Part shown: positions 1 through 64,000 of the stretch, in pieces | Numbering within the stretch: position 1 is the stretch's first letter | Layout of the letters: each line of letters begins with the position of its first letter | Virus record (IMG/VR): IMGVR_UViG_3300020394_000267 | Location: 1-64,000 of that record | DNA from: a virus | Strand: one strand, 5' to 3' | DNA: 64,000 bases | The notes under the pieces: generated by a model | What the model was told of the DNA's origin: nothing | The model's database searches: none | Seen by the model: only the letters and a program-made list of their open reading frames with translations | Translations under genes and position numbers: made by a program

Positions 1-447
1 AGATTTGAAGAAGTAACTAATAATCCACAAGCACATGGAGTAGGGAGATTTGACCCTAATGACCCACATGTTGCTACAGGACTCACAGGAGCGCCTGCAT
101 GTGGCGATGTTATGAAGTTAGATTTAAAACTTGACCCAGCTACAGATGAAATTTTAGATGTCAAGTTTAAAACATATGGATGTGGTAGTGCTATTGCTAG
201 TTCTAGTATGTTTGTTGAAATGTTAACAGGTCTTACAATCCAACAGGCAAAAGAAATAAAGGATAAAGATATTGCAACAGCACTAGATTTACCACCCATT
301 AAAATACATTGTTCTGTATTAGCAGAAGATAGTATTAAAAGAGCTATTCAAGATTGGGAAGAAAAGAAAGCGGGTCGTAATACTACATGGTTAGAAGAAA
401 TGACCATGCCTAGAGAGGGAGAAAAAATTGCGGATAACATTAACTGA
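1..447 (+). CDS. iscU: Fe-S cluster scaffold IscU/NifU (5' end lies before the window)
   Basis: Frame 1 open from base 1; GAPACGDVM, FKTYGCGSAIAS and LPPIKIHCSVLAED motifs with the three conserved Cys. Confidence 0.95.
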   Translation, partial: RFEEVTNNPQAHGVGRFDPNDPHVATGLTGAPACGDVMKLDLKLDPATDEILDVKFKTYGCGSAIASSSMFVEMLTGLTIQQAKEIKDKDIATALDLPPIKIHCSVLAEDSIKRAIQDWEEKKAGRNTTWLEEMTMPREGEKIADNIN

Positions 448-751
448 AGATGCTAAGAAATATTGGACAAGGCTTTTGGATGAGAAACCTAGTGCAAAGT
501 ATGTACGACTTGGTGTCAAGGGTGGCGGTTGCGCCGGATTTAGTTACACATGGGATTATACTGATAATGCTGATCGTGGTGTACTAATTGATGATATCTT
601 AGTTGTAGATGACTACGCAGAAATGTTTTTACATGGTAGTGAAATAGTATTTGAAAAAGACCTAGGCGGGTCTCACATTCAAGTAACCAATCCAAATGAA
701 GTAAGTGCCTGTGGATGCGGAGAAAGTATACAGTTCGCATCGGCAGTATAG
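428..751 (+). CDS. iscA: A-type Fe-S carrier IscA/ErpA/SufA
   Basis: GGGCAGFSY and C-terminal CGCGES motifs; TTG start overlapping iscU. Confidence 0.93.
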   Translation: MRITLTEDAKKYWTRLLDEKPSAKYVRLGVKGGGCAGFSYTWDYTDNADRGVLIDDILVVDDYAEMFLHGSEIVFEKDLGGSHIQVTNPNEVSACGCGESIQFASAV

Positions 752-757
752 GAGCGA

Positions 758-910
758 ATAATTAACGAAAACGAACTTGAACAATGGGTAAAAGATAACC
801 CCATTCTAGCCAATGCCGTATTCCCATCATGCATAGTCTTAGGGGCAGTAACAATACAGGCTGGGTTGATATTATTAATTGATTGGATGTTATATATCCA
901 TTCATTTTAG
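758..910 (+). CDS. Small membrane protein (50 aa), possible ATA/ATT start
   Basis: GGAG at 751-754; open frame filling the intergenic gap, with a hydrophobic C-half. Confidence 0.4.
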   Translation: MINENELEQWVKDNPILANAVFPSCIVLGAVTIQAGLILLIDWMLYIHSF

Positions 911-919
911 GAGAGAAAC

Positions 920-1285
920 ATGGCAGATGATTTTGATTTTGGGTTTACCGCAGTAGACGATATACCAGCAGGAGAAAGACAAGAAGCTCCTGTACAGGCG
1001 GAAATCCCTTCAGACCAGATAGATAAGATAATGGATAAACTAGAACAGTTAGAGTCTAGGATTTTATCAGCAGATAATTCTGGTATGATAAATGAACACA
1101 GAGCTTTGGTAGAAAGTGATGTCGCTAATAAACTACGCGATGCAGAAGATTTGATACTACCATTGTTGAAAAATTTAAAAAGGAATCCAGAGAAAGATTA
1201 TATCCACTGGCCAAACAGGGATGTAATCATCGATAAACAAATCGAAAGGATACAGGCAGTAACACGCTACTTTGAGCGTATATAG
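920..1285 (+). CDS. Conserved T4-like phage hypothetical protein
   Basis: GGAG RBS; DFDFGFTAVD start and NPEKDYIHWPNR motif typical of marine T4-like phages. Confidence 0.75.
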   Translation: MADDFDFGFTAVDDIPAGERQEAPVQAEIPSDQIDKIMDKLEQLESRILSADNSGMINEHRALVESDVANKLRDAEDLILPLLKNLKRNPEKDYIHWPNRDVIIDKQIERIQAVTRYFERI

Positions 1286-1311
1286 TGGGTAAATTCTATA
1301 GGAGAAAACGC

Positions 1312-1464
1312 ATGGCTGAAGAAGAGGAAATGAGAACCCTAGAGGACATGACGGAACACCAGAAACACGAGTTGAGATTCCAAGGTAAGTCCATAAAAGA
1401 CCAACAAAAAGCGATAAAAGCGCAACAAGAAGCGGTAGAAAAGTGGATTTCTGAACAATTTTAG
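1312..1464 (+). CDS. Small hypothetical protein (50 aa)
   Basis: AGGAGA RBS, ATG, open frame to TAG. Confidence 0.55.
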   Translation: MAEEEEMRTLEDMTEHQKHELRFQGKSIKDQQKAIKAQQEAVEKWISEQF

Positions 1465-1500
1465 CGAAAAAAAATTCAATTTTTTTGCTTTTTCCTATTA

Positions 1501-1558
1501 AATCAATGACTTAGAGTGGCAGCTTTTACTTGACTTCTGCTATGGGATATGCGATCAT
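1501..1558 (+). promoter_or_regulatory. Early promoter (TTGACT-17-GATCAT) with upstream IHF-consensus site
   Basis: AATCAATGACTTA 1501-1513; -35 at 1530-1535; -10 at 1553-1558; repeated family. Confidence 0.8.
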
Positions 1559-1585
1559 AGTACTGTAATTGAGAGTGAGAGACAT

Positions 1586-4009
1586 ATGGACATAACTTCT
1601 AAATCATACCTTGCGAAACTCCTCGCTACTGAGGATGTTTCGATTGAACATAGGAATGTACCTACCGCGTACTTCGATTTGAAGTCTAGGAAGATTGTAC
1701 TTCCCAATTGGAAGGACATGCCTGATTTCTTGTATGATTTATTGATTGGTCATGAAGTTGGTCACGCTCTCGTAACTCCCGCTGAAGGTTGGCACTCTGC
1801 CTCTTCTAGTAAGGGTGCGAATTTCAAATCATTCTTGAATGTTGTAGAAGATGTTAGGAATGAGAGACTAGTTAAAATCAGATATCCAGGCTTGGTCAAG
1901 TCATTCTACAAGGGATATCAAATGCTTTACAAGAAAGACTTTTTCGGTCTTTCAAAATTACAAAAGACTCCCCAAGAATTACCACTAATTGATAGAATCA
2001 ATCTTCACGCTAAGGTTGGTGCTTTCCTTACTCTACAATTCACTGCTGAGGAACAGGTCATACTTGACAAGTGTTTCGCTGCTGAGACTTGGGATGAGGT
2101 AGTCGCCATTGCTGAGGAGTTGTATGACTTCTCTAAGACTGAAGACGCGATGCAAGATCTTTTAGATGAACAAATGGGTATGCCCCAGTTCGGTGAAGAA
2201 GATGAAGATGACTTCGCCCAAGATGAGAATGGCGAATGGTCAGAATCACCATACGGTGAAGAAGAGTCGGATGAAGATGAAGGTGAAGGCGAGTCCGAGT
2301 CTGGTGAAGAAACTGAAGAAGGTGAAGAGAGTGGTTCTGAGTCTGGTGAAGGTGAAGAGACTGAAGAAGAAACTGAAAAGACTACGCCTTCTAAAGAAGA
2401 GTCAAAAGATACTGAAGATTCTTCTGAGTCTGGTGACCCAGAAGATGGCGACATCATGGAGGGTTCTGACAATACTGAAGGTTACAATCCCCACGATTTC
2501 GATGACGCGGAACCTAAGTCATTTACCGATGAAGCGTTTAGAGATGCTGAACAAAACCTAGTAGAAGATGGCAAGACCAATGGTGTTGTTACTGCTACTA
2601 TGCCTAAGTTCAAGTCTAAGTACTTTGTTTTCCCAACTACCGATGTTTGGCCTGCCCAAGATTTTGAGTATGTTTGCGGTGGAAGGTATGATGACATTCC
2701 TGCTGGTTCTGCTCAAGATGTAGAAAAAACATTGCTTGATGAATTCATGCAAAGAAACAAGGGTTCAATTAATCAACTAGTTATGCAGTTTGAGATGAAG
2801 AAAAAAGCCACCCTATTGAGGAAGGCTCAAGTCAATAAAACTGGTAAGTTGAATGAAGATAAGTTGTGGGCATACAAGTTGACTGAAGACTTGTTCCTAT
2901 CAAGTACTACTGTGCCAGATGGTCAGAACCATGGCATGATGATGTTTGTAGACTTCTCTGGTTCAATGGGTAGACACATGGCTGGTACTATTGAACAGAC
3001 ACTAATTCAAGTTGCCTTCTGTAAAAAAGTTGGTATCCCATTTGATGTGTACGGTTTTTCAAACTGTGCTAACTCACTCCAGAGTGAGAAGTTCGGGAAT
3101 GCCTCTAGGGCTTCTGCGTTCCAATCTGCTAATGATGGTGAGTTGTTTATTGAGTCTGGTGGATTCGGTCTGCTTCAGTTGATATCTTCTGAATTGCCTC
3201 AGAGTGAGTACAATAGATGTTTCAAAAAGTTGCTTGGTTATAAAACTTCATTTGAGTGGAGAGATATGAAACCAAGAATGGAAAGATACAATGTTCCTTA
3301 CCATCTTTATCTTGGTTCTACTCCGCTGTCAAGTTGTATGATAGTTGGTGCTAAGATTGCTAAACAGTTCAAGGAAAGAAACAGAGTTGAAATTATGAAT
3401 ACAATTGTTCTTTCCGATGGTGGAAACACTTCTGACTTAGAAGTAATCTCGGAAGGTCAATATGAAGAGAGTGGTAGGTTCAGATATGAAAATGCCATCT
3501 CAAAAGAGTTTAGTGGGTACGGTTCAGAAAGATGCGAGATTGGTAAGTTCCAATTGAAAGGCAACGGTTTGTCAGTTACCACTAACATCAAAGGGATGTA
3601 TGGAACAAACTACGGTAGGGTCTCTTATGAAAGTGCTACTGCTGTTACTTTCGACTACTACAAAAAGTTTGTCGGTTCCAGAATAGTTCACTTCTTCCTA
3701 GTTGATAACAACATTAGAGAAGCGAGACAGGCATGGACTGATATGACAGGAACCTTTGCCGAGTATGATGAAAACTTTGATAAAGAAAAGTCAACTAATT
3801 GGAAAAACAATAACTTCATGGCTTGCGAGTCTAAGTTGGGAAGTGATGCTACTTTCATTCTGAAAGGTGCTAAGTCTCTTAATGAAGAGGCAGAGTTTGA
3901 AGTCAAGTCTGATAAGAAGGCTGACATTTTGAGAGGGTTCAAGAATTTCCAGAAAGGCAAGTCCAATTCCAGACAGTTCTTGAACAGATTTATTGATGAG
4001 GTCGCGTAA
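1586..4009 (+). CDS. CobT-like protein: N-terminal HExxH metallopeptidase-like domain, acidic linker, vWA domain
   Basis: HEVGH motif; long D/E-rich linker; MIDAS DFSGSM, T and SDG; adjacent to MoxR AAA. Confidence 0.85.
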   Translation: MDITSKSYLAKLLATEDVSIEHRNVPTAYFDLKSRKIVLPNWKDMPDFLYDLLIGHEVGHALVTPAEGWHSASSSKGANFKSFLNVVEDVRNERLVKIRYPGLVKSFYKGYQMLYKKDFFGLSKLQKTPQELPLIDRINLHAKVGAFLTLQFTAEEQVILDKCFAAETWDEVVAIAEELYDFSKTEDAMQDLLDEQMGMPQFGEEDEDDFAQDENGEWSESPYGEEESDEDEGEGESESGEETEEGEESGSESGEGEETEEETEKTTPSKEESKDTEDSSESGDPEDGDIMEGSDNTEGYNPHDFDDAEPKSFTDEAFRDAEQNLVEDGKTNGVVTATMPKFKSKYFVFPTTDVWPAQDFEYVCGGRYDDIPAGSAQDVEKTLLDEFMQRNKGSINQLVMQFEMKKKATLLRKAQVNKTGKLNEDKLWAYKLTEDLFLSSTTVPDGQNHGMMMFVDFSGSMGRHMAGTIEQTLIQVAFCKKVGIPFDVYGFSNCANSLQSEKFGNASRASAFQSANDGELFIESGGFGLLQLISSELPQSEYNRCFKKLLGYKTSFEWRDMKPRMERYNVPYHLYLGSTPLSSCMIVGAKIAKQFKERNRVEIMNTIVLSDGGNTSDLEVISEGQYEESGRFRYENAISKEFSGYGSERCEIGKFQLKGNGLSVTTNIKGMYGTNYGRVSYESATAVTFDYYKKFVGSRIVHFFLVDNNIREARQAWTDMTGTFAEYDENFDKEKSTNWKNNNFMACESKLGSDATFILKGAKSLNEEAEFEVKSDKKADILRGFKNFQKGKSNSRQFLNRFIDEVA

Positions 4010-4091
4010 GTGGTTGATTTTACAGGGAAAGAAAATGAAAAAAAATTCATTTTGGCCCTTGACTTCTGCCCCAAAATATGGGATCATGATC
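4007..4091 (+). promoter_or_regulatory. Early promoter (TTGACT-17-GATCAT), IHF site in reverse orientation
   Basis: TAAGTGGTTGATT 4007-4019; -35 at 4059-4064; GATCATGATC 4082-4091. Confidence 0.8.
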
Positions 4092-4121
4092 AGGTAATTG
4101 AGAAAAAGTGAGAGGTAAATT

Positions 4122-5360
4122 ATGAGTGTGAAACAAAAAGAACAGTTCCTTCAGGCCCTTGCCGATGTGAACAATTCCGCGTCTGCTGTGTTCTCCAAGG
4201 CGGAGGCAATGCAGATTGCAAAATCAAATGGGTTGAAAAATCCCATGTGGTTTTTTAAAGAGTGTAAAGTTGGTAGGAACCAATTTTCGCCAAACATGGC
4301 AACTCTAATGACTGTGGGTAATACTGCTCTCAAACCTGTCGCCGCTGAGGCGCCTGCCCTTGAAGAGACAGTATCTACCCTAGAACCGATTGAGACAATT
4401 CAGTCGCAATCATTGGATGCCAAGATTGTAAAACAGGCAAAACTTGCGGTGGAAATCGAGAATTTAATTCCAGATTCAGATAGTACTTATGTCCCATTTG
4501 GGTTCCATAAAGATTTGGTGAACATCATCAAGTCTGGTATGTTCTATCCGACTTTCATTTGCGGTCTTTCTGGTAACGGTAAGACTATGATGGTGGAACA
4601 GGTTTGTGCCAAACTCAAGAAAGAAGCCATTAGGGTTAACATCTCTATCGAGACCGATGAAGATGACTTGATTGGTGGTAACACTCTCGTGGATGGTAAT
4701 GTGGTTTACAGGGAAGGCCCTGTGCTGACTGCCATGAAGAGAGGTGCGATTCTCATTCTGGATGAGATTGATAGGGGTTCTAACAAGTTGATGTGCCTTC
4801 AGGCAATCCTTGAAGGGAAGCCTTACTTCAATAAGAAGTCTGGTGAGGTTGTCACGCCTGCTACTGGTTTCAATGTGATTGCTACTGCAAACACAAAAGG
4901 TAGGGGTTCCGATGATGGTAAGTTCATGGGTGCTCAAGTTCTGGATGAGGCGTTCCTAGAAAGGTTCGCTATCACAGTTGAACAGGAATATCCTTCTAGT
5001 GTTCAAGAGAAGAAAATTGTCATGAACAAAATGGGTGTTGCTGAGTGTGTCGATGAAGACTTTGCTGACAAGTTGGTCATGTGGGCTGACATAATCAGAA
5101 AGACTTTCTACGAAGGTGGAATCGATGAGTTGGTTTCCACTAGAAGGTTGGAACACATTGTCAAGGCATACGCCATGTTCTCTGATAGACTCAAGGCAAT
5201 TCAGTTGTGTGTCAATAGGTTCGATACCGACACCAAGTCTGCCTTCATTGACCTTTACACTAAGGTTGATGCTGGTGCCACGGTTGAAGAAATCATGGAC
5301 AATCCTACCGATGGTTCTGAAACAGAAACTTCTGAGGAGAATGATAGTTATGACTTCTAG
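4122..5360 (+). CDS. cobS: CobS/MoxR-family AAA+ ATPase
   Basis: Walker A GLSGNGKT, Walker B ILILDEID, ATANTKG, FLERF. Confidence 0.9.
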   Translation: MSVKQKEQFLQALADVNNSASAVFSKAEAMQIAKSNGLKNPMWFFKECKVGRNQFSPNMATLMTVGNTALKPVAAEAPALEETVSTLEPIETIQSQSLDAKIVKQAKLAVEIENLIPDSDSTYVPFGFHKDLVNIIKSGMFYPTFICGLSGNGKTMMVEQVCAKLKKEAIRVNISIETDEDDLIGGNTLVDGNVVYREGPVLTAMKRGAILILDEIDRGSNKLMCLQAILEGKPYFNKKSGEVVTPATGFNVIATANTKGRGSDDGKFMGAQVLDEAFLERFAITVEQEYPSSVQEKKIVMNKMGVAECVDEDFADKLVMWADIIRKTFYEGGIDELVSTRRLEHIVKAYAMFSDRLKAIQLCVNRFDTDTKSAFIDLYTKVDAGATVEEIMDNPTDGSETETSEENDSYDF

Positions 5361-5727
5361 TCCCAACTACAAATATAATGAAGGGGCTCTTATTCAAGAG
5401 CTCCAATCTTATATCGATGAAACTTATGGGCAACATTATTCCCAAAACAAATATCAGGCAACCGAATTTATTATTGATGGTGGCCATGGGATGGGATTTT
5501 GTATTGGAAACATTTTGAAGTATGCCCAGAGGTATGGAAAAAAAGATGGTACTAACCGCAAAGATTTATTAAAGGTACTGCACTATGCTATTATCGCATT
5601 GCATGTACATGACATTGGTGAACAAGAAGCAGAGGAAGAGCAAGTTCGCCAGTACGAACAATTTGAAGGAGACATCGCTGAAGAGACTTCAGTAGATGGT
5701 TACGCTGAAGACGATATACCCTTCTAA
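5350..5727 (+). CDS. DUF3310-like (T7 gp1.7/SaV-like) protein
   Basis: HY...GFCIGNILKYAQRYGKK...DLLKVLHY motif; ATG overlaps cobS end. Confidence 0.75.
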   Translation: MTSSPNYKYNEGALIQELQSYIDETYGQHYSQNKYQATEFIIDGGHGMGFCIGNILKYAQRYGKKDGTNRKDLLKVLHYAIIALHVHDIGEQEAEEEQVRQYEQFEGDIAEETSVDGYAEDDIPF

Positions 5728-5813
5728 CAGTTTGCCCCCAGCGGGCAGTCGGGACTTGGTACGCCTCTCTCTTACTCTCTCACAAGATAGTACCAAGTAC
5801 CCGACACTTTTTG

Positions 5814-5821
5814 TATAAATA
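5814..5821 (+). promoter_or_regulatory. T4-type late promoter TATAAATA
   Basis: Exact gp55 consensus, intergenic, upstream of ORF 5855. Confidence 0.7.
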
Positions 5822-5854
5822 AGAGAGTAAGAAAAAAAATTAGAGGAATGAACA

Positions 5855-6205
5855 ATGGCATATAGATTAACTTACACTAGTACTCGACCAGACACTTCAG
5901 CGAATTGGTATTTTTTTGCCGAGGACGCTAGTTCTGATTTCGAGACTAACGGTACACATTTTAGGAATTGGCTTGACGCGAGGTCAGATGTTACAGTAAC
6001 ATTGACTATTGCTGAAGACAATCTTTCTTTTAAATGGGAATTAGATTTCGCTGATGAAGACGCTTACAATGCGTATGTGGTGGACAGGGATGCCTTATTT
6101 GCGGCTGCACCTTACAATGGAACTGGTCACTTATCAGAGACTTCTTATAAAGATTACTTAACTGCTAATAGTATGACAGAAGAGATTACTACTGGCGAAG
6201 TATAA
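5855..6205 (+). CDS. Hypothetical late protein
   Basis: GAGG RBS, late promoter upstream. Confidence 0.7.
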   Translation: MAYRLTYTSTRPDTSANWYFFAEDASSDFETNGTHFRNWLDARSDVTVTLTIAEDNLSFKWELDFADEDAYNAYVVDRDALFAAAPYNGTGHLSETSYKDYLTANSMTEEITTGEV

Positions 6206-6271
6206 AAATGGGGTTGACATTTGCCCCTAACAAATGTTAATATGTGATGTTTAATTTGATTGAGGTATATT

Positions 6272-6922
6272 ATGAAACTATCCAAAACTACTTTGGAGTT
6301 GTTGAAAAACTTTGCTACGATTAATACCAATTTATTGGTTAAGTCTGGTAGTAGTTTATCAACTGTGTCCGCTTCAAAGTCTATTCTTGCGAAGGGCACA
6401 ATCGAAGAGAGCTTCCCACAGGAGTTCGCAATCTATGACTTAAATCAATTTCTATCTTTGGTCACAATGAGTGAAGATACTGAGATTGATTTTTCCGATG
6501 ATTATCTGACATGTAAGTCCGATGCTGGAAGGTTCAAGTTTTATTACGCGGAACCATCTATCATTGTGGCAGCTCCAGATAAGGAAATCGAAGTTGATGC
6601 TTTCTATCAATTCAACATTACCAAAGAACAACTCAACACTATCTACAGGGCAGCGAGTGTAATCTCTGCTCCTACTCTTAGTGTTGTCGCCAATGGTGGC
6701 AATGTGGTTCTGAGTGTGGGTGACCCGAATACTCCTAAGAGTAATTCATTTACTACCGACATTGGTAATGCTAATGTAGAGTTTGATGCTAGACTAGGGA
6801 TTGAGAACCTAAAAGTAATCGCGGATGATTATGAGGTTACTGTTTCCCAGAAGAAAGTATTCAAATTTTCTAACGCGAAGAGAACCTATTTCTTGGCACT
6901 TGAACCGAGTTCAAATATTTAA
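6272..6922 (+). CDS. gp45: Sliding clamp gp45
   Basis: MKLSKTTLELLKNFATIN, FAIYDLNQFL; position upstream of gp44/62. Confidence 0.95.
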   Translation: MKLSKTTLELLKNFATINTNLLVKSGSSLSTVSASKSILAKGTIEESFPQEFAIYDLNQFLSLVTMSEDTEIDFSDDYLTCKSDAGRFKFYYAEPSIIVAAPDKEIEVDAFYQFNITKEQLNTIYRAASVISAPTLSVVANGGNVVLSVGDPNTPKSNSFTTDIGNANVEFDARLGIENLKVIADDYEVTVSQKKVFKFSNAKRTYFLALEPSSNI

Positions 6923-7089
6923 TGGCTTGGGTTGAAGGAATGATTGCCGTTTATGGAATGATATTATCTTTCATGGCCGGCTGGTTAATGCCGAGAGGTA
7001 ATTTTATTAGAAACTCCCAGTTATGGTTGACCAAAAAAATATACAACTGGTTAGCACATGACAAGGAAAAATTGAAGGAGAAGAAATGA
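6922..7089 (+). CDS. Small membrane protein (55 aa)
   Basis: Start/stop overlap with both neighbours; hydrophobic N-terminus. Confidence 0.5.
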   Translation: MAWVEGMIAVYGMILSFMAGWLMPRGNFIRNSQLWLTKKIYNWLAHDKEKLKEKK

Positions 7090-7700
7090 AAATCGAAGTT
7101 GGTCAAAAACTACCACAAGATATCACTTTCCACATGAGGGTAAGGGATGAAAATATGGTAGAACAAGGTGACGAGAATCCATATGTTTGGCAGTTGGTTA
7201 ATTCAACTGACTTGTTCAAGGATAAGAGGGTAGTTCTCTTTTCTTTGCCAGGCGCTTTCACTCCAACATGTTCAACTTATCAACTACCAGACTATGACAA
7301 CAACTATGAGTTGTTTAAAAACAATGGTATTGATGAAGTATATTGTCTATCTGTCAATGATAGTTTTGTTATGAACAAGTGGGGCGATTGGTTGGACATC
7401 GATAATGTTAAGTTTATTCCAGATGGTAGTGCTTATTTTACTGAGCAAATTGGTGCATTGGTAAGGAAAGACAATCTGGGATTTGGAGCGAGGTCATGGA
7501 GATATTCTCTGCTCGCGAATGATGGAGTAGTCGAAGTTGCATTTGTCGAAGATGGATGTGGTGACGATTGTCCTACTGACCCATATGAAGTATCTGACCC
7601 ATACACTATGATGAACTATATCCAAACTGAAAGTCCAGTTGGAAAACAGTATGAGTTAAGTCTTGAAGATGGATTGGGAACAGAAGAAACATTTGCATAA
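7086..7700 (+). CDS. Peroxiredoxin (Prx5/PGdx type)
   Basis: SLPGAFTPTCS, SVNDSFVM, GFGARSWRYS motifs. Confidence 0.93.
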   Translation: MKIEVGQKLPQDITFHMRVRDENMVEQGDENPYVWQLVNSTDLFKDKRVVLFSLPGAFTPTCSTYQLPDYDNNYELFKNNGIDEVYCLSVNDSFVMNKWGDWLDIDNVKFIPDGSAYFTEQIGALVRKDNLGFGARSWRYSLLANDGVVEVAFVEDGCGDDCPTDPYEVSDPYTMMNYIQTESPVGKQYELSLEDGLGTEETFA

Positions 7701-8484
7701 AGTTGATTACGATATAAAACCTTTATCAAAAGAACTCGCAATCGATTTTATACAAACGCATCATTACTCACCGATGATGCCTAAACTTACGAAACACTAT
7801 TTGGGGTGTTTCCTTGAGGGTGAACTAGTTGGTGTTTTGACTCTGGGTTGGGGAACACAACCTCGACAAACAATAAACAAGATGTTTACTGGGTTGGAGT
7901 CAAAACATTACTGGGAGATTGGTAAGATGTGCATGACAGATGAAATGCCAACCAACTCCGAATCACAGATGATATCCAAAGCAATAAAATGGATAAAAGA
8001 AAATACACCAGATGTATTATTTCTTTACACAATGGCAGATGGTATCATGGGTAAATGTGGATATGTATATCAGGCAAGCAATTTTTTATATGGTGGACAA
8101 TACTTCACCCAAGTGTACGAAATAAATGGTGAGAAGGTTCACCCAAGAGCAACAAGAAAATTATGTGAAGAGAACGCAAAGTTCTCTGGTAAAGAGAGAG
8201 TTTTTTGGTTGACTTCAGACTTTATGAAAGAGAAGGGAATCAAAAAAATAGAAGGATATATGTTTAGATATATCTTTCCGCTGAATAAGAAAGCAAAAAA
8301 ATTATTAAAAAAATCAAATATGGAATGGACTAGAATTTATCCAAAAGACCACAATCTAAAATGGTTTGATAAAACTAGCAAACCCAAATTTGAAATTGAA
8401 CAACCCCACTTCACATATGAAGAAGTTCTTCACAACGCGAGAAACATATCTGGTGGTGGGGCATCTTTAAGAGGTATATTATGA
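7693..8484 (+). CDS. Mom-like adenine DNA modification enzyme (GNAT fold)
   Basis: FIQTHHYS, GVLTLG, EIGKMC, NSESQMIS, YTMADG, GYVYQASNFLYGG match the Mu Mom family pattern; start uncertain (7663/7693). Confidence 0.75.
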   Translation: MHKVDYDIKPLSKELAIDFIQTHHYSPMMPKLTKHYLGCFLEGELVGVLTLGWGTQPRQTINKMFTGLESKHYWEIGKMCMTDEMPTNSESQMISKAIKWIKENTPDVLFLYTMADGIMGKCGYVYQASNFLYGGQYFTQVYEINGEKVHPRATRKLCEENAKFSGKERVFWLTSDFMKEKGIKKIEGYMFRYIFPLNKKAKKLLKKSNMEWTRIYPKDHNLKWFDKTSKPKFEIEQPHFTYEEVLHNARNISGGGASLRGIL

Positions 8485-9254
8485 GTACAATTGTTTTAGT
8501 ATCTGGTGGGTTTGACCCACTACATAAAGGTCATCTTGACCTACTACAAGAGGCGAAAAAGTTGGGTGACCATCTAACCGTTGGTTTGAATAGTGATGAG
8601 TGGTTAACTAGAAAGAAGGGGTCACCGTTCATGTCACAGTGGGACAGAATGGATTTGTTGATGAATTTAGAATGTGTTGACCATGTAGTTCCTTTCGATG
8701 ATAATGACGATACTGCTAAAGACTTCATAGAAAAAGCAATTGCTAGTCACGGAATAGACCACAAGTTTATATTTGCTAATGGTGGTGACAGGACAGAAGA
8801 AAACATACCAGAGATGGAACTAAGAGAAAAGTATTCCTTTGCTAATTTAGAGTTTGTCTTTGGTGTTGGTGGAAATAAAACTTATTCTAGTAGTTCGATA
8901 AACAGTGTACAAAGAGAGTGGGGTGGATATAAAGTTATTCACGCGGAAGATTTTGCTAAGGTAAAAATACTAACCATTGATATTAATAAAAGCATTAGTT
9001 ATCAAAGGCACTTTTATCGTGGAGAAATATGGCATGTCATGAATGGACAGGCAATGATTAAAACTAGTAAAGGTAAACCATCAAATTATACATACGACTA
9101 CTTGACTTCTGGTCAACACTTTAGTATAATACCCTACGAATGGCATCAAGTGACAAACATGGGTAACGAACCTTTAAGAATAATTGAAATTCAACATGGG
9201 TCATATGTTGAAGAAGATGATATAGAAAGATATGATGGGGAGGTAGTACATTGA
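8481..9254 (+). CDS. Cytidylyltransferase (RfaE-II/TagD-like) fused to a mannose-6-phosphate isomerase-type cupin
   Basis: SGGFDPLHKGH, FANGGDR; SYQRHFYRGEIW and IIEIQHG cupin motifs. Confidence 0.88.
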   Translation: MSTIVLVSGGFDPLHKGHLDLLQEAKKLGDHLTVGLNSDEWLTRKKGSPFMSQWDRMDLLMNLECVDHVVPFDDNDDTAKDFIEKAIASHGIDHKFIFANGGDRTEENIPEMELREKYSFANLEFVFGVGGNKTYSSSSINSVQREWGGYKVIHAEDFAKVKILTIDINKSISYQRHFYRGEIWHVMNGQAMIKTSKGKPSNYTYDYLTSGQHFSIIPYEWHQVTNMGNEPLRIIEIQHGSYVEEDDIERYDGEVVH

Positions 9255-9445
9255 GAAAAAAGAATGTGAAAGAAAGACGAAAAGTCGCACTGGGTAACTT
9301 GCTGAAAGCAAAGTTTACTCCAAAACAGGTAAAGTCTGGCAAGTTTGTCAAAGGCAAACCTGTTATGGTAGACCGTTCTGAGGAAACTTGGAACAAGAAT
9401 CGTGATTACCAGATTGAGGTATTAGAAAAAAGGGTGCAAGGATGA
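9251..9445 (+). CDS. Small basic hypothetical protein
   Basis: GGAGG RBS, overlaps neighbours. Confidence 0.6.
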   Translation: MRKKNVKERRKVALGNLLKAKFTPKQVKSGKFVKGKPVMVDRSEETWNKNRDYQIEVLEKRVQG

Positions 9446-10371
9446 GTGAGTTTTTATGGGTAGAGAAGTATAGACCCCAAACTATTTCCGATTGCATTTT
9501 ACCAGATGGTCTGAAACAAACTTTCCAAGAGTATGTGGATGCTGGTGAAATATCTAATATGCTTTTGTGTGGGACTGCTGGTACAGGTAAGACCACGGTG
9601 GCGAGAGCACTTTGTAATGAACTTGGTTGTGACTATATTGTTATCAACGGTTCGGATGAAAGTGGTATCGATGTATTGCGTACTAAGATAAGAGACTTTG
9701 CGAGTACAGTCAGTTTTGAAAGTAAGGCGAAGGTTGTCATCCTAGACGAGGCAGACTATCTAAATCCAAACTCAACTCAACCAGCACTTAGAGCTTTTAT
9801 TGAAGAGTTTTCTGGCAATTGCAGATTTATTTTCACATGCAATTTCAAGAATCGAATCATCGAACCTCTTCACAGTAGAACATCTGTTATCGATTTTAAA
9901 ATTGATAAGAAAGATAGACCAGAAATGGCACAGAAGTTCATGGGAAGGATGCAGTATATCCTAACCAGCGAAAATATTCCATACGAACAGAATGTTCTCG
10001 CGGAACTATTGATGAAACACTTCCCAGACTATCGTAGGGTTATTAATGAACTCCAGAGATATTCTAAGAGTGGTTCTATCGATAGTGGTATCCTAAGTAA
10101 CATCGCTGAGATAAACACTAAGGGATTGATTGACAGTCTCAAGGATAAGGATTGGAAGAAGATGAGACAATGGGTAGTCAACAATGTTGACAATGACCCA
10201 CAAGGTGTCTACAGGAAGGTCTATGATGCTCTTATCGATAAGGTGAAACAAGTACCCCACTTGGTACTATTGATTGCCGACTATCAGTACAAGAGTGCAT
10301 TTGTGGCAGACCAAGAGATTAACTTGACCGCGTGTCTAACTGATATCATGGCGAGTGTTGAATTTAAATGA
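9442..10371 (+). CDS. gp44: Clamp loader large subunit gp44
   Basis: LWVEKYRP, GTAGTGKTT, ILDEAD, SR motifs. Confidence 0.97.
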   Translation: MSEFLWVEKYRPQTISDCILPDGLKQTFQEYVDAGEISNMLLCGTAGTGKTTVARALCNELGCDYIVINGSDESGIDVLRTKIRDFASTVSFESKAKVVILDEADYLNPNSTQPALRAFIEEFSGNCRFIFTCNFKNRIIEPLHSRTSVIDFKIDKKDRPEMAQKFMGRMQYILTSENIPYEQNVLAELLMKHFPDYRRVINELQRYSKSGSIDSGILSNIAEINTKGLIDSLKDKDWKKMRQWVVNNVDNDPQGVYRKVYDALIDKVKQVPHLVLLIADYQYKSAFVADQEINLTACLTDIMASVEFK

Positions 10372-10811
10372 TTGAAGGATTAGGTGAACCAGTAAAGACC
10401 TATGATGCTGAAGAGTTCAAGGTAAAGAAAAAAGCAATCAGTCCCTTTGACTTTGCGAACAGTATCAACTACACCAAAGAGAATCTTATGGTGGATGATT
10501 GGTCTGAAAAACAATACAATGCTTTCATTATAAACAAGTCATTGTCTCATGGCATTGATACGGTTGTGGCAGCTAATGAAATGAATGCTAGACCACACTT
10601 GGATGCGAAACTTCAGTATGATTTCTTACAGGGGTTTGTTCGCAAAAAGAAAAGATTTAATAAATGGTTGAAGGCAGAGAAGGAAGAAAACCTAGAGATT
10701 ATCAAGGAATACTTTGGTTATAGTAATGTTCGAGCACAAGAGGTATTGCGTATTCTCAGTGACGAAGACATTGTGGAGATAAAAAAACTTTTAAACAAAG
10801 GTGGAAAATAA
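10368..10811 (+). CDS. gp62: Clamp loader small subunit gp62
   Basis: QYDFL...RKKKRFNKWLK, YFGYS; synteny. Confidence 0.93.
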   Translation: MIEGLGEPVKTYDAEEFKVKKKAISPFDFANSINYTKENLMVDDWSEKQYNAFIINKSLSHGIDTVVAANEMNARPHLDAKLQYDFLQGFVRKKKRFNKWLKAEKEENLEIIKEYFGYSNVRAQEVLRILSDEDIVEIKKLLNKGGK

Positions 10812-10862
10812 GGAAATCATAAATACTTTCATATAAATTAACAAAATTATGAAGGTATTATC

Positions 10863-11279
10863 ATGGTGGATGAGTTTTTCGACATTGACTTTCCCGATTA
10901 CAAACCAGTAGAAATTATTTTAGAAAAGGAAGATGACTTCCTAAAGGTAAGGGAAACTTTGTCACGCATTGGAGTGGCATCTAAAAAGGACAAGACATTA
11001 TATCAGTCTTGCCATATTCTCCATAAACAAGGTAGATATTTTATTACGCATTTCAAGGAGCTCTTTGCGCTAGATGGCAAGGAAGCTGACTTGACTGAAA
11101 ATGACTTAAAAAGAAGGAACGCAATTGCTAAACTGCTGAGCGATTGGGGTTTAGTAAAAATTCTGGATAAGTCTATTGAAGAAGAACTGGCTCCTATGAG
11201 TCAGATAAAAATTCTTTCTTTCAAAGAGAAAGATGAATGGACTCTCGTAACGAAATACAATATCGGGAGAAAACGATAA
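10863..11279 (+). CDS. regA: Translational repressor RegA
   Basis: DDFLKVRETLSRIG, LYQSCHILHKQGRYFITHFKELF. Confidence 0.97.
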   Translation: MVDEFFDIDFPDYKPVEIILEKEDDFLKVRETLSRIGVASKKDKTLYQSCHILHKQGRYFITHFKELFALDGKEADLTENDLKRRNAIAKLLSDWGLVKILDKSIEEELAPMSQIKILSFKEKDEWTLVTKYNIGRKR

Positions 11280-11300
11280 CCTTAATCTAGGAGAAATCTT

Positions 11301-11597
11301 ATGAAAAAACTAGTGACCCTTGGCGTGGTCGCAATGGCTTTATTTGTGCCCGTTGAGGCACTCGCAGATAAAAATGGTGAACTCCATGCACTCTGCAAAA
11401 AAGAAATTAAATCCCAAACAGGTGGATTCGGTCAATTACGAGGAATCAAAACCTTTAGGGGTAACATGACTGCTAAGTATCGTGTACGCGGTGCGGATGT
11501 AGATTATGTAAATTGTATTATGGGGAAAGACGAAAATGCTGTTATATTAATTGACAGGACTACATCACAACCATTGAGTTTAATTGCAAAAAGATAA
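11301..11597 (+). CDS. Secreted hypothetical protein
   Basis: Signal peptide ending ALA, two Cys, AGGAG RBS. Confidence 0.65.
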   Translation: MKKLVTLGVVAMALFVPVEALADKNGELHALCKKEIKSQTGGFGQLRGIKTFRGNMTAKYRVRGADVDYVNCIMGKDENAVILIDRTTSQPLSLIAKR

Positions 11598-11636
11598 AAT
11601 TTTTTGCTTGACTTTTGAAAAATAGTCCCCATATTA

Positions 11637-11701
11637 TATAAATATAGTAGTAGATGCTCGGGTGAGGTCTACACTTTAACTCGCTTAATAAGGAGGAAAA
11701 C
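11637..11701 (+). promoter_or_regulatory. Late promoter plus ROSE-like RNA thermometer in the hsp20 leader
   Basis: TATAAATA 11637-11644; CTCGCTT (11680-86) pairs with AAGGAG SD leaving a bulged G. Confidence 0.6.
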
Positions 11702-12151
11702 ATGAACACATTAAGCACACAAGCGCATTGGGACAATCTTGTCTCTGCATTTCCACACATTCGCAGACAATTCGTAGGGTTCGATAGAGTGATTGATTTA
11801 CTCAACCAGAACTTTGAGTTGAATGTGAATTCATACCCACCTTTCAACATCGAAAAATTGGATGACGAAAACTACGAGATTCAAATGGCTCTCGCTGGAT
11901 TTAAAGAATCTGATTTAACTGTTGAGGTCAAGGACGGTACGCTTACTGTTGAGGGGAATCAAGAGTCTTCTGAAGAAACTGATTACATTCATCAAGGCAT
12001 TGCCGAAAGAAAATTCAAAAAGTCATGGAGTCTCGCTGACACAGTTGTTGTAGATGGCGCGAAGTTGACAGACGGAATTCTTAGAGTTGCTCTGAAGAAT
12101 ATCATTCCAGAAGAGAAGAAACCGCAAACAATTAAAATTGCAACCAAGTAA
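11702..12151 (+). CDS. hsp20: Small heat shock protein Hsp20 (IbpA-like)
   Basis: YPPFNI, ALAGF, HQGIAERKF, DGIL, IPEEKKP. Confidence 0.95.
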   Translation: MNTLSTQAHWDNLVSAFPHIRRQFVGFDRVIDLLNQNFELNVNSYPPFNIEKLDDENYEIQMALAGFKESDLTVEVKDGTLTVEGNQESSEETDYIHQGIAERKFKKSWSLADTVVVDGAKLTDGILRVALKNIIPEEKKPQTIKIATK

Positions 12152-12157
12152 CCAACA

Positions 12158-12179
12158 GGGGGGCATTGCCCCCCACTTT
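12158..12179 (+). terminator. Probable intrinsic terminator
   Basis: GGGGG-CATTG-CCCCC hairpin followed by ACTTT. Confidence 0.5.
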
Positions 12180-12310
12180 AAGGAGAGAAATGAAAGAGAA
12201 GTTTGTATTCCGTAAATTTAATACATACGGAATCTATGTTATATCATTAGTTACATTTGTAACCATGATATATAGCTTAGGTCAACTTATTTAATTATTA
12301 GAGGATTGTT

Positions 12311-12718
12311 ATGACAAAAAAGAAAAGTGAAAAAAAAGTAATCGCTGAAGAAAAAGTGGACATTCCACCAGAGGAGATTACACGCGAACAAACTGAAGAT
12401 GCTCCAACACAAATTGTTGGCATTAAATGTTCTGGTATGGAAGAAATGATTTGTTATCTGCAAAAGGATGACCAAGGTGGTAGGTATATGATTACTAACC
12501 CTGCTAACATCAAATATATTCCAGCAGAAGGAAAACAAGGTCAGTTTAAAATAGCATTTGTTCCACAGTCACCAGCAAGTAAAGGTGTAATTTTTGTTCC
12601 ATATGGACAACTAGAGTATATCTTTGAACCCAAAGAAGATTTGGTGAAAGAGTGGCAAGCTAAATTTACTCACACCCAATCTACAGAGATGAAAACAAAA
12701 CCGAAATTTACTGGATAA
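12311..12718 (+). CDS. Hypothetical protein (Sm-like fold possible)
   Basis: GAGG RBS; typical small gene upstream of gp43. Confidence 0.7.
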   Translation: MTKKKSEKKVIAEEKVDIPPEEITREQTEDAPTQIVGIKCSGMEEMICYLQKDDQGGRYMITNPANIKYIPAEGKQGQFKIAFVPQSPASKGVIFVPYGQLEYIFEPKEDLVKEWQAKFTHTQSTEMKTKPKFTG

Positions 12719-12780
12719 ATTGCTTGACTTCTGATACACATTCGTGTATACTATCCTATAAATGATGAATCGGTTTTATT

Positions 12781-15285
12781 ATGTCTAATTTTTATACTTA
12801 TGCGTGGCAATATGGAAATTCCATCCTTACTCGTGGAGTGAGGAATGGTGAGCGTTTTACTGAAAAACATCCATTTCAACCAACCTTGTATGTCAGAAGT
12901 AATGAACCTTCTGAATTTACTAACATTGATGGTCATTATCTAAAACCAATTCAGTTTGGAGATAATGGCGACTGCAAAGAATTCCTAGACAAATACTCTA
13001 AGGTAGATAACTACCCCATCTATGGTCAAACTGATTTGACCTATCAGTATTTGTCTTCTATGTATCCGCAAGATATTGAGTTTGACCTCAGTAAGATGCG
13101 GATTTTTTCAATTGATATTGAGACAACTGCCGAACACGGTTTCCCAGATACGGAGAATCCTATCGAAGAGGTTCTTCTTATTACACTCGTAGACAACTAC
13201 ACCAAAGAAATATTTACTTGGGGTTCTGGTGAGTGGAAGCCTGGCGAAGAAACAAAAGACCTCAATGTCACTTACACTTATTGTTCCGATGAGTATGACT
13301 TGTTGGAAAAATTCATGACATGGTGGGCACAAGACTATCCCGATGTAGTTACTGGATGGAACCTAGAACTATTCGATATGCCATATTTGGTTGGTAGAAT
13401 CGACAGAATGTTTGGTAACAACGCGAAGAACAATCTCAGTCCATATGGGATGACTAGGAAGAAAGTCATCAAGGGTCACAACAATCGTGAATTGTTGAAG
13501 GTTGATATGAAGGGTATCATTCAACTTGACTACATGGATTTGTACAAAAAGTTTACTTATACTTTCCAAGAAAGTTATCGACTTGATTACATTGCCGAGG
13601 TAGAACTTGGTAAGAAGAAATTGGAAAGTGGATACGAAACATTCCGCGAGTTCTATGAGAATGATTGGAATCGATTCATTGACTATAACATCATCGATAC
13701 TGTTCTGGTTGACGAACTTGATGACAAGATGAAATTCTTGGAACTGATTATCACAATGGGATATGACTGTAAATGTAATTACAATGATATCTTTTCATCT
13801 GTGAGAACTTGGGATTGTTTGTTATTCAATCATCTACTTGAAAAGAACATTATGATTCCTCAGAAGAAGGAACACTTCTCTAAGGGATTTGCTGGTGGTT
13901 ATGTGCAAGACCCGAAGGTGGGTAAGTACAAGTGGGTTGTATCAGTTGATGCGACTTCTCTGTATCCATCTATCATCATGCAACATAATCTATCACCAGA
14001 GATGTTGGCAGAGGGACATAAACCTCTGGACTGTACGGTTGATAGTATTCTGGAAAGGAAACATGTTCTCAAGAGGTTGAAGGAAGCAGACTTATCCATG
14101 GCAGCCAACGGTTATATGTTTGCTAGAAACACGCAAGGATTCATGGCAGAAATTACTCAGAAGTTTTTTGATGACAGACAGAAGTACAAAAAACTCATGA
14201 AGAAGGCAGAACAGGATTTTGAGGATACCAAGAATCCAGAACTCAAGAAAGATATTGCGAAGTTCAACAACTTCCAGATGGCAAGAAAGATTCAATTGAA
14301 CTCTCTCTTTGGTGCGATAGGTAACAAGTGGTTCAGATATTTCGATGAACGCATCGCAGAGGCAATCACACTAACTGGTCAGTTAATCATTCGTGATACT
14401 GGTAAGGCAGTTGATGAGTTTCTAAACAAGTTTCTTGGTACAGAGGATGTTGAGTATTCTTTCTATACTGATACTGACAGTTGTTATGTGACTCTTGATA
14501 AGATGGTGGAAGAACATCTACAGGGTAAATCTCGTGATGAGATTATTAACATACTTGACAACTTTGTCGAGAACAAACTAGAACCAGCAATCAATGGTAG
14601 AATGGTTGAACTTGGTGAGTACATGAATGTATTCCAACCCAAGATATTCTTCAAACGCGAGGCGATTGCGGATACTGGTATCTGGGTTGCAAAGAAAAGA
14701 TATGCACTAAATGTATGGGACAATGAAGGTGTTCGATACAAGGAACCTAAACTCAAGGTGATGGGTCTGGAGATTGTAAGGTCTTCTACACCAGCACCAG
14801 TTAGGGAAAGTCTCAAACATGCAGTTGAGTTATGTTTGAACAAGGATGAAAAAGAATTACAGGAGTTTGTTGAGGATACATGGCAGGCATTTAGTAAAAT
14901 GTCTCCAGAAGAAATTGCCTTCCCACGCGGATGTAACAACATTGATAAGTATGCCTCAAGAGAAACAGTTTATACCAAAGGAACACCGATGCATGTTCGG
15001 GGTGCCTTGGTTTACAATCACTTGCTTAGGACTCAGAAACTAGAGAAGAAGTATCAAACCATTCAAGATGGTGACAAGATTAAATTCCTCTATCTGAAAG
15101 AACCTAACCATGTGAGAGAAAATACCGTGGCGATGAATGGTCTTATGCCGAAAGAGTTCGACTTGCATCGTTACATTGATTATGAAACAATGTTTGAGAA
15201 AGCATTTATTGACCCATTGACTACTATAGTCACCAGTTTGGATTGGAAGACTAGACCAGTAGCAACATTGGAGTCGTTATTTTAG
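12781..15285 (+). CDS. gp43: Family B DNA polymerase gp43
   Basis: DIET exonuclease motif, DATSLYPS, KIQLNSLFG, YTDTDS; no intein or intron seen. Confidence 0.98.
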   Translation: MSNFYTYAWQYGNSILTRGVRNGERFTEKHPFQPTLYVRSNEPSEFTNIDGHYLKPIQFGDNGDCKEFLDKYSKVDNYPIYGQTDLTYQYLSSMYPQDIEFDLSKMRIFSIDIETTAEHGFPDTENPIEEVLLITLVDNYTKEIFTWGSGEWKPGEETKDLNVTYTYCSDEYDLLEKFMTWWAQDYPDVVTGWNLELFDMPYLVGRIDRMFGNNAKNNLSPYGMTRKKVIKGHNNRELLKVDMKGIIQLDYMDLYKKFTYTFQESYRLDYIAEVELGKKKLESGYETFREFYENDWNRFIDYNIIDTVLVDELDDKMKFLELIITMGYDCKCNYNDIFSSVRTWDCLLFNHLLEKNIMIPQKKEHFSKGFAGGYVQDPKVGKYKWVVSVDATSLYPSIIMQHNLSPEMLAEGHKPLDCTVDSILERKHVLKRLKEADLSMAANGYMFARNTQGFMAEITQKFFDDRQKYKKLMKKAEQDFEDTKNPELKKDIAKFNNFQMARKIQLNSLFGAIGNKWFRYFDERIAEAITLTGQLIIRDTGKAVDEFLNKFLGTEDVEYSFYTDTDSCYVTLDKMVEEHLQGKSRDEIINILDNFVENKLEPAINGRMVELGEYMNVFQPKIFFKREAIADTGIWVAKKRYALNVWDNEGVRYKEPKLKVMGLEIVRSSTPAPVRESLKHAVELCLNKDEKELQEFVEDTWQAFSKMSPEEIAFPRGCNNIDKYASRETVYTKGTPMHVRGALVYNHLLRTQKLEKKYQTIQDGDKIKFLYLKEPNHVRENTVAMNGLMPKEFDLHRYIDYETMFEKAFIDPLTTIVTSLDWKTRPVATLESLF

Positions 15286-15293
15286 GAGTGAAT

Positions 15294-16352
15294 ATGAGCA
15301 CATTAGATAAATTAAAAAAGAACTCAACGATAAAACAAACTGAAGTTTTATCCAAGAGTAAATTTCTGAACAACAAAGATATAGTTCAGACAACTGTACC
15401 CGCCTTGAATGTGGCATTGAGTGGTAAGTTGGATGGTGGGTTGAGTACAGGTCTAACAGTTTTTGCTGGCCCATCCAAACATTTCAAGACTGCTTTTGCC
15501 ATGTTATTGTCAAAATCTTATTTAGATAAATACGATGATGGAGTGGTGTTATTTTATGATTCAGAGTTCGGCGCTCCTCAAGGATATTTCGACAGTTTCG
15601 GCATAGATACAGATAGGGTTGTTCATACACCTGTCACGGACATAGAACAACTCAAGCACGATGTGATGTCCCAACTCCAAGGTATCGAAAGAGGTGACCG
15701 AGTAATTATTATTGTGGACTCAGTAGGTAACCTTGCCTCGCGTAAAGAAGTTGATGATGCGCTTGATGGTAAATCGGTTGCCGATATGACTCGTGCAAAA
15801 CAAATGAAATCCCTGTTTCGTATGGTGACTCCTCACCTAACAATCAAAGATATTCCAGCGGTGGTTGTAAACCACACATATAAAGAAATTGGCTTGTTCC
15901 CCAAAGATGTAGTGTCTGGGGGAACTGGTGTATATTATAGTGCTGACAATATCTTTATCATTGGAAGACAACAAGAGAAACAAGGGAAGGATGTTGTAGG
16001 ATACAACTTTATTATTAATGTCGAGAAGTCAAGATTTGTTCGGGAGAAGTCGCGTATACCCATCGAGGTTACTTGGGAAGGTGGCATTAGCAAGTGGTCT
16101 GGTCTCCTTGATATGGCTCTTGAGTCTGGTCATGTTGTCAAACCATCAAACGGATGGTATGCGAAATCTGGTGACGATGATGCGCCGAAATTCAGACTTA
16201 AAGATACATACAACAAGGATTTCTGGATTCCAATCCTTAGTGACAAAACTTTCATCCAGTGGATTGAGGACAGATACTTGATGTCTGCTGACTCTATTAT
16301 GCAGTCAGAGGTGAGTGAAGAGGACATACAGGATGCCTACTCCGAAGTGTGA
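15294..16352 (+). CDS. uvsX: RecA-like recombinase UvsX
   Basis: AGPSKHFKT, YDSEFG, VEKSRFVREKS. Confidence 0.97.
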   Translation: MSTLDKLKKNSTIKQTEVLSKSKFLNNKDIVQTTVPALNVALSGKLDGGLSTGLTVFAGPSKHFKTAFAMLLSKSYLDKYDDGVVLFYDSEFGAPQGYFDSFGIDTDRVVHTPVTDIEQLKHDVMSQLQGIERGDRVIIIVDSVGNLASRKEVDDALDGKSVADMTRAKQMKSLFRMVTPHLTIKDIPAVVVNHTYKEIGLFPKDVVSGGTGVYYSADNIFIIGRQQEKQGKDVVGYNFIINVEKSRFVREKSRIPIEVTWEGGISKWSGLLDMALESGHVVKPSNGWYAKSGDDDAPKFRLKDTYNKDFWIPILSDKTFIQWIEDRYLMSADSIMQSEVSEEDIQDAYSEV

Positions 16353-16509
16353 TAGGTGTGGGACTGGCATTGATTTAGAAAACGATGCTGGAATATGTTT
16401 TCGACACGCGGATGGAGAAGCATATCTCTGTGAGAAGTGTGTTGAAGAAGTGAAGGAAGATTTTTATAATGAGATTAGAACAAACAATACTATCGAATCT
16501 GATACATAA
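16333..16509 (+). CDS. Small zinc-finger protein
   Basis: CDRC...CEKC; bridges the uvsX-gp41 gap. Confidence 0.55.
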   Translation: MPTPKCDRCGTGIDLENDAGICFRHADGEAYLCEKCVEEVKEDFYNEIRTNNTIESDT

Positions 16510-17848
16510 CGAAGAGTATGTCAGACAATCAATTGCACATTTAAAGGCATCTTATTTCTTAGATGCTGAATACCGTGAAGTATTCAAATGTGTTCGTGAT
16601 TATGTTACTGCATATAATTCACCACCACAAGTCAGTGCAATTAAAATTGCCTTACAAGATAACAGAAAGATTACTGAAGACCTCTATGAAAAATGTGAGG
16701 GACTTATCAATAGTCTTGGTGAATCGGATGTTGATAACAGATGGTTGATTGACCAGACAGAAAAGTTCTGTAAAGACAAGGCAGTTTACAATGCTATCAT
16801 GCAATCTATTCAGATTATCGATGGACAGGATAAAACACATTCAGTAGATGCTCTGCCTTCTATATTGTCCGATGCTCTTAGTGTTGGGTTTGATAATAAC
16901 ATTGGTCACGATTATGTGGGTGATGCTGAACAACGATTTGATTTCTATCATAGACACGAAGAGAAGTTGCCATTTGACCTAGAGTATTTCAACAAGATTA
17001 CTGAAGGTGGATTGATAAACAAGACACTTAATATCGCTCTTGCTGGTACAGGTGTTGGTAAATCTCTTTTCATGTGTCATGTGGGTGCATCCATGATTGC
17101 TCAAGGTAAGAATGTTTTGTATATCACATTGGAAATGGCAGAGGAAAGAATCGCTGAAAGAATTGATGCGAACATGATGGATGTTTCCATGCAAGATTTG
17201 AGAGACTTATCCAAGTCCATGTACACAGACCGTATTCAGAAAATCAAAAACAAAGTTGACGGTAGATTGATTGTCAAAGAATATCCAACTGCTACTGCTC
17301 ATGCTGGTCATTTCAGAGCACTTCTTGAAGAGTTGAAACTCAAACAAAATTTCTATCCAGACATAATCTTTATCGACTATCTAAACATTTGTGTAAGTCA
17401 AAGACTCAGAAATAATGCTGGTGCAAACTCATATACCATAGTCAAGGCAATCGCTGAGGAACTAAGGGGACTGGCAGTAGAGTATGATTTACCAATAGTA
17501 TCCGCAACCCAGACCACGCGAGGTGGGTTTAACAACAGTGATGTTGATTTGACGGATACTTCAGAAAGTTTTGGACTGCCTGCAACCGCAGACTTGATGT
17601 TTGCTCTTATAAGTACAGAAGAGTTAGAACAACAAGGTCATATGATGGTCAAACAGTTGAAGAATAGATACAGTGACCCTACAAGAAACAAACGATTTAT
17701 GATTGGTGTTGACAGGGCGAAGATGAGATTGTTTGATTTGGATGATGCTCAACAAAATCTGGTAGACTCTGGACAGGAAGATGACCAACCAGTATTTGAT
17801 AAAGGAAGTTTCGGCACTCGTATGAACTTGTCGGATATAAAAGTATAA
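16469..17848 (+). CDS. gp41: Replicative helicase gp41
   Basis: AGTGVGKSL, LEMAEERI, SATQTTR, SESFGLP, QLKNRY. Confidence 0.98.
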   Translation: MRLEQTILSNLIHNEEYVRQSIAHLKASYFLDAEYREVFKCVRDYVTAYNSPPQVSAIKIALQDNRKITEDLYEKCEGLINSLGESDVDNRWLIDQTEKFCKDKAVYNAIMQSIQIIDGQDKTHSVDALPSILSDALSVGFDNNIGHDYVGDAEQRFDFYHRHEEKLPFDLEYFNKITEGGLINKTLNIALAGTGVGKSLFMCHVGASMIAQGKNVLYITLEMAEERIAERIDANMMDVSMQDLRDLSKSMYTDRIQKIKNKVDGRLIVKEYPTATAHAGHFRALLEELKLKQNFYPDIIFIDYLNICVSQRLRNNAGANSYTIVKAIAEELRGLAVEYDLPIVSATQTTRGGFNNSDVDLTDTSESFGLPATADLMFALISTEELEQQGHMMVKQLKNRYSDPTRNKRFMIGVDRAKMRLFDLDDAQQNLVDSGQEDDQPVFDKGSFGTRMNLSDIKV

Positions 17849-17851
17849 ATA
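17844..17851 (+). promoter_or_regulatory. Late promoter TATAAATA (nearly leaderless mRNA)
   Basis: Exact consensus 5 nt before the ATG at 17857. Confidence 0.7.
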
Positions 17852-17856
17852 GTAAT

Positions 17857-18240
17857 ATGATTAGTAAAGTATTATTTGGTGTCATTTTAGCTGGTGGGAT
17901 TGTCGGGTATTTGTACTATACAAACACTCAGGCAGAACTCATTGAGCTTCGTGAATATAATATGGCGATGGAATTGCAAGTCGCTACACAAAATGAAACC
18001 ATTGATAAGATGTCTAAACAATACGAAACACAAGCAAAAGCGCTTGGTGAGTTGACTTCTAAGAATGCTGAGATTGAAGCGGAAATGACAAGATACCTTG
18101 ATATTTTTCGTAGACATGACCTTAGTAAACTTGCAGCTGCTAAACCAGGCCTAATTGAACCAAGGGTGAATAATGCAACAAAAGAAGTATTTGACAGCCT
18201 CGAAACTGATTCCAGTTTTGAGTTTGATGCTGATAATTAG
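17857..18240 (+). CDS. Putative inner-membrane spanin (i-spanin)
   Basis: N-terminal TM, periplasmic coiled coil, overlaps a lipoprotein gene, late promoter. Confidence 0.65.
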   Translation: MISKVLFGVILAGGIVGYLYYTNTQAELIELREYNMAMELQVATQNETIDKMSKQYETQAKALGELTSKNAEIEAEMTRYLDIFRRHDLSKLAAAKPGLIEPRVNNATKEVFDSLETDSSFEFDADN

Positions 18241-18592
18241 TGGTTGTTCTTTAATACCAAAACAACCGCGTGAGGTAGAAATCAAAACCGTAGAGGTGCG
18301 TATACCTATACAGCATCCTGTGTATCCTAGACCCATCGATATGAAAGAACCTAAGTGGTATGTCGTATCCGATAAAAATTTAGACGAATTTCTTACTAAG
18401 ATAGAAAAGGAATCTGGAAAGATGGTCTTTGTGGCCATGTCTGTTCCAGACTATGAGCTCATGGCGTATAATCTGCAAGAGATTAAACGATTCGTGAAAG
18501 AAACTAAAGAAGTGATTGTGTATTACAGAACTGTTATGTCAGATGATGAAGAACCATTAGGAGAAGAATCAAATGGCAAAGGAAACGATTGA
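18173..18592 (+). CDS. Putative outer-membrane spanin lipoprotein (o-spanin)
   Basis: Lipobox LIISGC, Pro-rich segment, overlap with i-spanin. Confidence 0.65.
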   Translation: MQQKKYLTASKLIPVLSLMLIISGCSLIPKQPREVEIKTVEVRIPIQHPVYPRPIDMKEPKWYVVSDKNLDEFLTKIEKESGKMVFVAMSVPDYELMAYNLQEIKRFVKETKEVIVYYRTVMSDDEEPLGEESNGKGND

Positions 18593-18965
18593 CACAGGAA
18601 CTAATAAGGTAGATGTTGATTTAGATAGATACACCGACTTAATTTTGAAACTTGACGAAGCGCAAGACAAGATTAGGGAGATGGAAAAAATCACAAAAGA
18701 GTTGAAGATTACAACCAAGGCTGCACAACCAAGTACAAAATTTTCATTTGGTGCTCTGTTTAGGGACGAGAACGATATCAACGAAAAATCCATCATAGGA
18801 TTTGCATCATTTATCATGATGCTCGCGTTTGGTATTGTTGACCTAGTAACAGGGTTTTGGGGTCAAGATATAACTATATCGGATACAATCTACACTTCAT
18901 TTGTGGTAGTCACATTGGGTGCTTTCGGGATTGCAGAAGCTGGTAAGGCATTCAGTAAACAATAA
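18573..18965 (+). CDS. Two-TM membrane protein, holin candidate
   Basis: Two C-terminal TM helices; lysis-gene context. Confidence 0.45.
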   Translation: MAKETIDTGTNKVDVDLDRYTDLILKLDEAQDKIREMEKITKELKITTKAAQPSTKFSFGALFRDENDINEKSIIGFASFIMMLAFGIVDLVTGFWGQDITISDTIYTSFVVVTLGAFGIAEAGKAFSKQ

Positions 18966-18992
18966 CCCCTAGATATAAGGAGAATAAAACTA

Positions 18993-19205
18993 GTGAAAAT
19001 TGCGGTTGGACTCGCAACGATTACTTTGCTAGCGGGATGTGCTAGCGGACAGGGTGTACCACCCACATTCAAAAACAATACAGATGATACTCTCATATAC
19101 TGCGAAACTATCGGTGGCGGTCATAAAGAGTGTCGAAGGATGCAAAAAGGGGAGGCTGTGAACAGGGTAAACCAGTTTTTAAACTCACCCAGAGCAAGAT
19201 TTTAA
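18993..19205 (+). CDS. Small lipoprotein
   Basis: Lipobox LLAGC; AGGAG RBS. Confidence 0.65.
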   Translation: MKIAVGLATITLLAGCASGQGVPPTFKNNTDDTLIYCETIGGGHKECRRMQKGEAVNRVNQFLNSPRARF

Positions 19206-19206
19206 G

Positions 19207-19293
19207 TAAGTTGTTGATTTAGAACGATATTTAATTTCACTTTTTTTCGCTTTGGCCCTTGACATTTGGGTCAAAATATGGGATCATGATCAT
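19207..19293 (+). promoter_or_regulatory. Early promoter (TTGACA-17-GATCAT) with reverse IHF site
   Basis: TAAGTTGTTGATT 19207-19219; -35 at 19259-19264; GATCATGATCAT from 19282. Confidence 0.8.
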
Positions 19294-19318
19294 ATAAATT
19301 AGAGAAGTGAGAGAAAAT

Positions 19319-19681
19319 ATGCAAAAAGAAATCGAAAACCTACTAACCTTAATCAACGAAGACTACGCGAGGTGGTCTACTCGTTCTTTTGAAGTCAATG
19401 ATTTTGGTGGAGAAGAAAGGCGAGATGCTCGCATTGCTGAGTTCGCTGATAAACTGGTTGTCAAAGAAGGTCAGAAATACATCAAGATTATTTCAGACAA
19501 TTCAGTCTGGGGATTCATTGTCAAGGGTGACAATGATAAGTTATTTCAAAAGGGTGATGTTTTAAAACCCGCTGGTTGGGCTGCCCCCGCTAGGAACAAA
19601 CCTAGAGGCAATGTTTTTGCCATGATGGAAGGTAAAGGAACTGGTTGGGTAAGATGGACTGGCCCTCAGTACTTACGGTAG
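19319..19681 (+). CDS. Conserved early phage protein
   Basis: KYIKI...GDVLKPAGWAAPA...RGN motif common in myophage early genes. Confidence 0.8.
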   Translation: MQKEIENLLTLINEDYARWSTRSFEVNDFGGEERRDARIAEFADKLVVKEGQKYIKIISDNSVWGFIVKGDNDKLFQKGDVLKPAGWAAPARNKPRGNVFAMMEGKGTGWVRWTGPQYLR

Positions 19682-19685
19682 GAGA

Positions 19686-20093
19686 ATGAGAATGATTGGT
19701 GATATAATTGCTGAAAAAGGTTTCCTTAAAACCCAGATAAATAAATGGGAAGAAATTGTAGATAACATTGATTCTGCTGTTCGCAAGGTGAATGAAGAAA
19801 CAAAAGTTATCAAGTACAATGATGTTCCTAGTAACATTTATCTCACTGTTGAAGGGATTGCCGATGATTTGGGACTGAAGTTAAGTCTCGAAAAAAGTCA
19901 AGAACTGAAAAAAGAACTTGAATGGAAAATCAACGAAGTTCGTGAGGCGGTTAACAATCTTGAATCTGCCATGTACAATTTGGTAGAACCATTTGAAGAC
20001 ATGAAAAGGGATGCTGAAAATAAGAAAGATGATTTTGAGTATGAACTTGATGACTTGGAGTGGGAAGAGGAAAAACTTCAAAACGCTTCATAG
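19686..20093 (+). CDS. Acidic coiled-coil hypothetical protein
   Basis: AGGAG RBS; heptad pattern. Confidence 0.7.
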   Translation: MRMIGDIIAEKGFLKTQINKWEEIVDNIDSAVRKVNEETKVIKYNDVPSNIYLTVEGIADDLGLKLSLEKSQELKKELEWKINEVREAVNNLESAMYNLVEPFEDMKRDAENKKDDFEYELDDLEWEEEKLQNAS

Positions 20094-20198
20094 TTTTAAG
20101 GCGAATACAGGATGCCTGCTAAAGTCTGTATAGGTTGATGACCGAACATCCAAGGGGGGAATGAAAACGCCCCCCAACCTTTATTAATTGGAGAAATT

Positions 20199-20471
20199 AT
20201 GAATCAGAATGATATAGTATCGGTGATTACACCCGCTGGTGAGTTTATAGGTAAACTTGCTTTTGAAACAGACACGCGACTGAAATTAAATGACCCACGC
20301 ATGTTGATTACAACAAATGAAGGCATGGGTTTTGCTCGAGGAGTCTGCCTCACTGGTGTTGAGAATCCCGATGAGATGACATTTTATTCTGCTGGGATTA
20401 TTTTTGTATCACCAACGAATGAGGATGTACAAAAATCTTATCGTAAATTCACAAGTGGGATTATAACATGA
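20199..20471 (+). CDS. Hypothetical protein (Sm-like)
   Basis: GGAG RBS; DIVSV...GEFIGK pattern. Confidence 0.7.
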   Translation: MNQNDIVSVITPAGEFIGKLAFETDTRLKLNDPRMLITTNEGMGFARGVCLTGVENPDEMTFYSAGIIFVSPTNEDVQKSYRKFTSGIIT

Positions 20472-20689
20472 CCGAAAAATTACAAAGAATTGCTGATGAA
20501 ATTTCAAAGTGGGATGATGAACATGAACCGCTTGCTCAAGAAATTTTAGACGCATATAAATTCATATATAGATTACTAGACCCAGAAGGGTTTGGGTTTG
20601 CTGTATCCGCTGAGGTTAGGGATGCTGCTCGAGTAGTCGTAGGACTAGAACCAGTGGAACAAAACTTATATAAGACCAAGGATGAATGA
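20468..20689 (+). CDS. Hypothetical protein
   Basis: ATGA overlap; LLDPEGFGFAVSAEVRDAAR. Confidence 0.65.
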   Translation: MTEKLQRIADEISKWDDEHEPLAQEILDAYKFIYRLLDPEGFGFAVSAEVRDAARVVVGLEPVEQNLYKTKDE

Positions 20690-21050
20690 CGAAAGTAGAC
20701 AATTAGAATTAGACCTTAAAATACCTAAGTCAGAAAACGAGGCAGAAATGTCCCCGAAATTCACACCAGAAGAAATAGAAAATTCCAAAAGGATTTTTAA
20801 ATCAGCTACACCAAAGTATGACCTTAGTTGGTATGTGAAATGGGCTTCTTCAATTCTTATTCTGATTGCCCTTACCATAAGAGCTGCTGATTATCCACGC
20901 ATATACGATATGTGGTTTGGATTTATAGGAATGATTGGTTGGACTTATGTTGGAATTCTATGGAAAGATAGGGCGATAATCATCATGAATGTTATTAGTA
21001 CAATCCTTCTGGCCATTGGTCTCTTAACACATTATAGAGGATTATTCTAA
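20682..21050 (+). CDS. Membrane protein (DUF6552-like)
   Basis: WYVKW and W.DRAIIIMN motifs, three TM segments. Confidence 0.65.
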   Translation: MNDESRQLELDLKIPKSENEAEMSPKFTPEEIENSKRIFKSATPKYDLSWYVKWASSILILIALTIRAADYPRIYDMWFGFIGMIGWTYVGILWKDRAIIIMNVISTILLAIGLLTHYRGLF

Positions 21051-21370
21051 TGCCAATTTACGAAATTGAGAACACCGAAACAGGTGAAATCTTTGAAGTC
21101 ATGATGAAGATTGATGACAAAGATAGAATGATGAAAAAAAATCCACACTTTAGACAAGTGCCATCTGCCCCGAATTTGAATATGGGTGGCGTTGGAGATA
21201 GGGTAAAAACCGATGGTGGATTTAAAGATGTTCTATCCAGAATCGCGGATTCAAATCCAACATCAGCTCTTGCAGATGATTATGGAAAGAAAGATAAAAA
21301 ATCAGTCGCTGTCCGTGACAGTATGAAACGAGTTAAAAAGAAGTTAGGTTCTATTACAGACGGTTCATAA
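21050..21370 (+). CDS. FmdB-like small regulatory protein
   Basis: MPIYE..N.ETGE start; DGGFKDVLSRI. Confidence 0.65.
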   Translation: MPIYEIENTETGEIFEVMMKIDDKDRMMKKNPHFRQVPSAPNLNMGGVGDRVKTDGGFKDVLSRIADSNPTSALADDYGKKDKKSVAVRDSMKRVKKKLGSITDGS

Positions 21371-21374
21371 TATT

Positions 21375-21848
21375 ATGAAGAGAATGACATTATGGGGTGA
21401 AGAAGAAATACTCGATACACGCATCTGTATACACTGTGGACAAGAGAAACATGTAAATGAGATGGAGTTAGATAGACCTCATCATGCACCTAGAGGAATA
21501 GGGTATCGCAATGAATGTAAGAAATGTCGTAGACAGATTCAACAAGATATTGCACGATTAAAAAAAGAATACGCTCATCTAAGACCACACATAACAGATA
21601 AGTGTCCTGTATGTCAACGAACAGGAACAGATATACATTCTACTGCTTCTCAAGGAACTCATAAGAAGAAAGACCCTTGGGTATTAGACCATTGTCATGA
21701 TAAGAATGTATATAGAGGATGGATATGTAACCATTGTAACAATGGATTGTCTGGTTTTAAGGATAATGTAGAAAGTTTAGAAAGAGGAATTCTTTATCTA
21801 AAGGGATTGTTGCGGAACGACCCAAAGGAGATATTGCCTGATTTGTAA
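21375..21848 (+). CDS. Endonuclease VII-family (HNH-type) nuclease
   Basis: CPVC...LDHCH...RGWICNHCNNGL. Confidence 0.85.
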   Translation: MKRMTLWGEEEILDTRICIHCGQEKHVNEMELDRPHHAPRGIGYRNECKKCRRQIQQDIARLKKEYAHLRPHITDKCPVCQRTGTDIHSTASQGTHKKKDPWVLDHCHDKNVYRGWICNHCNNGLSGFKDNVESLERGILYLKGLLRNDPKEILPDL

Positions 21849-21939
21849 ATTATTACCACTCTACGCGATGCTATTTCAATATAAATATGTAAGTGTCAAT
21901 ATGACACGCTCAATTCATAACCGAAAAGAGGACATTGTT

Positions 21940-22824
21940 ATGAAATGGTACAAAATGATTACTGCAATCTTTTTGATTTCAGTAGTAAATGTAGGGTGTG
22001 CTTCAGCCTCTGGTGGTAATTACTATGAAGCCGTGCAAAGGGCAGCAGAAGCGAAAGCGAAAGTGTCTGAAGCACGATATCGAGCTCTCGCTCAAGTCGC
22101 ATCTAGTGGTGATGGTCAGGCTGCATCCGCAGCTGTTATGGCAATCGCACTATCAAATGAAGACACAATCGTTCCACAGTATGTCGAATCTTCTGCTCTG
22201 AAATGGGCGCAAGTCTTGACACCAACTATCGGAACACTGGGGTTGGGTATCGTTCAAGCAAATGTTGCTAAGAACGCTGCTAACAAGGCTGCTGAAGTTC
22301 AAATGGCTTCTATGCAGGCAAACGCGGATATCCAATTAGGTCAACAAACTATGATTAGTAACATGGGTGGACAGTGGGCTGATGTTGCAGCTGCTGGCGG
22401 ACAGGCAACAGTTGATGTTGCTCTCGCTGGATTTGGTGCATTAAATACCGCTGGTGACCAGACTGTTACACTTGGTCTCGCTGGGTTGAATACTGCTGAT
22501 AGTATTGCTACAACTGGTTTTACTACAGTTGATAGTATTGCTACCACAGGATTGACTACTGTTGGTACTGTTTCTACAGTTGGTATGAATAATATACTCA
22601 CTATGGGTCAGTATGGTATTGATGCAGCTGAAACTTTAGGTATTCAAGGTATGTTAGGTATTCATGAAACCAATGAAGATTGGTTAACTTATACCGCTAG
22701 TAGTGATACTAACTTTGCTCAGATTCTTGCAGATTTTAACGCGACAATCAAGCAATTTGGAACAGATTTGGGAACCCCCATCACATGTAACAATGACGGA
22801 AATGGAGTATTCAATTGCGAATAG
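21940..22824 (+). CDS. Late lipoprotein with Gly/Thr/Ala-rich 11-residue repeats
   Basis: Lipobox VNVGC; late promoter 21880-21887; DSIATTG repeats. Confidence 0.7.
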   Translation: MKWYKMITAIFLISVVNVGCASASGGNYYEAVQRAAEAKAKVSEARYRALAQVASSGDGQAASAAVMAIALSNEDTIVPQYVESSALKWAQVLTPTIGTLGLGIVQANVAKNAANKAAEVQMASMQANADIQLGQQTMISNMGGQWADVAAAGGQATVDVALAGFGALNTAGDQTVTLGLAGLNTADSIATTGFTTVDSIATTGLTTVGTVSTVGMNNILTMGQYGIDAAETLGIQGMLGIHETNEDWLTYTASSDTNFAQILADFNATIKQFGTDLGTPITCNNDGNGVFNCE

Positions 22825-22847
22825 TTACATAAAAGTTGTATAAATAA

Positions 22848-22871
22848 TGGGGACGATAAGTCCCCTTTTTT
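22848..22871 (+). terminator. Intrinsic terminator
   Basis: GGGGAC-GATAA-GTCCCC followed by T6. Confidence 0.75.
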
Positions 22872-22887
22872 AATTATGAGGTAAATT

Positions 22888-23370
22888 ATGGTAAAAGAAA
22901 TAAAGAAAGTATTGGAAGGTGCAGAATTTGTTATGAAGGACATGCCTGAAGAGTTGAAAGATTTGAAAGAACAAGTCGTAAATCCAAAATTAATGGATGA
23001 TTTTGATAGTTTATATGATGAAGATATCGATGCCGAAACAGTTAAGGCACTATCACACGCATTAGAACTTGACTATGTTGAAAAGTGGAAAGTCTTTGCT
23101 CAAATGAAACTCCTAGAAAGAAATTTTGCTATCGCTGAACAAGCAAGGGTCGCCTTGCGTGAACAGTTGACAACTGCTAATGCCAATGTTCAAGTTCTTC
23201 TGAGGAACTATGAAGAGAAAAAGATTGGATTAGACCATGAGATACAGGAGAAGTTGAAGGTCAAAGAAGAACTCAAGGCAGTTCGCGCTGAGTTGAGGTC
23301 GCTCAAAAAATCTAAAGACTCTTCTGAAGCAAAAAGCGACAAAAATAAATCCGAGCCAAAAAACGCCTAG
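22888..23370 (+). CDS. Coiled-coil hypothetical protein
   Basis: GAGG RBS, heptads. Confidence 0.7.
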   Translation: MVKEIKKVLEGAEFVMKDMPEELKDLKEQVVNPKLMDDFDSLYDEDIDAETVKALSHALELDYVEKWKVFAQMKLLERNFAIAEQARVALREQLTTANANVQVLLRNYEEKKIGLDHEIQEKLKVKEELKAVRAELRSLKKSKDSSEAKSDKNKSEPKNA

Positions 23371-23421
23371 CTGGTTTTTTATAAATAGTGGAAAACACAA
23401 TGTTTATGGAAGAAGTAATTA

Positions 23422-24675
23422 ATGGTCGGATTTTTATCATATCTAAACGAAGATGCACAGGGTAAGAACCTACATCTTGAACACCTAGAAGACGAAATTC
23501 TTAATTTCGGGATAGGTGGTGCTCGTGGTGCAATCAACTTCCTACAGTCATTAAGAGATATGCTGTCGGGAAGTTCTCGTTCATCTGTAAACATGACAGT
23601 CAAGTGGGATGGCGCACCAGCTATATTTGCTGGTATAGACCCCAAAGATGGTAAATTCTTTGTTGCCAAGAAAGGTGTATTCAACAAGACACCACTATTA
23701 TACAAGTCTACACAAGAGATAAACAAAGATAGTAAATTACCACAAGCACTAAAACCAGCCTTCACAATCGCGTTACAAGAATTCAGCAAACTCGGAATCA
23801 AGGGTGTATTACAGGGTGACCTAATGTTCACTTCTGGTTCACTTGAATCCGAGACCATTGATGGTGAAAGATACACCACATTCCAACCAAACACTATAGT
23901 CTATGCTGTTCCAAAGATGTCAGAACTGGAACAGAAAATCAAAGCGGCTAAAATTGGTGTGGTGTGGCATACTACATATACTGGTAATACACTGGAGAGT
24001 ATGAAGGCATCTTTCGGTGTAAACATTAGTGGTCTCAGAAAATCAAAAAATGTCTGGATGGATGATGCTAGTTATAGAGATACTAGTGGAACTTCTACAT
24101 TCACAAAATCAGAAACCGCCGCTGTAACCACGAAGTTATCACAATGTGGTAGGATATTCCAGAAAATAAATTCAGCACAATTGAGCAGTTTCTTAAAATT
24201 TCAAAATGGGTTTACGGGCAAAATGGTTGGCGCCAATATCAAAACCTATAACAATTCAAAAGTAAAAGTTGGTGCAAAGATATCAAATGTCGCTGGACAT
24301 GTGTCTGGATATGCAAAATGGGTAGAAGACAAATTTGATTCAGAGATAAATAAGTTAAAGACGGAGAAATCTAAGAGTCAACTAGAAAAAAGAAAGACTG
24401 AAACTCTAAGAGAATTATCCAAGTATAATGCTCTTCTTACAAATGTCATCAATTTTCAGAACTCTATGGTAGAGGCGAAAATGATAATCGTTAGTAAATT
24501 GAATAGAGTAAAACAGTTAATGGATACCTTTGTTAGAACCAAACAGGGATTTAAAGTTACAAATCCAGAAGGATATGTTGCTATAGATAGGGTTTCTGGT
24601 AACGCGGTCAAACTAGTAGACAGAATGGAATTCAGTTATAATAATTTTACAGCAATTAAGGCGTGGGATAGATGA
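23422..24675 (+). CDS. Conserved T4-like protein (DUF6267-like) with ligase/nucleotidyltransferase motifs
   Basis: TVKWDG (motif I KxDG), QGD, EGYV (IV), VKLV (V); late promoter 23380-23387. Confidence 0.7.
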   Translation: MVGFLSYLNEDAQGKNLHLEHLEDEILNFGIGGARGAINFLQSLRDMLSGSSRSSVNMTVKWDGAPAIFAGIDPKDGKFFVAKKGVFNKTPLLYKSTQEINKDSKLPQALKPAFTIALQEFSKLGIKGVLQGDLMFTSGSLESETIDGERYTTFQPNTIVYAVPKMSELEQKIKAAKIGVVWHTTYTGNTLESMKASFGVNISGLRKSKNVWMDDASYRDTSGTSTFTKSETAAVTTKLSQCGRIFQKINSAQLSSFLKFQNGFTGKMVGANIKTYNNSKVKVGAKISNVAGHVSGYAKWVEDKFDSEINKLKTEKSKSQLEKRKTETLRELSKYNALLTNVINFQNSMVEAKMIIVSKLNRVKQLMDTFVRTKQGFKVTNPEGYVAIDRVSGNAVKLVDRMEFSYNNFTAIKAWDR

Positions 24676-25259
24676 AAACATTAGTATATGCATTTGGTAG
24701 GATGAACCCACCCACGGCGGGACACGGAAAACTTATCCAGAAAGTAAAACAACTTGCTCAAAGAGAAAGGGCAGACCATCTTATTGTGGTTAGTCATAGT
24801 CAAGATAAACATAAGAACCCATTAACCCCACAGAAAAAAGTTGCTCACCTTAAAAGGATGTTTCCACAAACTAAATTTAAGGCATCTGATAGAGTCAACC
24901 CAAACTTTATAAAACAGTTAGGTTTAATTACAGGAAAGTACGATAAGGTTATTATGGTTGCTGGTTCAGATAGGGTTCAAGAATTCCAAAGAATACTGGA
25001 TAGATACAACGGTAAAGATTTTAAATTTGATGAAATAGATGTTATCTCTGCTGGTGCAAGAGACCCAGACGCGGAAGGCGTAACTGGTATAAGTGCTAGT
25101 AAGATGAGATTATTTGTCAAGAACAATGATTTTAACTCATTCAAAAGAGGGTTGCCTGCTGGGTATAGTGGGTCTCAAGCTTTATTTAAAGATGTGAAAA
25201 AGGGAATGGAGTTAAAAGAGGAAACCTACAACACTTTTTCACAATTTTTAAGAGGATAA
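24672..25259 (+). CDS. HxGH-superfamily nucleotidyltransferase (cytidyltransferase/NMNAT-like)
   Basis: FGRMNPPTAGH, KNPL, GSDR, SASKMR. Confidence 0.85.
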   Translation: MKTLVYAFGRMNPPTAGHGKLIQKVKQLAQRERADHLIVVSHSQDKHKNPLTPQKKVAHLKRMFPQTKFKASDRVNPNFIKQLGLITGKYDKVIMVAGSDRVQEFQRILDRYNGKDFKFDEIDVISAGARDPDAEGVTGISASKMRLFVKNNDFNSFKRGLPAGYSGSQALFKDVKKGMELKEETYNTFSQFLRG

Positions 25260-25263
25260 AATA

Positions 25264-25893
25264 ATGTCAAAATTTTTAGAGGGATTACTACCCGAAAACG
25301 GATTGGAGTTTGATAAATTTTCTGCCCCCCACGGACATCCAGACAATGATTTCCCAAATGGAAAATGGGGTCTGTATGGTGAAAAGGTAAGTGGGCCAGG
25401 CATTGGAGCTCCAGAAGATTTACCAGATGAATACTATGAAGAAGTATCAGATAGAGAAGAACTTCTTGAACAACTAAAAGAGGATGAAGGAGTAAAATAT
25501 GAAGTCTATCTTGACCACCTTGGGTATCCCACCTGTGGAATCGGCCATCTCATTAAAGAAGAGGACGAAGAAGCAGAATACGAAGTCGGAGATGAAGTCT
25601 CAGAAGAAAGAGTCATCGAACTCTTCAAACAAGATATCGGAATTGCCTGCCGAGACGCCGTTAATCTATACGGCTGGTCTGGATTTTGTGAGTGGCCAGA
25701 GGAAGTCCAAAATATCTGTATTAATATGATATTTAATATGGGTATGACTAGACTTGGTAAATTCAAAAACATGCATAAAGCATTAGAACAACAAAATTGG
25801 AAACAAGCTGCTATCGAAGGACGCGATAGTCGATGGTATAAACAAGTTACTAACAGGGCAGAGAGATTGATGTCCAAGTTGGAATCTATTTAA
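25264..25893 (+). CDS. T4-type lysozyme (GH24) with acidic N-terminal extension
   Basis: DEG...YLDHLGYPTCGIGH, NMIFNMG, SRWYKQVTNRAERL. Confidence 0.92.
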   Translation: MSKFLEGLLPENGLEFDKFSAPHGHPDNDFPNGKWGLYGEKVSGPGIGAPEDLPDEYYEEVSDREELLEQLKEDEGVKYEVYLDHLGYPTCGIGHLIKEEDEEAEYEVGDEVSEERVIELFKQDIGIACRDAVNLYGWSGFCEWPEEVQNICINMIFNMGMTRLGKFKNMHKALEQQNWKQAAIEGRDSRWYKQVTNRAERLMSKLESI

Positions 25894-25914
25894 CATAACA
25901 GGGAAGGATATGGA

Positions 25915-26496
25915 ATGGCAGTATTGCTAGATTTGGCTATGACTTTTTGGATGTGGACAGTTTTAATAATTATACTTTTAGTTGGTTGGGTGATTGACAA
26001 ATTAGATATGAGAGAGAAAACGGATTTGACATTTTCTATGAAGGAGATGCCTAATCTAAGACCGATTGTTATAGAAACAAAAGGTAAAGGATTTTGGAGG
26101 TCAGTGTTTCACTGGTTTTTATCTACTAGAAATTGGGAAGTAACCAAAGATTGGCACTACACAATAGATGATGTTGAGTATGTGATTCCGAAAGGATTCC
26201 AGTTTGATGGTGCTAGTATTCCTAAATTTTTGAGAACATTTTTCTCTCCAGTAGGTATAATGCTAGTCGGTGGTTTGGTTCATGATTATGGATATAAGTA
26301 TGAAACCTTACTACTGAAAGGTAAAAAGGACACCATAGGAACGAAAGACCAAAAGTGGATGGATGAGGTTTTCAAAGATATTAATATCAATGTAAATGGG
26401 TTCTATCTATTCAATATACTTTCCTATTGGTCATTGCGACTGGCGGGATTTATTGCGTGGAATGGACACAGGAAAAGGAATCTCTCACCATTATAA
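25915..26496 (+). CDS. DUF1353-family protein with N-terminal TM
   Basis: IPKGFQFDGASIP...VHDYGY. Confidence 0.8.
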   Translation: MAVLLDLAMTFWMWTVLIIILLVGWVIDKLDMREKTDLTFSMKEMPNLRPIVIETKGKGFWRSVFHWFLSTRNWEVTKDWHYTIDDVEYVIPKGFQFDGASIPKFLRTFFSPVGIMLVGGLVHDYGYKYETLLLKGKKDTIGTKDQKWMDEVFKDININVNGFYLFNILSYWSLRLAGFIAWNGHRKRNLSPL

Positions 26497-26509
26497 TTAA
26501 GGAGTGAAA

Positions 26510-26725
26510 ATGGATGAGAAAACTCTCATAGAACATTATAAGAAAAAACTTTCAGAGTTAAATGAATTATTAGATTCTGGTATGTTAAGTTTTTCTGAGT
26601 ACAATGAATTAGTAAAAGACTTTAAAGACATCAAAGCAATAGAGTCGGATATAGATGACATTAAGTTAAAAGTATTCGCTGGTGCGGTGGTTCAAAGTCT
26701 TGCGCCACAGATACAATCTTTATAA
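26510..26725 (+). CDS. Small hypothetical protein (SHOCT-like)
   Basis: AAGGAG RBS; LNELLDSGMLSFSEY. Confidence 0.55.
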   Translation: MDEKTLIEHYKKKLSELNELLDSGMLSFSEYNELVKDFKDIKAIESDIDDIKLKVFAGAVVQSLAPQIQSL

Positions 26726-26736
26726 ATAGTCATACT

Positions 26737-29004
26737 ATGGAAAAGACCTTTGCAGACTTTGTAGACATACCTGAGCTTGAAGAGGGAGTTAATGACCCTG
26801 CTATCTTCAAAGCAGTTTTCCTTGCCGGCGGGCCTGGGTCTGGTAAGTCTTTCATGGTTGGACAAACAGGTCTAAACTCACTAGGTTTCAAGATAGTCAA
26901 CTCTGACCAACAATTTGAAATCGCACTAAAAAACGCTGGTTTATCTATGAAAGCAGCGGACATATTTTCAACAAAAGGTCAATCTCTCAGAGACCGCGCT
27001 AAGTTTTTAACACAAAAAAGACAAGATAGTTATCTTGACGGAAGACTTGGATTAGTTATTGACGGTACTGGTAGAGAGTATGACAAAATATCAAAACAGA
27101 AAAAAGAACTAGAAAAACTAGGGTATGAAACTGCCATGATAATGGTTAATACAGACCTAGATACTGCTGTCAGTAGAGACAAACAAAGAACTAGAACATT
27201 GGGTGCAGATAAAATCAGTCCAATGTGGCAATCAGTACAAAAAAACATTGGTAGATTTTCAAACCTCTTCAAACAGAATTTTTTCATTGTAGACAATTCA
27301 GATGGTGCCGACTATAAAAAAGGTTCGTTGTCTGTATATAGAAGTATTATGTCTTGGTCAAAGAGACCACCACAACATAGACTTGCCAAGGCGTGGATTA
27401 AAGACCAGAAACAACAACGCAATATCAAAGAAGCAGAATTACCACCACATCTCAAGAGACATTTTGACAAGGACGGAAATGTTAAGAAGGGTTCTTGGAA
27501 ATCTGGTGATTGGAAAGCAGATAAGAAACAACCAAAAGTCAAGTTTACAGTAAAAGATGTGACACCGAAAGGATATGGCCCCAGAGAAGATATAGACAAA
27601 ATGGACATGGGTGATGTCATTAAAGATTTTTACAAGAGTGATGCACCTCAGTTCAAAGGCAAATCCAAAAAGAAACGCAGAGAGATGGCGATTGCCGCTA
27701 AACTTGCTACTGAGTGCAAGGACGAAAAAGATTTCAAACCACATATGATGTATGACCCTAAAACTGGTAAAGGTGTTAAGGCGAATACTTACATGCAACA
27801 TGTCGCTTTAGATAAGAAGGGGTATGTCCACGAGAAACCAGAAATAAAAGAAGATTTAAGAAAGTGGTTTGGTAAAGGTAAGAAGGGGGATTGGATTCGC
27901 GTAGGCACAGATGGTGAAATCAAGGGAGATTGTGCAAGAGAGCCTGGCGAGGGTAAACCAAAGTGTATGCCTAGAGACAAGGCACACAGCATGTCTAAAA
28001 AGGACAGGGCGACATCTGCCAGAAGGAAACGCAGAGAAGACCCAGTTGCAGATAGGAAGGGTAAAGGTGGAAAACCAATTATGGTTAAAACCGATGTGAA
28101 GGAAGATGTAAAAATTAGTAGATATGAATGGGGTAGACCAGACGGCACAGAATATATGAAAGCGCTGACGCCTGGCGAGCCTGGTAAAACTACTAAAAAG
28201 AACAGGTCAAATGGAAATCTCAAACACTACAAGGCAGTATGTGAAGAAGGAGATAAAGAAGAATTAAAATCAATAGCATCTGCAACCCACGACCAAATAC
28301 ACAAAGATGTAGATGGGACTCAAGATGACTTTGAGGGAATTATTACCCTTGATACTATTGATAACGATTGGACTGCGATATTCACAGAACCAGAAATAGA
28401 AGCACTTGAACACGAAGTTGATGAATTATCTTTTGAAGATATGATGGGTCTGGGAATGTATGACCAAGACGAATTAGAAGATTTTGAGGCATTTGACCAA
28501 GATGTAGACTGGCACGATGAAGTACAAATAACTGAAGTTCTATCCATTCAAGGTAGAATGAAAAGACGATTTGCTGCTAGAAGAAATAGACAAAAACTTA
28601 AAGTTGCTCGAATGAGAGCCGCGAGGAGGGCAGCTGACCCAACTAGGTTGAAGAGGCGTGCTACTCGTGGTGCGAGGAATATGCTCAAGAACAGGATTGC
28701 GAGAGGTAGGGATTTGGGTTCATTGCCACCCGCTGAGAAGGCTCGTATTGAAGGTATGGTTATGAGATTTTCTGGATTAGTATCTAGGATTGCTCAGAGA
28801 ATGATACCTATTGTTCGTAAGAACGAAATGAAAAGATTGAAATCTGGTTCAAGACAGAAATCCCAGAAGGCGAAGAAGTATAATCCAAAGAAAGCATTGG
28901 CTTCTGCTTCAAAACAGAAGGGTAAAAAGTTTAAGGCAAGTAAGAAAACATTTGCTAAACCAAAATTAGCAAGTAAACCAAAGGCGGCGAAGAAAACGAA
29001 ATGA
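26737..29004 (+). CDS. Multidomain probable internal head protein with N-terminal zeta-toxin/PNK-like P-loop kinase
   Basis: LAGGPGSGKS, IDGTG; late promoter 26721-26728; basic modules separated by xxE junctions. Confidence 0.8.
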   Translation: MEKTFADFVDIPELEEGVNDPAIFKAVFLAGGPGSGKSFMVGQTGLNSLGFKIVNSDQQFEIALKNAGLSMKAADIFSTKGQSLRDRAKFLTQKRQDSYLDGRLGLVIDGTGREYDKISKQKKELEKLGYETAMIMVNTDLDTAVSRDKQRTRTLGADKISPMWQSVQKNIGRFSNLFKQNFFIVDNSDGADYKKGSLSVYRSIMSWSKRPPQHRLAKAWIKDQKQQRNIKEAELPPHLKRHFDKDGNVKKGSWKSGDWKADKKQPKVKFTVKDVTPKGYGPREDIDKMDMGDVIKDFYKSDAPQFKGKSKKKRREMAIAAKLATECKDEKDFKPHMMYDPKTGKGVKANTYMQHVALDKKGYVHEKPEIKEDLRKWFGKGKKGDWIRVGTDGEIKGDCAREPGEGKPKCMPRDKAHSMSKKDRATSARRKRREDPVADRKGKGGKPIMVKTDVKEDVKISRYEWGRPDGTEYMKALTPGEPGKTTKKNRSNGNLKHYKAVCEEGDKEELKSIASATHDQIHKDVDGTQDDFEGIITLDTIDNDWTAIFTEPEIEALEHEVDELSFEDMMGLGMYDQDELEDFEAFDQDVDWHDEVQITEVLSIQGRMKRRFAARRNRQKLKVARMRAARRAADPTRLKRRATRGARNMLKNRIARGRDLGSLPPAEKARIEGMVMRFSGLVSRIAQRMIPIVRKNEMKRLKSGSRQKSQKAKKYNPKKALASASKQKGKKFKASKKTFAKPKLASKPKAAKKTK

Positions 29005-29477
29005 TTACATTCAAACAATTATTAGAAAAAAATGTACCGACCAATCCAAAGTTATGGTCTAAATTTAAATCACAGGCAAAGGCGAAGTTCGATGTCTATC
29101 CTTCAGCATACGCGAATGGATGGGCTGCGAAACAGTACAAGAAAGCTGGTGGTGGATGGAAGACTGTATCTGAATCTTTATCTGAAGAGACTGGCGAAGA
29201 AATCACTATCATTACAGAAGAGGGTGAAAAGAAGAAAGTCAAATTAGGTAAAGTCCAGAGAGGCGGCAGTAAGAAATTTTATGTACATGTCAAGAACGAT
29301 AAAGGCAATGTTGTCAAAGTATCGTTTGGAGACCCGAATATGGAAATCAAACGAGATGACCCAGAACGCAGAAAGTCATTTCGTGCAAGGCACAATTGCG
29401 ACAATCCAGGCCCTCGCTGGAAAGCAAGATACTGGAGTTGTAAGCAATGGAGGGCCGGTTCCAAAGTAGAGGATTAG
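29001..29477 (+). CDS. Conserved basic phage protein, probable internal head protein
   Basis: MITFKQLLE leader; VYPSAYANGW..K.YK..GG and RRKSFRARHNC...ARYWSC motifs. Confidence 0.8.
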   Translation: MITFKQLLEKNVPTNPKLWSKFKSQAKAKFDVYPSAYANGWAAKQYKKAGGGWKTVSESLSEETGEEITIITEEGEKKKVKLGKVQRGGSKKFYVHVKNDKGNVVKVSFGDPNMEIKRDDPERRKSFRARHNCDNPGPRWKARYWSCKQWRAGSKVED

Positions 29478-29478
29478 T

Positions 29479-29718
29479 ATGATTGAGTGGTTAAAGCGGT
29501 TACTTTACGAAGAGTGGGAGATAACAATTTTCTATCCCGCTGAGACAAGAGTATTAGCAGACGGAACCAGAGTCGAAAGTTTGAAACCAAAAACATATAG
29601 GGCAAAAGCTTTGAAGAAGATATCTGAAAAACATTTTAAGTTTGTTGATACAGAGGGTGTACTACATGAAATAAGAGTAGTAAATCCTGTAGGGTATGAC
29701 ATTAAAAAGGTATACTAA
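29479..29718 (+). CDS. Hypothetical protein
   Basis: GAGG RBS. Confidence 0.65.
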   Translation: MIEWLKRLLYEEWEITIFYPAETRVLADGTRVESLKPKTYRAKALKKISEKHFKFVDTEGVLHEIRVVNPVGYDIKKVY

Positions 29719-29927
29719 TGGAAGGTACAGTCTCACACATTACACCAACTATACCCACAGCGAGTTCTACTCATTCGTGGAGTGATAAACAAGTTGTTAC
29801 CAAGGTGTACAACGGTGGTGAGGGACAGGTCATGGTAAAACAAGATATATACAATACTACTATTTACGATATGTATGGTAATAAACAGTCTGTGACTACT
29901 TCACATACTATAGATTACCTAATTTAA
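29718..29927 (+). CDS. Hypothetical protein
   Basis: TAATG overlap with previous stop. Confidence 0.55.
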   Translation: MEGTVSHITPTIPTASSTHSWSDKQVVTKVYNGGEGQVMVKQDIYNTTIYDMYGNKQSVTTSHTIDYLI

Positions 29928-30010
29928 ATTATGTTCATGTGATTGTTGGGCCCCTAGCACTTGAACTTTATAAATAATACCAATAAACAAATTTATATTG
30001 GAGATACCAA

Positions 30011-32245
30011 ATGTCCAGCAGATTAGACAGAATAATTAGGGAAGTCCTTACAGAAGGGCAAAGTACCCTATTAGAAGCGGACTTGACAAGGAGACTTGAC
30101 ATGCTCGTGAGACAGGGATTAATGCCTGCCTCTCAATTACCTATACTAAAACGCGGTTTAGAGAAATTCAACCAAGGTAAAGTGCCTGCACCGAATGAAA
30201 GAAACGCGGTTAATACACTACTAAACGGTATGATGTTCATCGTATTAGGTGACGATACTGTATTCAATAGAGCAAGAACTTCTGTACAAAAGAACAGATA
30301 TCAGACAGAAGAATTTGATGACCTTGAAGAGAAGATGACTGTGGATATTGACCATAGTGGTGAGAAGGACGATGCTGCTAAAAAACATGGTATCACATTA
30401 AAAAGAACTGGTTCTACTACAGTCAATGCTACAGGGTCACGCAAGAACCTCAAAAAATATCTAACGCACCATCATGGCGGAGACAAGAAAGATGCCGCTG
30501 ATGTACACAAGAGTGTATTCAAAGAAGAACAAGTCGCAATGAGGATGGCGATTGAAGAAGATAAAGATTGGCCTAGACCTTTTACAAAAGCTGAAAGGTC
30601 AGAATTTATGCGTCCCAAAGAAAAGTCTGCTGAAGAAACCAAAGCGATAAAAGACCGCATGAAGGCAAAGAATAAATCAAGACCTAAAGGTGTACAAGAA
30701 AGCGAAGAATTAGATGAAATATCTGATAAGATGAAACTCAATTACATTAAGAAAGCTAACAAAGAAATCACAAAGTCGGAAAAAGAGAGAGATGAGATTC
30801 AGAAGAGCGATAAGCCAGGTCATGACCAGTCATATAAAAGCATTATGGATTTAAAACATAAATCTGATGCAGATAAAAGAAGAAAGGGTGTTAGACAAGC
30901 TAGAAGTACATTGCAAAAAGAAGAACAACTAGACGAGTATGGTGCAATGTCAAGTGATAAGGCATCACACGATACTGGTGGATTCAGAATTTCAAATAAA
31001 GACGCCTCTGCTGCTAAAGAAAGAGCAAAGAAAAAGAGTGCAGAGAAACGCGACAAGTTATCAAATATAATCAAAAAGAACACCATCCAGAAAGGGCCTA
31101 TGAAAGGTTACATGACGGATGAAGTTAATCAAGGGGAAGAAAAAATGGATATTGATTGGACAAAAAATCCTTTCGCTCAAGCAAAAGCCATGGCTGAAGG
31201 AAAATTTAAAGACATGGCTACTAGGCAGTCCGAAGAGGAAAGACTCAAGGCAGAGAAAAAAGCTAAGAGACTTTCTGATAAAAAGAGTAAAGAAGAAAAA
31301 GAGACTGACCCAGGCTTAGACGAGGGTGTTGCTAAAAATACTCTTGATATCTATCAGGCACACGCGGATAAGAAAAAGAAAGATAGTCTCAAAGTGGGTC
31401 AGAAGGCACCCGATGGGGCGTCAAAAGCCAATGAACGCCAGTTGAGTTCAATCGCAAAACAAATGAACAAGGCAGTTGATAAAGCAAACGCTAAACTCAA
31501 GGAAGAACTAGAAGGACTACCAGAGTTAGATGCGATGGACTATGAGATGTGGGAAGCATATCAGTCCCCTACAAAGAACAACTACACCGACAAGGAACTT
31601 AGACAGGCGAAAGGTATCGCATTTGATAAGAGATACAAAGGTGGTAACATGACAGGTGCTGCTAAGGCAATGGAGAAAATCAAGAAAGGTTTATCCGACC
31701 ATCCTGTTGCTTCTAAAGCATTAAGAAAAGCAAACGAAGAGAACATGAAAGATGAGTGGTTAGACTTGTTTGATGGTGTAGAAGATTTCAATCAAATTAT
31801 TGAGATGTCTTATAAAGAAAAGTTTAATTCTATGTTGAAGAAGACAGGTAAAACTCTTGCTGGTATGTCACCAGAAGAGAAGAAGAAATTCTTTAACAAA
31901 GTAGATGGCGCTCACGATGCAGTAAACGAAAACAAAGCATTTAGAGATGCTGCTAGGGATTACGCGAAAGATGATAAGAAAGGACTTGCACCTACTAAGA
32001 AGGATGCACCTAAAGTATCAGACGCGAAGAACGCCAAAGAAATCGAACATATCGTACCTCAAATGAGGAAAGCTATTTCAGTAGGTAAGAAAGTGCAATT
32101 TAAAGATGGGAAACATCACACAGTTTCCAAGGCACACGCCGCTAAATTCTTGAATAAATACATGAGTGGCAAACCCGCTGATAAAGAAAAAATGCAATCG
32201 CATGCCCACGCAAGTCATAAGAACTTCATGGATCATGCAAAATAG
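30011..32245 (+). CDS. Large charged, probable internal head polyprotein
   Basis: Late promoter 29969-29976; repeated (L/I)xE junctions (EELDE, EQLDE, GLDE, DLEE) between Lys-rich modules. Confidence 0.75.
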   Translation: MSSRLDRIIREVLTEGQSTLLEADLTRRLDMLVRQGLMPASQLPILKRGLEKFNQGKVPAPNERNAVNTLLNGMMFIVLGDDTVFNRARTSVQKNRYQTEEFDDLEEKMTVDIDHSGEKDDAAKKHGITLKRTGSTTVNATGSRKNLKKYLTHHHGGDKKDAADVHKSVFKEEQVAMRMAIEEDKDWPRPFTKAERSEFMRPKEKSAEETKAIKDRMKAKNKSRPKGVQESEELDEISDKMKLNYIKKANKEITKSEKERDEIQKSDKPGHDQSYKSIMDLKHKSDADKRRKGVRQARSTLQKEEQLDEYGAMSSDKASHDTGGFRISNKDASAAKERAKKKSAEKRDKLSNIIKKNTIQKGPMKGYMTDEVNQGEEKMDIDWTKNPFAQAKAMAEGKFKDMATRQSEEERLKAEKKAKRLSDKKSKEEKETDPGLDEGVAKNTLDIYQAHADKKKKDSLKVGQKAPDGASKANERQLSSIAKQMNKAVDKANAKLKEELEGLPELDAMDYEMWEAYQSPTKNNYTDKELRQAKGIAFDKRYKGGNMTGAAKAMEKIKKGLSDHPVASKALRKANEENMKDEWLDLFDGVEDFNQIIEMSYKEKFNSMLKKTGKTLAGMSPEEKKKFFNKVDGAHDAVNENKAFRDAARDYAKDDKKGLAPTKKDAPKVSDAKNAKEIEHIVPQMRKAISVGKKVQFKDGKHHTVSKAHAAKFLNKYMSGKPADKEKMQSHAHASHKNFMDHAK

Positions 32246-32278
32246 TTTTAATAACCAAAAACACATAGGAGAGAAAAA

Positions 32279-32869
32279 ATGAGTGGATGGGGAGCAACTG
32301 ATTCAGACGAATCAAAACCAAAGTGGTTAACAGCAGACCAAAAAGAAGATGTCTTTGCTAACTCTAGTGGTTGGGTTGTAAAAGCTGGGTCAACTATGAC
32401 AGGAAATGGCAATACAAGTGCCACTCCAGAAGTTTTAGTTGCACTTGGTTCACTTGCGACTTCACTAGGACAAGCAACTATTGATGCTGTAGATTGGGAA
32501 AGCACAGCTTTTGATGTATCCGATGGTGGAACACTTAAAATTAATGTTCACTATAATGAGGAAATCACAGTCGCTGGTGCTTCACCTCTAATGTATGTAG
32601 CGAACAACCAAGCAGGTGGCGGTTCAGCATCTAGTGTTACATTAACAATGGATGGAAGTTTACCGTTTACTGGTGAAAAACTTACATTTAGTGCTACGAT
32701 AGGTGCTGGTGGCTCAACAATTGTTGCAGACGATGTACTTTCATTCGCAGCTCAATCGATTGACCTCAACGGTTCTACAATGGTAGACGCAATCGGTGGT
32801 GGAAATGCGGAGAGAGCAATCTCATCTGCACAAGCAACCGCTGGTGGAACACTAACCGCAACTGCATAA
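32279..32869 (+). CDS. Virion structural protein (Ig-like/decoration)
   Basis: MSGWG...SKPKWL...GWV motif; Ala/Gly/Ser/Thr rich. Confidence 0.7.
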   Translation: MSGWGATDSDESKPKWLTADQKEDVFANSSGWVVKAGSTMTGNGNTSATPEVLVALGSLATSLGQATIDAVDWESTAFDVSDGGTLKINVHYNEEITVAGASPLMYVANNQAGGGSASSVTLTMDGSLPFTGEKLTFSATIGAGGSTIVADDVLSFAAQSIDLNGSTMVDAIGGGNAERAISSAQATAGGTLTATA

Positions 32870-32880
32870 GGAGATAAAGC

Positions 32881-32931
32881 ATGTGTAAATGTTGCAAGTG
32901 TTGTACATGTACATGCCCAGAGTGTAACTAA
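32881..32931 (+). CDS. Cys-rich micropeptide MCKCCKCCTCTCPECN
   Basis: AAGGAG RBS 7 nt upstream; TAA overlaps the next ATG; 8 of 16 residues are Cys. Confidence 0.6.
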   Translation: MCKCCKCCTCTCPECN

Positions 32932-33377
32932 TGGCTGATAGTAAACTTTCAGAATTAACGGCTGCTACATCTGTAGCAGCCGCAGATACCTTTTATCTAG
33001 TACAAAGTTCTACTAGTAAAGGTGTGACAGCTGCAAATCTATTCGCTGATGTGGCGACACCTGTATCTTTTTCAGATAAGGTATCAATCGCAGACGCGGA
33101 TACAGTAACAGGGCCAGGCGTAGTCTCAGTCGCAACGAATGTGACTAGACTTACCAATCCAGGCACAGGTGGTACACTAACCATTGGTGCTGGTACAGAA
33201 GGTCAATTGAAAATTATTGTTATGGATGGCAATTCTAGTGCGGTAACACTGACACTAGACGATTCAGACTTAGGTCATGATACCATTACATTCAATAATG
33301 CTGGTGATACGGCAACCCTCATATATACTAATAGTAAATGGTGGATGATAGGGGGAACTGCTACAGTCGCCAATTAG
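32931..33377 (+). CDS. Virion structural protein (fibre/decoration-like)
   Basis: MADSKLSELTAAT start; GTEGQLKII and GDTATLIY..KW motifs. Confidence 0.7.
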   Translation: MADSKLSELTAATSVAAADTFYLVQSSTSKGVTAANLFADVATPVSFSDKVSIADADTVTGPGVVSVATNVTRLTNPGTGGTLTIGAGTEGQLKIIVMDGNSSAVTLTLDDSDLGHDTITFNNAGDTATLIYTNSKWWMIGGTATVAN

Positions 33378-33397
33378 ATAATAAAAAGATTTTATGA

Positions 33398-33775
33398 ATG
33401 ATTGAATTGAATGAAGAGAATTATTTAGTATACGCATTGAAAAATTATAATAGTCCAGAGTGTTCTGGAATGGATGATTTTGAAGAGGATGTAAAACGGT
33501 TCAAGTACTTGAAGAGACTTTTCCGTAGGTATGAAAGAACAGAAGTCTTGAATGACCGACTCATCTTAAATCATCTTATCGTATTATACAATGTTTTTGA
33601 CAAGGCTGCAACGCCTTTGTTGTTCTATAAGATAGACAAAGAACATTGGTCTATACTAAAAACTTTTTTGGTATTCTTGAACAGGATGCCAATGGAACAA
33701 ATAATCACTGGTGGTGTTAGGGGAGATGATATCCAACTAGACATGAAAGTGATTCAGATTTTAAGGAAAATTTAA
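33398..33775 (+). CDS. Conserved T4-like hypothetical protein
   Basis: FEEDVKRFKYLKRLF...RLILNHLIVLYNVF. Confidence 0.85.
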   Translation: MIELNEENYLVYALKNYNSPECSGMDDFEEDVKRFKYLKRLFRRYERTEVLNDRLILNHLIVLYNVFDKAATPLLFYKIDKEHWSILKTFLVFLNRMPMEQIITGGVRGDDIQLDMKVIQILRKI

Positions 33776-34327
33776 ATGTCCAGAGTTGTTGACAGTTTAA
33801 TCGCATACAGGATACTGAGGATGTTCGCACAGCCTATTAAGAAACATCCAGCGTATCAGATGGGAATTGTCGATGCAGACGGTAACAAGATAAAAGAACC
33901 ATCTGGTTCTCAAGAATTGGATGCCTACACATTACTGGACAAACTCGCTTTTAAAATTAAGCGAGCATTAATGAAGTCGCCTGACAGAACTGCGAAACGA
34001 CTTCTCACATTTGCGGCCGCTATTGCACTTCTACGCGAATCGAAAGATAATGTAGAAGAGATGGAAGATGGTGAATTTGAGGCATTGCTTGATTTATATT
34101 CAGAGGATGAAAATGTAATCAAAGAATCAAAAATGCTCGAAATGGGGAGAACTCCGTTCACCTATTTTGCTTTGGATGAGGAGATTGCAAATGTAGCAGG
34201 CCCGATGGGTGGTGGCGCAATTGCTGGAATAGGAACTGGGGCGCAAGGCGAGCCAGGCAGAAATCCTAGTCTCATGCCTCTTCAAAGAAGGAAGAAAAAG
34301 AGGCAAGTAAATGGCAAATCAAACTAA
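33776..34327 (+). CDS. Conserved T4-like hypothetical protein
   Basis: AYQMGIVDADG; EEIANV cleavage-like junction. Confidence 0.8.
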   Translation: MSRVVDSLIAYRILRMFAQPIKKHPAYQMGIVDADGNKIKEPSGSQELDAYTLLDKLAFKIKRALMKSPDRTAKRLLTFAAAIALLRESKDNVEEMEDGEFEALLDLYSEDENVIKESKMLEMGRTPFTYFALDEEIANVAGPMGGGAIAGIGTGAQGEPGRNPSLMPLQRRKKKRQVNGKSN

Positions 34328-34763
34328 TTTAGACACAAAAATAGCTCTTATGGAGAACGATATCAGACAGATGGGGGGACTGTTTGATAGACTTGATGTA
34401 TCCATAGAAAAGATTACAGAGTTAAATACCTCGATTAAGGAGGTTCTTGCGGTGCATGAACAAAGAATTACTGCCGCTGAGGTAGACTTAGAAAGAACAT
34501 ATGATACTTTTGAAGAGAAGTATGAACAATTACATTCGCGTATATCTACCACTAACAGGGAATTATCAAAAGAACTGAAAGATAATACCGCCGCTGTACA
34601 AGACACTTTAAAGGAACTAACTGCTCAAATAACTGAGCACGCGAATCACCATGACGATAGAATAAGGGCCCTCGAAAAAAGACAGTGGATGATGATGGGT
34701 GCTGCCGCTATTTTAGGATTCTTAATAGGAAATGCAGAAGCTTTATCGCTAATTTTCTCTTGA
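34311..34763 (+). CDS. Coiled-coil protein with C-terminal TM
   Basis: LAVHEQRI...RIRALEK..W..MGAA. Confidence 0.75.
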   Translation: MANQTNLDTKIALMENDIRQMGGLFDRLDVSIEKITELNTSIKEVLAVHEQRITAAEVDLERTYDTFEEKYEQLHSRISTTNRELSKELKDNTAAVQDTLKELTAQITEHANHHDDRIRALEKRQWMMMGAAAILGFLIGNAEALSLIFS

Positions 34764-34794
34764 CATTTGCTCTTAAATATGAGATCATGATCTC
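34760..34794 (+). promoter_or_regulatory. Early promoter (TTGACA-17-GATCAT) inside palindrome GAGATCATGATCTC
   Basis: -35 at 34760-34765; -10 at 34783-34788. Confidence 0.75.
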
Positions 34795-34820
34795 GTGAAT
34801 AAGAGAATAAGGAGAATAAT

Positions 34821-35015
34821 ATGAGTCATTGGGTAAACGATAGAATAGCTGACGATGCGATAGATACTGTCGCTAATATGTCAGATAATGATGTCAAGAA
34901 AAATTTATTTAACAGAGGGAAGAGAGTTCTTCCTAAAGATATGGATGCTAAAAGAGACATCTTAATAGACCTAGTTTTTGATGACCTAATGTCAAGACCA
35001 GGCCCCCACGGTTAA
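34821..35015 (+). CDS. Small early hypothetical protein
   Basis: AAGGAG RBS after early promoter. Confidence 0.7.
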   Translation: MSHWVNDRIADDAIDTVANMSDNDVKKNLFNRGKRVLPKDMDAKRDILIDLVFDDLMSRPGPHG

Positions 35016-35070
35016 AAAAATTTAAAGAATTCGCTTGACTTTTAATGCACTTATGTGTATAATGTGACCT

Positions 35071-36114
35071 ATGCTTTATGTAGATGTGAAATATATCAAC
35101 TTGATATCTCATCATTTTGAGAAATTCAAGAAGAAGAATGATTATCTTTGGAATGTAAGATGCCCGTTCTGTGGCGACTCGCGTAAAAATCTCAATAAAA
35201 TGCGTGGGTACTTTTTCCGTAAAGACAATAACATGATATACAAATGCCACAACTGTGGTTTTGGTGCTAGCATGAATACAGTTCTCAAGGAACTCGCACC
35301 CACTACTCATAAAGAATATTGTCTTGAAAAGTTTGGTGAGAATGAGAACAAAAATTGGGAACCAAAGGGTGCAAACTGGACTCCAAACGGACATAAATTG
35401 TTCGATGATAAACCAGTAGAACCGCCTAAGTTCACACCAAAATTTAGTTTATTTGATAAACTTGTGGATAGATTGGATACTCTTCCATACGACCACGAGG
35501 CAGTTCAATATGTGCAAAGTAGAAATATCCCAAATGATAAATGGGATCGACTTTACTATATTGACAACATAAAAAATATAGTCCAACTCAATGACAAATA
35601 CACGGAATCAATAGTTACTGAAGAACCCAGATTGGTTATCCCCTTCTTTGACCAAAATGGGCAATTGATGTCGGTGTCTTTGAGGGCTATGAGGGGGGAA
35701 ACACTAAGGTATATTCTTGTAAAAGTTAAAGAGGATGCACCTACAGTGTTCGGTTTAGACAAGGTTGATATGTCTAAACCTATATCTGTTGTTGAAGGCC
35801 CGATAGACAGTCTGTTTTTAGAAAACAGTATTGCCTGTTCTGGTACTGCCTTCAACAAGATTGAAGAATTGGGTATAGACCGTGATAAGATTACAATCAT
35901 ATTCGACAATCAACCGCGTAACAAAGAAGTTGTAAAGCTGGTTGAGAAGTATGTCGAGATGGATTATAATGTTGTCATATGGCCTAGTCCATTGACTCAG
36001 AAAGATATAAATGATATGGTGAACGATGGTATTGATGTGAGCGATGTTATTACTTGTAATACACATAGTGGACTGAGTGCCAAGTTTTTGTTAAATCAAT
36101 GGAAAAAATGTTAG
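35071..36114 (+). CDS. gp61: DNA primase gp61
   Basis: CPFCGDS...CHNC zinc finger; EGPIDSLF, FDNQPRN, KDIND TOPRIM; promoter TTGACT-17-TATAAT at 35035-35063. Confidence 0.97.
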   Translation: MLYVDVKYINLISHHFEKFKKKNDYLWNVRCPFCGDSRKNLNKMRGYFFRKDNNMIYKCHNCGFGASMNTVLKELAPTTHKEYCLEKFGENENKNWEPKGANWTPNGHKLFDDKPVEPPKFTPKFSLFDKLVDRLDTLPYDHEAVQYVQSRNIPNDKWDRLYYIDNIKNIVQLNDKYTESIVTEEPRLVIPFFDQNGQLMSVSLRAMRGETLRYILVKVKEDAPTVFGLDKVDMSKPISVVEGPIDSLFLENSIACSGTAFNKIEELGIDRDKITIIFDNQPRNKEVVKLVEKYVEMDYNVVIWPSPLTQKDINDMVNDGIDVSDVITCNTHSGLSAKFLLNQWKKC

Positions 36115-36123
36115 GAGCAAACT

Positions 36124-36468
36124 ATGGAAAATCAATTAAGTCAAACTGAAGGACTAATAGTTCTAGGTGTACTAGTTGTGCTTGCTATTGTTGCTGGTTT
36201 TTTCTCTAAGAAAAAAGATGTAGAAGAAAAATTTGATGTGAAGAAAATTGTCGAAGAAGATGCGAAATCTTTGAAAGGCGATGTTGAAACTTTGAATCAA
36301 AAAGGTATTTCTATAAATGTTGAGAATTTGCAAAAATTAACTAAGCAAAAACTCGATGAACTTGGAGAGTCTAAAGGTATTAAACTTGACCGCAGAAAAA
36401 CCAAAGCAAACATGATTGCAGACCTCGTGTCAGCAGTCGAAGGCAAAGACCACAAACTAGGAAAATAA
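36124..36468 (+). CDS. Membrane-anchored protein with C-terminal HeH/Rho-N-like motif
   Basis: N-terminal TM; LTKQKLDELG..KGIKLDRRKTKANMI. Confidence 0.65.
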   Translation: MENQLSQTEGLIVLGVLVVLAIVAGFFSKKKDVEEKFDVKKIVEEDAKSLKGDVETLNQKGISINVENLQKLTKQKLDELGESKGIKLDRRKTKANMIADLVSAVEGKDHKLGK

Positions 36469-36471
36469 TGT

Positions 36472-37149
36472 ATGGAAACACAAGTGAGTTTAGTTGGGTT
36501 GACCCAACCTTCAGCAGCAACTGGTTGTCATAGCGCAAATGAATTAATTGCATATGCAGCTAGGGTGAGTAACCCAGAGAATCAGGCGAATAGTAAAACC
36601 GCACCAAAGTTATTAGCTTATCTTATTAAGCATGAACATTGGTCACCATTTGAAATTGTATCTGTGACGATGGAAATTAAAACGACACGCGATATTGGTA
36701 GACAAATACTAAGACATCGTAGTTTTGCTTTTCAAGAGTTTAGTCAGAGATATGCTGTCTCAGAAGATTTTGAAAATCGAGAAGCTAGATTACAGGACGA
36801 ATCTAATCGACAAAACTCTTTGGAGATGGGTGCTAGTATAGAAGCTGCACAAATGCGTGAACGGTGGAACATGGAACAGAGAAAGGTAATCAATCAAGCA
36901 AAAAAGGCTTACGAGTGGGCCCTAGATAATGGTATTGCAAAAGAGCAAGCAAGAGCGGTGTTACCAGAAGGTAATACTATGACCACCATATACATGGCTG
37001 GTACACTGCGCTCTTGGATTCACTATTGTCAGTTGCGGATGGCAAATGGGACGCAAAAAGAACATAGTTTGATTGCGAAAATGTGTTGGGATATTATTGA
37101 AACACATTTCCCAGATGTAACAAAGGCGGTAAACAATGCAATGGACTGA
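36472..37149 (+). CDS. thyX: Flavin-dependent thymidylate synthase
   Basis: HWSPFE, RHRSFAFQEFSQRY, EQARAVLP. Confidence 0.97.
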   Translation: METQVSLVGLTQPSAATGCHSANELIAYAARVSNPENQANSKTAPKLLAYLIKHEHWSPFEIVSVTMEIKTTRDIGRQILRHRSFAFQEFSQRYAVSEDFENREARLQDESNRQNSLEMGASIEAAQMRERWNMEQRKVINQAKKAYEWALDNGIAKEQARAVLPEGNTMTTIYMAGTLRSWIHYCQLRMANGTQKEHSLIAKMCWDIIETHFPDVTKAVNNAMD

Positions 37150-37972
37150 TAAGGTAACTTCAGAAGACCTTGCAATTACACTGGCAAAGGCAGAAGACGA
37201 GAGTTCCGAGATAGAAAAGGTAAGGGAGAGAATTCCCTATGCCTTTCCTTGGAATAGGAGACTTGATGAACCATGTCGCGTGGAATGGAGTTCCACTGAT
37301 AGTAAAGAGGCATTTGAATCAAACTCTATCAATCAAAAAGAACAGATTGAAAAGTATGGTTGGGATGAACATAAAGTTTACTATGATTTGAACTCACATG
37401 GATACAGGTGTGATGAATTCTATGAAGATAGAAATTCTTATGTTGGTATTGGTGAGTGTTTTACATATGGTACAGGATTACCAGCAGAGATGTCATGGAC
37501 AAACTTGCTGGAGAAAGACATTGGTGAGAAGGTATGGAATCTAGGATTATGTACTACTGGACTAGATACCGCATTTAGAACTCTTTTAACTTGGTTACCA
37601 GTAATCAAACCTAAAGCAGTTCTTATGTTAGAGAATAGTACACTTGCTAGGGAAACTTGGTACATTGATGAGAACAATGAGGAATGGAATACTTGCATTG
37701 GATTCTGGTCTGATTTGGAGTGGCAACAAGAGGTATGTCTTAGTAAGACAGAAAGGTATTTAAACAGAAGAAAGAATTTAATGGCCATCAAAGAATTGTG
37801 TAGGATGGAAGGTGTTGAGTTTAAATTAATAACTGCAAAAGAAAGAAACGAAATAGGTTTTCGTGATTGGGAAGCAAATAAAGATACAAAATATGCATTA
37901 GCAAGGGACTTAATGCACCCAGGCTTGTATTTTCATCAATCGATGGTGCATCGATGGAAAGAGGAACTATAA
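37136..37972 (+). CDS. SGNH/GDSL-like hypothetical protein
   Basis: NSHGYR, GECFTYG, NLG, D.MHPG. Confidence 0.65.
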   Translation: MQWTDKVTSEDLAITLAKAEDESSEIEKVRERIPYAFPWNRRLDEPCRVEWSSTDSKEAFESNSINQKEQIEKYGWDEHKVYYDLNSHGYRCDEFYEDRNSYVGIGECFTYGTGLPAEMSWTNLLEKDIGEKVWNLGLCTTGLDTAFRTLLTWLPVIKPKAVLMLENSTLARETWYIDENNEEWNTCIGFWSDLEWQQEVCLSKTERYLNRRKNLMAIKELCRMEGVEFKLITAKERNEIGFRDWEANKDTKYALARDLMHPGLYFHQSMVHRWKEEL

Positions 37973-39771
37973 TGGCGACAGAGGATTATTTAGGAATTAA
38001 GATAGACAGGGACAGAGACCAACTATTTGATAAGTTGGGAATACAACGCCTGCAAGAAAGTTACATGAAAGAGGACGAAGAAAGTCCACAGGAGAGGTTT
38101 GCTTTTGTAAGTAAACAGTTTGCATCTAGCGATGAACATGCTCAACGGTTGTATGATTACGCTAGTAAACACTGGTTGTCTTACTCTACACCTATTCTAT
38201 CATTTGGTAGGTCTAAAAAGGGTCTGCCTATTTCATGTTTTTTAAATTACATAAACGATACAGCGGAGGGATTAGTTGAAAATTTATCGGAAACAAATTG
38301 GCTTAGTATGCTTGGGGGCGGTGTTGGTATTGGGTTTGGTATCCGAGCTAGCGATGATAAGTCTACTGGCGTCTTGCCACATCTCAAAACCTACGACTCA
38401 AGTAGTCTGGCATATAGACAGGGGCGTACCCGCCGAGGGTCATATGCTGCCTACCTCGACATTAGTCACCCCGATATTACAATGTTTCTCGAAATGCGTA
38501 AACCAACAGGAGACCAAAACCTCAGATGTCTAAACTTACATCACGGTATTAATATCAGTGATAGGTTTATGGAGATGATTGAAAGGTGCATGTCAGACCC
38601 AGATGCTGATGACAGGTGGAATCTAACAGACCCACATACAGGAGAAGTACGCGAGACTGTATCTGCTAAACATCTATGGCAGAAGATACTTGAAATGCGT
38701 ATGGAGACAGGGGAACCATATTTACATTTTGTTGACACTAGTAACAGAGAAATGCCAGAGTGGTTAAAAGATAAAGGATTAAAAATTAGTCAGTCTAATC
38801 TTTGTTCTGAAATTATCCTACCGACAAATGAAAAGAGGACTGCTGTATGTTGTCTTTCGTCTGTTAACCTAGAACACTATGATGCATGGTCAAAGAGTAC
38901 CACATTCTTAAAAGATGTGGCAGAGATGTTAGACAATGTGTTACAGTATTTTATTGATAACGCACCAGAGACAGTATCGCGGGCAGTTTACTCAGCGAAA
39001 CAGGAAAGAAGTATTGGTGTTGGTGCATTGGGATTCCATGCATATTTACAAAAGAACAACATACCATTTGAAGGATTCATGGCAAAATCCACTAATATAA
39101 GAATGTTCAAATTGATAAGGGGGAAATTAGATGAAGCAAACTTGGAACTTGGTAGGGAGAGAGGCGAAGCTATTGATGCGAGAGGCACAGGAAGAAGATT
39201 TAGTCATGTTATGGCTGTTGCTCCTAATGCTTCCAGTAGTATTATTATGGGAAACACTTCGCCGAGTATTGAACCGTATCGCGCTAACGCTTACAGGCAA
39301 GACACATTATCTGGGGCTTATCTCAATAAGAATAAGCATCTGGATGTTGTCATTAAAGATAAATGCGAGAAGAATAAAAGGTTGGATTATGACAAAATTT
39401 GGTCATCGATAATTGCCAACGATGGGTCAGTACAACATGTATCATGTCTGGATGAGAAAGAGAAAGAAATTTATAAGACTGCTATGGAGATTGACCAGAG
39501 ATGGGTAGTCGAACATGCATCCACCAGACAAGAATGGATAGACCAAGGACAATCTGTTAATCTATTTTTTAGACCAGATGTCAACATAAAGTATTTACAT
39601 GCAATACACTATCTCGCGTGGAAACAAGGTATGAAAACTTTGTACTATTGTAGGTCAGAGAAGTTAGGAAAGGCAGACAAGGTATCCAAACGCATTGAAA
39701 GAGAAGCGATAAAAGAAATTGATTTTCAGAGTATGATTGATGGTGAAAACTGTGTTGCATGTGAAGGATAA
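37972..39771 (+). CDS. nrdA: Ribonucleotide reductase class I alpha subunit (short, no obvious ATP cone)
   Basis: SNLCSEI, VCCL, APNASSS, TLYY, C-terminal CVAC. Confidence 0.97.
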   Translation: MATEDYLGIKIDRDRDQLFDKLGIQRLQESYMKEDEESPQERFAFVSKQFASSDEHAQRLYDYASKHWLSYSTPILSFGRSKKGLPISCFLNYINDTAEGLVENLSETNWLSMLGGGVGIGFGIRASDDKSTGVLPHLKTYDSSSLAYRQGRTRRGSYAAYLDISHPDITMFLEMRKPTGDQNLRCLNLHHGINISDRFMEMIERCMSDPDADDRWNLTDPHTGEVRETVSAKHLWQKILEMRMETGEPYLHFVDTSNREMPEWLKDKGLKISQSNLCSEIILPTNEKRTAVCCLSSVNLEHYDAWSKSTTFLKDVAEMLDNVLQYFIDNAPETVSRAVYSAKQERSIGVGALGFHAYLQKNNIPFEGFMAKSTNIRMFKLIRGKLDEANLELGRERGEAIDARGTGRRFSHVMAVAPNASSSIIMGNTSPSIEPYRANAYRQDTLSGAYLNKNKHLDVVIKDKCEKNKRLDYDKIWSSIIANDGSVQHVSCLDEKEKEIYKTAMEIDQRWVVEHASTRQEWIDQGQSVNLFFRPDVNIKYLHAIHYLAWKQGMKTLYYCRSEKLGKADKVSKRIEREAIKEIDFQSMIDGENCVACEG

Positions 39772-40381
39772 TGTAGAAAAAGAAATACCACTAAATAAAA
39801 AGATTGCGGTTTTAGTTAGTGGTGGATGGGATAGTGCCGTTCTATGGTATCTAGTGAAATCCGTATGTATTGAACGCAATCAAGAATGTGAACCTTTTAC
39901 TGTTCCAAAACTAGATGGTGCTGAGTATTACGCTAATCTAGTCTTAGAATGGTCTTCTGAGCGTCTAGGACACGCTCTAATGAAAACAACCATCGTAGGT
40001 GATATATCATCCGATAATCCCTCTGATTATGTTTTAAGTGGTGGTTATGAGATATGGAATGAGGGATTGGCGGAACACTTGTTTAGTGCGGTAAACATGT
40101 ATCCACCGAATCAAAGGTCTCTCATGCCTGAAGGGTATCCTCTACCCAATGATAGATTTGTCAAGACAGAGGAACATACTCATTTAAGTCAGCCATTCGC
40201 TGACTTGACAAAAGACAAGATTATACAATTAGGATTTGATTTAGGTATAGCGAATGAGATTGCGCCCATTACGCATAGTTGTACCGAATTGGACAGGGGC
40301 AGATGTAATAACTGCTGGTGGTGTAAAGAAAGAGAATGGGCATTTAAAGAAATAGGACAGGTAGATATTGGAGAGAACTAA
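39761..40381 (+). CDS. QueC-like PP-loop ATPase
   Basis: VSGGWDS PP-loop; THSC-x6-C-x2-C-x2-C-x2-R zinc motif; start uncertain. Confidence 0.75.
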   Translation: MKDNVEKEIPLNKKIAVLVSGGWDSAVLWYLVKSVCIERNQECEPFTVPKLDGAEYYANLVLEWSSERLGHALMKTTIVGDISSDNPSDYVLSGGYEIWNEGLAEHLFSAVNMYPPNQRSLMPEGYPLPNDRFVKTEEHTHLSQPFADLTKDKIIQLGFDLGIANEIAPITHSCTELDRGRCNNCWWCKEREWAFKEIGQVDIGEN

Positions 40382-41370
40382 TGACCCCTAAACAAGATTT
40401 AACAAGTAAAAGAGAATATTTTAAACCATTTAACTATCCTTGGGCATACGAGGCGTGGTTGAAACACGAGCAATCTCATTGGTTGCATACTGAAGTACCG
40501 ATGGCAGAAGATGTAAAAGATTGGAAGGAACGATTATCACAAGAAGAGAAAGCATTTCTTACTAATATATTTCGATTCTTCACACAGGGTGACATAGATG
40601 TGGCAGATGGATATGTGACTAACTATCTGCCATATTTTCCGCAACCAGAAATACGAATGATGTTATCTGGTTTCGCTGCTAGAGAGGCACTTCATGTTGC
40701 CGCCTACTCACATCTTATTGAAACACTTGGGATGCCCGAGAGTACATACAGTGAGTTCTTGGAGTATCAGGCGATGGCAGACAAACACGAATACTTTATG
40801 GACTTATCAAAAGCAAATGGAACCGCAGAGAGTGTTGCCACTAACATCGCCGCTTTTAGTGCATTTACTGAGGGTATGCAGTTGTTTAGTTCTTTCATTA
40901 TGTTGTTGAACTTTCCGCGTCATGGTAAGATGAAGGGGATGGGTCAGATTATTACATGGTCTATTGTAGATGAGACTATGCACGCTGAGTCTATGATTAA
41001 GTTGTTTAGGACATACATAGAAGAAAACAGAACACTATGGAAAGATTCTCTCAAGAGAGAAATATACACTATCGCTGAGAATATGGTAGAATTGGAAGAG
41101 AAATTTATTGACCTTGCATTTGCTATGGGCCCAATGGAAAATCTAAAACCAGAGGATGTTAAAACATACATTCGATACATTGCTGACAGGAGATTGATTA
41201 GTTTAGGTATGAAGGGTATATTCAAGGTAAAAAGAAATCCACTATTATGGGTAGAGGAAATGATTAACGCACCTACCCATACTAACTTTTTTGAAAATAG
41301 AGCAACAGACTATGCGAGGGGGGCGCTCCAAGGTAAATGGGATGATGTTTGGGGAACAGCTGTAGCATAA
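40381..41370 (+). CDS. nrdB: Ribonucleotide reductase beta subunit
   Basis: EALHVAAYS, EGMQLFSSF, DETMH, NFFENRATDY. Confidence 0.97.
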   Translation: MTPKQDLTSKREYFKPFNYPWAYEAWLKHEQSHWLHTEVPMAEDVKDWKERLSQEEKAFLTNIFRFFTQGDIDVADGYVTNYLPYFPQPEIRMMLSGFAAREALHVAAYSHLIETLGMPESTYSEFLEYQAMADKHEYFMDLSKANGTAESVATNIAAFSAFTEGMQLFSSFIMLLNFPRHGKMKGMGQIITWSIVDETMHAESMIKLFRTYIEENRTLWKDSLKREIYTIAENMVELEEKFIDLAFAMGPMENLKPEDVKTYIRYIADRRLISLGMKGIFKVKRNPLLWVEEMINAPTHTNFFENRATDYARGALQGKWDDVWGTAVA

Positions 41371-41552
41371 TGTCAGAACCTTCAAAGATAATAGAATGTG
41401 TCAAATGTGATGCAGTTTACAGAATAAAACATGATATGTCAGAGTCCCACTATCGCGTAGCATATTGTACATTTTGTGGTGCAAGTTTAGAACTCGAAGA
41501 AGAATTAGAACAAGAGGATTGGGATAAAGAAGAAGTAATTGAGGATTGGTAA
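41370..41552 (+). CDS. Small zinc-ribbon protein
   Basis: CVKC...CTFCG, acidic tail. Confidence 0.65.
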   Translation: MSEPSKIIECVKCDAVYRIKHDMSESHYRVAYCTFCGASLELEEELEQEDWDKEEVIEDW

Positions 41553-41986
41553 TGGATAAGTTTGATAAAGCGCATATGCAAACAGCAAATGTATATGCTA
41601 GATTGTCACCAGCAAAACGATTAAAAGTTGGTGCAATTTTGGTGAAGGAAGGTAGAATAATCTCTATAGGATACAATGGTACGCCTTCTGGGTGGGATAA
41701 TACTTGTGAATATCCAAGTAAACGAGGTGCATTGACAGGTAATGTCATAGAACTAAAAACTAAACCAGAGGTATTACACGCAGAGACAAACGCAATTGCT
41801 AAAGTGGCAAAGTCTTCAGAAAGTTCTGAGGGTGCTACATTGTATACCACACACGCGCCATGTTTAGAATGTTCTAAGTTGATATACCAATCTGGTATCG
41901 TATCAGTTTTTTATGAGAACGAGTACAGAACCCAAGATGGGGTAAAATTCTTACAGAAATCTGGAGTTAGTATTAGGAAGATGTAG
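41552..41986 (+). CDS. cd: dCMP deaminase
   Basis: GYNG, HAETNA, PCLEC. Confidence 0.95.
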   Translation: MDKFDKAHMQTANVYARLSPAKRLKVGAILVKEGRIISIGYNGTPSGWDNTCEYPSKRGALTGNVIELKTKPEVLHAETNAIAKVAKSSESSEGATLYTTHAPCLECSKLIYQSGIVSVFYENEYRTQDGVKFLQKSGVSIRKM

Positions 41987-43102
41987 ATGTGGAACTATGA
42001 TGATGTTAACTCTATAACCATAGAACTATCTAGTCTATGTAATGCCGCTTGTCCGTGGTGTCCTAGATATGAAGATTTTTCTGAGGTAGTTAACAGACAA
42101 CTAGAACCACAGTATATAACGATTGACCAGTTCAAAGAATGGTTTCCGCCAGACTTTATGTCGAGAATAAAATTATGGGCATTTACAGGTGATTACGGTG
42201 ACGCTGGTACTAATCCAGATTTACCAGACATCATAAGGCACATATACAAACATAACCCAGATGCTCAACTATCGATGAACACTAACGGTGGTATGAGAAC
42301 ACCAGATTTTTGGGGGTTACTTGGTCAGTTATTTTCTAGGAAGGAACATAACAACATGATATTCTCAATAGATGGACTTGAGGATACTAACCACATATAC
42401 AGGAGAAATGTTAGGTGGAATAAAGTCATGAAAAATGTTCTTGCTTTTCTGGATGCTGGTGGTAAGGCGACATGGGAGTGTTTGGTATTCAGACACAACA
42501 AACACCAGATAGACGCGATACAAGATTTGGCAAATTACATGGGATTCTCAGAGGTGCATTTTAAAATGCCAAAGGGATTTGAAAAAGACAATATGAAAGT
42601 CAAGGACAAGAAAGGCAATCACACATATACAATATATCCCACCAGCAAAGACCAGATATCAACAGGATATCCAGATTTACATGGTAAGAAGGCAGAAGAC
42701 CTAGACTATGAAGAAATTAGAGATGACATGGAGTCATATTATTCTAATGAACAGGGAGAGATAAAATGTTTTTCCCAAAGAGATGACTTGACAGAGTTGA
42801 AGATTACATCGTGGGGTACAGTGTATCCATGTTGCCATTTTGGGCATATCGCTAAACATCCGCGAGAGAATCAACAGTATTACAAAGCTCAACTCATAGA
42901 TATATTTAAGGATAAAGATATATCTCTCAAGTCAAGAACATTAAAAGAGATATTGGATGATGACCCATTCAATTGGATTTATAACAGTTGGAAAGAAAAA
43001 TCATGTCTGGCATGTTGGTCAAATTGTGGAGTGTCAGACAATAAACAACCAGTGATGCAACAGATATTTAATAAGGAGGGTAAGTTATATGGCACAACAT
43101 AA
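41987..43102 (+). CDS. Radical SAM protein with C-terminal twitch/SPASM-like domain
   Basis: CNAACPWC; SIDG; C...GTVYPCC...CLAC..NC. Confidence 0.9.
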   Translation: MWNYDDVNSITIELSSLCNAACPWCPRYEDFSEVVNRQLEPQYITIDQFKEWFPPDFMSRIKLWAFTGDYGDAGTNPDLPDIIRHIYKHNPDAQLSMNTNGGMRTPDFWGLLGQLFSRKEHNNMIFSIDGLEDTNHIYRRNVRWNKVMKNVLAFLDAGGKATWECLVFRHNKHQIDAIQDLANYMGFSEVHFKMPKGFEKDNMKVKDKKGNHTYTIYPTSKDQISTGYPDLHGKKAEDLDYEEIRDDMESYYSNEQGEIKCFSQRDDLTELKITSWGTVYPCCHFGHIAKHPRENQQYYKAQLIDIFKDKDISLKSRTLKEILDDDPFNWIYNSWKEKSCLACWSNCGVSDNKQPVMQQIFNKEGKLYGTT

Positions 43103-43709
43103 TAACATACGCGGATGGATGATGGACGGTGACTATAATGCCATAGAGAAGGTTTGTTCAAAGTTTCTTGATAAGGATTATGTCGATGTATTTGAAATAG
43201 GAACTCTATATGGCAAAAGTGCCATTGCTTTTGATGACGCATTGAAAAGTGTACCCCATCATATCACCACAATGGATGTGTGTGAGGGTTGGATAGGGCC
43301 TTCAGATGAAATAATAGAGATGTTGGGACTAGATGACAATTTCAAGGCAATGCGTGATGCAAATAGAAGTACAGCAGAAGAACAGTTCGATGAAATACAT
43401 AGAAATATTCTGGATAGGGATATAACCTTTATTGATGATAAATGGGAAGCGGGTTATGAATATCCAGTAGTTTGCCCAGACATTGTGTTCTATGATGGTT
43501 CACATAGTTACGAGGAAACTAGAGATGTTCTTCAACATTTCTGTATAACTATGGAGAATGGGGGAACAGTTGTGATTGATGACTACAACCATACACAATG
43601 GGAAGGACTCAAAAAAGCAGTAGATGAGTTCATAGAAAAAACAGGGTTCGATATAACTTCATACCCAGACTCAAAAATGATTTCAATAAATTTTAAGGGT
43701 AAACAATGA
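43089..43709 (+). CDS. Class I SAM methyltransferase (Methyltransf_24-like)
   Basis: EIGTLYGKS, FYDGSHSY, IDDY. Confidence 0.85.
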   Translation: MAQHNNIRGWMMDGDYNAIEKVCSKFLDKDYVDVFEIGTLYGKSAIAFDDALKSVPHHITTMDVCEGWIGPSDEIIEMLGLDDNFKAMRDANRSTAEEQFDEIHRNILDRDITFIDDKWEAGYEYPVVCPDIVFYDGSHSYEETRDVLQHFCITMENGGTVVIDDYNHTQWEGLKKAVDEFIEKTGFDITSYPDSKMISINFKGKQ

Positions 43710-44425
43710 TAGTTGATTTTTATGGATACGAATTAGAGTGTGATGAGACAGTATTCAGACCGACTACTGTTAGTGAACTAACCGCACCGCGAGTACCAGT
43801 GGAAGGTAAAAAGGTTTTAGACCTTGGATGTGGTGTCGGCCCACTATCAGTATACTTTGCTAAACATGGTGCAAAGTCTGTAACTGCCACCGATGTGTAC
43901 GATAAACACATAGAATACACAAAGAAAAATGCAGAAAGAAATAATGTAGACATAGAGGTATTTGAGAGTGATATCTTTGAGAATGTCACAGATAAATATG
44001 ATGTGATTTGTTGTGATGTGTCTGGTGTAGACAGAAGAATTGCAGAGTTGACAGGTTGGTTCCCAGAAGGAGTGCCCACGGCAGATACTACAGGCGCAGA
44101 CTTAATATGCAAGGCAATGAAATCAGCACCAGAGTATTTGAATGAGGGTGGGGAGTTGTACATATGCACAACATCATGGTCAGATTTACAGAAGATACAA
44201 TTGATGATGATTTTTACCACACTTATGACTCAAGGTGAAGTCATACATTCACAGGACATTCCTTTTTCGCGTAGGTTGTTATCTAATCTGGATAACCTAG
44301 ACTCGAAAAGAGGAGCAGTACCCACAACAGAAAGTTATTTTTATACAAAGCAGGGGGATAGTTACACCAAGGATGGTGACAATTACACATGGAGATTCAA
44401 CCTATGGCGTATGGCTATGATGTAA
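43706..44425 (+). CDS. Class I SAM methyltransferase (HemK/MTS-like)
   Basis: VFRP, VLDLGCGVG, SDIF, L..GG. Confidence 0.85.
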   Translation: MIVDFYGYELECDETVFRPTTVSELTAPRVPVEGKKVLDLGCGVGPLSVYFAKHGAKSVTATDVYDKHIEYTKKNAERNNVDIEVFESDIFENVTDKYDVICCDVSGVDRRIAELTGWFPEGVPTADTTGADLICKAMKSAPEYLNEGGELYICTTSWSDLQKIQLMMIFTTLMTQGEVIHSQDIPFSRRLLSNLDNLDSKRGAVPTTESYFYTKQGDSYTKDGDNYTWRFNLWRMAMM

Positions 44426-44724
44426 TGCAGAAGAGAATAGTTACAGCGTGGTTGATATTTTTGGGGATAGTCATGTTGCCTATTTTACCACTTATACCAT
44501 ACTCTAATTGCTGGTATTACTCATTCAAGCGATATATACTAGAAGGATTTAAAGGCAAAATTATTCCAGTTGCCAGTAGGAGGTGGAGAGGATACCATTG
44601 TGTTTATCAAGACGCGGAAGGACAGTTGTGGGAATATACAATGAAGAAAATGCCAAGACAAATGCCTTGGTGGAGAATGTTTATTTACAATGGAGTAGAA
44701 AGGAGATATCGTGGGAAGATATGA
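44425..44724 (+). CDS. Hypothetical membrane-associated protein
   Basis: TAATG overlap; hydrophobic N-terminus. Confidence 0.55.
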   Translation: MQKRIVTAWLIFLGIVMLPILPLIPYSNCWYYSFKRYILEGFKGKIIPVASRRWRGYHCVYQDAEGQLWEYTMKKMPRQMPWWRMFIYNGVERRYRGKI

Positions 44725-45305
44725 ACTATTTAGATTGGTTAGAAAAGAAAGTTTTTGATGGTAGGGTAGAAAATCAATCTGTATTAGAACTTGGTGCTTT
44801 GAATGATAGGATAACTAATGTCATTCGTAGATGTAATCCAAAGTCAATATACACAGTAGACCCAGACCCTACTGGTAAACCAGATTTTATAGGGACTGCT
44901 AATGATTTTTATTCTGGTGCAACAGAACCATATGATGTTGTAGTGTGCATGGGATTATTATATCATTTGCATAGTCCTTGGCATTTAGTAGAATTAATTA
45001 TTAATCATTCTCGACCAAAGATATTAATACTGGAAACTGCTAACGCTATCAATCATGTGAAGGGGTGGTCAATTAACCCAGAAGAGCATAATGCATTAGC
45101 TAATGCTTACGCGGATAGAGAAATAAAACACCCTATGCAGATAAACAGTAGTGTTACTAGAGATAATTGGATTGAGGGTATAGAAACAACACCGATGAAA
45201 TTACAACAACATTGGATTTATCATCTGATTCCTTTTGAACAAGATGATTTTTTCGTAAAGGCAAAACAAAACATGTGGATGGGGGTATTTCAATGGGAAG
45301 GATAG
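44721..45305 (+). CDS. Class I SAM methyltransferase (DUF1698/CmoB-like)
   Basis: VLELG, YDVVVCMGLLYHL..P, ILET. Confidence 0.75.
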   Translation: MNYLDWLEKKVFDGRVENQSVLELGALNDRITNVIRRCNPKSIYTVDPDPTGKPDFIGTANDFYSGATEPYDVVVCMGLLYHLHSPWHLVELIINHSRPKILILETANAINHVKGWSINPEEHNALANAYADREIKHPMQINSSVTRDNWIEGIETTPMKLQQHWIYHLIPFEQDDFFVKAKQNMWMGVFQWEG

Positions 45306-45475
45306 GTGCATGGTTATATGAGAAGATGGAACCTTACAGAGAATGGCAAGATACTTTGCCTTTCTGGAAACGATTGCTGGTAGAAATTATCGGAATCATA
45401 ATAATAACATCACCATTCATATTTTTGATATGGTGGATAACAGGAGAGGTATGGATATTCCTACCTAGTGCATAA
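45293..45475 (+). CDS. Small membrane protein
   Basis: TM segment; overlaps neighbours. Confidence 0.5.
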   Translation: MGRIGAWLYEKMEPYREWQDTLPFWKRLLVEIIGIIIITSPFIFLIWWITGEVWIFLPSA

Positions 45476-45680
45476 AATGGCAAAGAAAACTAAAGTAACA
45501 AATTACAACGCGAAGAAACCCAAACTCAAAACTGTGCCCAAGGAAGAGGCATGGGAGAGATTATGGGGTGGTGAAAAGACCATAAATAGTAATTCCAAAA
45601 TTGAGGAATTACCAGATGGTTATGAATGGAACGAAAAGAAAACGAAAATCATCCCGAAAGAAAGTACCGAAGACTCATAG
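45468..45680 (+). CDS. Small hypothetical protein
   Basis: Charged ORF filling the gap. Confidence 0.5.
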   Translation: MHKMAKKTKVTNYNAKKPKLKTVPKEEAWERLWGGEKTINSNSKIEELPDGYEWNEKKTKIIPKESTEDS

Positions 45681-45981
45681 AGTTTATTGTACATACTTTC
45701 CAGATGGGAGATATTACATAGGTTACTCATGCAAGCCTGAGAAGTTGTATGAAAAATATTATGGTAGTTCTAAGATAGTCAAAGAGTACGAAGGTGAACT
45801 GAGGAAAGAGACTATTGCGGAATTTGACCAAAGGGCTCCTGCCAAGATACAGGAATTTCTGTTACAATGGCAACAACGCAAAGACCCAAATTGTTTAAAT
45901 GACATGATACATATAAGATTAAGAATGAGTTATTTGTCAGAGTTTGAGCCCGTAGAATGGAGGCCCACATGGGACACTTAA
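45622..45981 (+). CDS. GIY-YIG (Seg-like) endonuclease domain protein
   Basis: RVY...YYIG, YYGSS, conserved E and N. Confidence 0.65.
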   Translation: MNGTKRKRKSSRKKVPKTHRVYCTYFPDGRYYIGYSCKPEKLYEKYYGSSKIVKEYEGELRKETIAEFDQRAPAKIQEFLLQWQQRKDPNCLNDMIHIRLRMSYLSEFEPVEWRPTWDT

Positions 45982-47312
45982 TAGGATTATTATTTTCAGC
46001 ACTCGCAGTATCGGCAGTCGCCGCTTACTTCTCGATTGTTGGATTGATGGCAATTTTTAGTGGACTACCGCAGTCCATACTTGCCATGGGTGTGGTGTTG
46101 GAGATTGCTAAACTAGTAACTGCCTCTTGGGTGTATCAGTATTGGAAGAAAACCTCGTTGCTGATGCGAAGTTACATGGTGTCTGCCGTGATTATATTAT
46201 CAGTCATTACATCCATAGGTATATTTGGATTCCTATCTAAGGCACACCTAGACCAATCCGCATCTACAGGTGACGCGGTAGCACAGGTGGAAAGAATACA
46301 AGACCTTATACAACGAGAGAACCTAAGAATCACCACAGCAGAAGACCAGATAACCAGAATAGAATCTGGTGGTAGTCTGGATGTGTCAGAGAGTATCAAA
46401 CAACAGGAAGAGATACGAGATACAGCATGGGACAGAATACAAGATGATGTACAATATGCAGAAAACCAGATTGAAAAGATACGAGAAGGATTAGAGTCAG
46501 ATTTAAGTAAGAAACAGTCAGAGTTAGATGCCCTTGACGATATAGTAAAGTCATACACAGACCAAGGAACCACAGGTGGTGTATTCAGTAGAGAAGATAA
46601 TGTAGCGAAGGGTATAGAGATAAGAGAGTCACAGAAAACAGAGAGAGACAGGATTGCTCTGGAGATGGGTGAACTGAGAGGATACGCGGAGACCCAGATT
46701 GCTGGGTATCGTAACCAAATAGGTGAGTACAGGGCTTCTGTACAGGATACCATTGATGGTGCTAACAGAGAGATAAACAGATTACGAGAACAGGGTGCTG
46801 ATGACCAAGCATCCAGAGATGAACAAATTGACACTATACAAGAAAGAATTGATAGTGCATATGCAAAGATTGATGAGTACAATGTAGAATTGTTCGATAA
46901 ACAATCTATTGTAAGGGACATAGAAAAAGAAGTTGGCCCGATTAAATATGTTGCCCAGTTGCTCTATGGTAACAGCGGTGCTGGTGCGGTAGATAATGCC
47001 GTCACACTTCTTATTTTATTACTGGTGTTTGTATTTGACCCATTGGCGATTGTGTTAGTACTTGCCGCCAACCTTAGTTGGAAGGAAAGGCAAGGAGAAC
47101 TCATAACACCAATGACAGTTGATGAAACAGTAGTCGAAGAGCAAATTATACCAGATGAAGAACCAGCTGGAATGCCTACCGATGAATTACCAGAGATGGA
47201 TGATTGGGTTAGGGATAAGTATGGTACTAGTTCTGGAATGGACAACCTTTCTGATAACGATAAAAAGAAGTTGGAATGGTTGATTGATAAGAAACGCAAT
47301 AACACGGAGTAA
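45969..47312 (+). CDS. Membrane protein with long coiled coil (conserved in T4-like phages)
   Basis: Three N-terminal TMs, SIGIFGFLSKAH, EVGPIKY, VFDPLA. Confidence 0.85.
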   Translation: MGHLIGLLFSALAVSAVAAYFSIVGLMAIFSGLPQSILAMGVVLEIAKLVTASWVYQYWKKTSLLMRSYMVSAVIILSVITSIGIFGFLSKAHLDQSASTGDAVAQVERIQDLIQRENLRITTAEDQITRIESGGSLDVSESIKQQEEIRDTAWDRIQDDVQYAENQIEKIREGLESDLSKKQSELDALDDIVKSYTDQGTTGGVFSREDNVAKGIEIRESQKTERDRIALEMGELRGYAETQIAGYRNQIGEYRASVQDTIDGANREINRLREQGADDQASRDEQIDTIQERIDSAYAKIDEYNVELFDKQSIVRDIEKEVGPIKYVAQLLYGNSGAGAVDNAVTLLILLLVFVFDPLAIVLVLAANLSWKERQGELITPMTVDETVVEEQIIPDEEPAGMPTDELPEMDDWVRDKYGTSSGMDNLSDNDKKKLEWLIDKKRNNTE

Positions 47313-47313
47313 A

Positions 47314-48906
47314 GTGAAAAATATAATGATGGTTGCATTGGCGATGTTAAGTCTCGGCGCCTATGCAGAAATAGAAGAGATTACAGTGGTAGGTGCCAAA
47401 ATATATAATGGATACGCTGACCCAGTATACGACAATAACCTTTTAGAAAGTATAGATTACACAAAAAGATATGTCGCTGGTGGACTAGGTGGATTTCATG
47501 GTTTACAATTAGGTGGCACTGATACAAAGCATACCGCAGTATACAAAAATGGTATGCCTGTCAATGACCCCAGTTCTGGGTGGTACGATTTTGGTACAGA
47601 CTTAGTAGCACATCAAAACATAAAAGTTGTAACTGGCCCTAACAGTGTCAAATTTGGTAGTGGTTCTATGGCTGGCGTAGTCTTAATTGAGGATAACTTT
47701 GAAAGAAATCTTACAGTTGAGGGTGCGAAAGACCAAAGGTCAATAGTTGCTAGTTATGAGTGGTATCCATCAACTCAAGAAGTTGGAGTACAAGTTGCTC
47801 ACTACAAGGGTTCTAATGGTTCAGTCATGACTGATAACACCGAAGAAGATTGGTATGAAAATACGACAGTCAAATTTGGATATGGAAATGAGGATGTAAG
47901 GGTAAACCTTGAACATGTAAACTATTGGTATGATTATGATGCATGTTGGATGATGATGCCACCTAGTGAGTGGGAAGAGTGGGATTATTGTAATACGCGA
48001 GGAGAGAAAAATACCGCTACTTTAAGAACACAATATCTTACACTAGGGTATACAGAGAATGAGGTGTATCATAATACTGGATATGAAATACAATCCAATA
48101 GAACTTATGGTGATTTCACTGTATATAAAGATTATGGTCATGAGGTAGGAGTCACATGGGATAACGAACAGTATGAGAATAAAATTAGGAATTCTTATTC
48201 TGCTTATTACCGATGGTCAAATGACTTCATTGGGATTGGATATAAGTTTCTTGAGGGAACTGGCGCATCTGCTGAACAACATATTGTTAGAATTGGTATG
48301 GAGTGGGAAGACGCGAGATTTTCAATCGCAAATAGTTACAGACTGCCCACTTTATATGAGCAGAGAGGTGATGGATGGGTGATAGCAAATCCATCTCTAC
48401 AACCAGAAGAGGGTGTCGGCACAGAATTTGGATACAAGGATGTGTCCATTTACTACTATGAATTTGAGGAAGGTATCGATTTTGACTATAATAGGTATCA
48501 ATATGTGAATTCTGGTGCATATTCATCACACGGAATTAGATATCAAGACCAATTTCTGCTTGACAATGGGTCTGTTTTCGTGTATACTGAGTACATAAAA
48601 ACAGATAAGATTAGAGTACCTAAATACAAAACTAAAGTAAGTTACTGGACATCTGGTTCATTTGCTGGTATCCAATGGGATACCGCTTTAGAGTATCTAG
48701 GTGAATTTGAGAAGGGGTTCGATTTTGATGGACGAGTTATTGATGATGTTAACACTGTCAATTTTAAGTTTGGTGTTTATCTTGAACCATCTCTTTATAT
48801 TATGATATCCATAGATGATTTGATGGATAACCAATTTGAGGTGTTACCAGATTATGCTGCTGCCGGAAGAACAGTACGAATCAGTTTCGACAAAATACTA
48901 TTTTGA
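47314..48906 (+). CDS. TonB-dependent outer-membrane receptor (BtuB-like, compact)
   Basis: Signal peptide, TonB box EEITVVG, plug motif GPNSVKFGSGSMAGVVLI, YRLPTLYE, NPSLQPEEG, C-terminal Phe. Confidence 0.85.
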   Translation: MKNIMMVALAMLSLGAYAEIEEITVVGAKIYNGYADPVYDNNLLESIDYTKRYVAGGLGGFHGLQLGGTDTKHTAVYKNGMPVNDPSSGWYDFGTDLVAHQNIKVVTGPNSVKFGSGSMAGVVLIEDNFERNLTVEGAKDQRSIVASYEWYPSTQEVGVQVAHYKGSNGSVMTDNTEEDWYENTTVKFGYGNEDVRVNLEHVNYWYDYDACWMMMPPSEWEEWDYCNTRGEKNTATLRTQYLTLGYTENEVYHNTGYEIQSNRTYGDFTVYKDYGHEVGVTWDNEQYENKIRNSYSAYYRWSNDFIGIGYKFLEGTGASAEQHIVRIGMEWEDARFSIANSYRLPTLYEQRGDGWVIANPSLQPEEGVGTEFGYKDVSIYYYEFEEGIDFDYNRYQYVNSGAYSSHGIRYQDQFLLDNGSVFVYTEYIKTDKIRVPKYKTKVSYWTSGSFAGIQWDTALEYLGEFEKGFDFDGRVIDDVNTVNFKFGVYLEPSLYIMISIDDLMDNQFEVLPDYAAAGRTVRISFDKILF

Positions 48907-48919
48907 GGAGAGTAAATCC

Positions 48920-49972
48920 ATGCCCAAATTGTTTGCTAATGGGTGTTCAATTACAATAGGTGCCGAGTTAGGCGAGTACACCCAGACATGGGATGATGGT
49001 AGAGAATATCAAGATGTTGATATAGAATACCGCACCGCTAACAGGTGGTCTACTAAACTAGCAGAAAAACTAGATATGGAACCAGTGAACATAGCGAGGG
49101 GTGGAGGTTCAAATTGGAGAACATGGAGAACCACGCAAGATTTCGTTGTAGACAATCAAATACACTGTGCTGTTATACAAATGACAGAACCATCAAGATT
49201 TCAGATTCCTATCAGTTACGATTTTATATCTAAATGGCAAGAGACAGATAATGTAAACTTTTTCAATTGGGCATATGGTGGGATATATTCACCAGAAAAA
49301 GATTTAGGTGGTGGGTACGAAGAATTTTCGCATTGGAATACAGGCGAGATGAATAATCTGTTTAGTTTCCAGAATCATGTGGGCAATCAGACTACGGAGA
49401 GAACGCAGAAGGGAACTCACTATGAAAATATGAGAGATGAACTTGCTGGGTATTGGTTGTTCAATACGCAGATACAGAATTATTTTGATTATCTAAGACA
49501 TGTGTTATACTTACACAATGTATTTCAATGTCATGGTGTACCGCATCTTATCATAGACGCATTAGAAGGTTGGACTATGTGTCAATTCTTAAAAAAGGAA
49601 TTAGAGACAATTGCCCATACTCAAGAGGATAAGTTATTCCTAATGTTAGAAAGCAATCCAAAGATGTTTGGTATGGTAATTTCGGACTTTCACGAATTAG
49701 ACAGGAAGGTTTTGAGTACATGGTTTGAGTATATTAGAAAGTCCCAGATGAGTAAAAGATTTAACAAATTATTCAAGACAGTGGCAACATTAAATAATTT
49801 TGATGGTCACTCATATAGAAAGTATTTTAGTAAAATTACTATGGAATGCCCACGCGAAGGCATGAATGATATGTACATAGGGTCAATGCCGAATGGTCAC
49901 CCCGATGAGGCAGCTCATTTGCAATTCGCGGAAAGAATGTTCAGTGAAATCAAAAGGAGAAATATATTATGA
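48920..49972 (+). CDS. SGNH-like hypothetical protein
   Basis: FANGCSIT.G, NIARGGGSN, GHPDEAAH. Confidence 0.7.
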   Translation: MPKLFANGCSITIGAELGEYTQTWDDGREYQDVDIEYRTANRWSTKLAEKLDMEPVNIARGGGSNWRTWRTTQDFVVDNQIHCAVIQMTEPSRFQIPISYDFISKWQETDNVNFFNWAYGGIYSPEKDLGGGYEEFSHWNTGEMNNLFSFQNHVGNQTTERTQKGTHYENMRDELAGYWLFNTQIQNYFDYLRHVLYLHNVFQCHGVPHLIIDALEGWTMCQFLKKELETIAHTQEDKLFLMLESNPKMFGMVISDFHELDRKVLSTWFEYIRKSQMSKRFNKLFKTVATLNNFDGHSYRKYFSKITMECPREGMNDMYIGSMPNGHPDEAAHLQFAERMFSEIKRRNIL

Positions 49973-50217
49973 ACGCAGTGAAATATAGTAGGTCACAAAT
50001 CAGTGACATTTTGGTAGAACACCAAGCAACTATTGGTTATACCAAGAAGGATGGCACTTCAAGAGATGTACACGCTACATTGATGCCTAGTATCATTCCA
50101 GAGGTAAAAAATCCTGCCCCAGTGAAGGAAACTCACTTGACAGTATTTGATACCGAAAAACAGCAGTGGAGAACTCTGCTCATGGATGGTATTACAAATA
50201 TATCTTCAGTTAAGTAA
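49969..50217 (+). CDS. WYL/SH3-like small protein (DUF2693-like)
   Basis: YTKKDGTSR...TL...VFD.EKQQWR. Confidence 0.75.
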   Translation: MNAVKYSRSQISDILVEHQATIGYTKKDGTSRDVHATLMPSIIPEVKNPAPVKETHLTVFDTEKQQWRTLLMDGITNISSVK

Positions 50218-50285
50218 AAAAACGCTTGACACTTGGACTAGACTTGTGTTATCATATATAGCTATGATACACAAGGAGTCCAATA

Positions 50286-50798
50286 ATGGCAAAAAGAATA
50301 ACTAAGGACGATTTTCGTCCAGACAAACCGAAGCGTAGGCGTAGAAAACCTATGACTGAGGAACAGAAAGCTGCCGCTGTCGAAAGATTAGCGAAAGCGC
50401 GTGAGGCGAGGTTGAAAAAGAACCCGCCTAAATTGAAGCATGTACATCCAGATGTATTAGCGAAACCCGATGACGATTGGTTATCATATAACAAGGTCAA
50501 GGGTTGGATTAAATACAACAAAGAGATGATACCGTCCATCAAACAAGAGATAAGGGCGAATCAAAAGGGTGCGATTGCTAGACTTGAATCAGTTAAAGGT
50601 TACATTAGACAAATGGAAACTTATCTGAAACATAATGTATGGTTATCTAATTTCGCAGGCGAAGACCAAAATAAAAAGGTAGTCTGGGAATGTGTTGTTC
50701 CAGCATACGACAAAGAAGGCAATATCAAACGCCAGAAGGGGGTCTATTACAAAGACCTTGGGTTTGTATGGGGGGAGCAAGACGATGATATTGATTGA
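50286..50798 (+). CDS. Conserved basic hypothetical protein
   Basis: RKPMTEEQKAAAVERLAKAREAR; promoter-like TTGACA-18-TATCAT at 50226-50255. Confidence 0.8.
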   Translation: MAKRITKDDFRPDKPKRRRRKPMTEEQKAAAVERLAKAREARLKKNPPKLKHVHPDVLAKPDDDWLSYNKVKGWIKYNKEMIPSIKQEIRANQKGAIARLESVKGYIRQMETYLKHNVWLSNFAGEDQNKKVVWECVVPAYDKEGNIKRQKGVYYKDLGFVWGEQDDDID

Positions 50799-51669
50799 TT
50801 ATAATCAAATTAGTATCGGCAATCTAATGGCGGAACTCAATGGTTCTAAAGATGGCGATATTAATATAGATTTGGTTCGCCATATGATACTCAATACTTT
50901 GCGAAGTTATAAAACAAAGTATGGTGAGGAGTATGGTGATTTGGTTATTGCTTGTGACAACAGACGATATTGGAGAAGACAAGTATTTCCCCAATACAAG
51001 GCAAGTAGAAAGAAAACACGCGAAGATAGTGGATATGATTGGACATCTATCTTTGAGGGTCTTTCACTAGTCAGACAAGAATTACAACAGCACATGCCGT
51101 ATCCAGTTATTGATGTGGATGGTGCTGAGGCAGATGATGTAATTGGTACACTGGCAGAGTGGAGTCAGTCAAATGATTTGGTACAGGATGGTTTATTTGA
51201 ATCGCCTAGACCATTTCTTATTGTATCTGGTGACCACGATTTCCAACAGTTACAGAAATGGGATAATGTTGTTCAATTCTCACCAATGAAAAAACGGTTC
51301 ATCAAGATTAAAGAACCCGCTGAACATATACTGAGGGAACATATTATTAGAGGTGATAAAGGCGATGGAGTGCCTAACATTCACAGTGATGACGATTCAT
51401 TCGTTGAGGGTAGGAGACAAAGACCTATCAGAAAAACACTGGTTGCTGAGTGGAAAACACAGAAACCAGAGGAATGGGTAACAGGTGAAATGGCTGCTGG
51501 TTATATACGAAATAAAACTATGGTTGATTTATCGCAGACACCAGCAGAAATCAAGGAACAGATTGTTTTCCAGTACACTCAACAGCTCAATAAGTCGGCT
51601 GAGGACATGTATAAATACTTTACGAACTTTGGTCTTGACAGACTTATTGAAGTAATTGATGAATTTTAA
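50785..51669 (+). CDS. rnh: T4 RNase H (5'-3' exonuclease)
   Basis: LIDYNQ, YWRR..FP.YKA.R, EADD, SGDHDF.QL, GDKGDGVPN. Confidence 0.96.
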   Translation: MILIDYNQISIGNLMAELNGSKDGDINIDLVRHMILNTLRSYKTKYGEEYGDLVIACDNRRYWRRQVFPQYKASRKKTREDSGYDWTSIFEGLSLVRQELQQHMPYPVIDVDGAEADDVIGTLAEWSQSNDLVQDGLFESPRPFLIVSGDHDFQQLQKWDNVVQFSPMKKRFIKIKEPAEHILREHIIRGDKGDGVPNIHSDDDSFVEGRRQRPIRKTLVAEWKTQKPEEWVTGEMAAGYIRNKTMVDLSQTPAEIKEQIVFQYTQQLNKSAEDMYKYFTNFGLDRLIEVIDEF

Positions 51670-51680
51670 TGAGGTAAAAT

Positions 51681-52172
51681 ATGAGAAAATTTAGACAAAT
51701 GAATGAAGGTTTCGACTATGTATTTGAAGGCGAAACCGTAGACGAGCAAGTCACTCGTTTAAAAGAATGGGGACAAACCAACCAATGCCTAGTTCCGATA
51801 GTGCGAATTGGTGTAGGTGCGGAGAAACCAGAATGGGGATTACCAGAAGGCATGCCCGAAACCACTAAAATTGAAGAGGATACGCCAGATGGATTAGGTG
51901 CAACATCTATCCAAATGGAATGGCGTAGAATCAAGCAATTTACAGACCCAAATTCTAATATGAAGAATCTACCAACTTGGAAACAAGAAATGAATTGGTT
52001 ACAGATTCTTGAGGGCGTACATCCAGAAGAGGCAAAGATATTAACATCTGTAAAAGATGGTGCTCTACTTGGACTATACCCGAAGTTAGAAAAACTCATG
52101 GCACCCTTGGGAATTACCGAGTATAACAAACCCAAGAAAACTAGGAAAACCAGAAAGAAAAAGGAAGTATAA
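51681..52172 (+). CDS. Conserved T4-like protein (DUF6433-like)
   Basis: LPEG.P, QILEGVHPEEAKIL..VKD. Confidence 0.8.
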   Translation: MRKFRQMNEGFDYVFEGETVDEQVTRLKEWGQTNQCLVPIVRIGVGAEKPEWGLPEGMPETTKIEEDTPDGLGATSIQMEWRRIKQFTDPNSNMKNLPTWKQEMNWLQILEGVHPEEAKILTSVKDGALLGLYPKLEKLMAPLGITEYNKPKKTRKTRKKKEV

Positions 52173-52429
52173 TGGCAGATTTGACCAAACAATTAACCCA
52201 TACTTTGAAAATCTATTTCGATAGTCAGATAAACAAGCACAAAATAAATGTACAAGTTTTGATGCAAAAAGGCGTGGGAGTTGCAGAACATCCAGATATA
52301 ATGCAAACGATTGAGGACGAACTTGGCAAGATTGCTGAATTCAAGGATAAACTAGAGGCACTAGATACACTTGATATCGCAGATGAAAATCAGTTGAGTT
52401 TTTTAAGGGAAGATGGAACGAGCCAGTAG
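52172..52429 (+). CDS. Conserved small T4-like protein
   Basis: GVGVAEHPDIMQTIEDEL. Confidence 0.8.
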   Translation: MADLTKQLTHTLKIYFDSQINKHKINVQVLMQKGVGVAEHPDIMQTIEDELGKIAEFKDKLEALDTLDIADENQLSFLREDGTSQ

Positions 52430-52943
52430 ATTCTTTTTGTTCAAATGTGGTGGTTGGAAGAATGAATTTTGGATTGTAGATGAACATAGTCTACAAGAGG
52501 TTCCAAAACCACGCGAGATGATAATCAAATTCTCTACCGTTGAAAAGGTCAGAGAATATGTTATTACACAAAACCCCCAAGACCTACCAATAGTCGATAG
52601 GTGCAGAGACCGTACCGCTTGGCACACGCCAGAAGGTCGAGAACGCATAAAACAGGCTAAACTAGGTCAAAGTAACCCCAATTCTACAGGATTGTCAGAG
52701 GCGCATAAGGCGAAGATATCGCAGACTATGACAGGTACTAGACAGGGTGAATTCAATCCTATGTATGGGCGAACACACAAAGCGCATACCATAGAACTAA
52801 TCAGACAGAAGGCATTTGCACGCCCTAAAATGAGGTGGTGTGTAGAACCGTCTGGCAAGTCCCATTTGATACGCGCTGACGGTGAAATACCCGATGAGTG
52901 GCAATGGGGACGATATTACGACAAATATAGACCAAATGAGTGA
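52413..52943 (+). CDS. NUMOD3-repeat DNA-binding protein (homing endonuclease-related)
   Basis: HTPEGRERIK, SEAHKAKIS, GEFNPMYGRTH. Confidence 0.7.
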   Translation: MERASRFFLFKCGGWKNEFWIVDEHSLQEVPKPREMIIKFSTVEKVREYVITQNPQDLPIVDRCRDRTAWHTPEGRERIKQAKLGQSNPNSTGLSEAHKAKISQTMTGTRQGEFNPMYGRTHKAHTIELIRQKAFARPKMRWCVEPSGKSHLIRADGEIPDEWQWGRYYDKYRPNE

Positions 52944-52977
52944 ATTTTTTTATCAATTTTTTTGCTTTTCCCAGTTA

Positions 52978-53045
52978 AATCAATGACTTACAGAGGCGGA
53001 TTTATCGCTATTTTCCTTGACTTTTGCCCTAAAATATGGGATCAT
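52978..53045 (+). promoter_or_regulatory. Early promoter (TTGACT-17-GATCAT) with IHF site
   Basis: AATCAATGACTTA 52978-52990; -35 at 53017-53022; -10 at 53040-53045. Confidence 0.8.
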
Positions 53046-53075
53046 ATACATGTAATTAGGAAAGTGAGAGAAAAT

Positions 53076-53324
53076 ATGACAAATAAGATAAATTTCGTTG
53101 GTGCAAATAATGGTGGTCTTGAGTTTGTTCTTGAGAATGACAGTTATGAGAATAAACTTGTGGGCAAAAACCTTGAAGAGTGTGCTTTGATTATCGCAAA
53201 ACACGGTCTTGCTGACAGAGTGATGGGAAGTTCTTCAATGGACTTTGCTAGTGAGGATGGATTTGAAACCGATGATGGTGCGATGACTATGTACCAATAT
53301 GCAATTAAATTAAGTGGAGTGTAA
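53076..53324 (+). CDS. Early hypothetical protein
   Basis: First ATG after promoter; SSSMDFASE.GF. Confidence 0.75.
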   Translation: MTNKINFVGANNGGLEFVLENDSYENKLVGKNLEECALIIAKHGLADRVMGSSSMDFASEDGFETDDGAMTMYQYAIKLSGV

Positions 53325-53325
53325 T

Positions 53326-53556
53326 ATGACAGGATTAGTTGAAACAGAATTAACTTTGACGCTCAATCAGATTATTGAGAAAATGGGTGCCCCCAAAGGC
53401 ACTACCTATGACCAGTTAGATGAAGGTCAACAGGCACATGTGGATGCCTACTGTGAACAGTTTGACCCAGACCAACCCGATTTTGAAAACGGACAGTGCT
53501 ACTGTGGTGAGTACAATTGCCCAGAAGCGTATGAACATGCAACGAGTGGGTGGTAA
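53326..53556 (+). CDS. Small protein with C-terminal Cys/His cluster
   Basis: CYCGEYNCPEAYEH. Confidence 0.65.
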   Translation: MTGLVETELTLTLNQIIEKMGAPKGTTYDQLDEGQQAHVDAYCEQFDPDQPDFENGQCYCGEYNCPEAYEHATSGW

Positions 53557-54162
53557 GTGAAGAATTTTACAGAGAAAATAATTCTAACCGATTGTGATGG
53601 AGTCTGCCTAGATTGGGAGACTGCATTTTTCACATGGATGGCGCATAATGGGATGAACCCAGTAGGCGAAGATTGGAAACTCAAGTATAAAGTTTCCCAG
53701 AGATTTGGAGTAACGCAGGCAGAAGGTCAGAGATTGACTAATCAGTTCAACAGTTCTGCTGCTATTGGATTCTTGCCCCCATTGAGGGACGCCCAGTATT
53801 ACATGAAGAAACTTTCTGAAAAACATGGGTACAAGTTTGTCGCTGTCACTAGTTTACATAGTGACCCATACGCACAAGAGTTGAGAACTCAAAACCTTAA
53901 AAAGTTATTTGGAGAGGACACATTCATCGAGTATTATTACTTGGATTGTGGTGCTGACAAGGATGAGATATTAGAAGAGTTGAGTCATAAATACTATGGC
54001 GCGCCTTGGGTCGAGGACAAGTATGTCAATGTTGAAGTTGGCATGAAAGTCGGATTTCAAGGATTTCTAATCGAACACGGGCATAACCTAAATTACAAAG
54101 GAAATGCCACCATTGTCAAGAATTGGGAGCAAATCTATGACACGCTTACTAAAGGAAGTTGA
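53557..54162 (+). CDS. HAD-family 5'(3')-nucleotidase-like (T4 gp30.2-like)
   Basis: LTDCDGVCLDW, VTS, WVEDK. Confidence 0.85.
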   Translation: MKNFTEKIILTDCDGVCLDWETAFFTWMAHNGMNPVGEDWKLKYKVSQRFGVTQAEGQRLTNQFNSSAAIGFLPPLRDAQYYMKKLSEKHGYKFVAVTSLHSDPYAQELRTQNLKKLFGEDTFIEYYYLDCGADKDEILEELSHKYYGAPWVEDKYVNVEVGMKVGFQGFLIEHGHNLNYKGNATIVKNWEQIYDTLTKGS

Positions 54163-54319
54163 CCACGATTCGGGCAGAGAATTTGATTCTTTTTGCCACG
54201 AGTTATTTCACCAGAATTGTTCAGAGAGGGAAGCGTATAACGAACCGCTGCTCACCTATGATGAATATGTAGCAAAAAACATGGATTTTCTGGTGGAGAC
54301 ATTTAAAAAGAGGAGTTAA
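54137..54319 (+). CDS. Small hypothetical protein
   Basis: GGAG RBS; NCSER.AY.E motif. Confidence 0.6.
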   Translation: MTRLLKEVDHDSGREFDSFCHELFHQNCSEREAYNEPLLTYDEYVAKNMDFLVETFKKRS

Positions 54320-54320
54320 C

Positions 54321-54548
54321 ATGGGTATGGAAGTACTCGCCGGCTTGTTCGGCATTTCAGTGTATGTGGCATATTCGCTAGGATTCAAAAAAGGAACATC
54401 TACATCAGCACAGGTAACTATGCTGATGATGAGAGAGTTTCTAAATGAAAGTCAAGGCAGTGATTGGACAGACATCACATTAGGAAAAAACTTTAACAGG
54501 GTACATCGATGGATGCAACAGGTCGAAGATGCCACGGAAGAATCCTAG
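54321..54548 (+). CDS. Small membrane-anchored protein
   Basis: GAGGAG RBS, N-terminal TM. Confidence 0.6.
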   Translation: MGMEVLAGLFGISVYVAYSLGFKKGTSTSAQVTMLMMREFLNESQGSDWTDITLGKNFNRVHRWMQQVEDATEES

Positions 54549-54864
54549 TCTAGTACAATACCAGAAAATGCTTTCCGAGTTCAATTGGAATTGGGAGGCG
54601 GAAACTGAGATAGCGATGTTGGATATATCTGCTGCTCAGAGAAGGAAACAGGAGAAGAGGGAAAACGAATTAATTGATTACAGTCTGGTGTCGCCGATGC
54701 ACACTGAGTTATACAATGCCCATTTCGTTTTTGCTACTGAGGATGGCCCGAAACCAAAACTGGAGAAAGCGGGAAAAGAAAACGGAAAAACTGTCTACAA
54801 AATCATACACGATGAGGATGACGGTTTAATTTTTGATTGGAGAAAACAACATGTACGAGTATAA
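54529..54864 (+). CDS. Hypothetical protein
   Basis: Overlaps neighbours in operon. Confidence 0.55.
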   Translation: MPRKNPSLVQYQKMLSEFNWNWEAETEIAMLDISAAQRRKQEKRENELIDYSLVSPMHTELYNAHFVFATEDGPKPKLEKAGKENGKTVYKIIHDEDDGLIFDWRKQHVRV

Positions 54865-55216
54865 CATAGTAATACAACGCTGGGTGGATGGCGATACAGT
54901 CGATGTCGATATAGACTTAGGCTTTGGAGTATGGTTAAATGACCAGCGAGTAAGACTGGCGGGTATCAATGCCCCAGAGAGCAGAACGCGAGACTTAGAA
55001 GAGAAGAAACTAGGACTGGCGGCAAAAGACTTCTGTAAGAATTTCTGTAAGGAAGGCGAGTATGCTAAATTGGTATGTAAGAAATACGATTCCAAGGGCA
55101 AATTCGGAAGGATTCTAGGAGAGATTTGGAGCATAACGAATTACGCAGATAAATCATTGAACGAATATTTACTTGATAAAGGACACGCTACAGAATATCA
55201 TGGCGGCAAAAGGTAG
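54851..55216 (+). CDS. Thermonuclease (SNase) family nuclease
   Basis: VDGDT, RVRLAGINAPE, KFGRILG. Confidence 0.92.
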   Translation: MYEYNIVIQRWVDGDTVDVDIDLGFGVWLNDQRVRLAGINAPESRTRDLEEKKLGLAAKDFCKNFCKEGEYAKLVCKKYDSKGKFGRILGEIWSITNYADKSLNEYLLDKGHATEYHGGKR

Positions 55217-56174
55217 TCTATCCAGAAATCTAATTACAGGTGGTTGCTCATTCACGGCACATAAGACGCGAGAAACCCTAGCATGGGCTGAACAACTATC
55301 TGAGAAATACGATAATGTAATTAACACCGCTGAGATGGCGAGTGGGAATCAGATTATCTGTGACAGGATATGCTACGAATTAAGCAAACCAGAAGTAACG
55401 AGTGAGAACACAATGGTCGCTGTCATGTGGAGTTCGCCCTTTAGAAAAGAATTCCTATTCACATATGATGACCCAGACTATACAGACATATGGCAAAGAT
55501 TCAAAGACAAAATAGGATTCAGCAACTATATTCTAACAGATAAACAACACGAGAAACATTCCACATCCAACTGGCTTATAGTAGGGGGCGGATATGGCAT
55601 CTGGAATTACGAAGTAACGCCGCTGGACGCTAGATTGAAAAACTATTTTAGTGATATATACAATCCCGAAGAGGCATATGTGAGCACTCTGAGGGCCATG
55701 ATTACTGTACAAAGTTTATGTCAGGCGAAAAGAATCCCGCTGTTAAACATGACATGGCAGAGTATCTTTCATGATTTAAGTGCAAAAGATTTCGAGAGTG
55801 ATGAAAGTTTTTGGAAAAAGGATATAGTCAGCACGACAGGATGGTTATATACGCGACTGAGAACAGCATTTAGCAACAGATTACGCGATAAAGGATTACT
55901 GAATGAGCAGGAAATGAAATCCGATATGCATAACAAAAGAATTGATAGATTATATCCCAACACAAAACACTGGTTTGAGCTAATCGATTGGGGTACATGG
56001 CACTTCTATGAAAACGATTTAATTCAGAAAGGTGGATTACAAGAGTTTTCGCATTATGAGTGTGGCACAAAAAGTGAAGAATTAAAGAATCATCCTAGCA
56101 CAAAAGTACAAACAAAATGGATGAATAGAATAATGAAAGTGATAGAGGAAAAATATGGCATGGAAACGAGTTAA
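55200..56174 (+). CDS. SGNH-like hypothetical protein
   Basis: GGCSFT, SGN, VMWS, NHPS. Confidence 0.7.
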   Translation: MAAKGSLSRNLITGGCSFTAHKTRETLAWAEQLSEKYDNVINTAEMASGNQIICDRICYELSKPEVTSENTMVAVMWSSPFRKEFLFTYDDPDYTDIWQRFKDKIGFSNYILTDKQHEKHSTSNWLIVGGGYGIWNYEVTPLDARLKNYFSDIYNPEEAYVSTLRAMITVQSLCQAKRIPLLNMTWQSIFHDLSAKDFESDESFWKKDIVSTTGWLYTRLRTAFSNRLRDKGLLNEQEMKSDMHNKRIDRLYPNTKHWFELIDWGTWHFYENDLIQKGGLQEFSHYECGTKSEELKNHPSTKVQTKWMNRIMKVIEEKYGMETS

Positions 56175-56355
56175 AGAAACGCTATGGGGAAATCCTAATA
56201 AAGGCATTAGTGGAGAACCAGACCCAAACGATTTAACATTAGAGAACGCTTATAAGACGCGCTGGATATGGTATCACACTATATTGGGAATCGAATTATT
56301 AATCGTTATTATAGTACAGGTTGCTATATTGACGCTTCTGGCAGTGAAACTATAG
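56155..56355 (+). CDS. Small membrane protein
   Basis: NAYKTRWIWYHTILGIEL followed by TM. Confidence 0.7.
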   Translation: MAWKRVKETLWGNPNKGISGEPDPNDLTLENAYKTRWIWYHTILGIELLIVIIVQVAILTLLAVKL

Positions 56356-56797
56356 AGGAAAAGTTATGTGGCAAACAGGTGGATTTCTTAATACATTAAT
56401 GTGGTTTTTATTGGGGTATTGGGTAGGTATAGGAATGCCTCTACCCGCTATGCCATGGTGTTTATTTGGGTATTGTATATCATGATTACCAGTTGCTTTA
56501 TACAGATAATGTTCGCTTTTATTATAGGGTATATGATAGGAAAGTATAGTGCGCCCTATAGGTAAGAAAGGAACGGTGAGCAGTCTAAGTCGCAATGAAA
56601 CGAAAAAGAACAAAAGACTTGCTAATAAAGGGATTCGCAGACAGGGTAAACGCCAGTCAGAGAGTTCTGTACTTGAACTGTGGAGGGAAAAAAGTGGGAA
56701 ATAGTGGTAATCTAAATCCGCGTGAGGGCAGGAGTGAGCGCCGCCGCCCGACTAAAAAATCAGACGCCGCTGCCGCTCCCAGACGCGGTAAACAGAG

Positions 56798-56826
56798 ATC
56801 ATACCACAGAGCGGCACTAATGTCAA
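56798..56826 (-). promoter_or_regulatory. Leftward sigma70 promoter TTGACA-17-TATGAT
   Basis: Reverse complement of ATCATA (56798-803) and TGTCAA (56821-826); extended -10 TG. Confidence 0.7.
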
Positions 56827-56890
56827 GCACTTTCCGCCATGCGTGGTGGCAGTGGCTGTGAAAATAATTCGTCTTTTTTGAAGAAAACGC

Positions 56891-56919
56891 TTGACAACTG
56901 CTGATCTAATGTGTATAAT
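56891..56919 (+). promoter_or_regulatory. Perfect sigma70 promoter TTGACA-17-TATAAT
   Basis: Exact consensus; GATC in spacer. Confidence 0.8.
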
Positions 56920-56954
56920 AGGGTGTCGCCTTTAAGAAGAGATATGGCTGCTGC

Positions 56955-57025
56955 TAAGTGATTGATATATAAGGGAAATAAAAGATAAAATAATACTTGA
57001 CAACTGGTCTCATATGTGAGATCAT
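56955..57025 (+). promoter_or_regulatory. Early promoter (TTGACA-17-GATCAT) with reverse IHF site
   Basis: TAAGTGATTGATA 56955-56967; -35 at 56997-57002; -10 at 57020-57025. Confidence 0.75.
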
Positions 57026-57059
57026 TATACCATACTGAGAGATGAGGAGATTATATAGT

Positions 57060-57440
57060 GTTGTGACAATAATTTAAACCCCAGTTAAACCGCACCATCT
57101 CACCGTGGTTGAGGTTCAAGGAAGAGTGCTATGGGGTCGGAAATGAATCACGGTGCCGAGTCGCAAAGGTGGCATGACCACGCTCCGATGAGGTAATGAC
57201 AGGCAGGGCTGGCTGCCATGAACAAGGTGGAGAGACAACTACTAAAGGAGAGTCCCCAGTAGTGGCAATGCACAAAGCAGTACCATGAAAAGGACAGGGC
57301 GGATGTCAAAGGGTGAGACCCGGCCGCTAACAGGGTTGTGCCTCAATACACACGCGCTCCCCCACGGTTAGGGGAGCATCACCCAGCAGCAGAGGGGTCA
57401 GGCGGGCCTATGCTTTGGGATCGAGGTGGTCGCCCTTACA
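57060..57440 (+). ncRNA. Candidate large structured non-coding RNA
   Basis: GC-rich island without a credible ORF downstream of two promoters; many hairpins and GNRA-like loops. Confidence 0.6.
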
Positions 57441-57531
57441 AGTGCATCTGGCATCCCCCCATATGCATTACTAAAAAAAGTTTTTGCCCACCCACAGAAA
57501 CCGCCACAGAATTTTTTTCGGGATATAAATT

Positions 57532-57969
57532 ATGGCAGATATAATTTTTGATGTAGACGGCACTCTTATGGATATTACTCATAGGAGGCATTTCGTTGCA
57601 CAGCGTCCCAAGGACTTTGATTCGTTTCGGAGTCATACTGAATTCGATACCAGAAAGGAAGATATCTTTGCCATTGCGGATGCGTTACAGTCACAGGGGC
57701 ATCGTATTCTTATATCTACTGGTAGGAATAAGTCTCAAAGGGATATTACCATTCAACAGATAAGGGATGGCGGTATAGACTTTGAGCAGATATACATGCG
57801 TTCTGATAGTGACTATACACCAGATGATGAGTTAAAGTCACGATTCTTAGACCGTATGATAGATGATGGTTACAATCCTACTATGGCATTTGATGACCGT
57901 CAAAGGGTTGTGGACATGTTTCGTTCACGAGGTTTAACCGTCTTCCAAGTAGCGGAAGGCAATTTTTAA
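57532..57969 (+). CDS. HAD 3'-phosphatase (PseT/PNK phosphatase domain, stand-alone)
   Basis: FDVDGTL, STGR, MR..D..PD..LK, FDDR, G..VFQVA.G.F. Confidence 0.9.
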   Translation: MADIIFDVDGTLMDITHRRHFVAQRPKDFDSFRSHTEFDTRKEDIFAIADALQSQGHRILISTGRNKSQRDITIQQIRDGGIDFEQIYMRSDSDYTPDDELKSRFLDRMIDDGYNPTMAFDDRQRVVDMFRSRGLTVFQVAEGNF

Positions 57970-57979
57970 AAAGGAAGTT

Positions 57980-58234
57980 ATGGGAGTCTACGGAATAAGA
58001 GATGAAAAATACCTTGAAAGAGAAGATACCGAGCTTAAATCAGAAGCAAGTAAACATATTGGTGCAAAGTTTGTTTTGGGGTCTCGTCCTAATAATGTTC
58101 GTATCAATGATGTATCCAACGCCAGCGCAATAGGTCTCTATATGTTACTAGGTTTTGGACTAGGTTATTTTTACAACGATATTAATATGGCATTACTGGA
58201 ATTATGGTGTATGGCGTATGGACTTATCTACTGA
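57980..58234 (+). CDS. Small membrane protein
   Basis: AAGGA RBS, TM segment. Confidence 0.55.
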   Translation: MGVYGIRDEKYLEREDTELKSEASKHIGAKFVLGSRPNNVRINDVSNASAIGLYMLLGFGLGYFYNDINMALLELWCMAYGLIY

Positions 58235-58880
58235 GTGGGAATTTAAAACTCTATGGGTATATGGTGATTCATTCGCCTGTGAACCTTCACAATGGGCAAA
58301 GATTCTTTCAGATAAACTAGGTTATTACAAGATAACTAATCATGGATGGCCTGGCAGTTCATTAGAAAGAACCAGTGTCCGACTGAGTGATACCTATTCA
58401 CTATGGGAACCAGAAGATGTAGTGGTTGTTTGTTTGACTGAGATACACCGCGAATGGGCAACTACACTGACTGTTAATGAGTCAAACAGACCAGTTCGTA
58501 AATTGAACACCGCGTTACGCAATCATATGATTTATTCCTTATCTTATTTAAAGGAGATATCCAATTTGCGTGCCTTGGTGGTACTGGACGGATTCAAGGA
58601 TAGTTCCAAGGCGAATAGAACTGTGACCATGCCCGCGAATCTGATATACAGTAACAAGGGTTCGCTCATGGAAGTAGCACAGGGAGAGATAAAAGACTCT
58701 GGCAATCAACCCGCCTTTCAAGCACAATCACCAGTGGGTGTAGACCCACGAGAGAACCATATGTCCCCAGTGAACCACGAAATTCTCGCTGATAAGGTGC
58801 TTTCTGCGATAGAATCGGGGTCTCGGTGGCAAACTATTGACTTAACAGAGGGATTTCAGCGTAAAATCTTCGATATTTGA
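58218..58880 (+). CDS. SGNH-like hypothetical protein
   Basis: YGDSF, N...PGSS, NHMSPVNH. Confidence 0.7.
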   Translation: MDLSTEWEFKTLWVYGDSFACEPSQWAKILSDKLGYYKITNHGWPGSSLERTSVRLSDTYSLWEPEDVVVVCLTEIHREWATTLTVNESNRPVRKLNTALRNHMIYSLSYLKEISNLRALVVLDGFKDSSKANRTVTMPANLIYSNKGSLMEVAQGEIKDSGNQPAFQAQSPVGVDPRENHMSPVNHEILADKVLSAIESGSRWQTIDLTEGFQRKIFDI

Positions 58881-58915
58881 GAAAAAAAATTCAACTTTTT
58901 TGCTTTCCTTTGGAA

Positions 58916-58978
58916 AATCAATGGCTTACGGAGGCAGCTTTTTCTTGACATTTGCCCCGATATATGGGATCATGATCC
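58916..58978 (+). promoter_or_regulatory. Early promoter (TTGACA-17-GATCAT) with IHF site
   Basis: AATCAATGGCTTA 58916-58928; -35 at 58945-58950; GGATCATGATCC 58967-58978. Confidence 0.8.
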
Positions 58979-59006
58979 TGTAATCAATTGAGAGAGGTAA
59001 AAAATT

Positions 59007-59369
59007 ATGGCGTATGTATCCCAAGAAAAGAAAAAGGAACTTGCGGTTGGTATCAAAGCGGTACTTAAAAAGTACAAGATGAAAGGTACTATCGCGGTTA
59101 ACAATCATTCTACTTTGGTTGTCAATCTAAAGTCTGGGCCTATCAACTTCAAGGCGCAAAACGAACATTACCAAGTTAATCCTTACCATGTCGAGTCACA
59201 ATGGACTGGCGTTGCTAAGGAGTTTCTGCTTGAGTTGTTGGAAGCGATGAAGGGTGAAGGTACTGGATGGTTTGACAAGTCCGATATCATGACCGACTAC
59301 TTCCATACTGCTTGGTACAATGATATCAACATTGGAAAGTGGAACAAATCTTACGAACTAACTGCTTAA
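59007..59369 (+). CDS. Conserved early phage protein
   Basis: MAYVSQEKKKELA..IK.VLKKY, DIMTDYFH..WY..I.IGKW. Confidence 0.85.
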   Translation: MAYVSQEKKKELAVGIKAVLKKYKMKGTIAVNNHSTLVVNLKSGPINFKAQNEHYQVNPYHVESQWTGVAKEFLLELLEAMKGEGTGWFDKSDIMTDYFHTAWYNDINIGKWNKSYELTA

Positions 59370-59379
59370 GGAGAGAGTT

Positions 59380-59643
59380 ATGACAGTTGAAACTATCAAA
59401 AAAGAAATGCTGACGATGAGTCAAGAAGAGTTGAGTATGATTATTCATTATGCTCAACGCATCAAATCGGTATCGGCGACTGCCACCTTTTCGGTGGGTC
59501 AAAAGGTTGTCGTTGTTCAGAAAACCAAACGCCGTGAAGGTACGATTCTCAAGATGAATACCAAGAAGGCTGTTGTCGAGATGCCTTGGCAAGGTCGAAT
59601 CGCTTCGGTTTCTGTTCCATACTCTATGCTGGAGGCAGCGTAG
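59380..59643 (+). CDS. Small SH3/KOW-like protein
   Basis: FSVGQKV...GTILKMN.KKA.V...VPYSML. Confidence 0.7.
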   Translation: MTVETIKKEMLTMSQEELSMIIHYAQRIKSVSATATFSVGQKVVVVQKTKRREGTILKMNTKKAVVEMPWQGRIASVSVPYSMLEAA

Positions 59644-59646
59644 GGT

Positions 59647-60141
59647 ATGACATTATGCCTTCGCGTGACAGGTGGTAATAAATTCCAAAAACAGTTGGCG
59701 ATGGGGACGGTTCAGTTTGCTATGAATCGTCTTTTACCCAGCGTAAGGAAGTTAGATATCAATCTTCATATTCGGAGTTTCCAAAAAGAGGGTAGCACTA
59801 TTGGGTACTGTACAGATGATTCTTCAGACCCGATAGATTTTGTGGGTAAGTCGCCCAGACGATTTCAGATTGAAATATCAAAAGACTTGAACTTGACAGA
59901 TTTTATCAAGTGTGTATTACATGAATTTGTCCACCTCAAGCAATTTGTAAAACTTGAGATGGTAGAACAAGACTCTGGCAAAACACGATGGAAAGGTAAA
60001 TCCGTTTCCAAAAAGACAAAGTATTCAGACCAGCCTTGGGAGAAAGAGGCGTATAGACTAGAACAGAAATTACTTTGGGAGTGCCTAGAGCAACAAGAGT
60101 TTTTGACAGGAAACATAGACAGTAATGGAGTGAAAATATGA
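59647..60141 (+). CDS. Zincin-like metallopeptidase
   Basis: HEFVHLKQ; Y..QPWEKEAY. Confidence 0.8.
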   Translation: MTLCLRVTGGNKFQKQLAMGTVQFAMNRLLPSVRKLDINLHIRSFQKEGSTIGYCTDDSSDPIDFVGKSPRRFQIEISKDLNLTDFIKCVLHEFVHLKQFVKLEMVEQDSGKTRWKGKSVSKKTKYSDQPWEKEAYRLEQKLLWECLEQQEFLTGNIDSNGVKI

Positions 60142-60302
60142 TAAGATGGTTTATAGGATTTTTCTTAGTCATAGGTGCCGCTGGTGGTTTAGAGCAGGAC
60201 ACTATGACTATTAATCAAACACTTGCATTTGCCTTTTTGGGATTTGCATTGATGGCTTGGGCAACCCCCAAGATTGTAGAACAATATGGAGATGATGTAT
60301 GA
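60138..60302 (+). CDS. Small two-TM protein (54 aa)
   Basis: GGAG RBS; ATGA overlaps on both sides. Confidence 0.6.
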   Translation: MIRWFIGFFLVIGAAGGLEQDTMTINQTLAFAFLGFALMAWATPKIVEQYGDDV

Positions 60303-60559
60303 TTCGATATAAACAAACTCGCACTCAAAACATTATTGATTTGGATGGCCCAGATGGTAATGCTTTTAACCTGTTGGCAATTGCAAGTAAACTGCTACGC
60401 CAACATGAGAACTTCAACCTTGACGATAGGTCACAGTCGTTGATTCTCGCGGAGATGAAGTCGGATGACTACACTCATTTGGTAAAGACATTCAATCAGT
60501 ACTTTGGTAGCATCTTTATTCTGGAAACTACCAACGAGGAATTGTTGGAGTCGTTATAA
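60299..60559 (+). CDS. Conserved hypothetical protein
   Basis: IDLDGPDGNAF.LL...EM.S.DY..L...F. Confidence 0.8.
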   Translation: MIRYKQTRTQNIIDLDGPDGNAFNLLAIASKLLRQHENFNLDDRSQSLILAEMKSDDYTHLVKTFNQYFGSIFILETTNEELLESL

Positions 60560-60885
60560 TGGGTATGCTGAATATGGGCGGTAGTCTGAGATATGACTAC
60601 TCTGGTCGTAAGCGTAAGGCGTATAAGAAGAACAATCCGCCCAAGCGTAAGACTACATTTGAGTCTAAACCCTTGCGAGTGCCTCATGACCGTCTTGAAG
60701 AGATGAATGAGCACAGGCGTAAGTATCCATCACTTAATTCTTTTGCCCCGACAAGTGGCACTAAGGATGATAACTGGATACGCGAGAAGCAAGAAATTTC
60801 ATCTGGTTACACGGTTGCACCCGCCTACAATAAAGGTGCATATCAAGTAATCGGTAAATCCAATATAAAAGATATTGGAAAATAA
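60559..60885 (+). CDS. Conserved basic protein
   Basis: YTVAPAYNKGAYQVI motif. Confidence 0.8.
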   Translation: MGMLNMGGSLRYDYSGRKRKAYKKNNPPKRKTTFESKPLRVPHDRLEEMNEHRRKYPSLNSFAPTSGTKDDNWIREKQEISSGYTVAPAYNKGAYQVIGKSNIKDIGK

Positions 60886-60898
60886 TTGAAAAAAACGC

Positions 60899-60947
60899 TT
60901 GACATTTGCAAAAAAGATCAGTATAATGGTTGAAAGTTGTATAAATA
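60899..60947 (+). promoter_or_regulatory. Tandem sigma70 (TTGACA-17-TATAAT) and late (TATAAATA) promoters for the tRNA/ncRNA
   Basis: 60899-60927 and 60940-60947; GATC in spacer. Confidence 0.8.
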
Positions 60948-60952
60948 AACAT

Positions 60953-61022
60953 GCGGTGGACGGTATTCGTACAATCCGTTTCCAACGGACAAGGTTAGGT
61001 GAAACTCCTAGACGCCGCTCCA
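60953..61022 (+). tRNA. Degenerate tRNA-Gly(UCC), 70 nt, encoded CCA
   Basis: GCGGTG/CGCCGC acceptor stem, U73, CCA; TCCG-TTTCCAA-CGGA anticodon arm; T-loop TGAAACT; minimal D arm. Confidence 0.75.
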
Positions 61023-61029
61023 ATTTTAC

Positions 61030-61276
61030 AGTTGTAGTCCTAGGCAAAGACTCCATCCTGTCACAAGTTAAACTGCCTCGACTGAACATTGATAGCCATG
61101 TAATGATGCATCAAAACAGTAGGTCGTTAAACCATAAGGAGCCCTGAGCAGTGGCGCAAGGTAACACACAGACCGAAAAAGGCTCAGTCCATCGACTACA
61201 TGAGGGCAGTGATGGCCTCGCATAACACAGATGGACAAAGAGAGCTGGGCATCTCTCTTCATCCTAAACTGCCCAC
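61030..61276 (+). ncRNA. Candidate pseudoknotted ncRNA / 5'-UTR element (possibly manA-motif-like)
   Basis: Several long-range complementary segments; no credible ORF. Confidence 0.5.
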
Positions 61277-61295
61277 TACTAGAAGGACAACAACA

Positions 61296-61457
61296 ATGAA
61301 GTACTTGAGTATATTAGTTGTTTGTATTATGATTACTGCATGTAGCGGAAGAATAAATTTAATCGCTGAATTACCAAAAGACCAAGACCTAGATGTAACA
61401 ATTAAAACATCCAAGTCTGGTGGTGTGCATAAATCTAATACACCAACAGCAGAATGA
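61296..61457 (+). CDS. Small lipoprotein
   Basis: MKYLSILVVCIMITAC lipobox; AAGGA RBS. Confidence 0.55.
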   Translation: MKYLSILVVCIMITACSGRINLIAELPKDQDLDVTIKTSKSGGVHKSNTPTAE

Positions 61458-61570
61458 AAAGACGATAAGATTTGTCTTTCATACGCACCGAACTTTTGTT
61501 ACGATGCGAATAAATGAATTGTGGGTGATTAACTTTTTGTTAATCTTAATTTGAAAAAACGGAGTATAGT

Positions 61571-61861
61571 ATGAAAAAGAAAACTTCACAAGCAACAAAG
61601 GTTATTTCAGCCTTGGAGAAGACAGACCAAGGTCTGACTGCTAACGAAATGAAAAATAGGTTTGGCGTAACTAATGCGAGAGCATTGGTGACACACCTTC
61701 GTCAGAATGGTTTCGCCATTTATTTAAACAAAACACCTAAGTACACTGACAGAAATGGCAATGTACGAAAAGGTGTTTCACGATACCGTTTAGGTACACC
61801 ATCTAGGGCAATTATTGCCGCTGGATACAAAGCCTTAGCAGCCTCAAGGGGTCTTGCTTAA
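61571..61861 (+). CDS. Small winged-HTH DNA-binding protein
   Basis: LTA..M..RFGV.N.RA.V..LR..G..IY...YRLGTPSR..IAAGY. Confidence 0.8.
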   Translation: MKKKTSQATKVISALEKTDQGLTANEMKNRFGVTNARALVTHLRQNGFAIYLNKTPKYTDRNGNVRKGVSRYRLGTPSRAIIAAGYKALAASRGLA

Positions 61862-61897
61862 GCTTTAACATTCGTTAGTTAATTATTCACAATGGAA

Positions 61898-61928
61898 TAA
61901 AGGGCAACTCAAGGTTGCCCTTTTTTTT
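61898..61928. terminator. Bidirectional intrinsic terminator between convergent units
   Basis: AAAGGGCAAC-TCAAG-GTTGCCC followed by T8. Confidence 0.85.
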
Positions 61929-61931
61929 AGC

Positions 61932-62102
61932 TTACACGCTCCACTTAGAACCGCGATAGATTCCAGATGTAGCAGGAACCCATTGCTCTCTTAGAGTGGG
62001 ATTATGTTTGACGCCACGATATAACATCTCTTGAGACTCGATTGTCTTATGAGTTATAGTTCCGTTATATTTAACGCCTCTGTAGTTTAGCTGTGTAGTC
62101 AT
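61932..62102 (-). CDS. DUF4278-like peptide (56 aa) with three YRG repeats
   Basis: LNYRGVKY, LYRGVKH, IYRGSKW; GGAGGTG RBS. Confidence 0.85.
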   Translation of the reverse strand: MTTQLNYRGVKYNGTITHKTIESQEMLYRGVKHNPTLREQWVPATSGIYRGSKWSV

Positions 62103-62126
62103 TTTGACACCTCCTGTATTAAGAGA

Positions 62127-62195
62127 TGCGTTCCTTCGGCGGAATTGCCTACTTCCGTCCACCGCTACATTTAGGGTGGATGAACGAATGTAGTC
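62127..62195 (-). promoter_or_regulatory. Glutamine riboswitch (Downstream-peptide / glnA family)
   Basis: CGTTCA...GACGGAAGTAGG...CCGAAGGAACGC; 5' CTACAT pairs with loop ATGTAG (pseudoknot); upstream of DUF4278. Confidence 0.88.
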
Positions 62196-62243
62196 TTTTC
62201 ACCCATGACTTATGGAGTACCGATTGGTACAGTATTATTTATC

Positions 62244-63644
62244 TTAACTTATCTTTACAAAGTATGAAGATTGGTCAACATCTGAACTCGCGTATCTAAA
62301 CATCTTTGTTATAAGGTCGTGTTGTTTCTTCTTACTTGCACCAGTTGAAGCAAATGCTTCTAGGAACATTAGACAGATAGACTTAGACATTCTAAAGTTG
62401 TCACCTTGTTCGTGGTTTGCCCACTCTTGTAGAAATACCTTTTCTGATACTATGTCAATTGATGGTTTACTTTTAGAATTATGTTTCTTATAAAGTTGGT
62501 ATGCCTTTGATGGCCATTTTGCATCGGTCTTGATTGACGCGAGAAATGCCTTTTCAGAACCTTTTCCATTGTAAATATCATTACCGAATACTTGTTTGCA
62601 ATAGAAGTCTACATTACCCCCACCTATTTTACCACCAGCGGCTGAACCACCTTTAATCTCACCCTGCCATGAAGTGTCACCACCGAATGTTCTGAATTGT
62701 ACCTCACCACCACTGGTGTCTATGTAGATGTCTTGAGAACTAAAGAAGTCCCCAGTTTTACCATATTTGAAACTGTTATAGGTAAATGTATCTTTGTTCG
62801 CCATTTGTTTCGGAGTATTGAACTCTTTCGCGGTTGCTGGAGTACTCTTACCTATTTTCTTGAGTGATATACCAAGAAGTTTACCCGCCTTTGCAAGTTT
62901 CATAACTTCTGCATTTAATTCACCCCAACTAGATGTGCTTTCTGCTAAAGGTTTTTCTAAAACACCAAATGTAGTTGCCCATATATCGCCGGGATTCCAT
63001 TTGTCATGTGAGAATGAGCCTGGTGCTTGTGGGTCATCTGAATCCTTATCTATTTTGTGACATTCTGCTTTGGCATCATACAGACCTTTCATAAAAGGTG
63101 ACCCTCGATGAAAATGTACAGCACCATTCCTAGTCATTTTCCTGCCATATTTTTCCCACAGTTTATTTGCGGTCTTTATATAAACATCCGTTTCAATCCA
63201 ATCAGCAGGCCCTTTATTTAAACAGTCTGTAAGTGATTTGTCGGTATGGGCAAACTTAGATGCGGATTTGAGTTGTGTTGGGGATACAGATTTACATGCA
63301 CCCTTCTTTACATTGAATACATATGCATTGTAGAAACATTGTAGTGATTCTGTCAGTGCGGTATCAGCTGCACCGCCACCAGAACCACCACCGCCACCGA
63401 AATCTTTATCCTTGAATATCTGTGACCGTCTTGCTTCTTTGGTTTGTCTGTTAGATTTGTAGGTTAGTATTTCAGTTTTTCTATCATAAGATATACCGTC
63501 TACTTTTGTACCAGACGCAGATGAACCTATAACAAATTTCTTTTTGTCTTTTATTTTTAGGTCGAATATGTCTAGCCTCGACTCACCAGCGTAATCGCCA
63601 GCGGAAGAACTCTTTCGCATATCATCTGCTGATAGTGTGGGCAT
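62244..63644 (-). CDS. Hypothetical protein, possible PD-(D/E)xK nuclease fold
   Basis: WNPGDIW...GISLKK. Confidence 0.7.
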   Translation of the reverse strand: MPTLSADDMRKSSSAGDYAGESRLDIFDLKIKDKKKFVIGSSASGTKVDGISYDRKTEILTYKSNRQTKEARRSQIFKDKDFGGGGGSGGGAADTALTESLQCFYNAYVFNVKKGACKSVSPTQLKSASKFAHTDKSLTDCLNKGPADWIETDVYIKTANKLWEKYGRKMTRNGAVHFHRGSPFMKGLYDAKAECHKIDKDSDDPQAPGSFSHDKWNPGDIWATTFGVLEKPLAESTSSWGELNAEVMKLAKAGKLLGISLKKIGKSTPATAKEFNTPKQMANKDTFTYNSFKYGKTGDFFSSQDIYIDTSGGEVQFRTFGGDTSWQGEIKGGSAAGGKIGGGNVDFYCKQVFGNDIYNGKGSEKAFLASIKTDAKWPSKAYQLYKKHNSKSKPSIDIVSEKVFLQEWANHEQGDNFRMSKSICLMFLEAFASTGASKKKQHDLITKMFRYASSDVDQSSYFVKIS

Positions 63645-63645
63645 C

Positions 63646-63804
63646 TTATCTCCCCTGTCCCCTATATTTCTTGTAAGACCTTTTTTTGTTTTTGTTCATC
63701 GTGGAAGTACTAATCTTCACACTGCGACTTCGCCCACCTATACCTTGTGAGGTACTTTTTTTTGTCGGTTCATGTACATGTACCGCGTTCCATTTTCTAG
63801 CCAT
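63646..63804 (-). CDS. Small basic conserved protein ending YRGQGR (52 aa)
   Basis: GGAGGAG RBS; KSTSQG...MNK.KKRSYKKYRGQGR. Confidence 0.75.
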   Translation of the reverse strand: MARKWNAVHVHEPTKKSTSQGIGGRSRSVKISTSTMNKNKKRSYKKYRGQGR

Positions 63805-63818
63805 TCACTCCTCCATTA

Positions 63819-64000
63819 TTATTGTGTATTTGACAGTGGATTTTCAAGCGCTTCTTCAATCTGTGTTCGTATAGATTTTCTGATTTCAATAAGTTCCTTA
63901 CTGGTATCTCTTTCAAGTTCATATAGTCTCTTATCAGACGCTCTTACATCCGAAAACAGAGATTGCATGTCTCCGTCTATTCTATTTATAGACTCTTTAG
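63819..64000 (-). CDS. Partial coiled-coil protein (5' end beyond the window)
   Basis: Open frame ending ALENPLSNTQ. Confidence 0.55.
   Translation of the reverse strand, partial: KESINRIDGDMQSLFSDVRASDKRLYELERDTSKELIEIRKSIRTQIEEALENPLSNTQ

Follow-up and report, generated by a model that had tools for sequence, protein, structure and literature searches.

A putative large non-coding RNA gene, apparently carried as an optional cassette, in uncultured marine T4-like phages

Does a G+C-rich segment that lies directly behind early promoters in a marine phage genome, and that opens no ATG reading frame, encode a structured RNA or something else? The segment occupies 57060-57440 of the window, by which we mean the whole 64,000-nt stretch analysed here (positions 1 to 64,000 of IMG/VR record IMGVR_UViG_3300020394_000267). 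The original prediction, made from the letters of this stretch, took it for a possibly new large phage non-coding RNA or ribozyme. The non-coding RNA part of that reading is supported by stop codons in all frames, compensatory base pairs, a consensus fold with z = -5.0, a promoter of its own and the lack of a matching Rfam family. We interpret 57031-57465 (+ strand) as a transcribed non-coding RNA gene of ~430 nt, belonging to a small uncatalogued family, carried as an optional cassette and with a putative role in trans; to this interpretation as a whole we assign a probability of roughly 45%.

Table 1. Positions of promoters, RNA elements and the neighbouring gene in the window
Feature	Position	Strand	Description
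Early promoter P1	56891-56919	+	TTGACA-17-TATAAT, 12/12 match; sigma70-like
RNA's own promoter P2	56997-57025	+	TTGACA, 14-nt spacer, TG-N-GATCAT; sigma70-like
Whole candidate RNA	57031-57465	+	5' end predicted from P2 geometry and an RNA-library contig start at ~57029-57031
SD and mini-ORF	57044-57066	+	GAGGAG 57044-57049; GTG TTG TGA 57058-57066
5' core	57064-57235	+	Most conserved part; alignment A7, model R1
Candidate pseudoknot S1	57078-57082 with 57133-57137	+	ACCCC with GGGGT; would cross Ha
S1, second candidate pairing	57092-57095 with 57126-57129	+	GCAC with GTGC
Helix Ha	57103-57110 with 57146-57153	+	Three consecutive compensatory pairs
Helix Hc	57154-57157 with 57192-57195; 57160-57163 with 57186-57189	+	Three compensatory pairs
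Hairpin Hd	57167-57172 with 57178-57184	+	Within Hc; stem invariant, loop length variable
Hairpin He	57202-57217	+	GGCAG/CTGCC; three stem sequences among homologues
Variable middle	57236-57332	+	Add-on hairpins Hf and Hg
Hf	57252-57255 with 57292-57295	+	U-A to C-G; missing in L117/L118
Hg	57299-57302 with 57324-57327	+	Surrounds GGG-TGAGA-CCC; different stem in L022
Conserved hairpin module	57333-57377	+	GGGTTGTGCCTCAATACACACGCG, then 7-bp stem with loop CACGGTTA
3' domain	57378-57465	+	Conserved blocks GGCCTATGC and GCATCTGGCATC...CCATAT
HAD phosphatase gene, 145 aa	57532-57969	+	PNKP phosphatase domain, PF25109, 4.5e-29

Promoters, reading frames and transcripts

As shown in Table 1, the two promoters of the original prediction were found at 56891 and 56997, and the SD-like leader ran into GTG-TTG-TGA with no ATG ORF, as had been described. 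The elevated G+C content was also borne out, with 55.4% across 57060-57440 against 39.1% for the whole window. P1 is kept in the window and in L002, L003, L004 and L022, but the L117/L118 subtype lacks it, and it therefore probably lies outside the RNA gene proper. The -10 element of P2 is of the extended type and contains GATC (TG and GATCAT at 57017-57025). Its layout, TTGACA-N14-TGNGATCAT, stands before the RNA in both subtypes and in both gene contexts; judged by these motifs, the RNA has an early promoter of its own, predicted to be read by host sigma70. One context is upstream of the HAD phosphatase gene, which adjoins the RNA in four of the six RNA loci. In the other, that of L117/L118, the RNA precedes a 54-65-aa ORF, and Mom lies further downstream.

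No ORF longer than 53 aa was found on either strand within 57060-57335, and the only longer ORF nearby is a 68-aa GTG ORF at 57338-57544. The window RNA has 6-7 stops per frame. A conserved protein-coding signal had been named as evidence that would count against an RNA; the six sequences share no open frame. Pairwise comparisons of the homologues show 3-6 core indels each that are not multiples of 3, some of 1 nt, and L118 has a long ORF on the minus strand (121-125 aa) that the other homologues lack. A protein gene or pseudogene was ruled out because of the lack of a shared open frame and the non-triplet indels.

The suggested covariance-model search was run with Rfam 15 (4227 models), including the models of GOLLD, ROOL, raiA, OLE, HEARO, IMES, RNase P, tmRNA, 6S, group I/II introns, riboswitches and small ribozymes. 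Nothing reached the gathering thresholds in 57026-57470, where E <= 10 gave three junk matches far under threshold and no family; the homologues L022, L004 and L002 gave no family even at E <= 1. ARAGORN detected no tRNA or tmRNA in the window and no tmRNA in the full 91-kb record or in L002-L004 and L022, and found permuted tmRNAs in L033 and L037. The original prediction had not recognised the segment as a tmRNA, RNase P or group I/II intron, and these searches agree. The sequence GGGGUCGGAAAUGAAUCACGG resembles a tmRNA 5' end superficially, and the candidate tag frame is disrupted by a 1-nt indel in L004. An intron was rejected since no ORF is interrupted, the HAD gene has its own complete N-terminus, L002 has an ORF and not a joined exon at the same site, and no Rfam intron model matched. 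Readings as tmRNA, RNase P, T-box, HDV-like or group I RNA were dropped, their defining parts and Rfam scores being absent.

The RNA stretch occurs in 20 public runs from 11 studies, and 6 of the runs are RNA libraries. In four marine studies, contigs assembled from RNA libraries span 57031-57590, with DNA carry-over formally possible, and give no information on strand, ends or abundance. One of them begins at ~57029-57031, the expected P2 transcription start. Other contigs end at 57075-57086, where there is a variant site (e.g. 57085), and these ends were therefore not taken for a cleavage site or RNA end. The flanks 56300-56727 and 57644-58200 are uncovered in four RNA runs, an absence that carries no weight. 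Past the 3' domain the contigs continue up to the beginning of the HAD gene, so the RNA could be merely a long leader, a reading to which we return below.

Conserved structure and spread of the RNA

Folding of the single sequence gave no signal. The MFE did not differ from that of shuffles (z = +0.34 for the + strand, -0.10 for the - strand), and as a single-sequence signal the complementary words listed by the original prediction were no better than chance. Comparison of homologues, which had been suggested as a check, gave nine compensatory pairs, distributed over the four helices Ha, Hc, He and Hf, a covariation reached by 0 of 500 shuffles; the alignment holds six sequences of ~4 lineages in two subtypes (L117/L118 being the second), so that these counts are small and partly inherited. 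In the curated structure, which was derived from the same six sequences used to test it, 95.7% of the cells are paired, against 29-47% for slid-partner controls. RNAalifold gave the 172-nt core a z of -5.0 (0 of 200 shuffled alignments) against -3.2 for the reverse complement, and G-U pairs likewise favour the + strand. The 5' core is made up of at least four helices kept by compensatory changes, with a mean column identity of 88% across both subtypes. Compensatory pairs and a consensus fold above shuffles, the two generic marks of a structured non-coding RNA, are both found in the candidate.

Helix Ha is the best supported, with further changes of G-U/G-C and U-A/U-G. It is missing from the list of the original prediction. 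All words of that list occur at the positions given, and about a third of the stems proposed from them are wrong. GGCAG/CTGCC and GCTCCCC/GGGGAGC are supported by compensatory change on comparison with the five homologues; in He, one pair is seen as C-G, G-C and A-U. GCGG/CCGC and GGG-TGAGA-CCC are consistent with the homologues and almost invariant, and ACCCCA/TGGGGT and GCAC/GTGC are invariant. TCGGA/TCCGA and TGCC/GGCA conflict with covarying helices, and ACTACT/AGTAGT (57238/57258) is lost in L004 and L022.

The apical loop of Ha is 35 nt long and contains the invariant GTGC and GGGGT, with which the upstream strands of S1 may pair. Because all positions of S1 are invariant, it is a proposed pairing, and we consider the chances balanced that ACCCC (57078) and GGGGU (57133) form a pseudoknot in the core. 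RNAalifold offers an alternative closing helix of CCGC 57090-57093 with GTGG 57227-57230 (G-U to G-C). Hf has a 4-nt loop in L022 instead of a 36-nt insert. The 3' domain is kept in L002 behind an ORF and takes an altered form in L117/L118, and its consensus fold is only marginally above shuffled alignments (z = -1.9). It contains a helix of 57407-57413 with 57444-57451, with one G-C to G-U change and a varying bulged base, and a possible second pseudoknot of CCCAG 57382-57386 with TTGGG 57415-57419. The conserved blocks stop at ~57465, and no terminator or defined 3' end was located for the candidate RNA.

Every family member carries an SD and a mini-ORF of 2-3 codons with an SD spacing of 7-8 nt, a conserved, translated-looking element that the original prediction did not see. 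The homologues read ATG GCA TGA (L022), ATG ACA GGT TGA (L117) and ATG AGT TGA (L118), the last two being a 3-nt in-frame indel apart. In all four versions the stop is the same TGA-C, 11 nt before the core. The mini-ORF could be a leftover of generic expression signals of the cassette.

Besides the window, the RNA is present in five further viral contigs and has a copy number of 1 in each genome. The family is confined to one clade of uncultured marine T4-like myoviruses. A sensitive blastn search of INPHARED (GenBank phages) did not find it, so no cultured phage there carries the RNA, and model R1 matched only L117 and L118 among 50 related phage records. Searches with blastn and nhmmer of the upstream regions of 74 further HAD-phosphatase loci did not find the RNA; a G+C-rich block upstream of HAD occurs only at the four known RNA loci. 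HAD-linked contigs are numerous in Logan and ENA and stand outside the alignment. Matches in L026-L030, L119 and L120 were discarded as chance, no other block being in common. Weak R1 matches in G036-G039 (E ~0.004-0.01) fall in gp32 leaders with three TAAACCGCAA repeats and were taken as low-complexity resemblance; in the closest relative, the gp32 leader is without this motif. Among 185,579 species genomes there was one match, in Sphingomonas, and since the model fails to match that genome it is due to chance. The model also did not find the RNA in a sample of 151 alphaproteobacterial genomes. Within the 91-kb record neither an antisense target nor a repeat was detected, the longest complementary match being 11 nt.

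Cassette exchange, function and alternative explanations

The closest relative, L002, has a HAD protein 96% identical to that of the window. In L002 a 142-aa ORF replaces ~57003-57335 with both flanks collinear. The swapped segment extends from just past the P2 -35 element (~57003) to the GGGTTGTGCC... hairpin module (57333). The replacing ORF has no resemblance to the RNA and gave no Pfam, PHROG or Atlas lead. As the swap spans promoter to conserved hairpin, the RNA is optional cassette cargo in a hyperplastic region, a status that the original prediction had not noticed. The hairpin of the window (57356-57377) lacks a T-run, the next letters being CATCACCC (+ strand), and an intrinsic terminator was ruled out there as the U-run is absent. 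The same module with a T-run occurs in L033-L037, where it ends unrelated early genes. One copy is present in the window and one each in G000, G001 (91% complete), G202, G203 and G204; the module is absent from 49 other T4-like fragments.

Tentatively, and at somewhat below even odds, we propose that the RNA is stable enough to accumulate and that it has a trans-acting role in the early phase of infection. Its target would be a host or phage protein or the translation machinery, for which the RNA would serve as decoy or scaffold. If the RNA is functional, it is an even bet, going by the leader sequence, that the SD and mini-ORF load a ribosome at its 5' end; this ribosome might guard against 5'-end-dependent decay, set the moment at which the 5' pseudoknot folds, or both. 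A purely cis role is counted against by the downstream genes, which differ by context. The HAD gene does not need the core, since L002 keeps HAD and the 3' domain while an ORF replaces the core.

A bolder form of this proposal, which we consider decidedly improbable, is a new class of large phage RNAs with a ribosome-set fold, whose core is a ribozyme, an RNA-only assembly or a decoy. Translation of the mini-ORF would leave a terminating ribosome parked on the fixed UGA-C, with 11 nt between this stop and the first pseudoknot strand, and the formation of the conserved core, or its timing, would depend on that ribosome. As a decoy, the core would bind a factor that the host uses in translation or defence while it is being taken over.

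Alternatively, the RNA could be a leader that acts in cis on the early operon, by processive antitermination, by control of translation or processing, or as a ligand switch coupled to the mini-ORF. This is unlikely; several observations do agree with it. The RNA lies directly behind early promoters with no terminator ahead of the next gene, and RNA-library contigs link its 3' domain with the beginning of the HAD gene. The embedded hairpin, a terminator in other phages, lacks its T-run here, attenuators classically have a leader ORF ahead of a pseudoknot, and the 3' domain with its U-rich tail remains with the downstream gene even in L002. However, the two contexts have different downstream genes, L002 dispenses with the core, ~430 nt with modular hairpins is far above the size of known antitermination or riboswitch leaders, and no riboswitch family of Rfam matches. 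A riboswitch or leader specific to one gene was rejected on the same distribution: HAD follows at four loci, the 54-65-aa ORF follows in L117/L118, and the 74 other HAD loci are without the RNA.

A new or highly divergent ribozyme on a mobile cassette would explain the long invariant single-stranded stretches of the core (e.g. 57075-57102 and 57124-57141) and the likely pseudoknotted topology, and related marine phage contigs have a hammerhead-like motif and a permuted tmRNA behind early promoters. We nevertheless consider it very unlikely: a search at E <= 10 matched no ribozyme family, neither an interrupted gene nor exon-like flanks point to an intron, and the RNA-library contig ends fall on variant sites such as 57085. 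Still less probable is a non-functional remnant, that is, a decayed gene or G+C-rich host DNA transcribed by promoter proximity. Its G+C content foreign to the genome, its dispensability in L002 and its narrow spread over six viral records would fit a remnant, but the core is 88% identical over two subtypes with diverged leaders and flanks, changes concentrate in compensating pairs, the cellular genomes searched gave no match beyond the chance one, and the ORF that replaces the RNA bears it no likeness. A replication-origin transcript, an R-loop primer like those of T4 oriF/oriG or ColE1 RNA II, is the least probable of all: divergent promoters lie within 200 bp (the leftward one at 56826) and the transcript is purine-rich (58%; G 30% vs C 24%), but an R-loop primer needs none of the helices kept by compensatory changes, an origin should not be optional as this segment is in the closest relative, cumulative GC skew climbs smoothly here and turns at ~61-62 kb where gene orientation flips, and the other RNA context is without a divergent promoter.

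Comparison with known systems

Structured RNAs of several hundred nt are rare, and RNase P, tmRNA, GOLLD, ROOL and OLE have opened new biochemistry or remain puzzles. The RNA described here would be made early, from a strong promoter of its own, in an abundant uncultured group of marine T4-like phages, and it is present in ocean RNA libraries of several studies. Hyperplastic regions are where phages keep their cargo for host takeover and counter-defence, and an RNA-based tool of this kind, interchangeable with a protein gene, would be unusual. The mini-ORF abutting a probable pseudoknot offers a directly testable way in which translation could be tied to how a non-coding RNA folds. Being small (172 nt) and well conserved, the core suits structure probing and cryo-EM.

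Like the orphan large RNAs (GOLLD RF01998, ROOL RF03087, raiA, OLE, HEARO and IMES-1 to -4), the candidate RNA is several hundred nt long and G+C-rich in an A+T-rich genome, has many helices, likely pseudoknots and modular peripheral hairpins, is phage-borne and is found in marine RNA data. The models of those families do not match it in sequence or structure. ROOL and GOLLD assemble into complexes made of RNA only. Unlike these families, the candidate is not beside tRNA genes, is far narrower in spread (six viral records) and has a 5' SD with a mini-ORF of 2-3 codons, an element that they are not known to carry.

In phage HK022, put RNAs direct processive antitermination in cis only; they have two stem-loops and a length of ~70 nt. 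The candidate resembles them as a structured RNA right behind early promoters with a terminator-type hairpin after it, but has a modular build and about six times their size, and in L002 the downstream gene does without its core. Ribosome-dependent 5' stabilisers, such as the polypurine stabiliser of SP82 early RNA and the ermC leader, come from Bacillus and stabilise mRNAs. By analogy, a ribosome held by the strong SD near the 5' end could protect this early phage RNA from 5'-end-dependent decay.

The two-codon bar minigenes of lambda act by peptidyl-tRNA drop-off and tRNA starvation (background in PMC2490762). Common to them and the mini-ORF are a phage-borne SD and a start codon that is followed by one or two sense codons and a stop, which in this family is UGA throughout. 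The mini-ORF differs in that bar is not attached to a conserved structured RNA and in that the sense codons here vary (Leu, Ala, Thr-Gly, Ser), which argues against the sequestering of one particular tRNA.

A parallel in genome organisation is the PeSL (promoter-early stem-loop) cassette of T4-type phages, where swaps between close relatives are bounded by an early promoter and a stem-loop, and where PeSLs are multi-copy within one genome (PMC2839356, PMC4122927). The exchange between the window and L002 is likewise a swap in a hyperplastic region, with an early promoter on one side and, on the other, a stem-loop that is a terminator elsewhere. It differs from PeSL exchange in that the hairpin module is single per genome and that the cargo is an RNA rather than an ORF.

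Promoters, mini-ORF and absence of coding sequence

The virus record is 91 kb long, with an estimated completeness of 47%, and the window is its first 64 kb. Nearly all window genes lie on the + strand. The source is an uncultured marine T4-like myovirus without a close cultured relative: against gp43 of the T4-like cyanophages in culture, its family-B DNA polymerase reaches no more than 47% identity. As shown in the table, the candidate RNA (57031-57465, +) has its own promoter, P2, downstream of a second promoter, P1. The sequence facts behind the original prediction of a large GC-rich RNA were all confirmed, and G+C is 55.4% across 57060-57440 versus 39.1% in the window.

Features of the locus and of related records (window positions unless a record is named)
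Feature	Position	Description
P1	56891-56919	perfect sigma70 promoter
P2	56997; 57017-57025	TTGACA; TG-N-GATCAT
Shine-Dalgarno (SD)	57044-57049	GAGGAG
Mini-ORF, window, L003, L004	57058-57066	GUG UUG UGA
Mini-ORF, L022		AUG GCA UGA
Mini-ORF, L117		AUG ACA GGU UGA
Mini-ORF, L118		AUG AGU UGA
Helix Ha	57103-57110 with 57146-57153	three consecutive double changes, G-C/U-A/G-C to U-A/G-C/U-A
Helix Hc	57154-57157 with 57192-57195; 57160-57163 with 57186-57189	three double changes
Hairpin He	57202-57206 with 57213-57217	three different stems
Hairpin Hf	57252-57255 with 57292-57295	U-A to C-G
Hairpin module	57333-57377; L002:3812-3860; L033-L037	~45 nt, single-copy
3′ domain	57378-57465
G+C-rich block	56700-56860	50-52% G+C
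Minus-strand promoter	56826 to 56798	TTGACA-17-TATGAT with TG
Tiny ORF of P1 transcript	56944-56961	ATG GCT GCT GCT AAG TGA
Glutamine riboswitch	62125-62188 (-)	RF01739, 60 bits
Mom-family gene	L118:10357-11136	PF25680, 6e-57
Permuted tmRNA	L033:4597-5085 (-); L037:739-1201 (-)	RF01849, 135.6 bits (L033)
Hammerhead-III-like motif	L033:4550-4592 (-)	30.8 bits, under gathering score 48.5

No credible ORF was found on either strand in the ~400 nt after the mini-ORF. Several stops interrupt each frame in all six sequences, no frame is open throughout, and pairwise comparisons of the 172-nt core (57064-57235) contain 3-6 indels of lengths not divisible by three. A minus-strand ORF of 121 aa (125 codons stop to stop) in L118 is not kept in the other homologues. 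Judged from sequence comparison, the region is not coding.

In every member the SD lies 7-8 nt ahead of a start codon, which is followed by one or two sense codons and a shared UGA; a 3-nt indel that keeps the frame separates L117 from L118 here. This stop invariably reads UGA-C and lies 11 nt 5′ of ACCCC, the first strand of a proposed pseudoknot. Because presence and frame of the mini-ORF are kept while its codons change, a ribosome that both initiates and terminates there, rather than the peptide, seems to matter. We favour, by inference, a role in 5′ protection or fold timing of the RNA.

The -10 element of P2, GATCAT, includes a GATC (Dam) site and follows a TG in both subtypes of the RNA (window; L117 and L118); DNA methylation state might affect the activity of this promoter. 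The P1 transcript has a tiny ORF of its own behind a AAGAAGAG purine tract; immediately after its ATGGCTG, ~100-130 nt are inserted in L003 and L004. The second G+C-rich block, conserved in L022 and L002, is overlapped by an 88-aa + strand ORF and has a strong minus-strand promoter aimed into it; its product could be a small RNA transcribed leftward or a small basic protein. A glutamine riboswitch lies elsewhere in the window.

Comparative secondary structure

The complementary words of the original prediction are present where listed; as a list they do not exceed chance, because single-sequence folding gave MFE z-scores of +0.34 (+ strand) and -0.10 (- strand) and no support. The six sequences, which represent about four lineages, were aligned, and a curated structure derived from these same sequences was scored. 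Standard pairs fill 95.7% of cells, versus 29-47% with the 3′ partners slid 1-3 columns, and none of 500 shuffles reached the observed pairing or covariation score. Ha also shows G-U to G-C and U-A to U-G changes, and in L022 the 36-nt insert of Hf is reduced to a 4-nt loop. RNAalifold gave -42.9 kcal/mol for the core versus -24.6 ± 3.7 for column-shuffled alignments (z = -5.0; 0/200 as low). The + strand is favoured by several G-U pairs, together with the weaker reverse-complement score (z = -3.2). The 3′ domain folds more weakly (z = -1.9).

Among the predicted stems, GGCAG/CTGCC and GCTCCCC/GGGGAGC are supported by the comparative model, and GCGG/CCGC and GGG-TGAGA-CCC are consistent with it. 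TCGGA/TCCGA, TGCC/GGCA and ACTACT/AGTAGT lack support, being either unconserved or incompatible with helices that covary. ACCCCA/TGGGGT and GCAC/GTGC are invariant among homologues and, if they form, would make a candidate pseudoknot with Ha. We put the probability that the region is a genuine structured non-coding RNA at about 0.85.

Distribution, gene context and proposed role

IMG/VR was searched for neighbouring proteins and for conserved sequence words. The RNA was found in five further records (L003, L004, L022, L117 and L118), one copy in each genome, and its 3′ part only in L002. No further homologue was found in GenBank phages, upstream of the same HAD-phosphatase gene at 74 other loci, or, with the core covariance model R1, in 50 related phage records. 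Among 185,579 species genomes the only match, in a Sphingomonas, was rejected as chance because R1 does not confirm it; 151 alphaproteobacterial genomes gave none. Rfam 15 gave no match at gathering thresholds and only three junk matches, all far under threshold, at E <= 10, and ARAGORN found nothing in the region. No Rfam family includes the RNA. R1 weakly matches leaders of gp32 in a group of related phages (L123-L126, also G036-G039), because the RNA contains UUAAACC-CCAG-UUAAACCGCACC. Those leaders have three tandem TAAACCGCAA repeats just ahead of the SD, directly upstream of gp32; the likeness could reflect a common site for a single-strand-binding protein, or mere coincidence.

In L117 and L118 the RNA sits in a different gene context. 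A conserved 330-aa gene farther upstream is common to this region and the window; the immediate neighbours differ, with a 112-aa ORF before and a 54-65-aa ORF after. The L117 and L118 leaders are divergent relative to that of the window, yet the promoter layout is identical (TTGACA, 14 nt, TG-N-GATCAT), and mean core identity across the two subtypes is 88%. The RNA is thus, on sequence grounds, a gene of its own. A Mom-family DNA-modification gene lies farther downstream, ~400 nt 3′ of the RNA in L118, which fits a hyperplastic region rich in accessory and counter-defence cargo.

Eleven studies contributed the 20 public runs that contain this stretch, and six of these runs are RNA libraries. 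Contigs from four RNA runs (four studies), compared with 56300-58200, cover 57031-57590; they give no strand, ends or level, and flanks without cover were given no weight. One 314-nt contig starts at ~57029-57031, the expected P2 start. Several variants occur among them: L004-like, L118-like and forms with other middle segments.

The data show a non-coding RNA cassette with structure and a promoter of its own; it is dispensable and occurs in RNA libraries. Our tentative reading is a stable, trans-acting early RNA that would serve as decoy or scaffold, its partner being a host factor, a phage factor or the translation apparatus. No antisense target was found in the 91-kb record. A cis-acting leader would explain why no terminator was found and why RNA-library contigs extend to the HAD start, but it is rather unlikely: downstream genes differ between contexts, and HAD is still in place in L002, where the core is missing, which favours the trans role. 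A ribozyme is improbable, a non-functional remnant still more so. An origin transcript is the least credible, since RNA-level covariation fits it poorly, the segment is swapped for an ORF and cumulative GC skew is smooth.

Cassette exchange and known systems

L002, the closest relative (HAD protein 96% identical), is collinear with the window on both flanks, and the segment from just after the P2 -35 through 57333 is replaced by a 142/147-aa ORF of unknown family. The RNA is optional cargo. At the right junction stands a conserved module composed of GGGTTGTGCC-NN-AATACACACGCG and a hairpin with loop CACGGTTA; 49 other T4-like fragments lack it. In five metagenome contigs (L033-L037) module and T-run terminate unrelated single-gene early units, namely an Hsp20-like gene and a small gene adjoining a permuted tmRNA. 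The same loop and 5′ flank stand on four different covarying stems, the CACGGTTA loop being invariant. It is odd for a terminator that loop and 5′ flank are kept across phages, yet only one copy occurs per genome. The window hairpin has no T-run and the RNA runs on into the 3′ domain, which is kept in L002 and altered in L117/L118, there without the module.

The permuted two-piece tmRNAs of L033 and L037, marine phage-like contigs, are of alphaproteobacterial type; ARAGORN tags are ANDNANYGDYALAA and ANDNFAPLALAA, respectively, and a short ORF appears to lie within the intervening segment. A hammerhead-III-like motif, CUGAUGAG...CGAAAC, lies directly 3′ of an early promoter and 5′ of a small gene in L033, with the same sequence in L037.

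We rate the RNA as an orphan large structured phage RNA with a putative ribosome-loaded mini-ORF leader and cassette mobility. It is real, known from few sequences, and unusual in size and architecture; a 2023 catalogue of some 10,000 candidates for structured RNAs of viruses (PMC10690425) may include it. Phages are known to have two-codon minigenes, as in the lambda bar regions (background in PMC2490762); the codons here vary, so sequestration of one tRNA is unlikely. The window/L002 swap, bounded by promoter and stem-loop, looks like the exchange of PeSL cassettes in T4-type phages (PMC2839356, PMC4122927), though unlike a PeSL the hairpin module is single-copy per genome.

Follow-up and report, generated by a model that had tools for sequence, protein, structure and literature searches.

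Why does a virus genome keep a glycine tRNA look-alike that lacks the usual elbow contacts, in a genome that also encodes a Mom-family DNA-modification enzyme? The question is raised by a 70-nt element near the end of the stretch of DNA analyzed here (the window, 64,000 nt of IMG/VR record IMGVR_UViG_3300020394_000267, from an uncultured marine T4-like phage). A preliminary description, made from the sequence alone, had proposed that this RNA supplies glycine to a Mom-like modifier, starting from Mom's use of Gly-tRNA-Gly, which the literature bears out (Silva et al. 2026, PMC13219725). That activity was shown only in 2026 and raises the question of how Mom competes with EF-Tu during infection. 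In staphylococci, Fem transferases are limited by EF-Tu sequestration, and dedicated non-proteogenic (NP) tRNA-Gly species evade EF-Tu (PMC7826273).

A conserved, structurally abnormal tRNA-Gly look-alike

The acceptor strands of the element (Table 1) are GCGGUGG/ACGCCGC with a G7/A66 mismatch, followed by U73 and an encoded CCA. The anticodon loop, UUUCCAA, has a canonical U33 and A37 around UCC. The rest of the core departs from the norm. The T arm reads UUAGG-UGAAACU-CCUAG, with a loop that retains U54, R57 and A58 and has GA at positions 55-56; the D region comprises 13-14 nt, with a 3-bp stem and a 4-5-nt loop without GG; position 8 is a paired A, so that U8 is absent; and the canonical elbow contacts G18G19/U55C56 are missing. 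At the base of the T stem stand U49.G65, U50:A64 and A51:U63, for which the variants offer only A/U alternatives. These features agree with the preliminary description except in the D arm, which it had drawn as a GUA/UAC stem with a UUCG loop, whereas covariation favours pairing of positions 8-10 with 16-18 (A8-C9-G10 with C16-G17-U18).

Table 1. Features of the window discussed in the text
Feature	Position	Strand	Basis or remark
Mom-family DNA-modification gene (GNAT fold)	7663-8484	+	PF25680, phrog_1384
Consensus sigma70-type (early) promoter, TTGACA-17 nt-TATAAT	60899-60927	+	12/12 consensus matches
T4-type late promoter box TATAAATA	60940-60947	+	sequence; unchanged in all variants
tRNA-Gly(UCC)-like cloverleaf, 70 nt	60953-61022	+	covariation, invariance, descriptor match, model R1
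Cloverleaf, acceptor stem	60953-60958 with 61013-61018		G7/A66 unpaired
Cloverleaf, D stem	60960-60962 with 60968-60970		covariation
Cloverleaf, anticodon stem	60974-60978 with 60986-60990		
Cloverleaf, anticodon loop	60979-60985		anticodon UCC at 60981-60983
Cloverleaf, T stem	60995-60999 with 61007-61011		
Cloverleaf, T-loop UGAAACU	61000-61006		
Cloverleaf, 3' end	61019-61022		U73 at 61019; CCA at 61020-61022
Short A/U-rich variable linker 3' of CCA, candidate 3' processing site	61023-61030	+	
Conserved structured RNA behind the cloverleaf	61031-61290	+	compensatory pairs, conservation in 11 variants
53-aa lipoprotein-like ORF, signal peptide with lipobox-like ...ITAC	61296-61457	+	ORF, sequence

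The element is real and conserved. Marine viral contigs and Tara contigs supplied four variants of its sequence, all of which keep the four-arm cloverleaf and among which five base pairs, distributed over three stems, have changed on both sides; 96% of cells are paired in the alignment of these variants, compared with ~40% for slid controls. Covariation backs the anticodon, T and 3-bp D stems. The acceptor stem (6 bp plus the G/A mismatch) never varies, and the UCCA end, UUUCCA of the anticodon loop and the UGAAACU T-loop are likewise invariant, with none of the 16 variable columns falling in the acceptor, the UCCA end or the two loops (P = 1.5e-5). Because the acceptor is invariant, its register is beyond proof by covariation. 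The alignment fold contains a competing UGGA:UCCA pairing that would bury the UCCA end; this alternative register is broken in variant V3 and has weaker support than the structure given in Table 1.

The identity set established for the GlyRS of Escherichia coli and Thermus thermophilus is complete in the element (G1:C72, C2:G71, G3:C70, U73, C35, C36 and the 3' CCA). As the preliminary description had stated for the window, these nucleotides are kept, and they are unchanged in all variants. The variant alignment indicates that selection acts on exactly those nucleotides needed in a GlyRS substrate, as listed for bacterial enzymes (PMC7826273).

Standard annotation passes the element over. ARAGORN did not call it at default or relaxed thresholds, the latter producing 254 false tRNAs in 91 kb, and Rfam RF00005 (gathering threshold 29 bits) did not match it when 501 nt were searched at E<=10 or each genome at E<=1; a low score had been anticipated in the preliminary description. 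Its combined deviations place it below every tRNA detector, and the silence of ARAGORN and Rfam reflects its deviance, not its absence. A tRNA-Gly cloverleaf descriptor gave one match in the 91-kb genome, the element itself, and 0 in 200 shuffled genomes, and model R1 found a single copy in the genome. Pattern matches at two further loci (L086 and L100) occurred by chance in unrelated GC-rich DNA. Folding of the single sequence gave no unusual stability (z = -0.73), and covariation was therefore used as the structural evidence. Rejection by tRNA detectors and an unremarkable fold energy are what a functionless RNA, either a tRNA-Gly pseudogene in decay or a cloverleaf formed by chance, would also show. 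We find that explanation scarcely credible, as it is already contradicted by the compensatory changes in three stems; the invariant loops and acceptor, the perfectly conserved consensus promoters and the empty shuffled genomes speak against it as well. In practical terms, the element would point to a class of functional tRNA-like genes that standard annotation does not see.

Could the element simply decode glycine codons? As an ordinary tRNA-Gly(UCC) with an unusual elbow, it would read GGA/GGG of this AT-rich phage in the manner of T4 tRNA-Gly(UCC). Its canonical anticodon loop fits such a role, canonical tRNA-Gly(UCC) genes occur in the tRNA clusters of related phages, and relatives of the V3 type have kept a canonical tRNA-Arg(UCU) as the element's immediate neighbour (L085). 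Of the glycine codons in this phage, 40% are GGA or GGG, a usage that fails to discriminate between a decoding and a non-decoding role. For the clusters of the form 'Arg(UCU) then Gly(UCC)', positional orthology of their Gly gene with the element was not established. We nevertheless judge decoding quite unlikely. The losses of U8, G18G19 and U55C56, the short D region, the G7/A66 mismatch and the weak T-stem pairs each depart from what is usual in bacterial elongators; the adjacent tRNA-Arg shows that the lineage is able to maintain normal tRNAs; and the same deviations recur in mom-linked elements elsewhere.

The transcript around the cloverleaf

The preliminary description had treated the element as a 70-nt tRNA-shaped RNA with its own sigma70 and late promoters. 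The promoters are in place, with the sigma70-type one unchanged in 11/11 module variants, and the cloverleaf is real, but it is not a separate gene ending at CCA. Conservation across the variants indicates that it is the 5' domain of a longer transcript comprising the promoters, the cloverleaf, an RNA of ~260 nt and a small lipoprotein gene. Early transcription is expected to start near 60933-60936, which would place a leader of 17-20 nt before G1. The usual spacing between box and start is known for T4 late promoters, and late transcription would start at or within ~2 nt of G1 (60953). Directly 3' of CCA, conservation falls sharply and then returns, so that the linker alone is poorly conserved, with a highly conserved block on either side (11 variants); processing may take place there. 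The most conserved block of the whole module in these variants lies just 3' of CCA. The downstream RNA forms several hairpins, two of them with compensatory pairs, probably includes pseudoknots and has a variable insertion at ~61090-61125. It matched no Rfam family (nothing other than noise at E<=10). The lipoprotein-like ORF follows the RNA in all 11 variants, and no Pfam or PHROG family was found for it.

With the cloverleaf placed at the 5' end of a longer conserved RNA, roles in processing or as a leader have to be weighed. The cloverleaf could be a tRNA-shaped module for processing or stabilizing the longer transcript (through RNase P, RNase Z/E or as a 5' cap), with glycine charging playing no role. 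Such a module would account for the fusion to the same downstream RNA and lipoprotein gene in 11/11 variants, for the location of the most conserved block and for the alternative pairing that buries the UCCA end. For this purpose, however, tRNA shape would be enough, yet the GlyRS set, the UUUCCA loop and U73-CCA are invariant while the stems drift; the alternative acceptor register does not survive in V3; and look-alikes with similar deviations on or in mom genes of other lineages would be left unexplained. We consider this explanation unlikely, while noting that a role as glycyl donor fails to explain the constant fusion to the 260-nt conserved RNA and the lipoprotein gene.

Given how strong its early and late promoters are, the RNA is expected to be abundant, which would also suit a decoy or counter-defence RNA that soaks up a host factor targeting tRNA-Gly (a GNAT toxin acetylating Gly-tRNA-Gly or a tRNA nuclease) or replaces inactivated tRNA-Gly. 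Phage tRNAs can counter tRNA-targeting defences. The invariant acceptor and anticodon loop are consistent with this role, and GNAT toxins specific for tRNA-Gly are described in the Mom paper (PMC13219725). No candidate host factor is known, however, for this uncultured phage, a replacement tRNA must decode well, against which the deviant core argues, and the repeated embedding in or abutting of mom genes would not be explained. A decoy thus appears very unlikely.

Mom genes and Gly-type cloverleaves

The Mom-like enzyme named in the preliminary description is encoded by what profile matches identify as a genuine member of the family (PF25680, E = 1.2e-59, 201.8 bits, cut-off 27.1; phrog_1384, E = 4.6e-47), and its product is the proposed user of the glycyl-RNA. 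The protein is 34% identical to Mu Mom and conserves Mu S124 (as S101). Mu R111 aligns to K88, and a lysine at the site of this essential arginine counts against the donor reading. The mom gene lies 53 kb upstream of the element, and neither the descriptor nor model R1 found a Gly-type cloverleaf near mom in this genome. Because of this distance, the link between element and Mom here rests on co-occurrence in one narrow clade and on analogy.

Co-occurrence with mom, which the preliminary description had expected, was seen within that clade: Mom was present in 3/3 sufficiently complete contigs that carry the RNA, and both were missing from 48 related records, among them two with a completeness of 99% and 86%. 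The pattern represents a single evolutionary event and has limited weight. In 80 loci with the same upstream 108-aa gene, nhmmer searches with the intergenic region and with an 11-sequence profile were negative for the element. The tRNA content of the clade also favours the donor reading, since these phages lack a canonical tRNA-Gly and carry no more than one tRNA besides the element.

Other lineages provide the analogy. A tRNA-Gly-like 'pseudo-tRNA' is embedded in mom homologs of Dehalococcoides on ssrA genomic islands (McMurdie et al. 2011, PMC3146451). Among prokaryotic Mom loci, which we gathered with the closer Mom alignment because the diverse one was too divergent for a scan of genome contigs, the cloverleaf lay inside the mom ORF in 8/8 loci matched by the descriptor (1.32 Mb around Mom homologs), mostly with deviant T-loops. 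Gly(CCC)-like cloverleaves within mom ORFs came from MAGs of Planctomycetota, Anaerolineales and Deltaproteobacteria. In a different lineage of marine phages (L183, L187, L188 and L189), Gly or deviant Gly-like cloverleaves begin 1-6 nt past the mom stop; that of L183 has the T-loop pattern UGNAACU in common with the element and is the best match to model R1 outside the clade (30.8 bits). In L196, one Gly-like cloverleaf overlaps the 5' end of mom. Mom-less controls gave 0 matches. Marine phage mom genes often lie within tRNA clusters, where Gly is not enriched overall (8/72 tRNAs), and tRNA-Ala also abuts mom in three loci. Five cultured Mom-bearing phages had no copy and ~55 Firmicute Mom loci had no such RNA. 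A match to model R1 in the Methylophilales phage Melnitz, 930 nt upstream of mom, is a normal tRNA-Trp. Taken from sequence comparison, a general link between Mom and tRNA-Gly-like RNAs is supported; we found no published description of a link between Mom and a deviant tRNA-Gly look-alike in the literature.

A proposed glycyl donor for Mom, and its known counterparts

As look-alikes lie repeatedly beside or inside mom genes, the element most probably serves the phage as a glycine carrier of its own for protecting DNA. We assign a probability of about one half to the reading that it is an EF-Tu-evading glycyl donor for Mom, acting in trans. The element would then be a remodelled, functional tRNA-Gly(UCC), transcribed throughout infection from the early sigma70-type and late TATAAATA promoters. 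Its 5' end would be made by initiation at G1 in the late transcript or by RNase P cleavage of the early one, and its CCA end would be freed by cleavage in the linker. Host GlyRS would glycylate it, a step proposed because the identity nucleotides are present and invariant. Binding to EF-Tu and the ribosome is predicted to be poor because the elbow and U8 are missing and the pairs 49:65, 50:64 and 51:63 are only U.G or A/U, and poor EF-Tu binding would create a private pool of Gly-tRNA. Drawing on this pool in trans, Mom would place glycine on N6 of adenine in phage DNA, and the adduct would rearrange to carbamoylmethyl-adenine, which would block host restriction. The sequence comparisons show the conserved cloverleaf, the identity nucleotides, the promoter motifs, the mom gene and the repeated physical coupling of Gly-like cloverleaves to mom elsewhere; we infer that the RNA is processed and charged, that it evades EF-Tu and that Mom uses it. 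The preliminary description had called the system self-contained, which is overstated because the phage encodes no GlyRS.

On a broader reading, which we hold somewhat more tentatively, the element may be the first virus-encoded non-proteinogenic tRNA, feeding Mom hypermodification, and the whole class of mom-linked look-alikes may act in trans and not as a cis regulator of mom mRNA. An element far from mom, with early and late promoters of its own, would show a trans-substrate role for this class (Chloroflexi, Planctomycetota and marine phages). If true, a phage-encoded, EF-Tu-evading glycyl carrier would answer the competition with EF-Tu as staphylococci did for cell-wall synthesis, and dedicated non-ribosomal tRNAs would then be known from viruses and in the service of DNA chemistry as well. 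The tRNA-Gly 'pseudo-tRNAs' described in 2011 within mom homologs, for which, to our knowledge, no explanation has appeared since, would be accounted for too. The defined pair of RNA and enzyme is directly suited to the published in-vitro Mom assay.

The closest functional counterparts are the staphylococcal NP1-NP3/NEW tRNAs of S. aureus and S. epidermidis, donors for FmhB/FemA/FemB. As the preliminary description had pointed out in more general terms, they lack G18/G19 and U55/C56 (PMC4574755) and have weak T-stem pairs, A49-U65, U50-A64 and A51-U63 (PMC7826273). They share with the element the UCC anticodon and full GlyRS set, the elbow losses, the weak A/U-type pairs at 50:64 and 51:63, and a genome with a gene for an aminoacyl-tRNA-dependent transferase belonging to the GNAT/Fem structural world. 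The NP lineage is restricted to staphylococci (PMC7826273), and the viral element has no sequence similarity to it beyond generic tRNA-Gly features, so that common descent is not indicated; by analogy, it would work like the NP family without being a member. Its core is far more reduced (paired A8, 3-bp D stem, 4-5-nt D loop, G7/A66) and fused to a longer RNA, and the proposed glycine acceptor is DNA adenine instead of a peptidoglycan precursor. Charging and EF-Tu evasion have been measured for the NP tRNAs, whereas they are predicted for the element.

Like the element, the cloverleaves in mom genes of Dehalococcoides and MAGs are conserved, covarying and of Gly type; they encode UCCA, their T-loop is deviant, their D-loop has no GG, and the genome or genetic element around them carries mom. 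Their place is inside the coding sequence of mom and their anticodon is CCC, in contrast to the UCC element with its own early and late promoters 53 kb away, and there is no sequence homology. The remote position of the element argues for action in trans, which mom-embedded cloverleaves cannot show. Mu, unlike this phage, encodes no tRNA, and its Mom accepts all host tRNA-Gly isoacceptors (PMC13219725); together with the Mom-bearing phages and Firmicute loci without the RNA, this means that a private donor is not required by Mom in general. Finally, the canonical tRNA-Gly(UCC) of T4-like phages (L173, L186, L189 and L196) shares the GCG.../...CGCUCCA acceptor, the YUUCCAA loop, the encoded CCA and a place in the tRNA region of T4-like genomes. 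Its D region spans 18 nt and includes GG, its T-loop is TTCGATT, and both ARAGORN and RF00005 find it, whereas the element, with its 13-14-nt D region and TGAAACT loop, is detected by neither.

Sequence and comparative evidence for the element

An uncultured marine T4-like phage is the source of the IMG/VR viral record, which runs to 91 kb (completeness ~47%, G+C 38%); the window covers its first 64 kb. The gp43 DNA polymerase of this phage and its cyanomyovirus counterparts share 47% identity. The tRNA-Gly(UCC)-like element reads as in the preliminary description: acceptor arms 5' GCGGUGG with ACGCCGC (mismatch G7/A66), encoded U73 and CCA, an anticodon loop UUUCCAA with anticodon UCC, a T arm UUAGG-UGAAACU-CCUAG, and a short D region without GG. 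The T-stem pairs U49.G65, U50:A64 and A51:U63 have only A/U alternatives in variants. The sigma70 and late promoters ascribed to the element are both present upstream, as motifs read from the sequence (Table); we take the usual T4 late-promoter spacing to place the predicted late start at or adjoining G1. ARAGORN, from which a low score or pseudo call was expected, called zero tRNAs, whether given the window alone or the complete record, and missed the cloverleaf even at thresholds so relaxed that 254 'tRNAs' were called in 91 kb. The Rfam tRNA model left it unmatched at E ≤ 10 (501-nt search) and at E ≤ 1 per genome. Folded singly, the sequence forms a cloverleaf whose stability does not exceed that of shuffles (z = -0.73).

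Exact and degenerate pattern scans recovered copies from IMG/VR (5 contigs) and from marine metagenomes (14 contigs, chiefly Tara Oceans); among them the surrounding module occurs in 11 different sequence versions and the 70-mer in 4. Across these four variants, five base pairs are altered on both sides yet remain paired: the anticodon and T stems contribute two each and the D stem one. Paired cells make up 96%, versus 34–45% with partners slid by 1–3 columns. Covariation did not bear out the D stem originally drawn (GUA/UAC, UUCG loop) and favors positions 8–10 with 16–18. The variable columns number 16, and not one lies in either acceptor arm, in UCCA at the 3' end, in the anticodon-loop UUUCCA, or in the T-loop (P = 1.5e-5 under uniform substitution). 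Because the acceptor stem never varies, its register is not provable by covariation; an alternative UGGA:UCCA pairing proposed by RNAalifold has one pair broken in variant V3. A tRNA-Gly cloverleaf descriptor demanding G1:C72, C2:G71, G3:C70, U73, a stem-borne NUNCCRN loop, and a T hairpin immediately next to the 3' strand of the acceptor matched only the element in the 91-kb genome and nothing in 200 shuffled genomes, and covariance model R1 also found one copy in the genome. These comparative data establish the element as real; its being a pseudogene or chance structure is contradicted by the covariation and barely tenable.

The element had been described as a 70-nt tRNA-shaped RNA. The cloverleaf holds, but it is not a gene on its own: each variant has an invariant consensus promoter followed by TATAAATA, the cloverleaf, a variable A/U-rich linker of 7–8 nt, a highly conserved ~260-nt RNA, and a lipoprotein-like ORF. 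Conservation drops exactly 3' of CCA and returns 8–9 nt on, the expected signature of a tRNA 3' end and, judged from sequence, a candidate processing site. The downstream RNA probably forms a loop-to-downstream pseudoknot (GGGCA with UGCCC) and matched no Rfam family. This invariable fusion suits a reading in which the tRNA shape serves to process or stabilize the attached RNA and the lipoprotein mRNA. That reading, which we consider unlikely, leaves unexplained both the selection on GlyRS identity nucleotides and the Mom linkage in other lineages. The upstream 108-aa gene has homologs in ~600 viral contigs; the RNA is absent from the best 80 of these, and the module is therefore restricted to a narrow clade.

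This Mom-bearing clade has discarded nearly all other tRNAs: a 91%-complete relative (G004) carries one canonical tRNA, Arg(UCU), positioned 84 nt upstream of the element, and canonical tRNA-Gly is absent from every element-bearing phage examined. Codon usage (GGA+GGG = 40% of Gly codons) would permit an ordinary decoding tRNA-Gly(UCC); the core architecture of the element speaks against this role, which appears improbable.

Table. Features of the window and of comparison loci (L-numbers)
Feature	Position	Strand	Remarks
Peroxiredoxin-like gene	7086-7700	+	flanks mom; Redoxin, E = 2.5e-23
mom	7663-8484	+	
Cytidylyltransferase gene	8481-9254	+	flanks mom; fused to mannose-6-phosphate-isomerase/cupin domain
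sigma70 promoter	60899-60927	+	12/12 consensus matches
T4-type late promoter box	60940-60947	+	TATAAATA
tRNA-Gly(UCC)-like element	60953-61022	+	
Conserved covarying RNA	61031-61290	+	~260 nt; compensatory pairs in two hairpins; variable insertion ~61090-61125
53-aa lipoprotein-like ORF	61296-61457	+	last part of module in every variant
Glutamine riboswitch aptamer	62125-62188	-	upstream of small ORF; RF01739, 60 bits, E = 1e-10
Canonical tRNA-Arg(UCU)	L085:4903-4979 (also L093, L099)		V3-type relatives; 84 nt upstream of cloverleaf, just before shared promoter
Canonical tRNA-Trp(CCA)	L123:491-564 (Methylophilales phage Melnitz); L168, L169, L171, L179, L208		Melnitz-type phages, with mom 0.9-1.2 kb downstream; annotated in Melnitz record as part of hypothetical protein CDS
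Canonical tRNA-Ala(UGC)	L189:2391-2466; L195:6669-6744; L199:5048-5123		abuts/overlaps mom ORF 5' end
tRNA-Gly(UCC) gene	L183:934-1005		shortened D region, T-loop UGCAACU; ARAGORN-invisible
tRNA-Gly(UCC) gene	L187:4555-4626		shortened D region; ARAGORN-invisible
tRNA-Gly(UCC) gene	L188:1983-2054		shortened D region; ARAGORN-invisible
tRNA-Gly(UCC) gene	L189:3263-3336		canonical
tRNA-Gly(CCC)-like cloverleaves	L269, L271, L272, L273, L282, L285, L286, L288		~70 nt each; overlap 3' part of mom ORF

The Mom gene and its distribution

The suspected Mom-like enzyme is a clear member of the Mom family (PF25680, 201.8 bits, E = 1.2e-59; phrog_1384), 34% identical to Mu Mom, with the essential S124 kept and the essential R111 aligned to lysine. 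The co-substrate attributed to Mu Mom, Gly-tRNA-Gly, is confirmed by a publication: Mom moves glycine from Gly-tRNA-Gly onto adenine N6 in dsDNA, all three E. coli tRNA-Gly isoacceptors being active in the assay and tRNA-Ala inactive. The authors suggest that Mom recognizes the 3' acceptor end, and phage-encoded tRNA is unmentioned (PMC13219725). Our literature search found phage-encoded tRNA-Gly variants nowhere linked to Mom.

The proposed co-distribution with mom-like genes fits the records from the clade of the element and the couplings found elsewhere, but does not extend to the five cultured Mom phages examined. Every RNA-bearing contig with a completeness of 47% or more (three: G000, G001, G004) encodes Mom, which went undetected only in two fragments. 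Mom was absent from 48/48 related RNA-less records, one 99% and one 86% complete among them. Close homologs of the window Mom (at least 90% identical) occur in this lineage only. The pattern is consistent with Mom–RNA co-distribution and represents effectively one evolutionary event. Melnitz, ET-ABTNL-9, Y8A, Phynn, and P12002L, the five cultured phages whose Mom homologs are nearest, have no copy, so such an RNA is not generally needed by Mom. The sole R1 match among these five, 930 nt upstream of Melnitz mom, is a normal tRNA-Trp.

tRNA-Gly look-alikes at other Mom loci

Two sets of 80 loci each were compared: diverse viral Mom neighborhoods (790 kb) and loci lacking Mom (438 kb). The descriptor matched 10 times in the former and never in the latter or in shuffles; R1 likewise gave zero matches in the Mom-less loci. 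Marine-phage mom often lies inside tRNA clusters called by ARAGORN, in which Gly is not enriched overall (8/72 tRNAs). Together with the tRNA-Ala genes abutting mom, this setting means that mere proximity is partly explained by location. The tRNA-Ala genes also raise the question of alanyl-tRNA use by some Mom homologs, a use that Mu Mom does not share. One marine phage Mom lineage is ~50% identical to the window Mom. In this lineage, Gly or Gly-like genes start 1–6 nt past the mom stop in L183, L187, L188, and L189, where they head a tRNA cluster, and overlap the mom 5' end in L196. From their sequences, L189, L187/L188, and L183 suggest a stepwise departure from canonical tRNA; R1 scored L183 at 30.8 bits (E = 2e-5), exceeding canonical tRNA-Gly genes. 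More deviant Gly-like elements occur near other Mom lineages (L153, L143).

Among 80 prokaryotic Mom neighborhoods (1.32 Mb), the descriptor matched eight loci, in MAGs of Planctomycetota, Anaerolineales, and Deltaproteobacteria, and nothing elsewhere. All eight cloverleaves lie on the same strand within the mom ORF, 0–28 nt from the 3' edge of Mom homology. Their stems covary, their T-loops read GGCGGTT, GGCAGTT, or GTCAGTT in all except L273, and ARAGORN detects only the one canonical copy. The descriptor found no such cloverleaf in ~55 Firmicute Mom loci. The embedded copies agree with a 2011 report (PMC3146451) of a tRNA-Gly-like 'pseudo-tRNA' inside the mom homologs of Dehalococcoides, in 16 islands.

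A putative trans-acting glycyl donor

Physical coupling of deviant GlyRS-compatible tRNA-Gly look-alikes with Mom genes has arisen several times, and the element deviates in the same way: it keeps the identity set and CCA, has lost the elbow contacts, and has a shrunken D arm. In contrast to the mom-embedded copies, it is 53 kb away from mom and has its own early and late promoters; it therefore cannot regulate mom mRNA in cis, and this favors a trans-acting role for the whole look-alike class. The simplest such role would be that of a glycyl donor for Mom, to which we assign a probability of about one half. A decoy against host factors targeting tRNA-Gly seems rather improbable.

The analogy drawn with staphylococcal non-proteinogenic tRNA-Gly is well founded, both elbow loss and weak EF-Tu pairs being documented there (PMC4574755, PMC7826273). 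Those species bear the GlyRS identity set (PMC7826273), lack G18/G19 and U55/C56 (PMC4574755), and carry the weak EF-Tu combination A49-U65, U50-A64, A51-U63; FmhB is inhibited by EF-Tu sequestration of proteogenic Gly-tRNA (PMC7826273). The element shares U50-A64 and A51-U63, whereas 49:65 is A-U in the staphylococcal species and U.G in the element. Dedicated non-ribosomal tRNA-Gly has already been described in staphylococci; one encoded by a virus and used for DNA modification would be a novel form of it.
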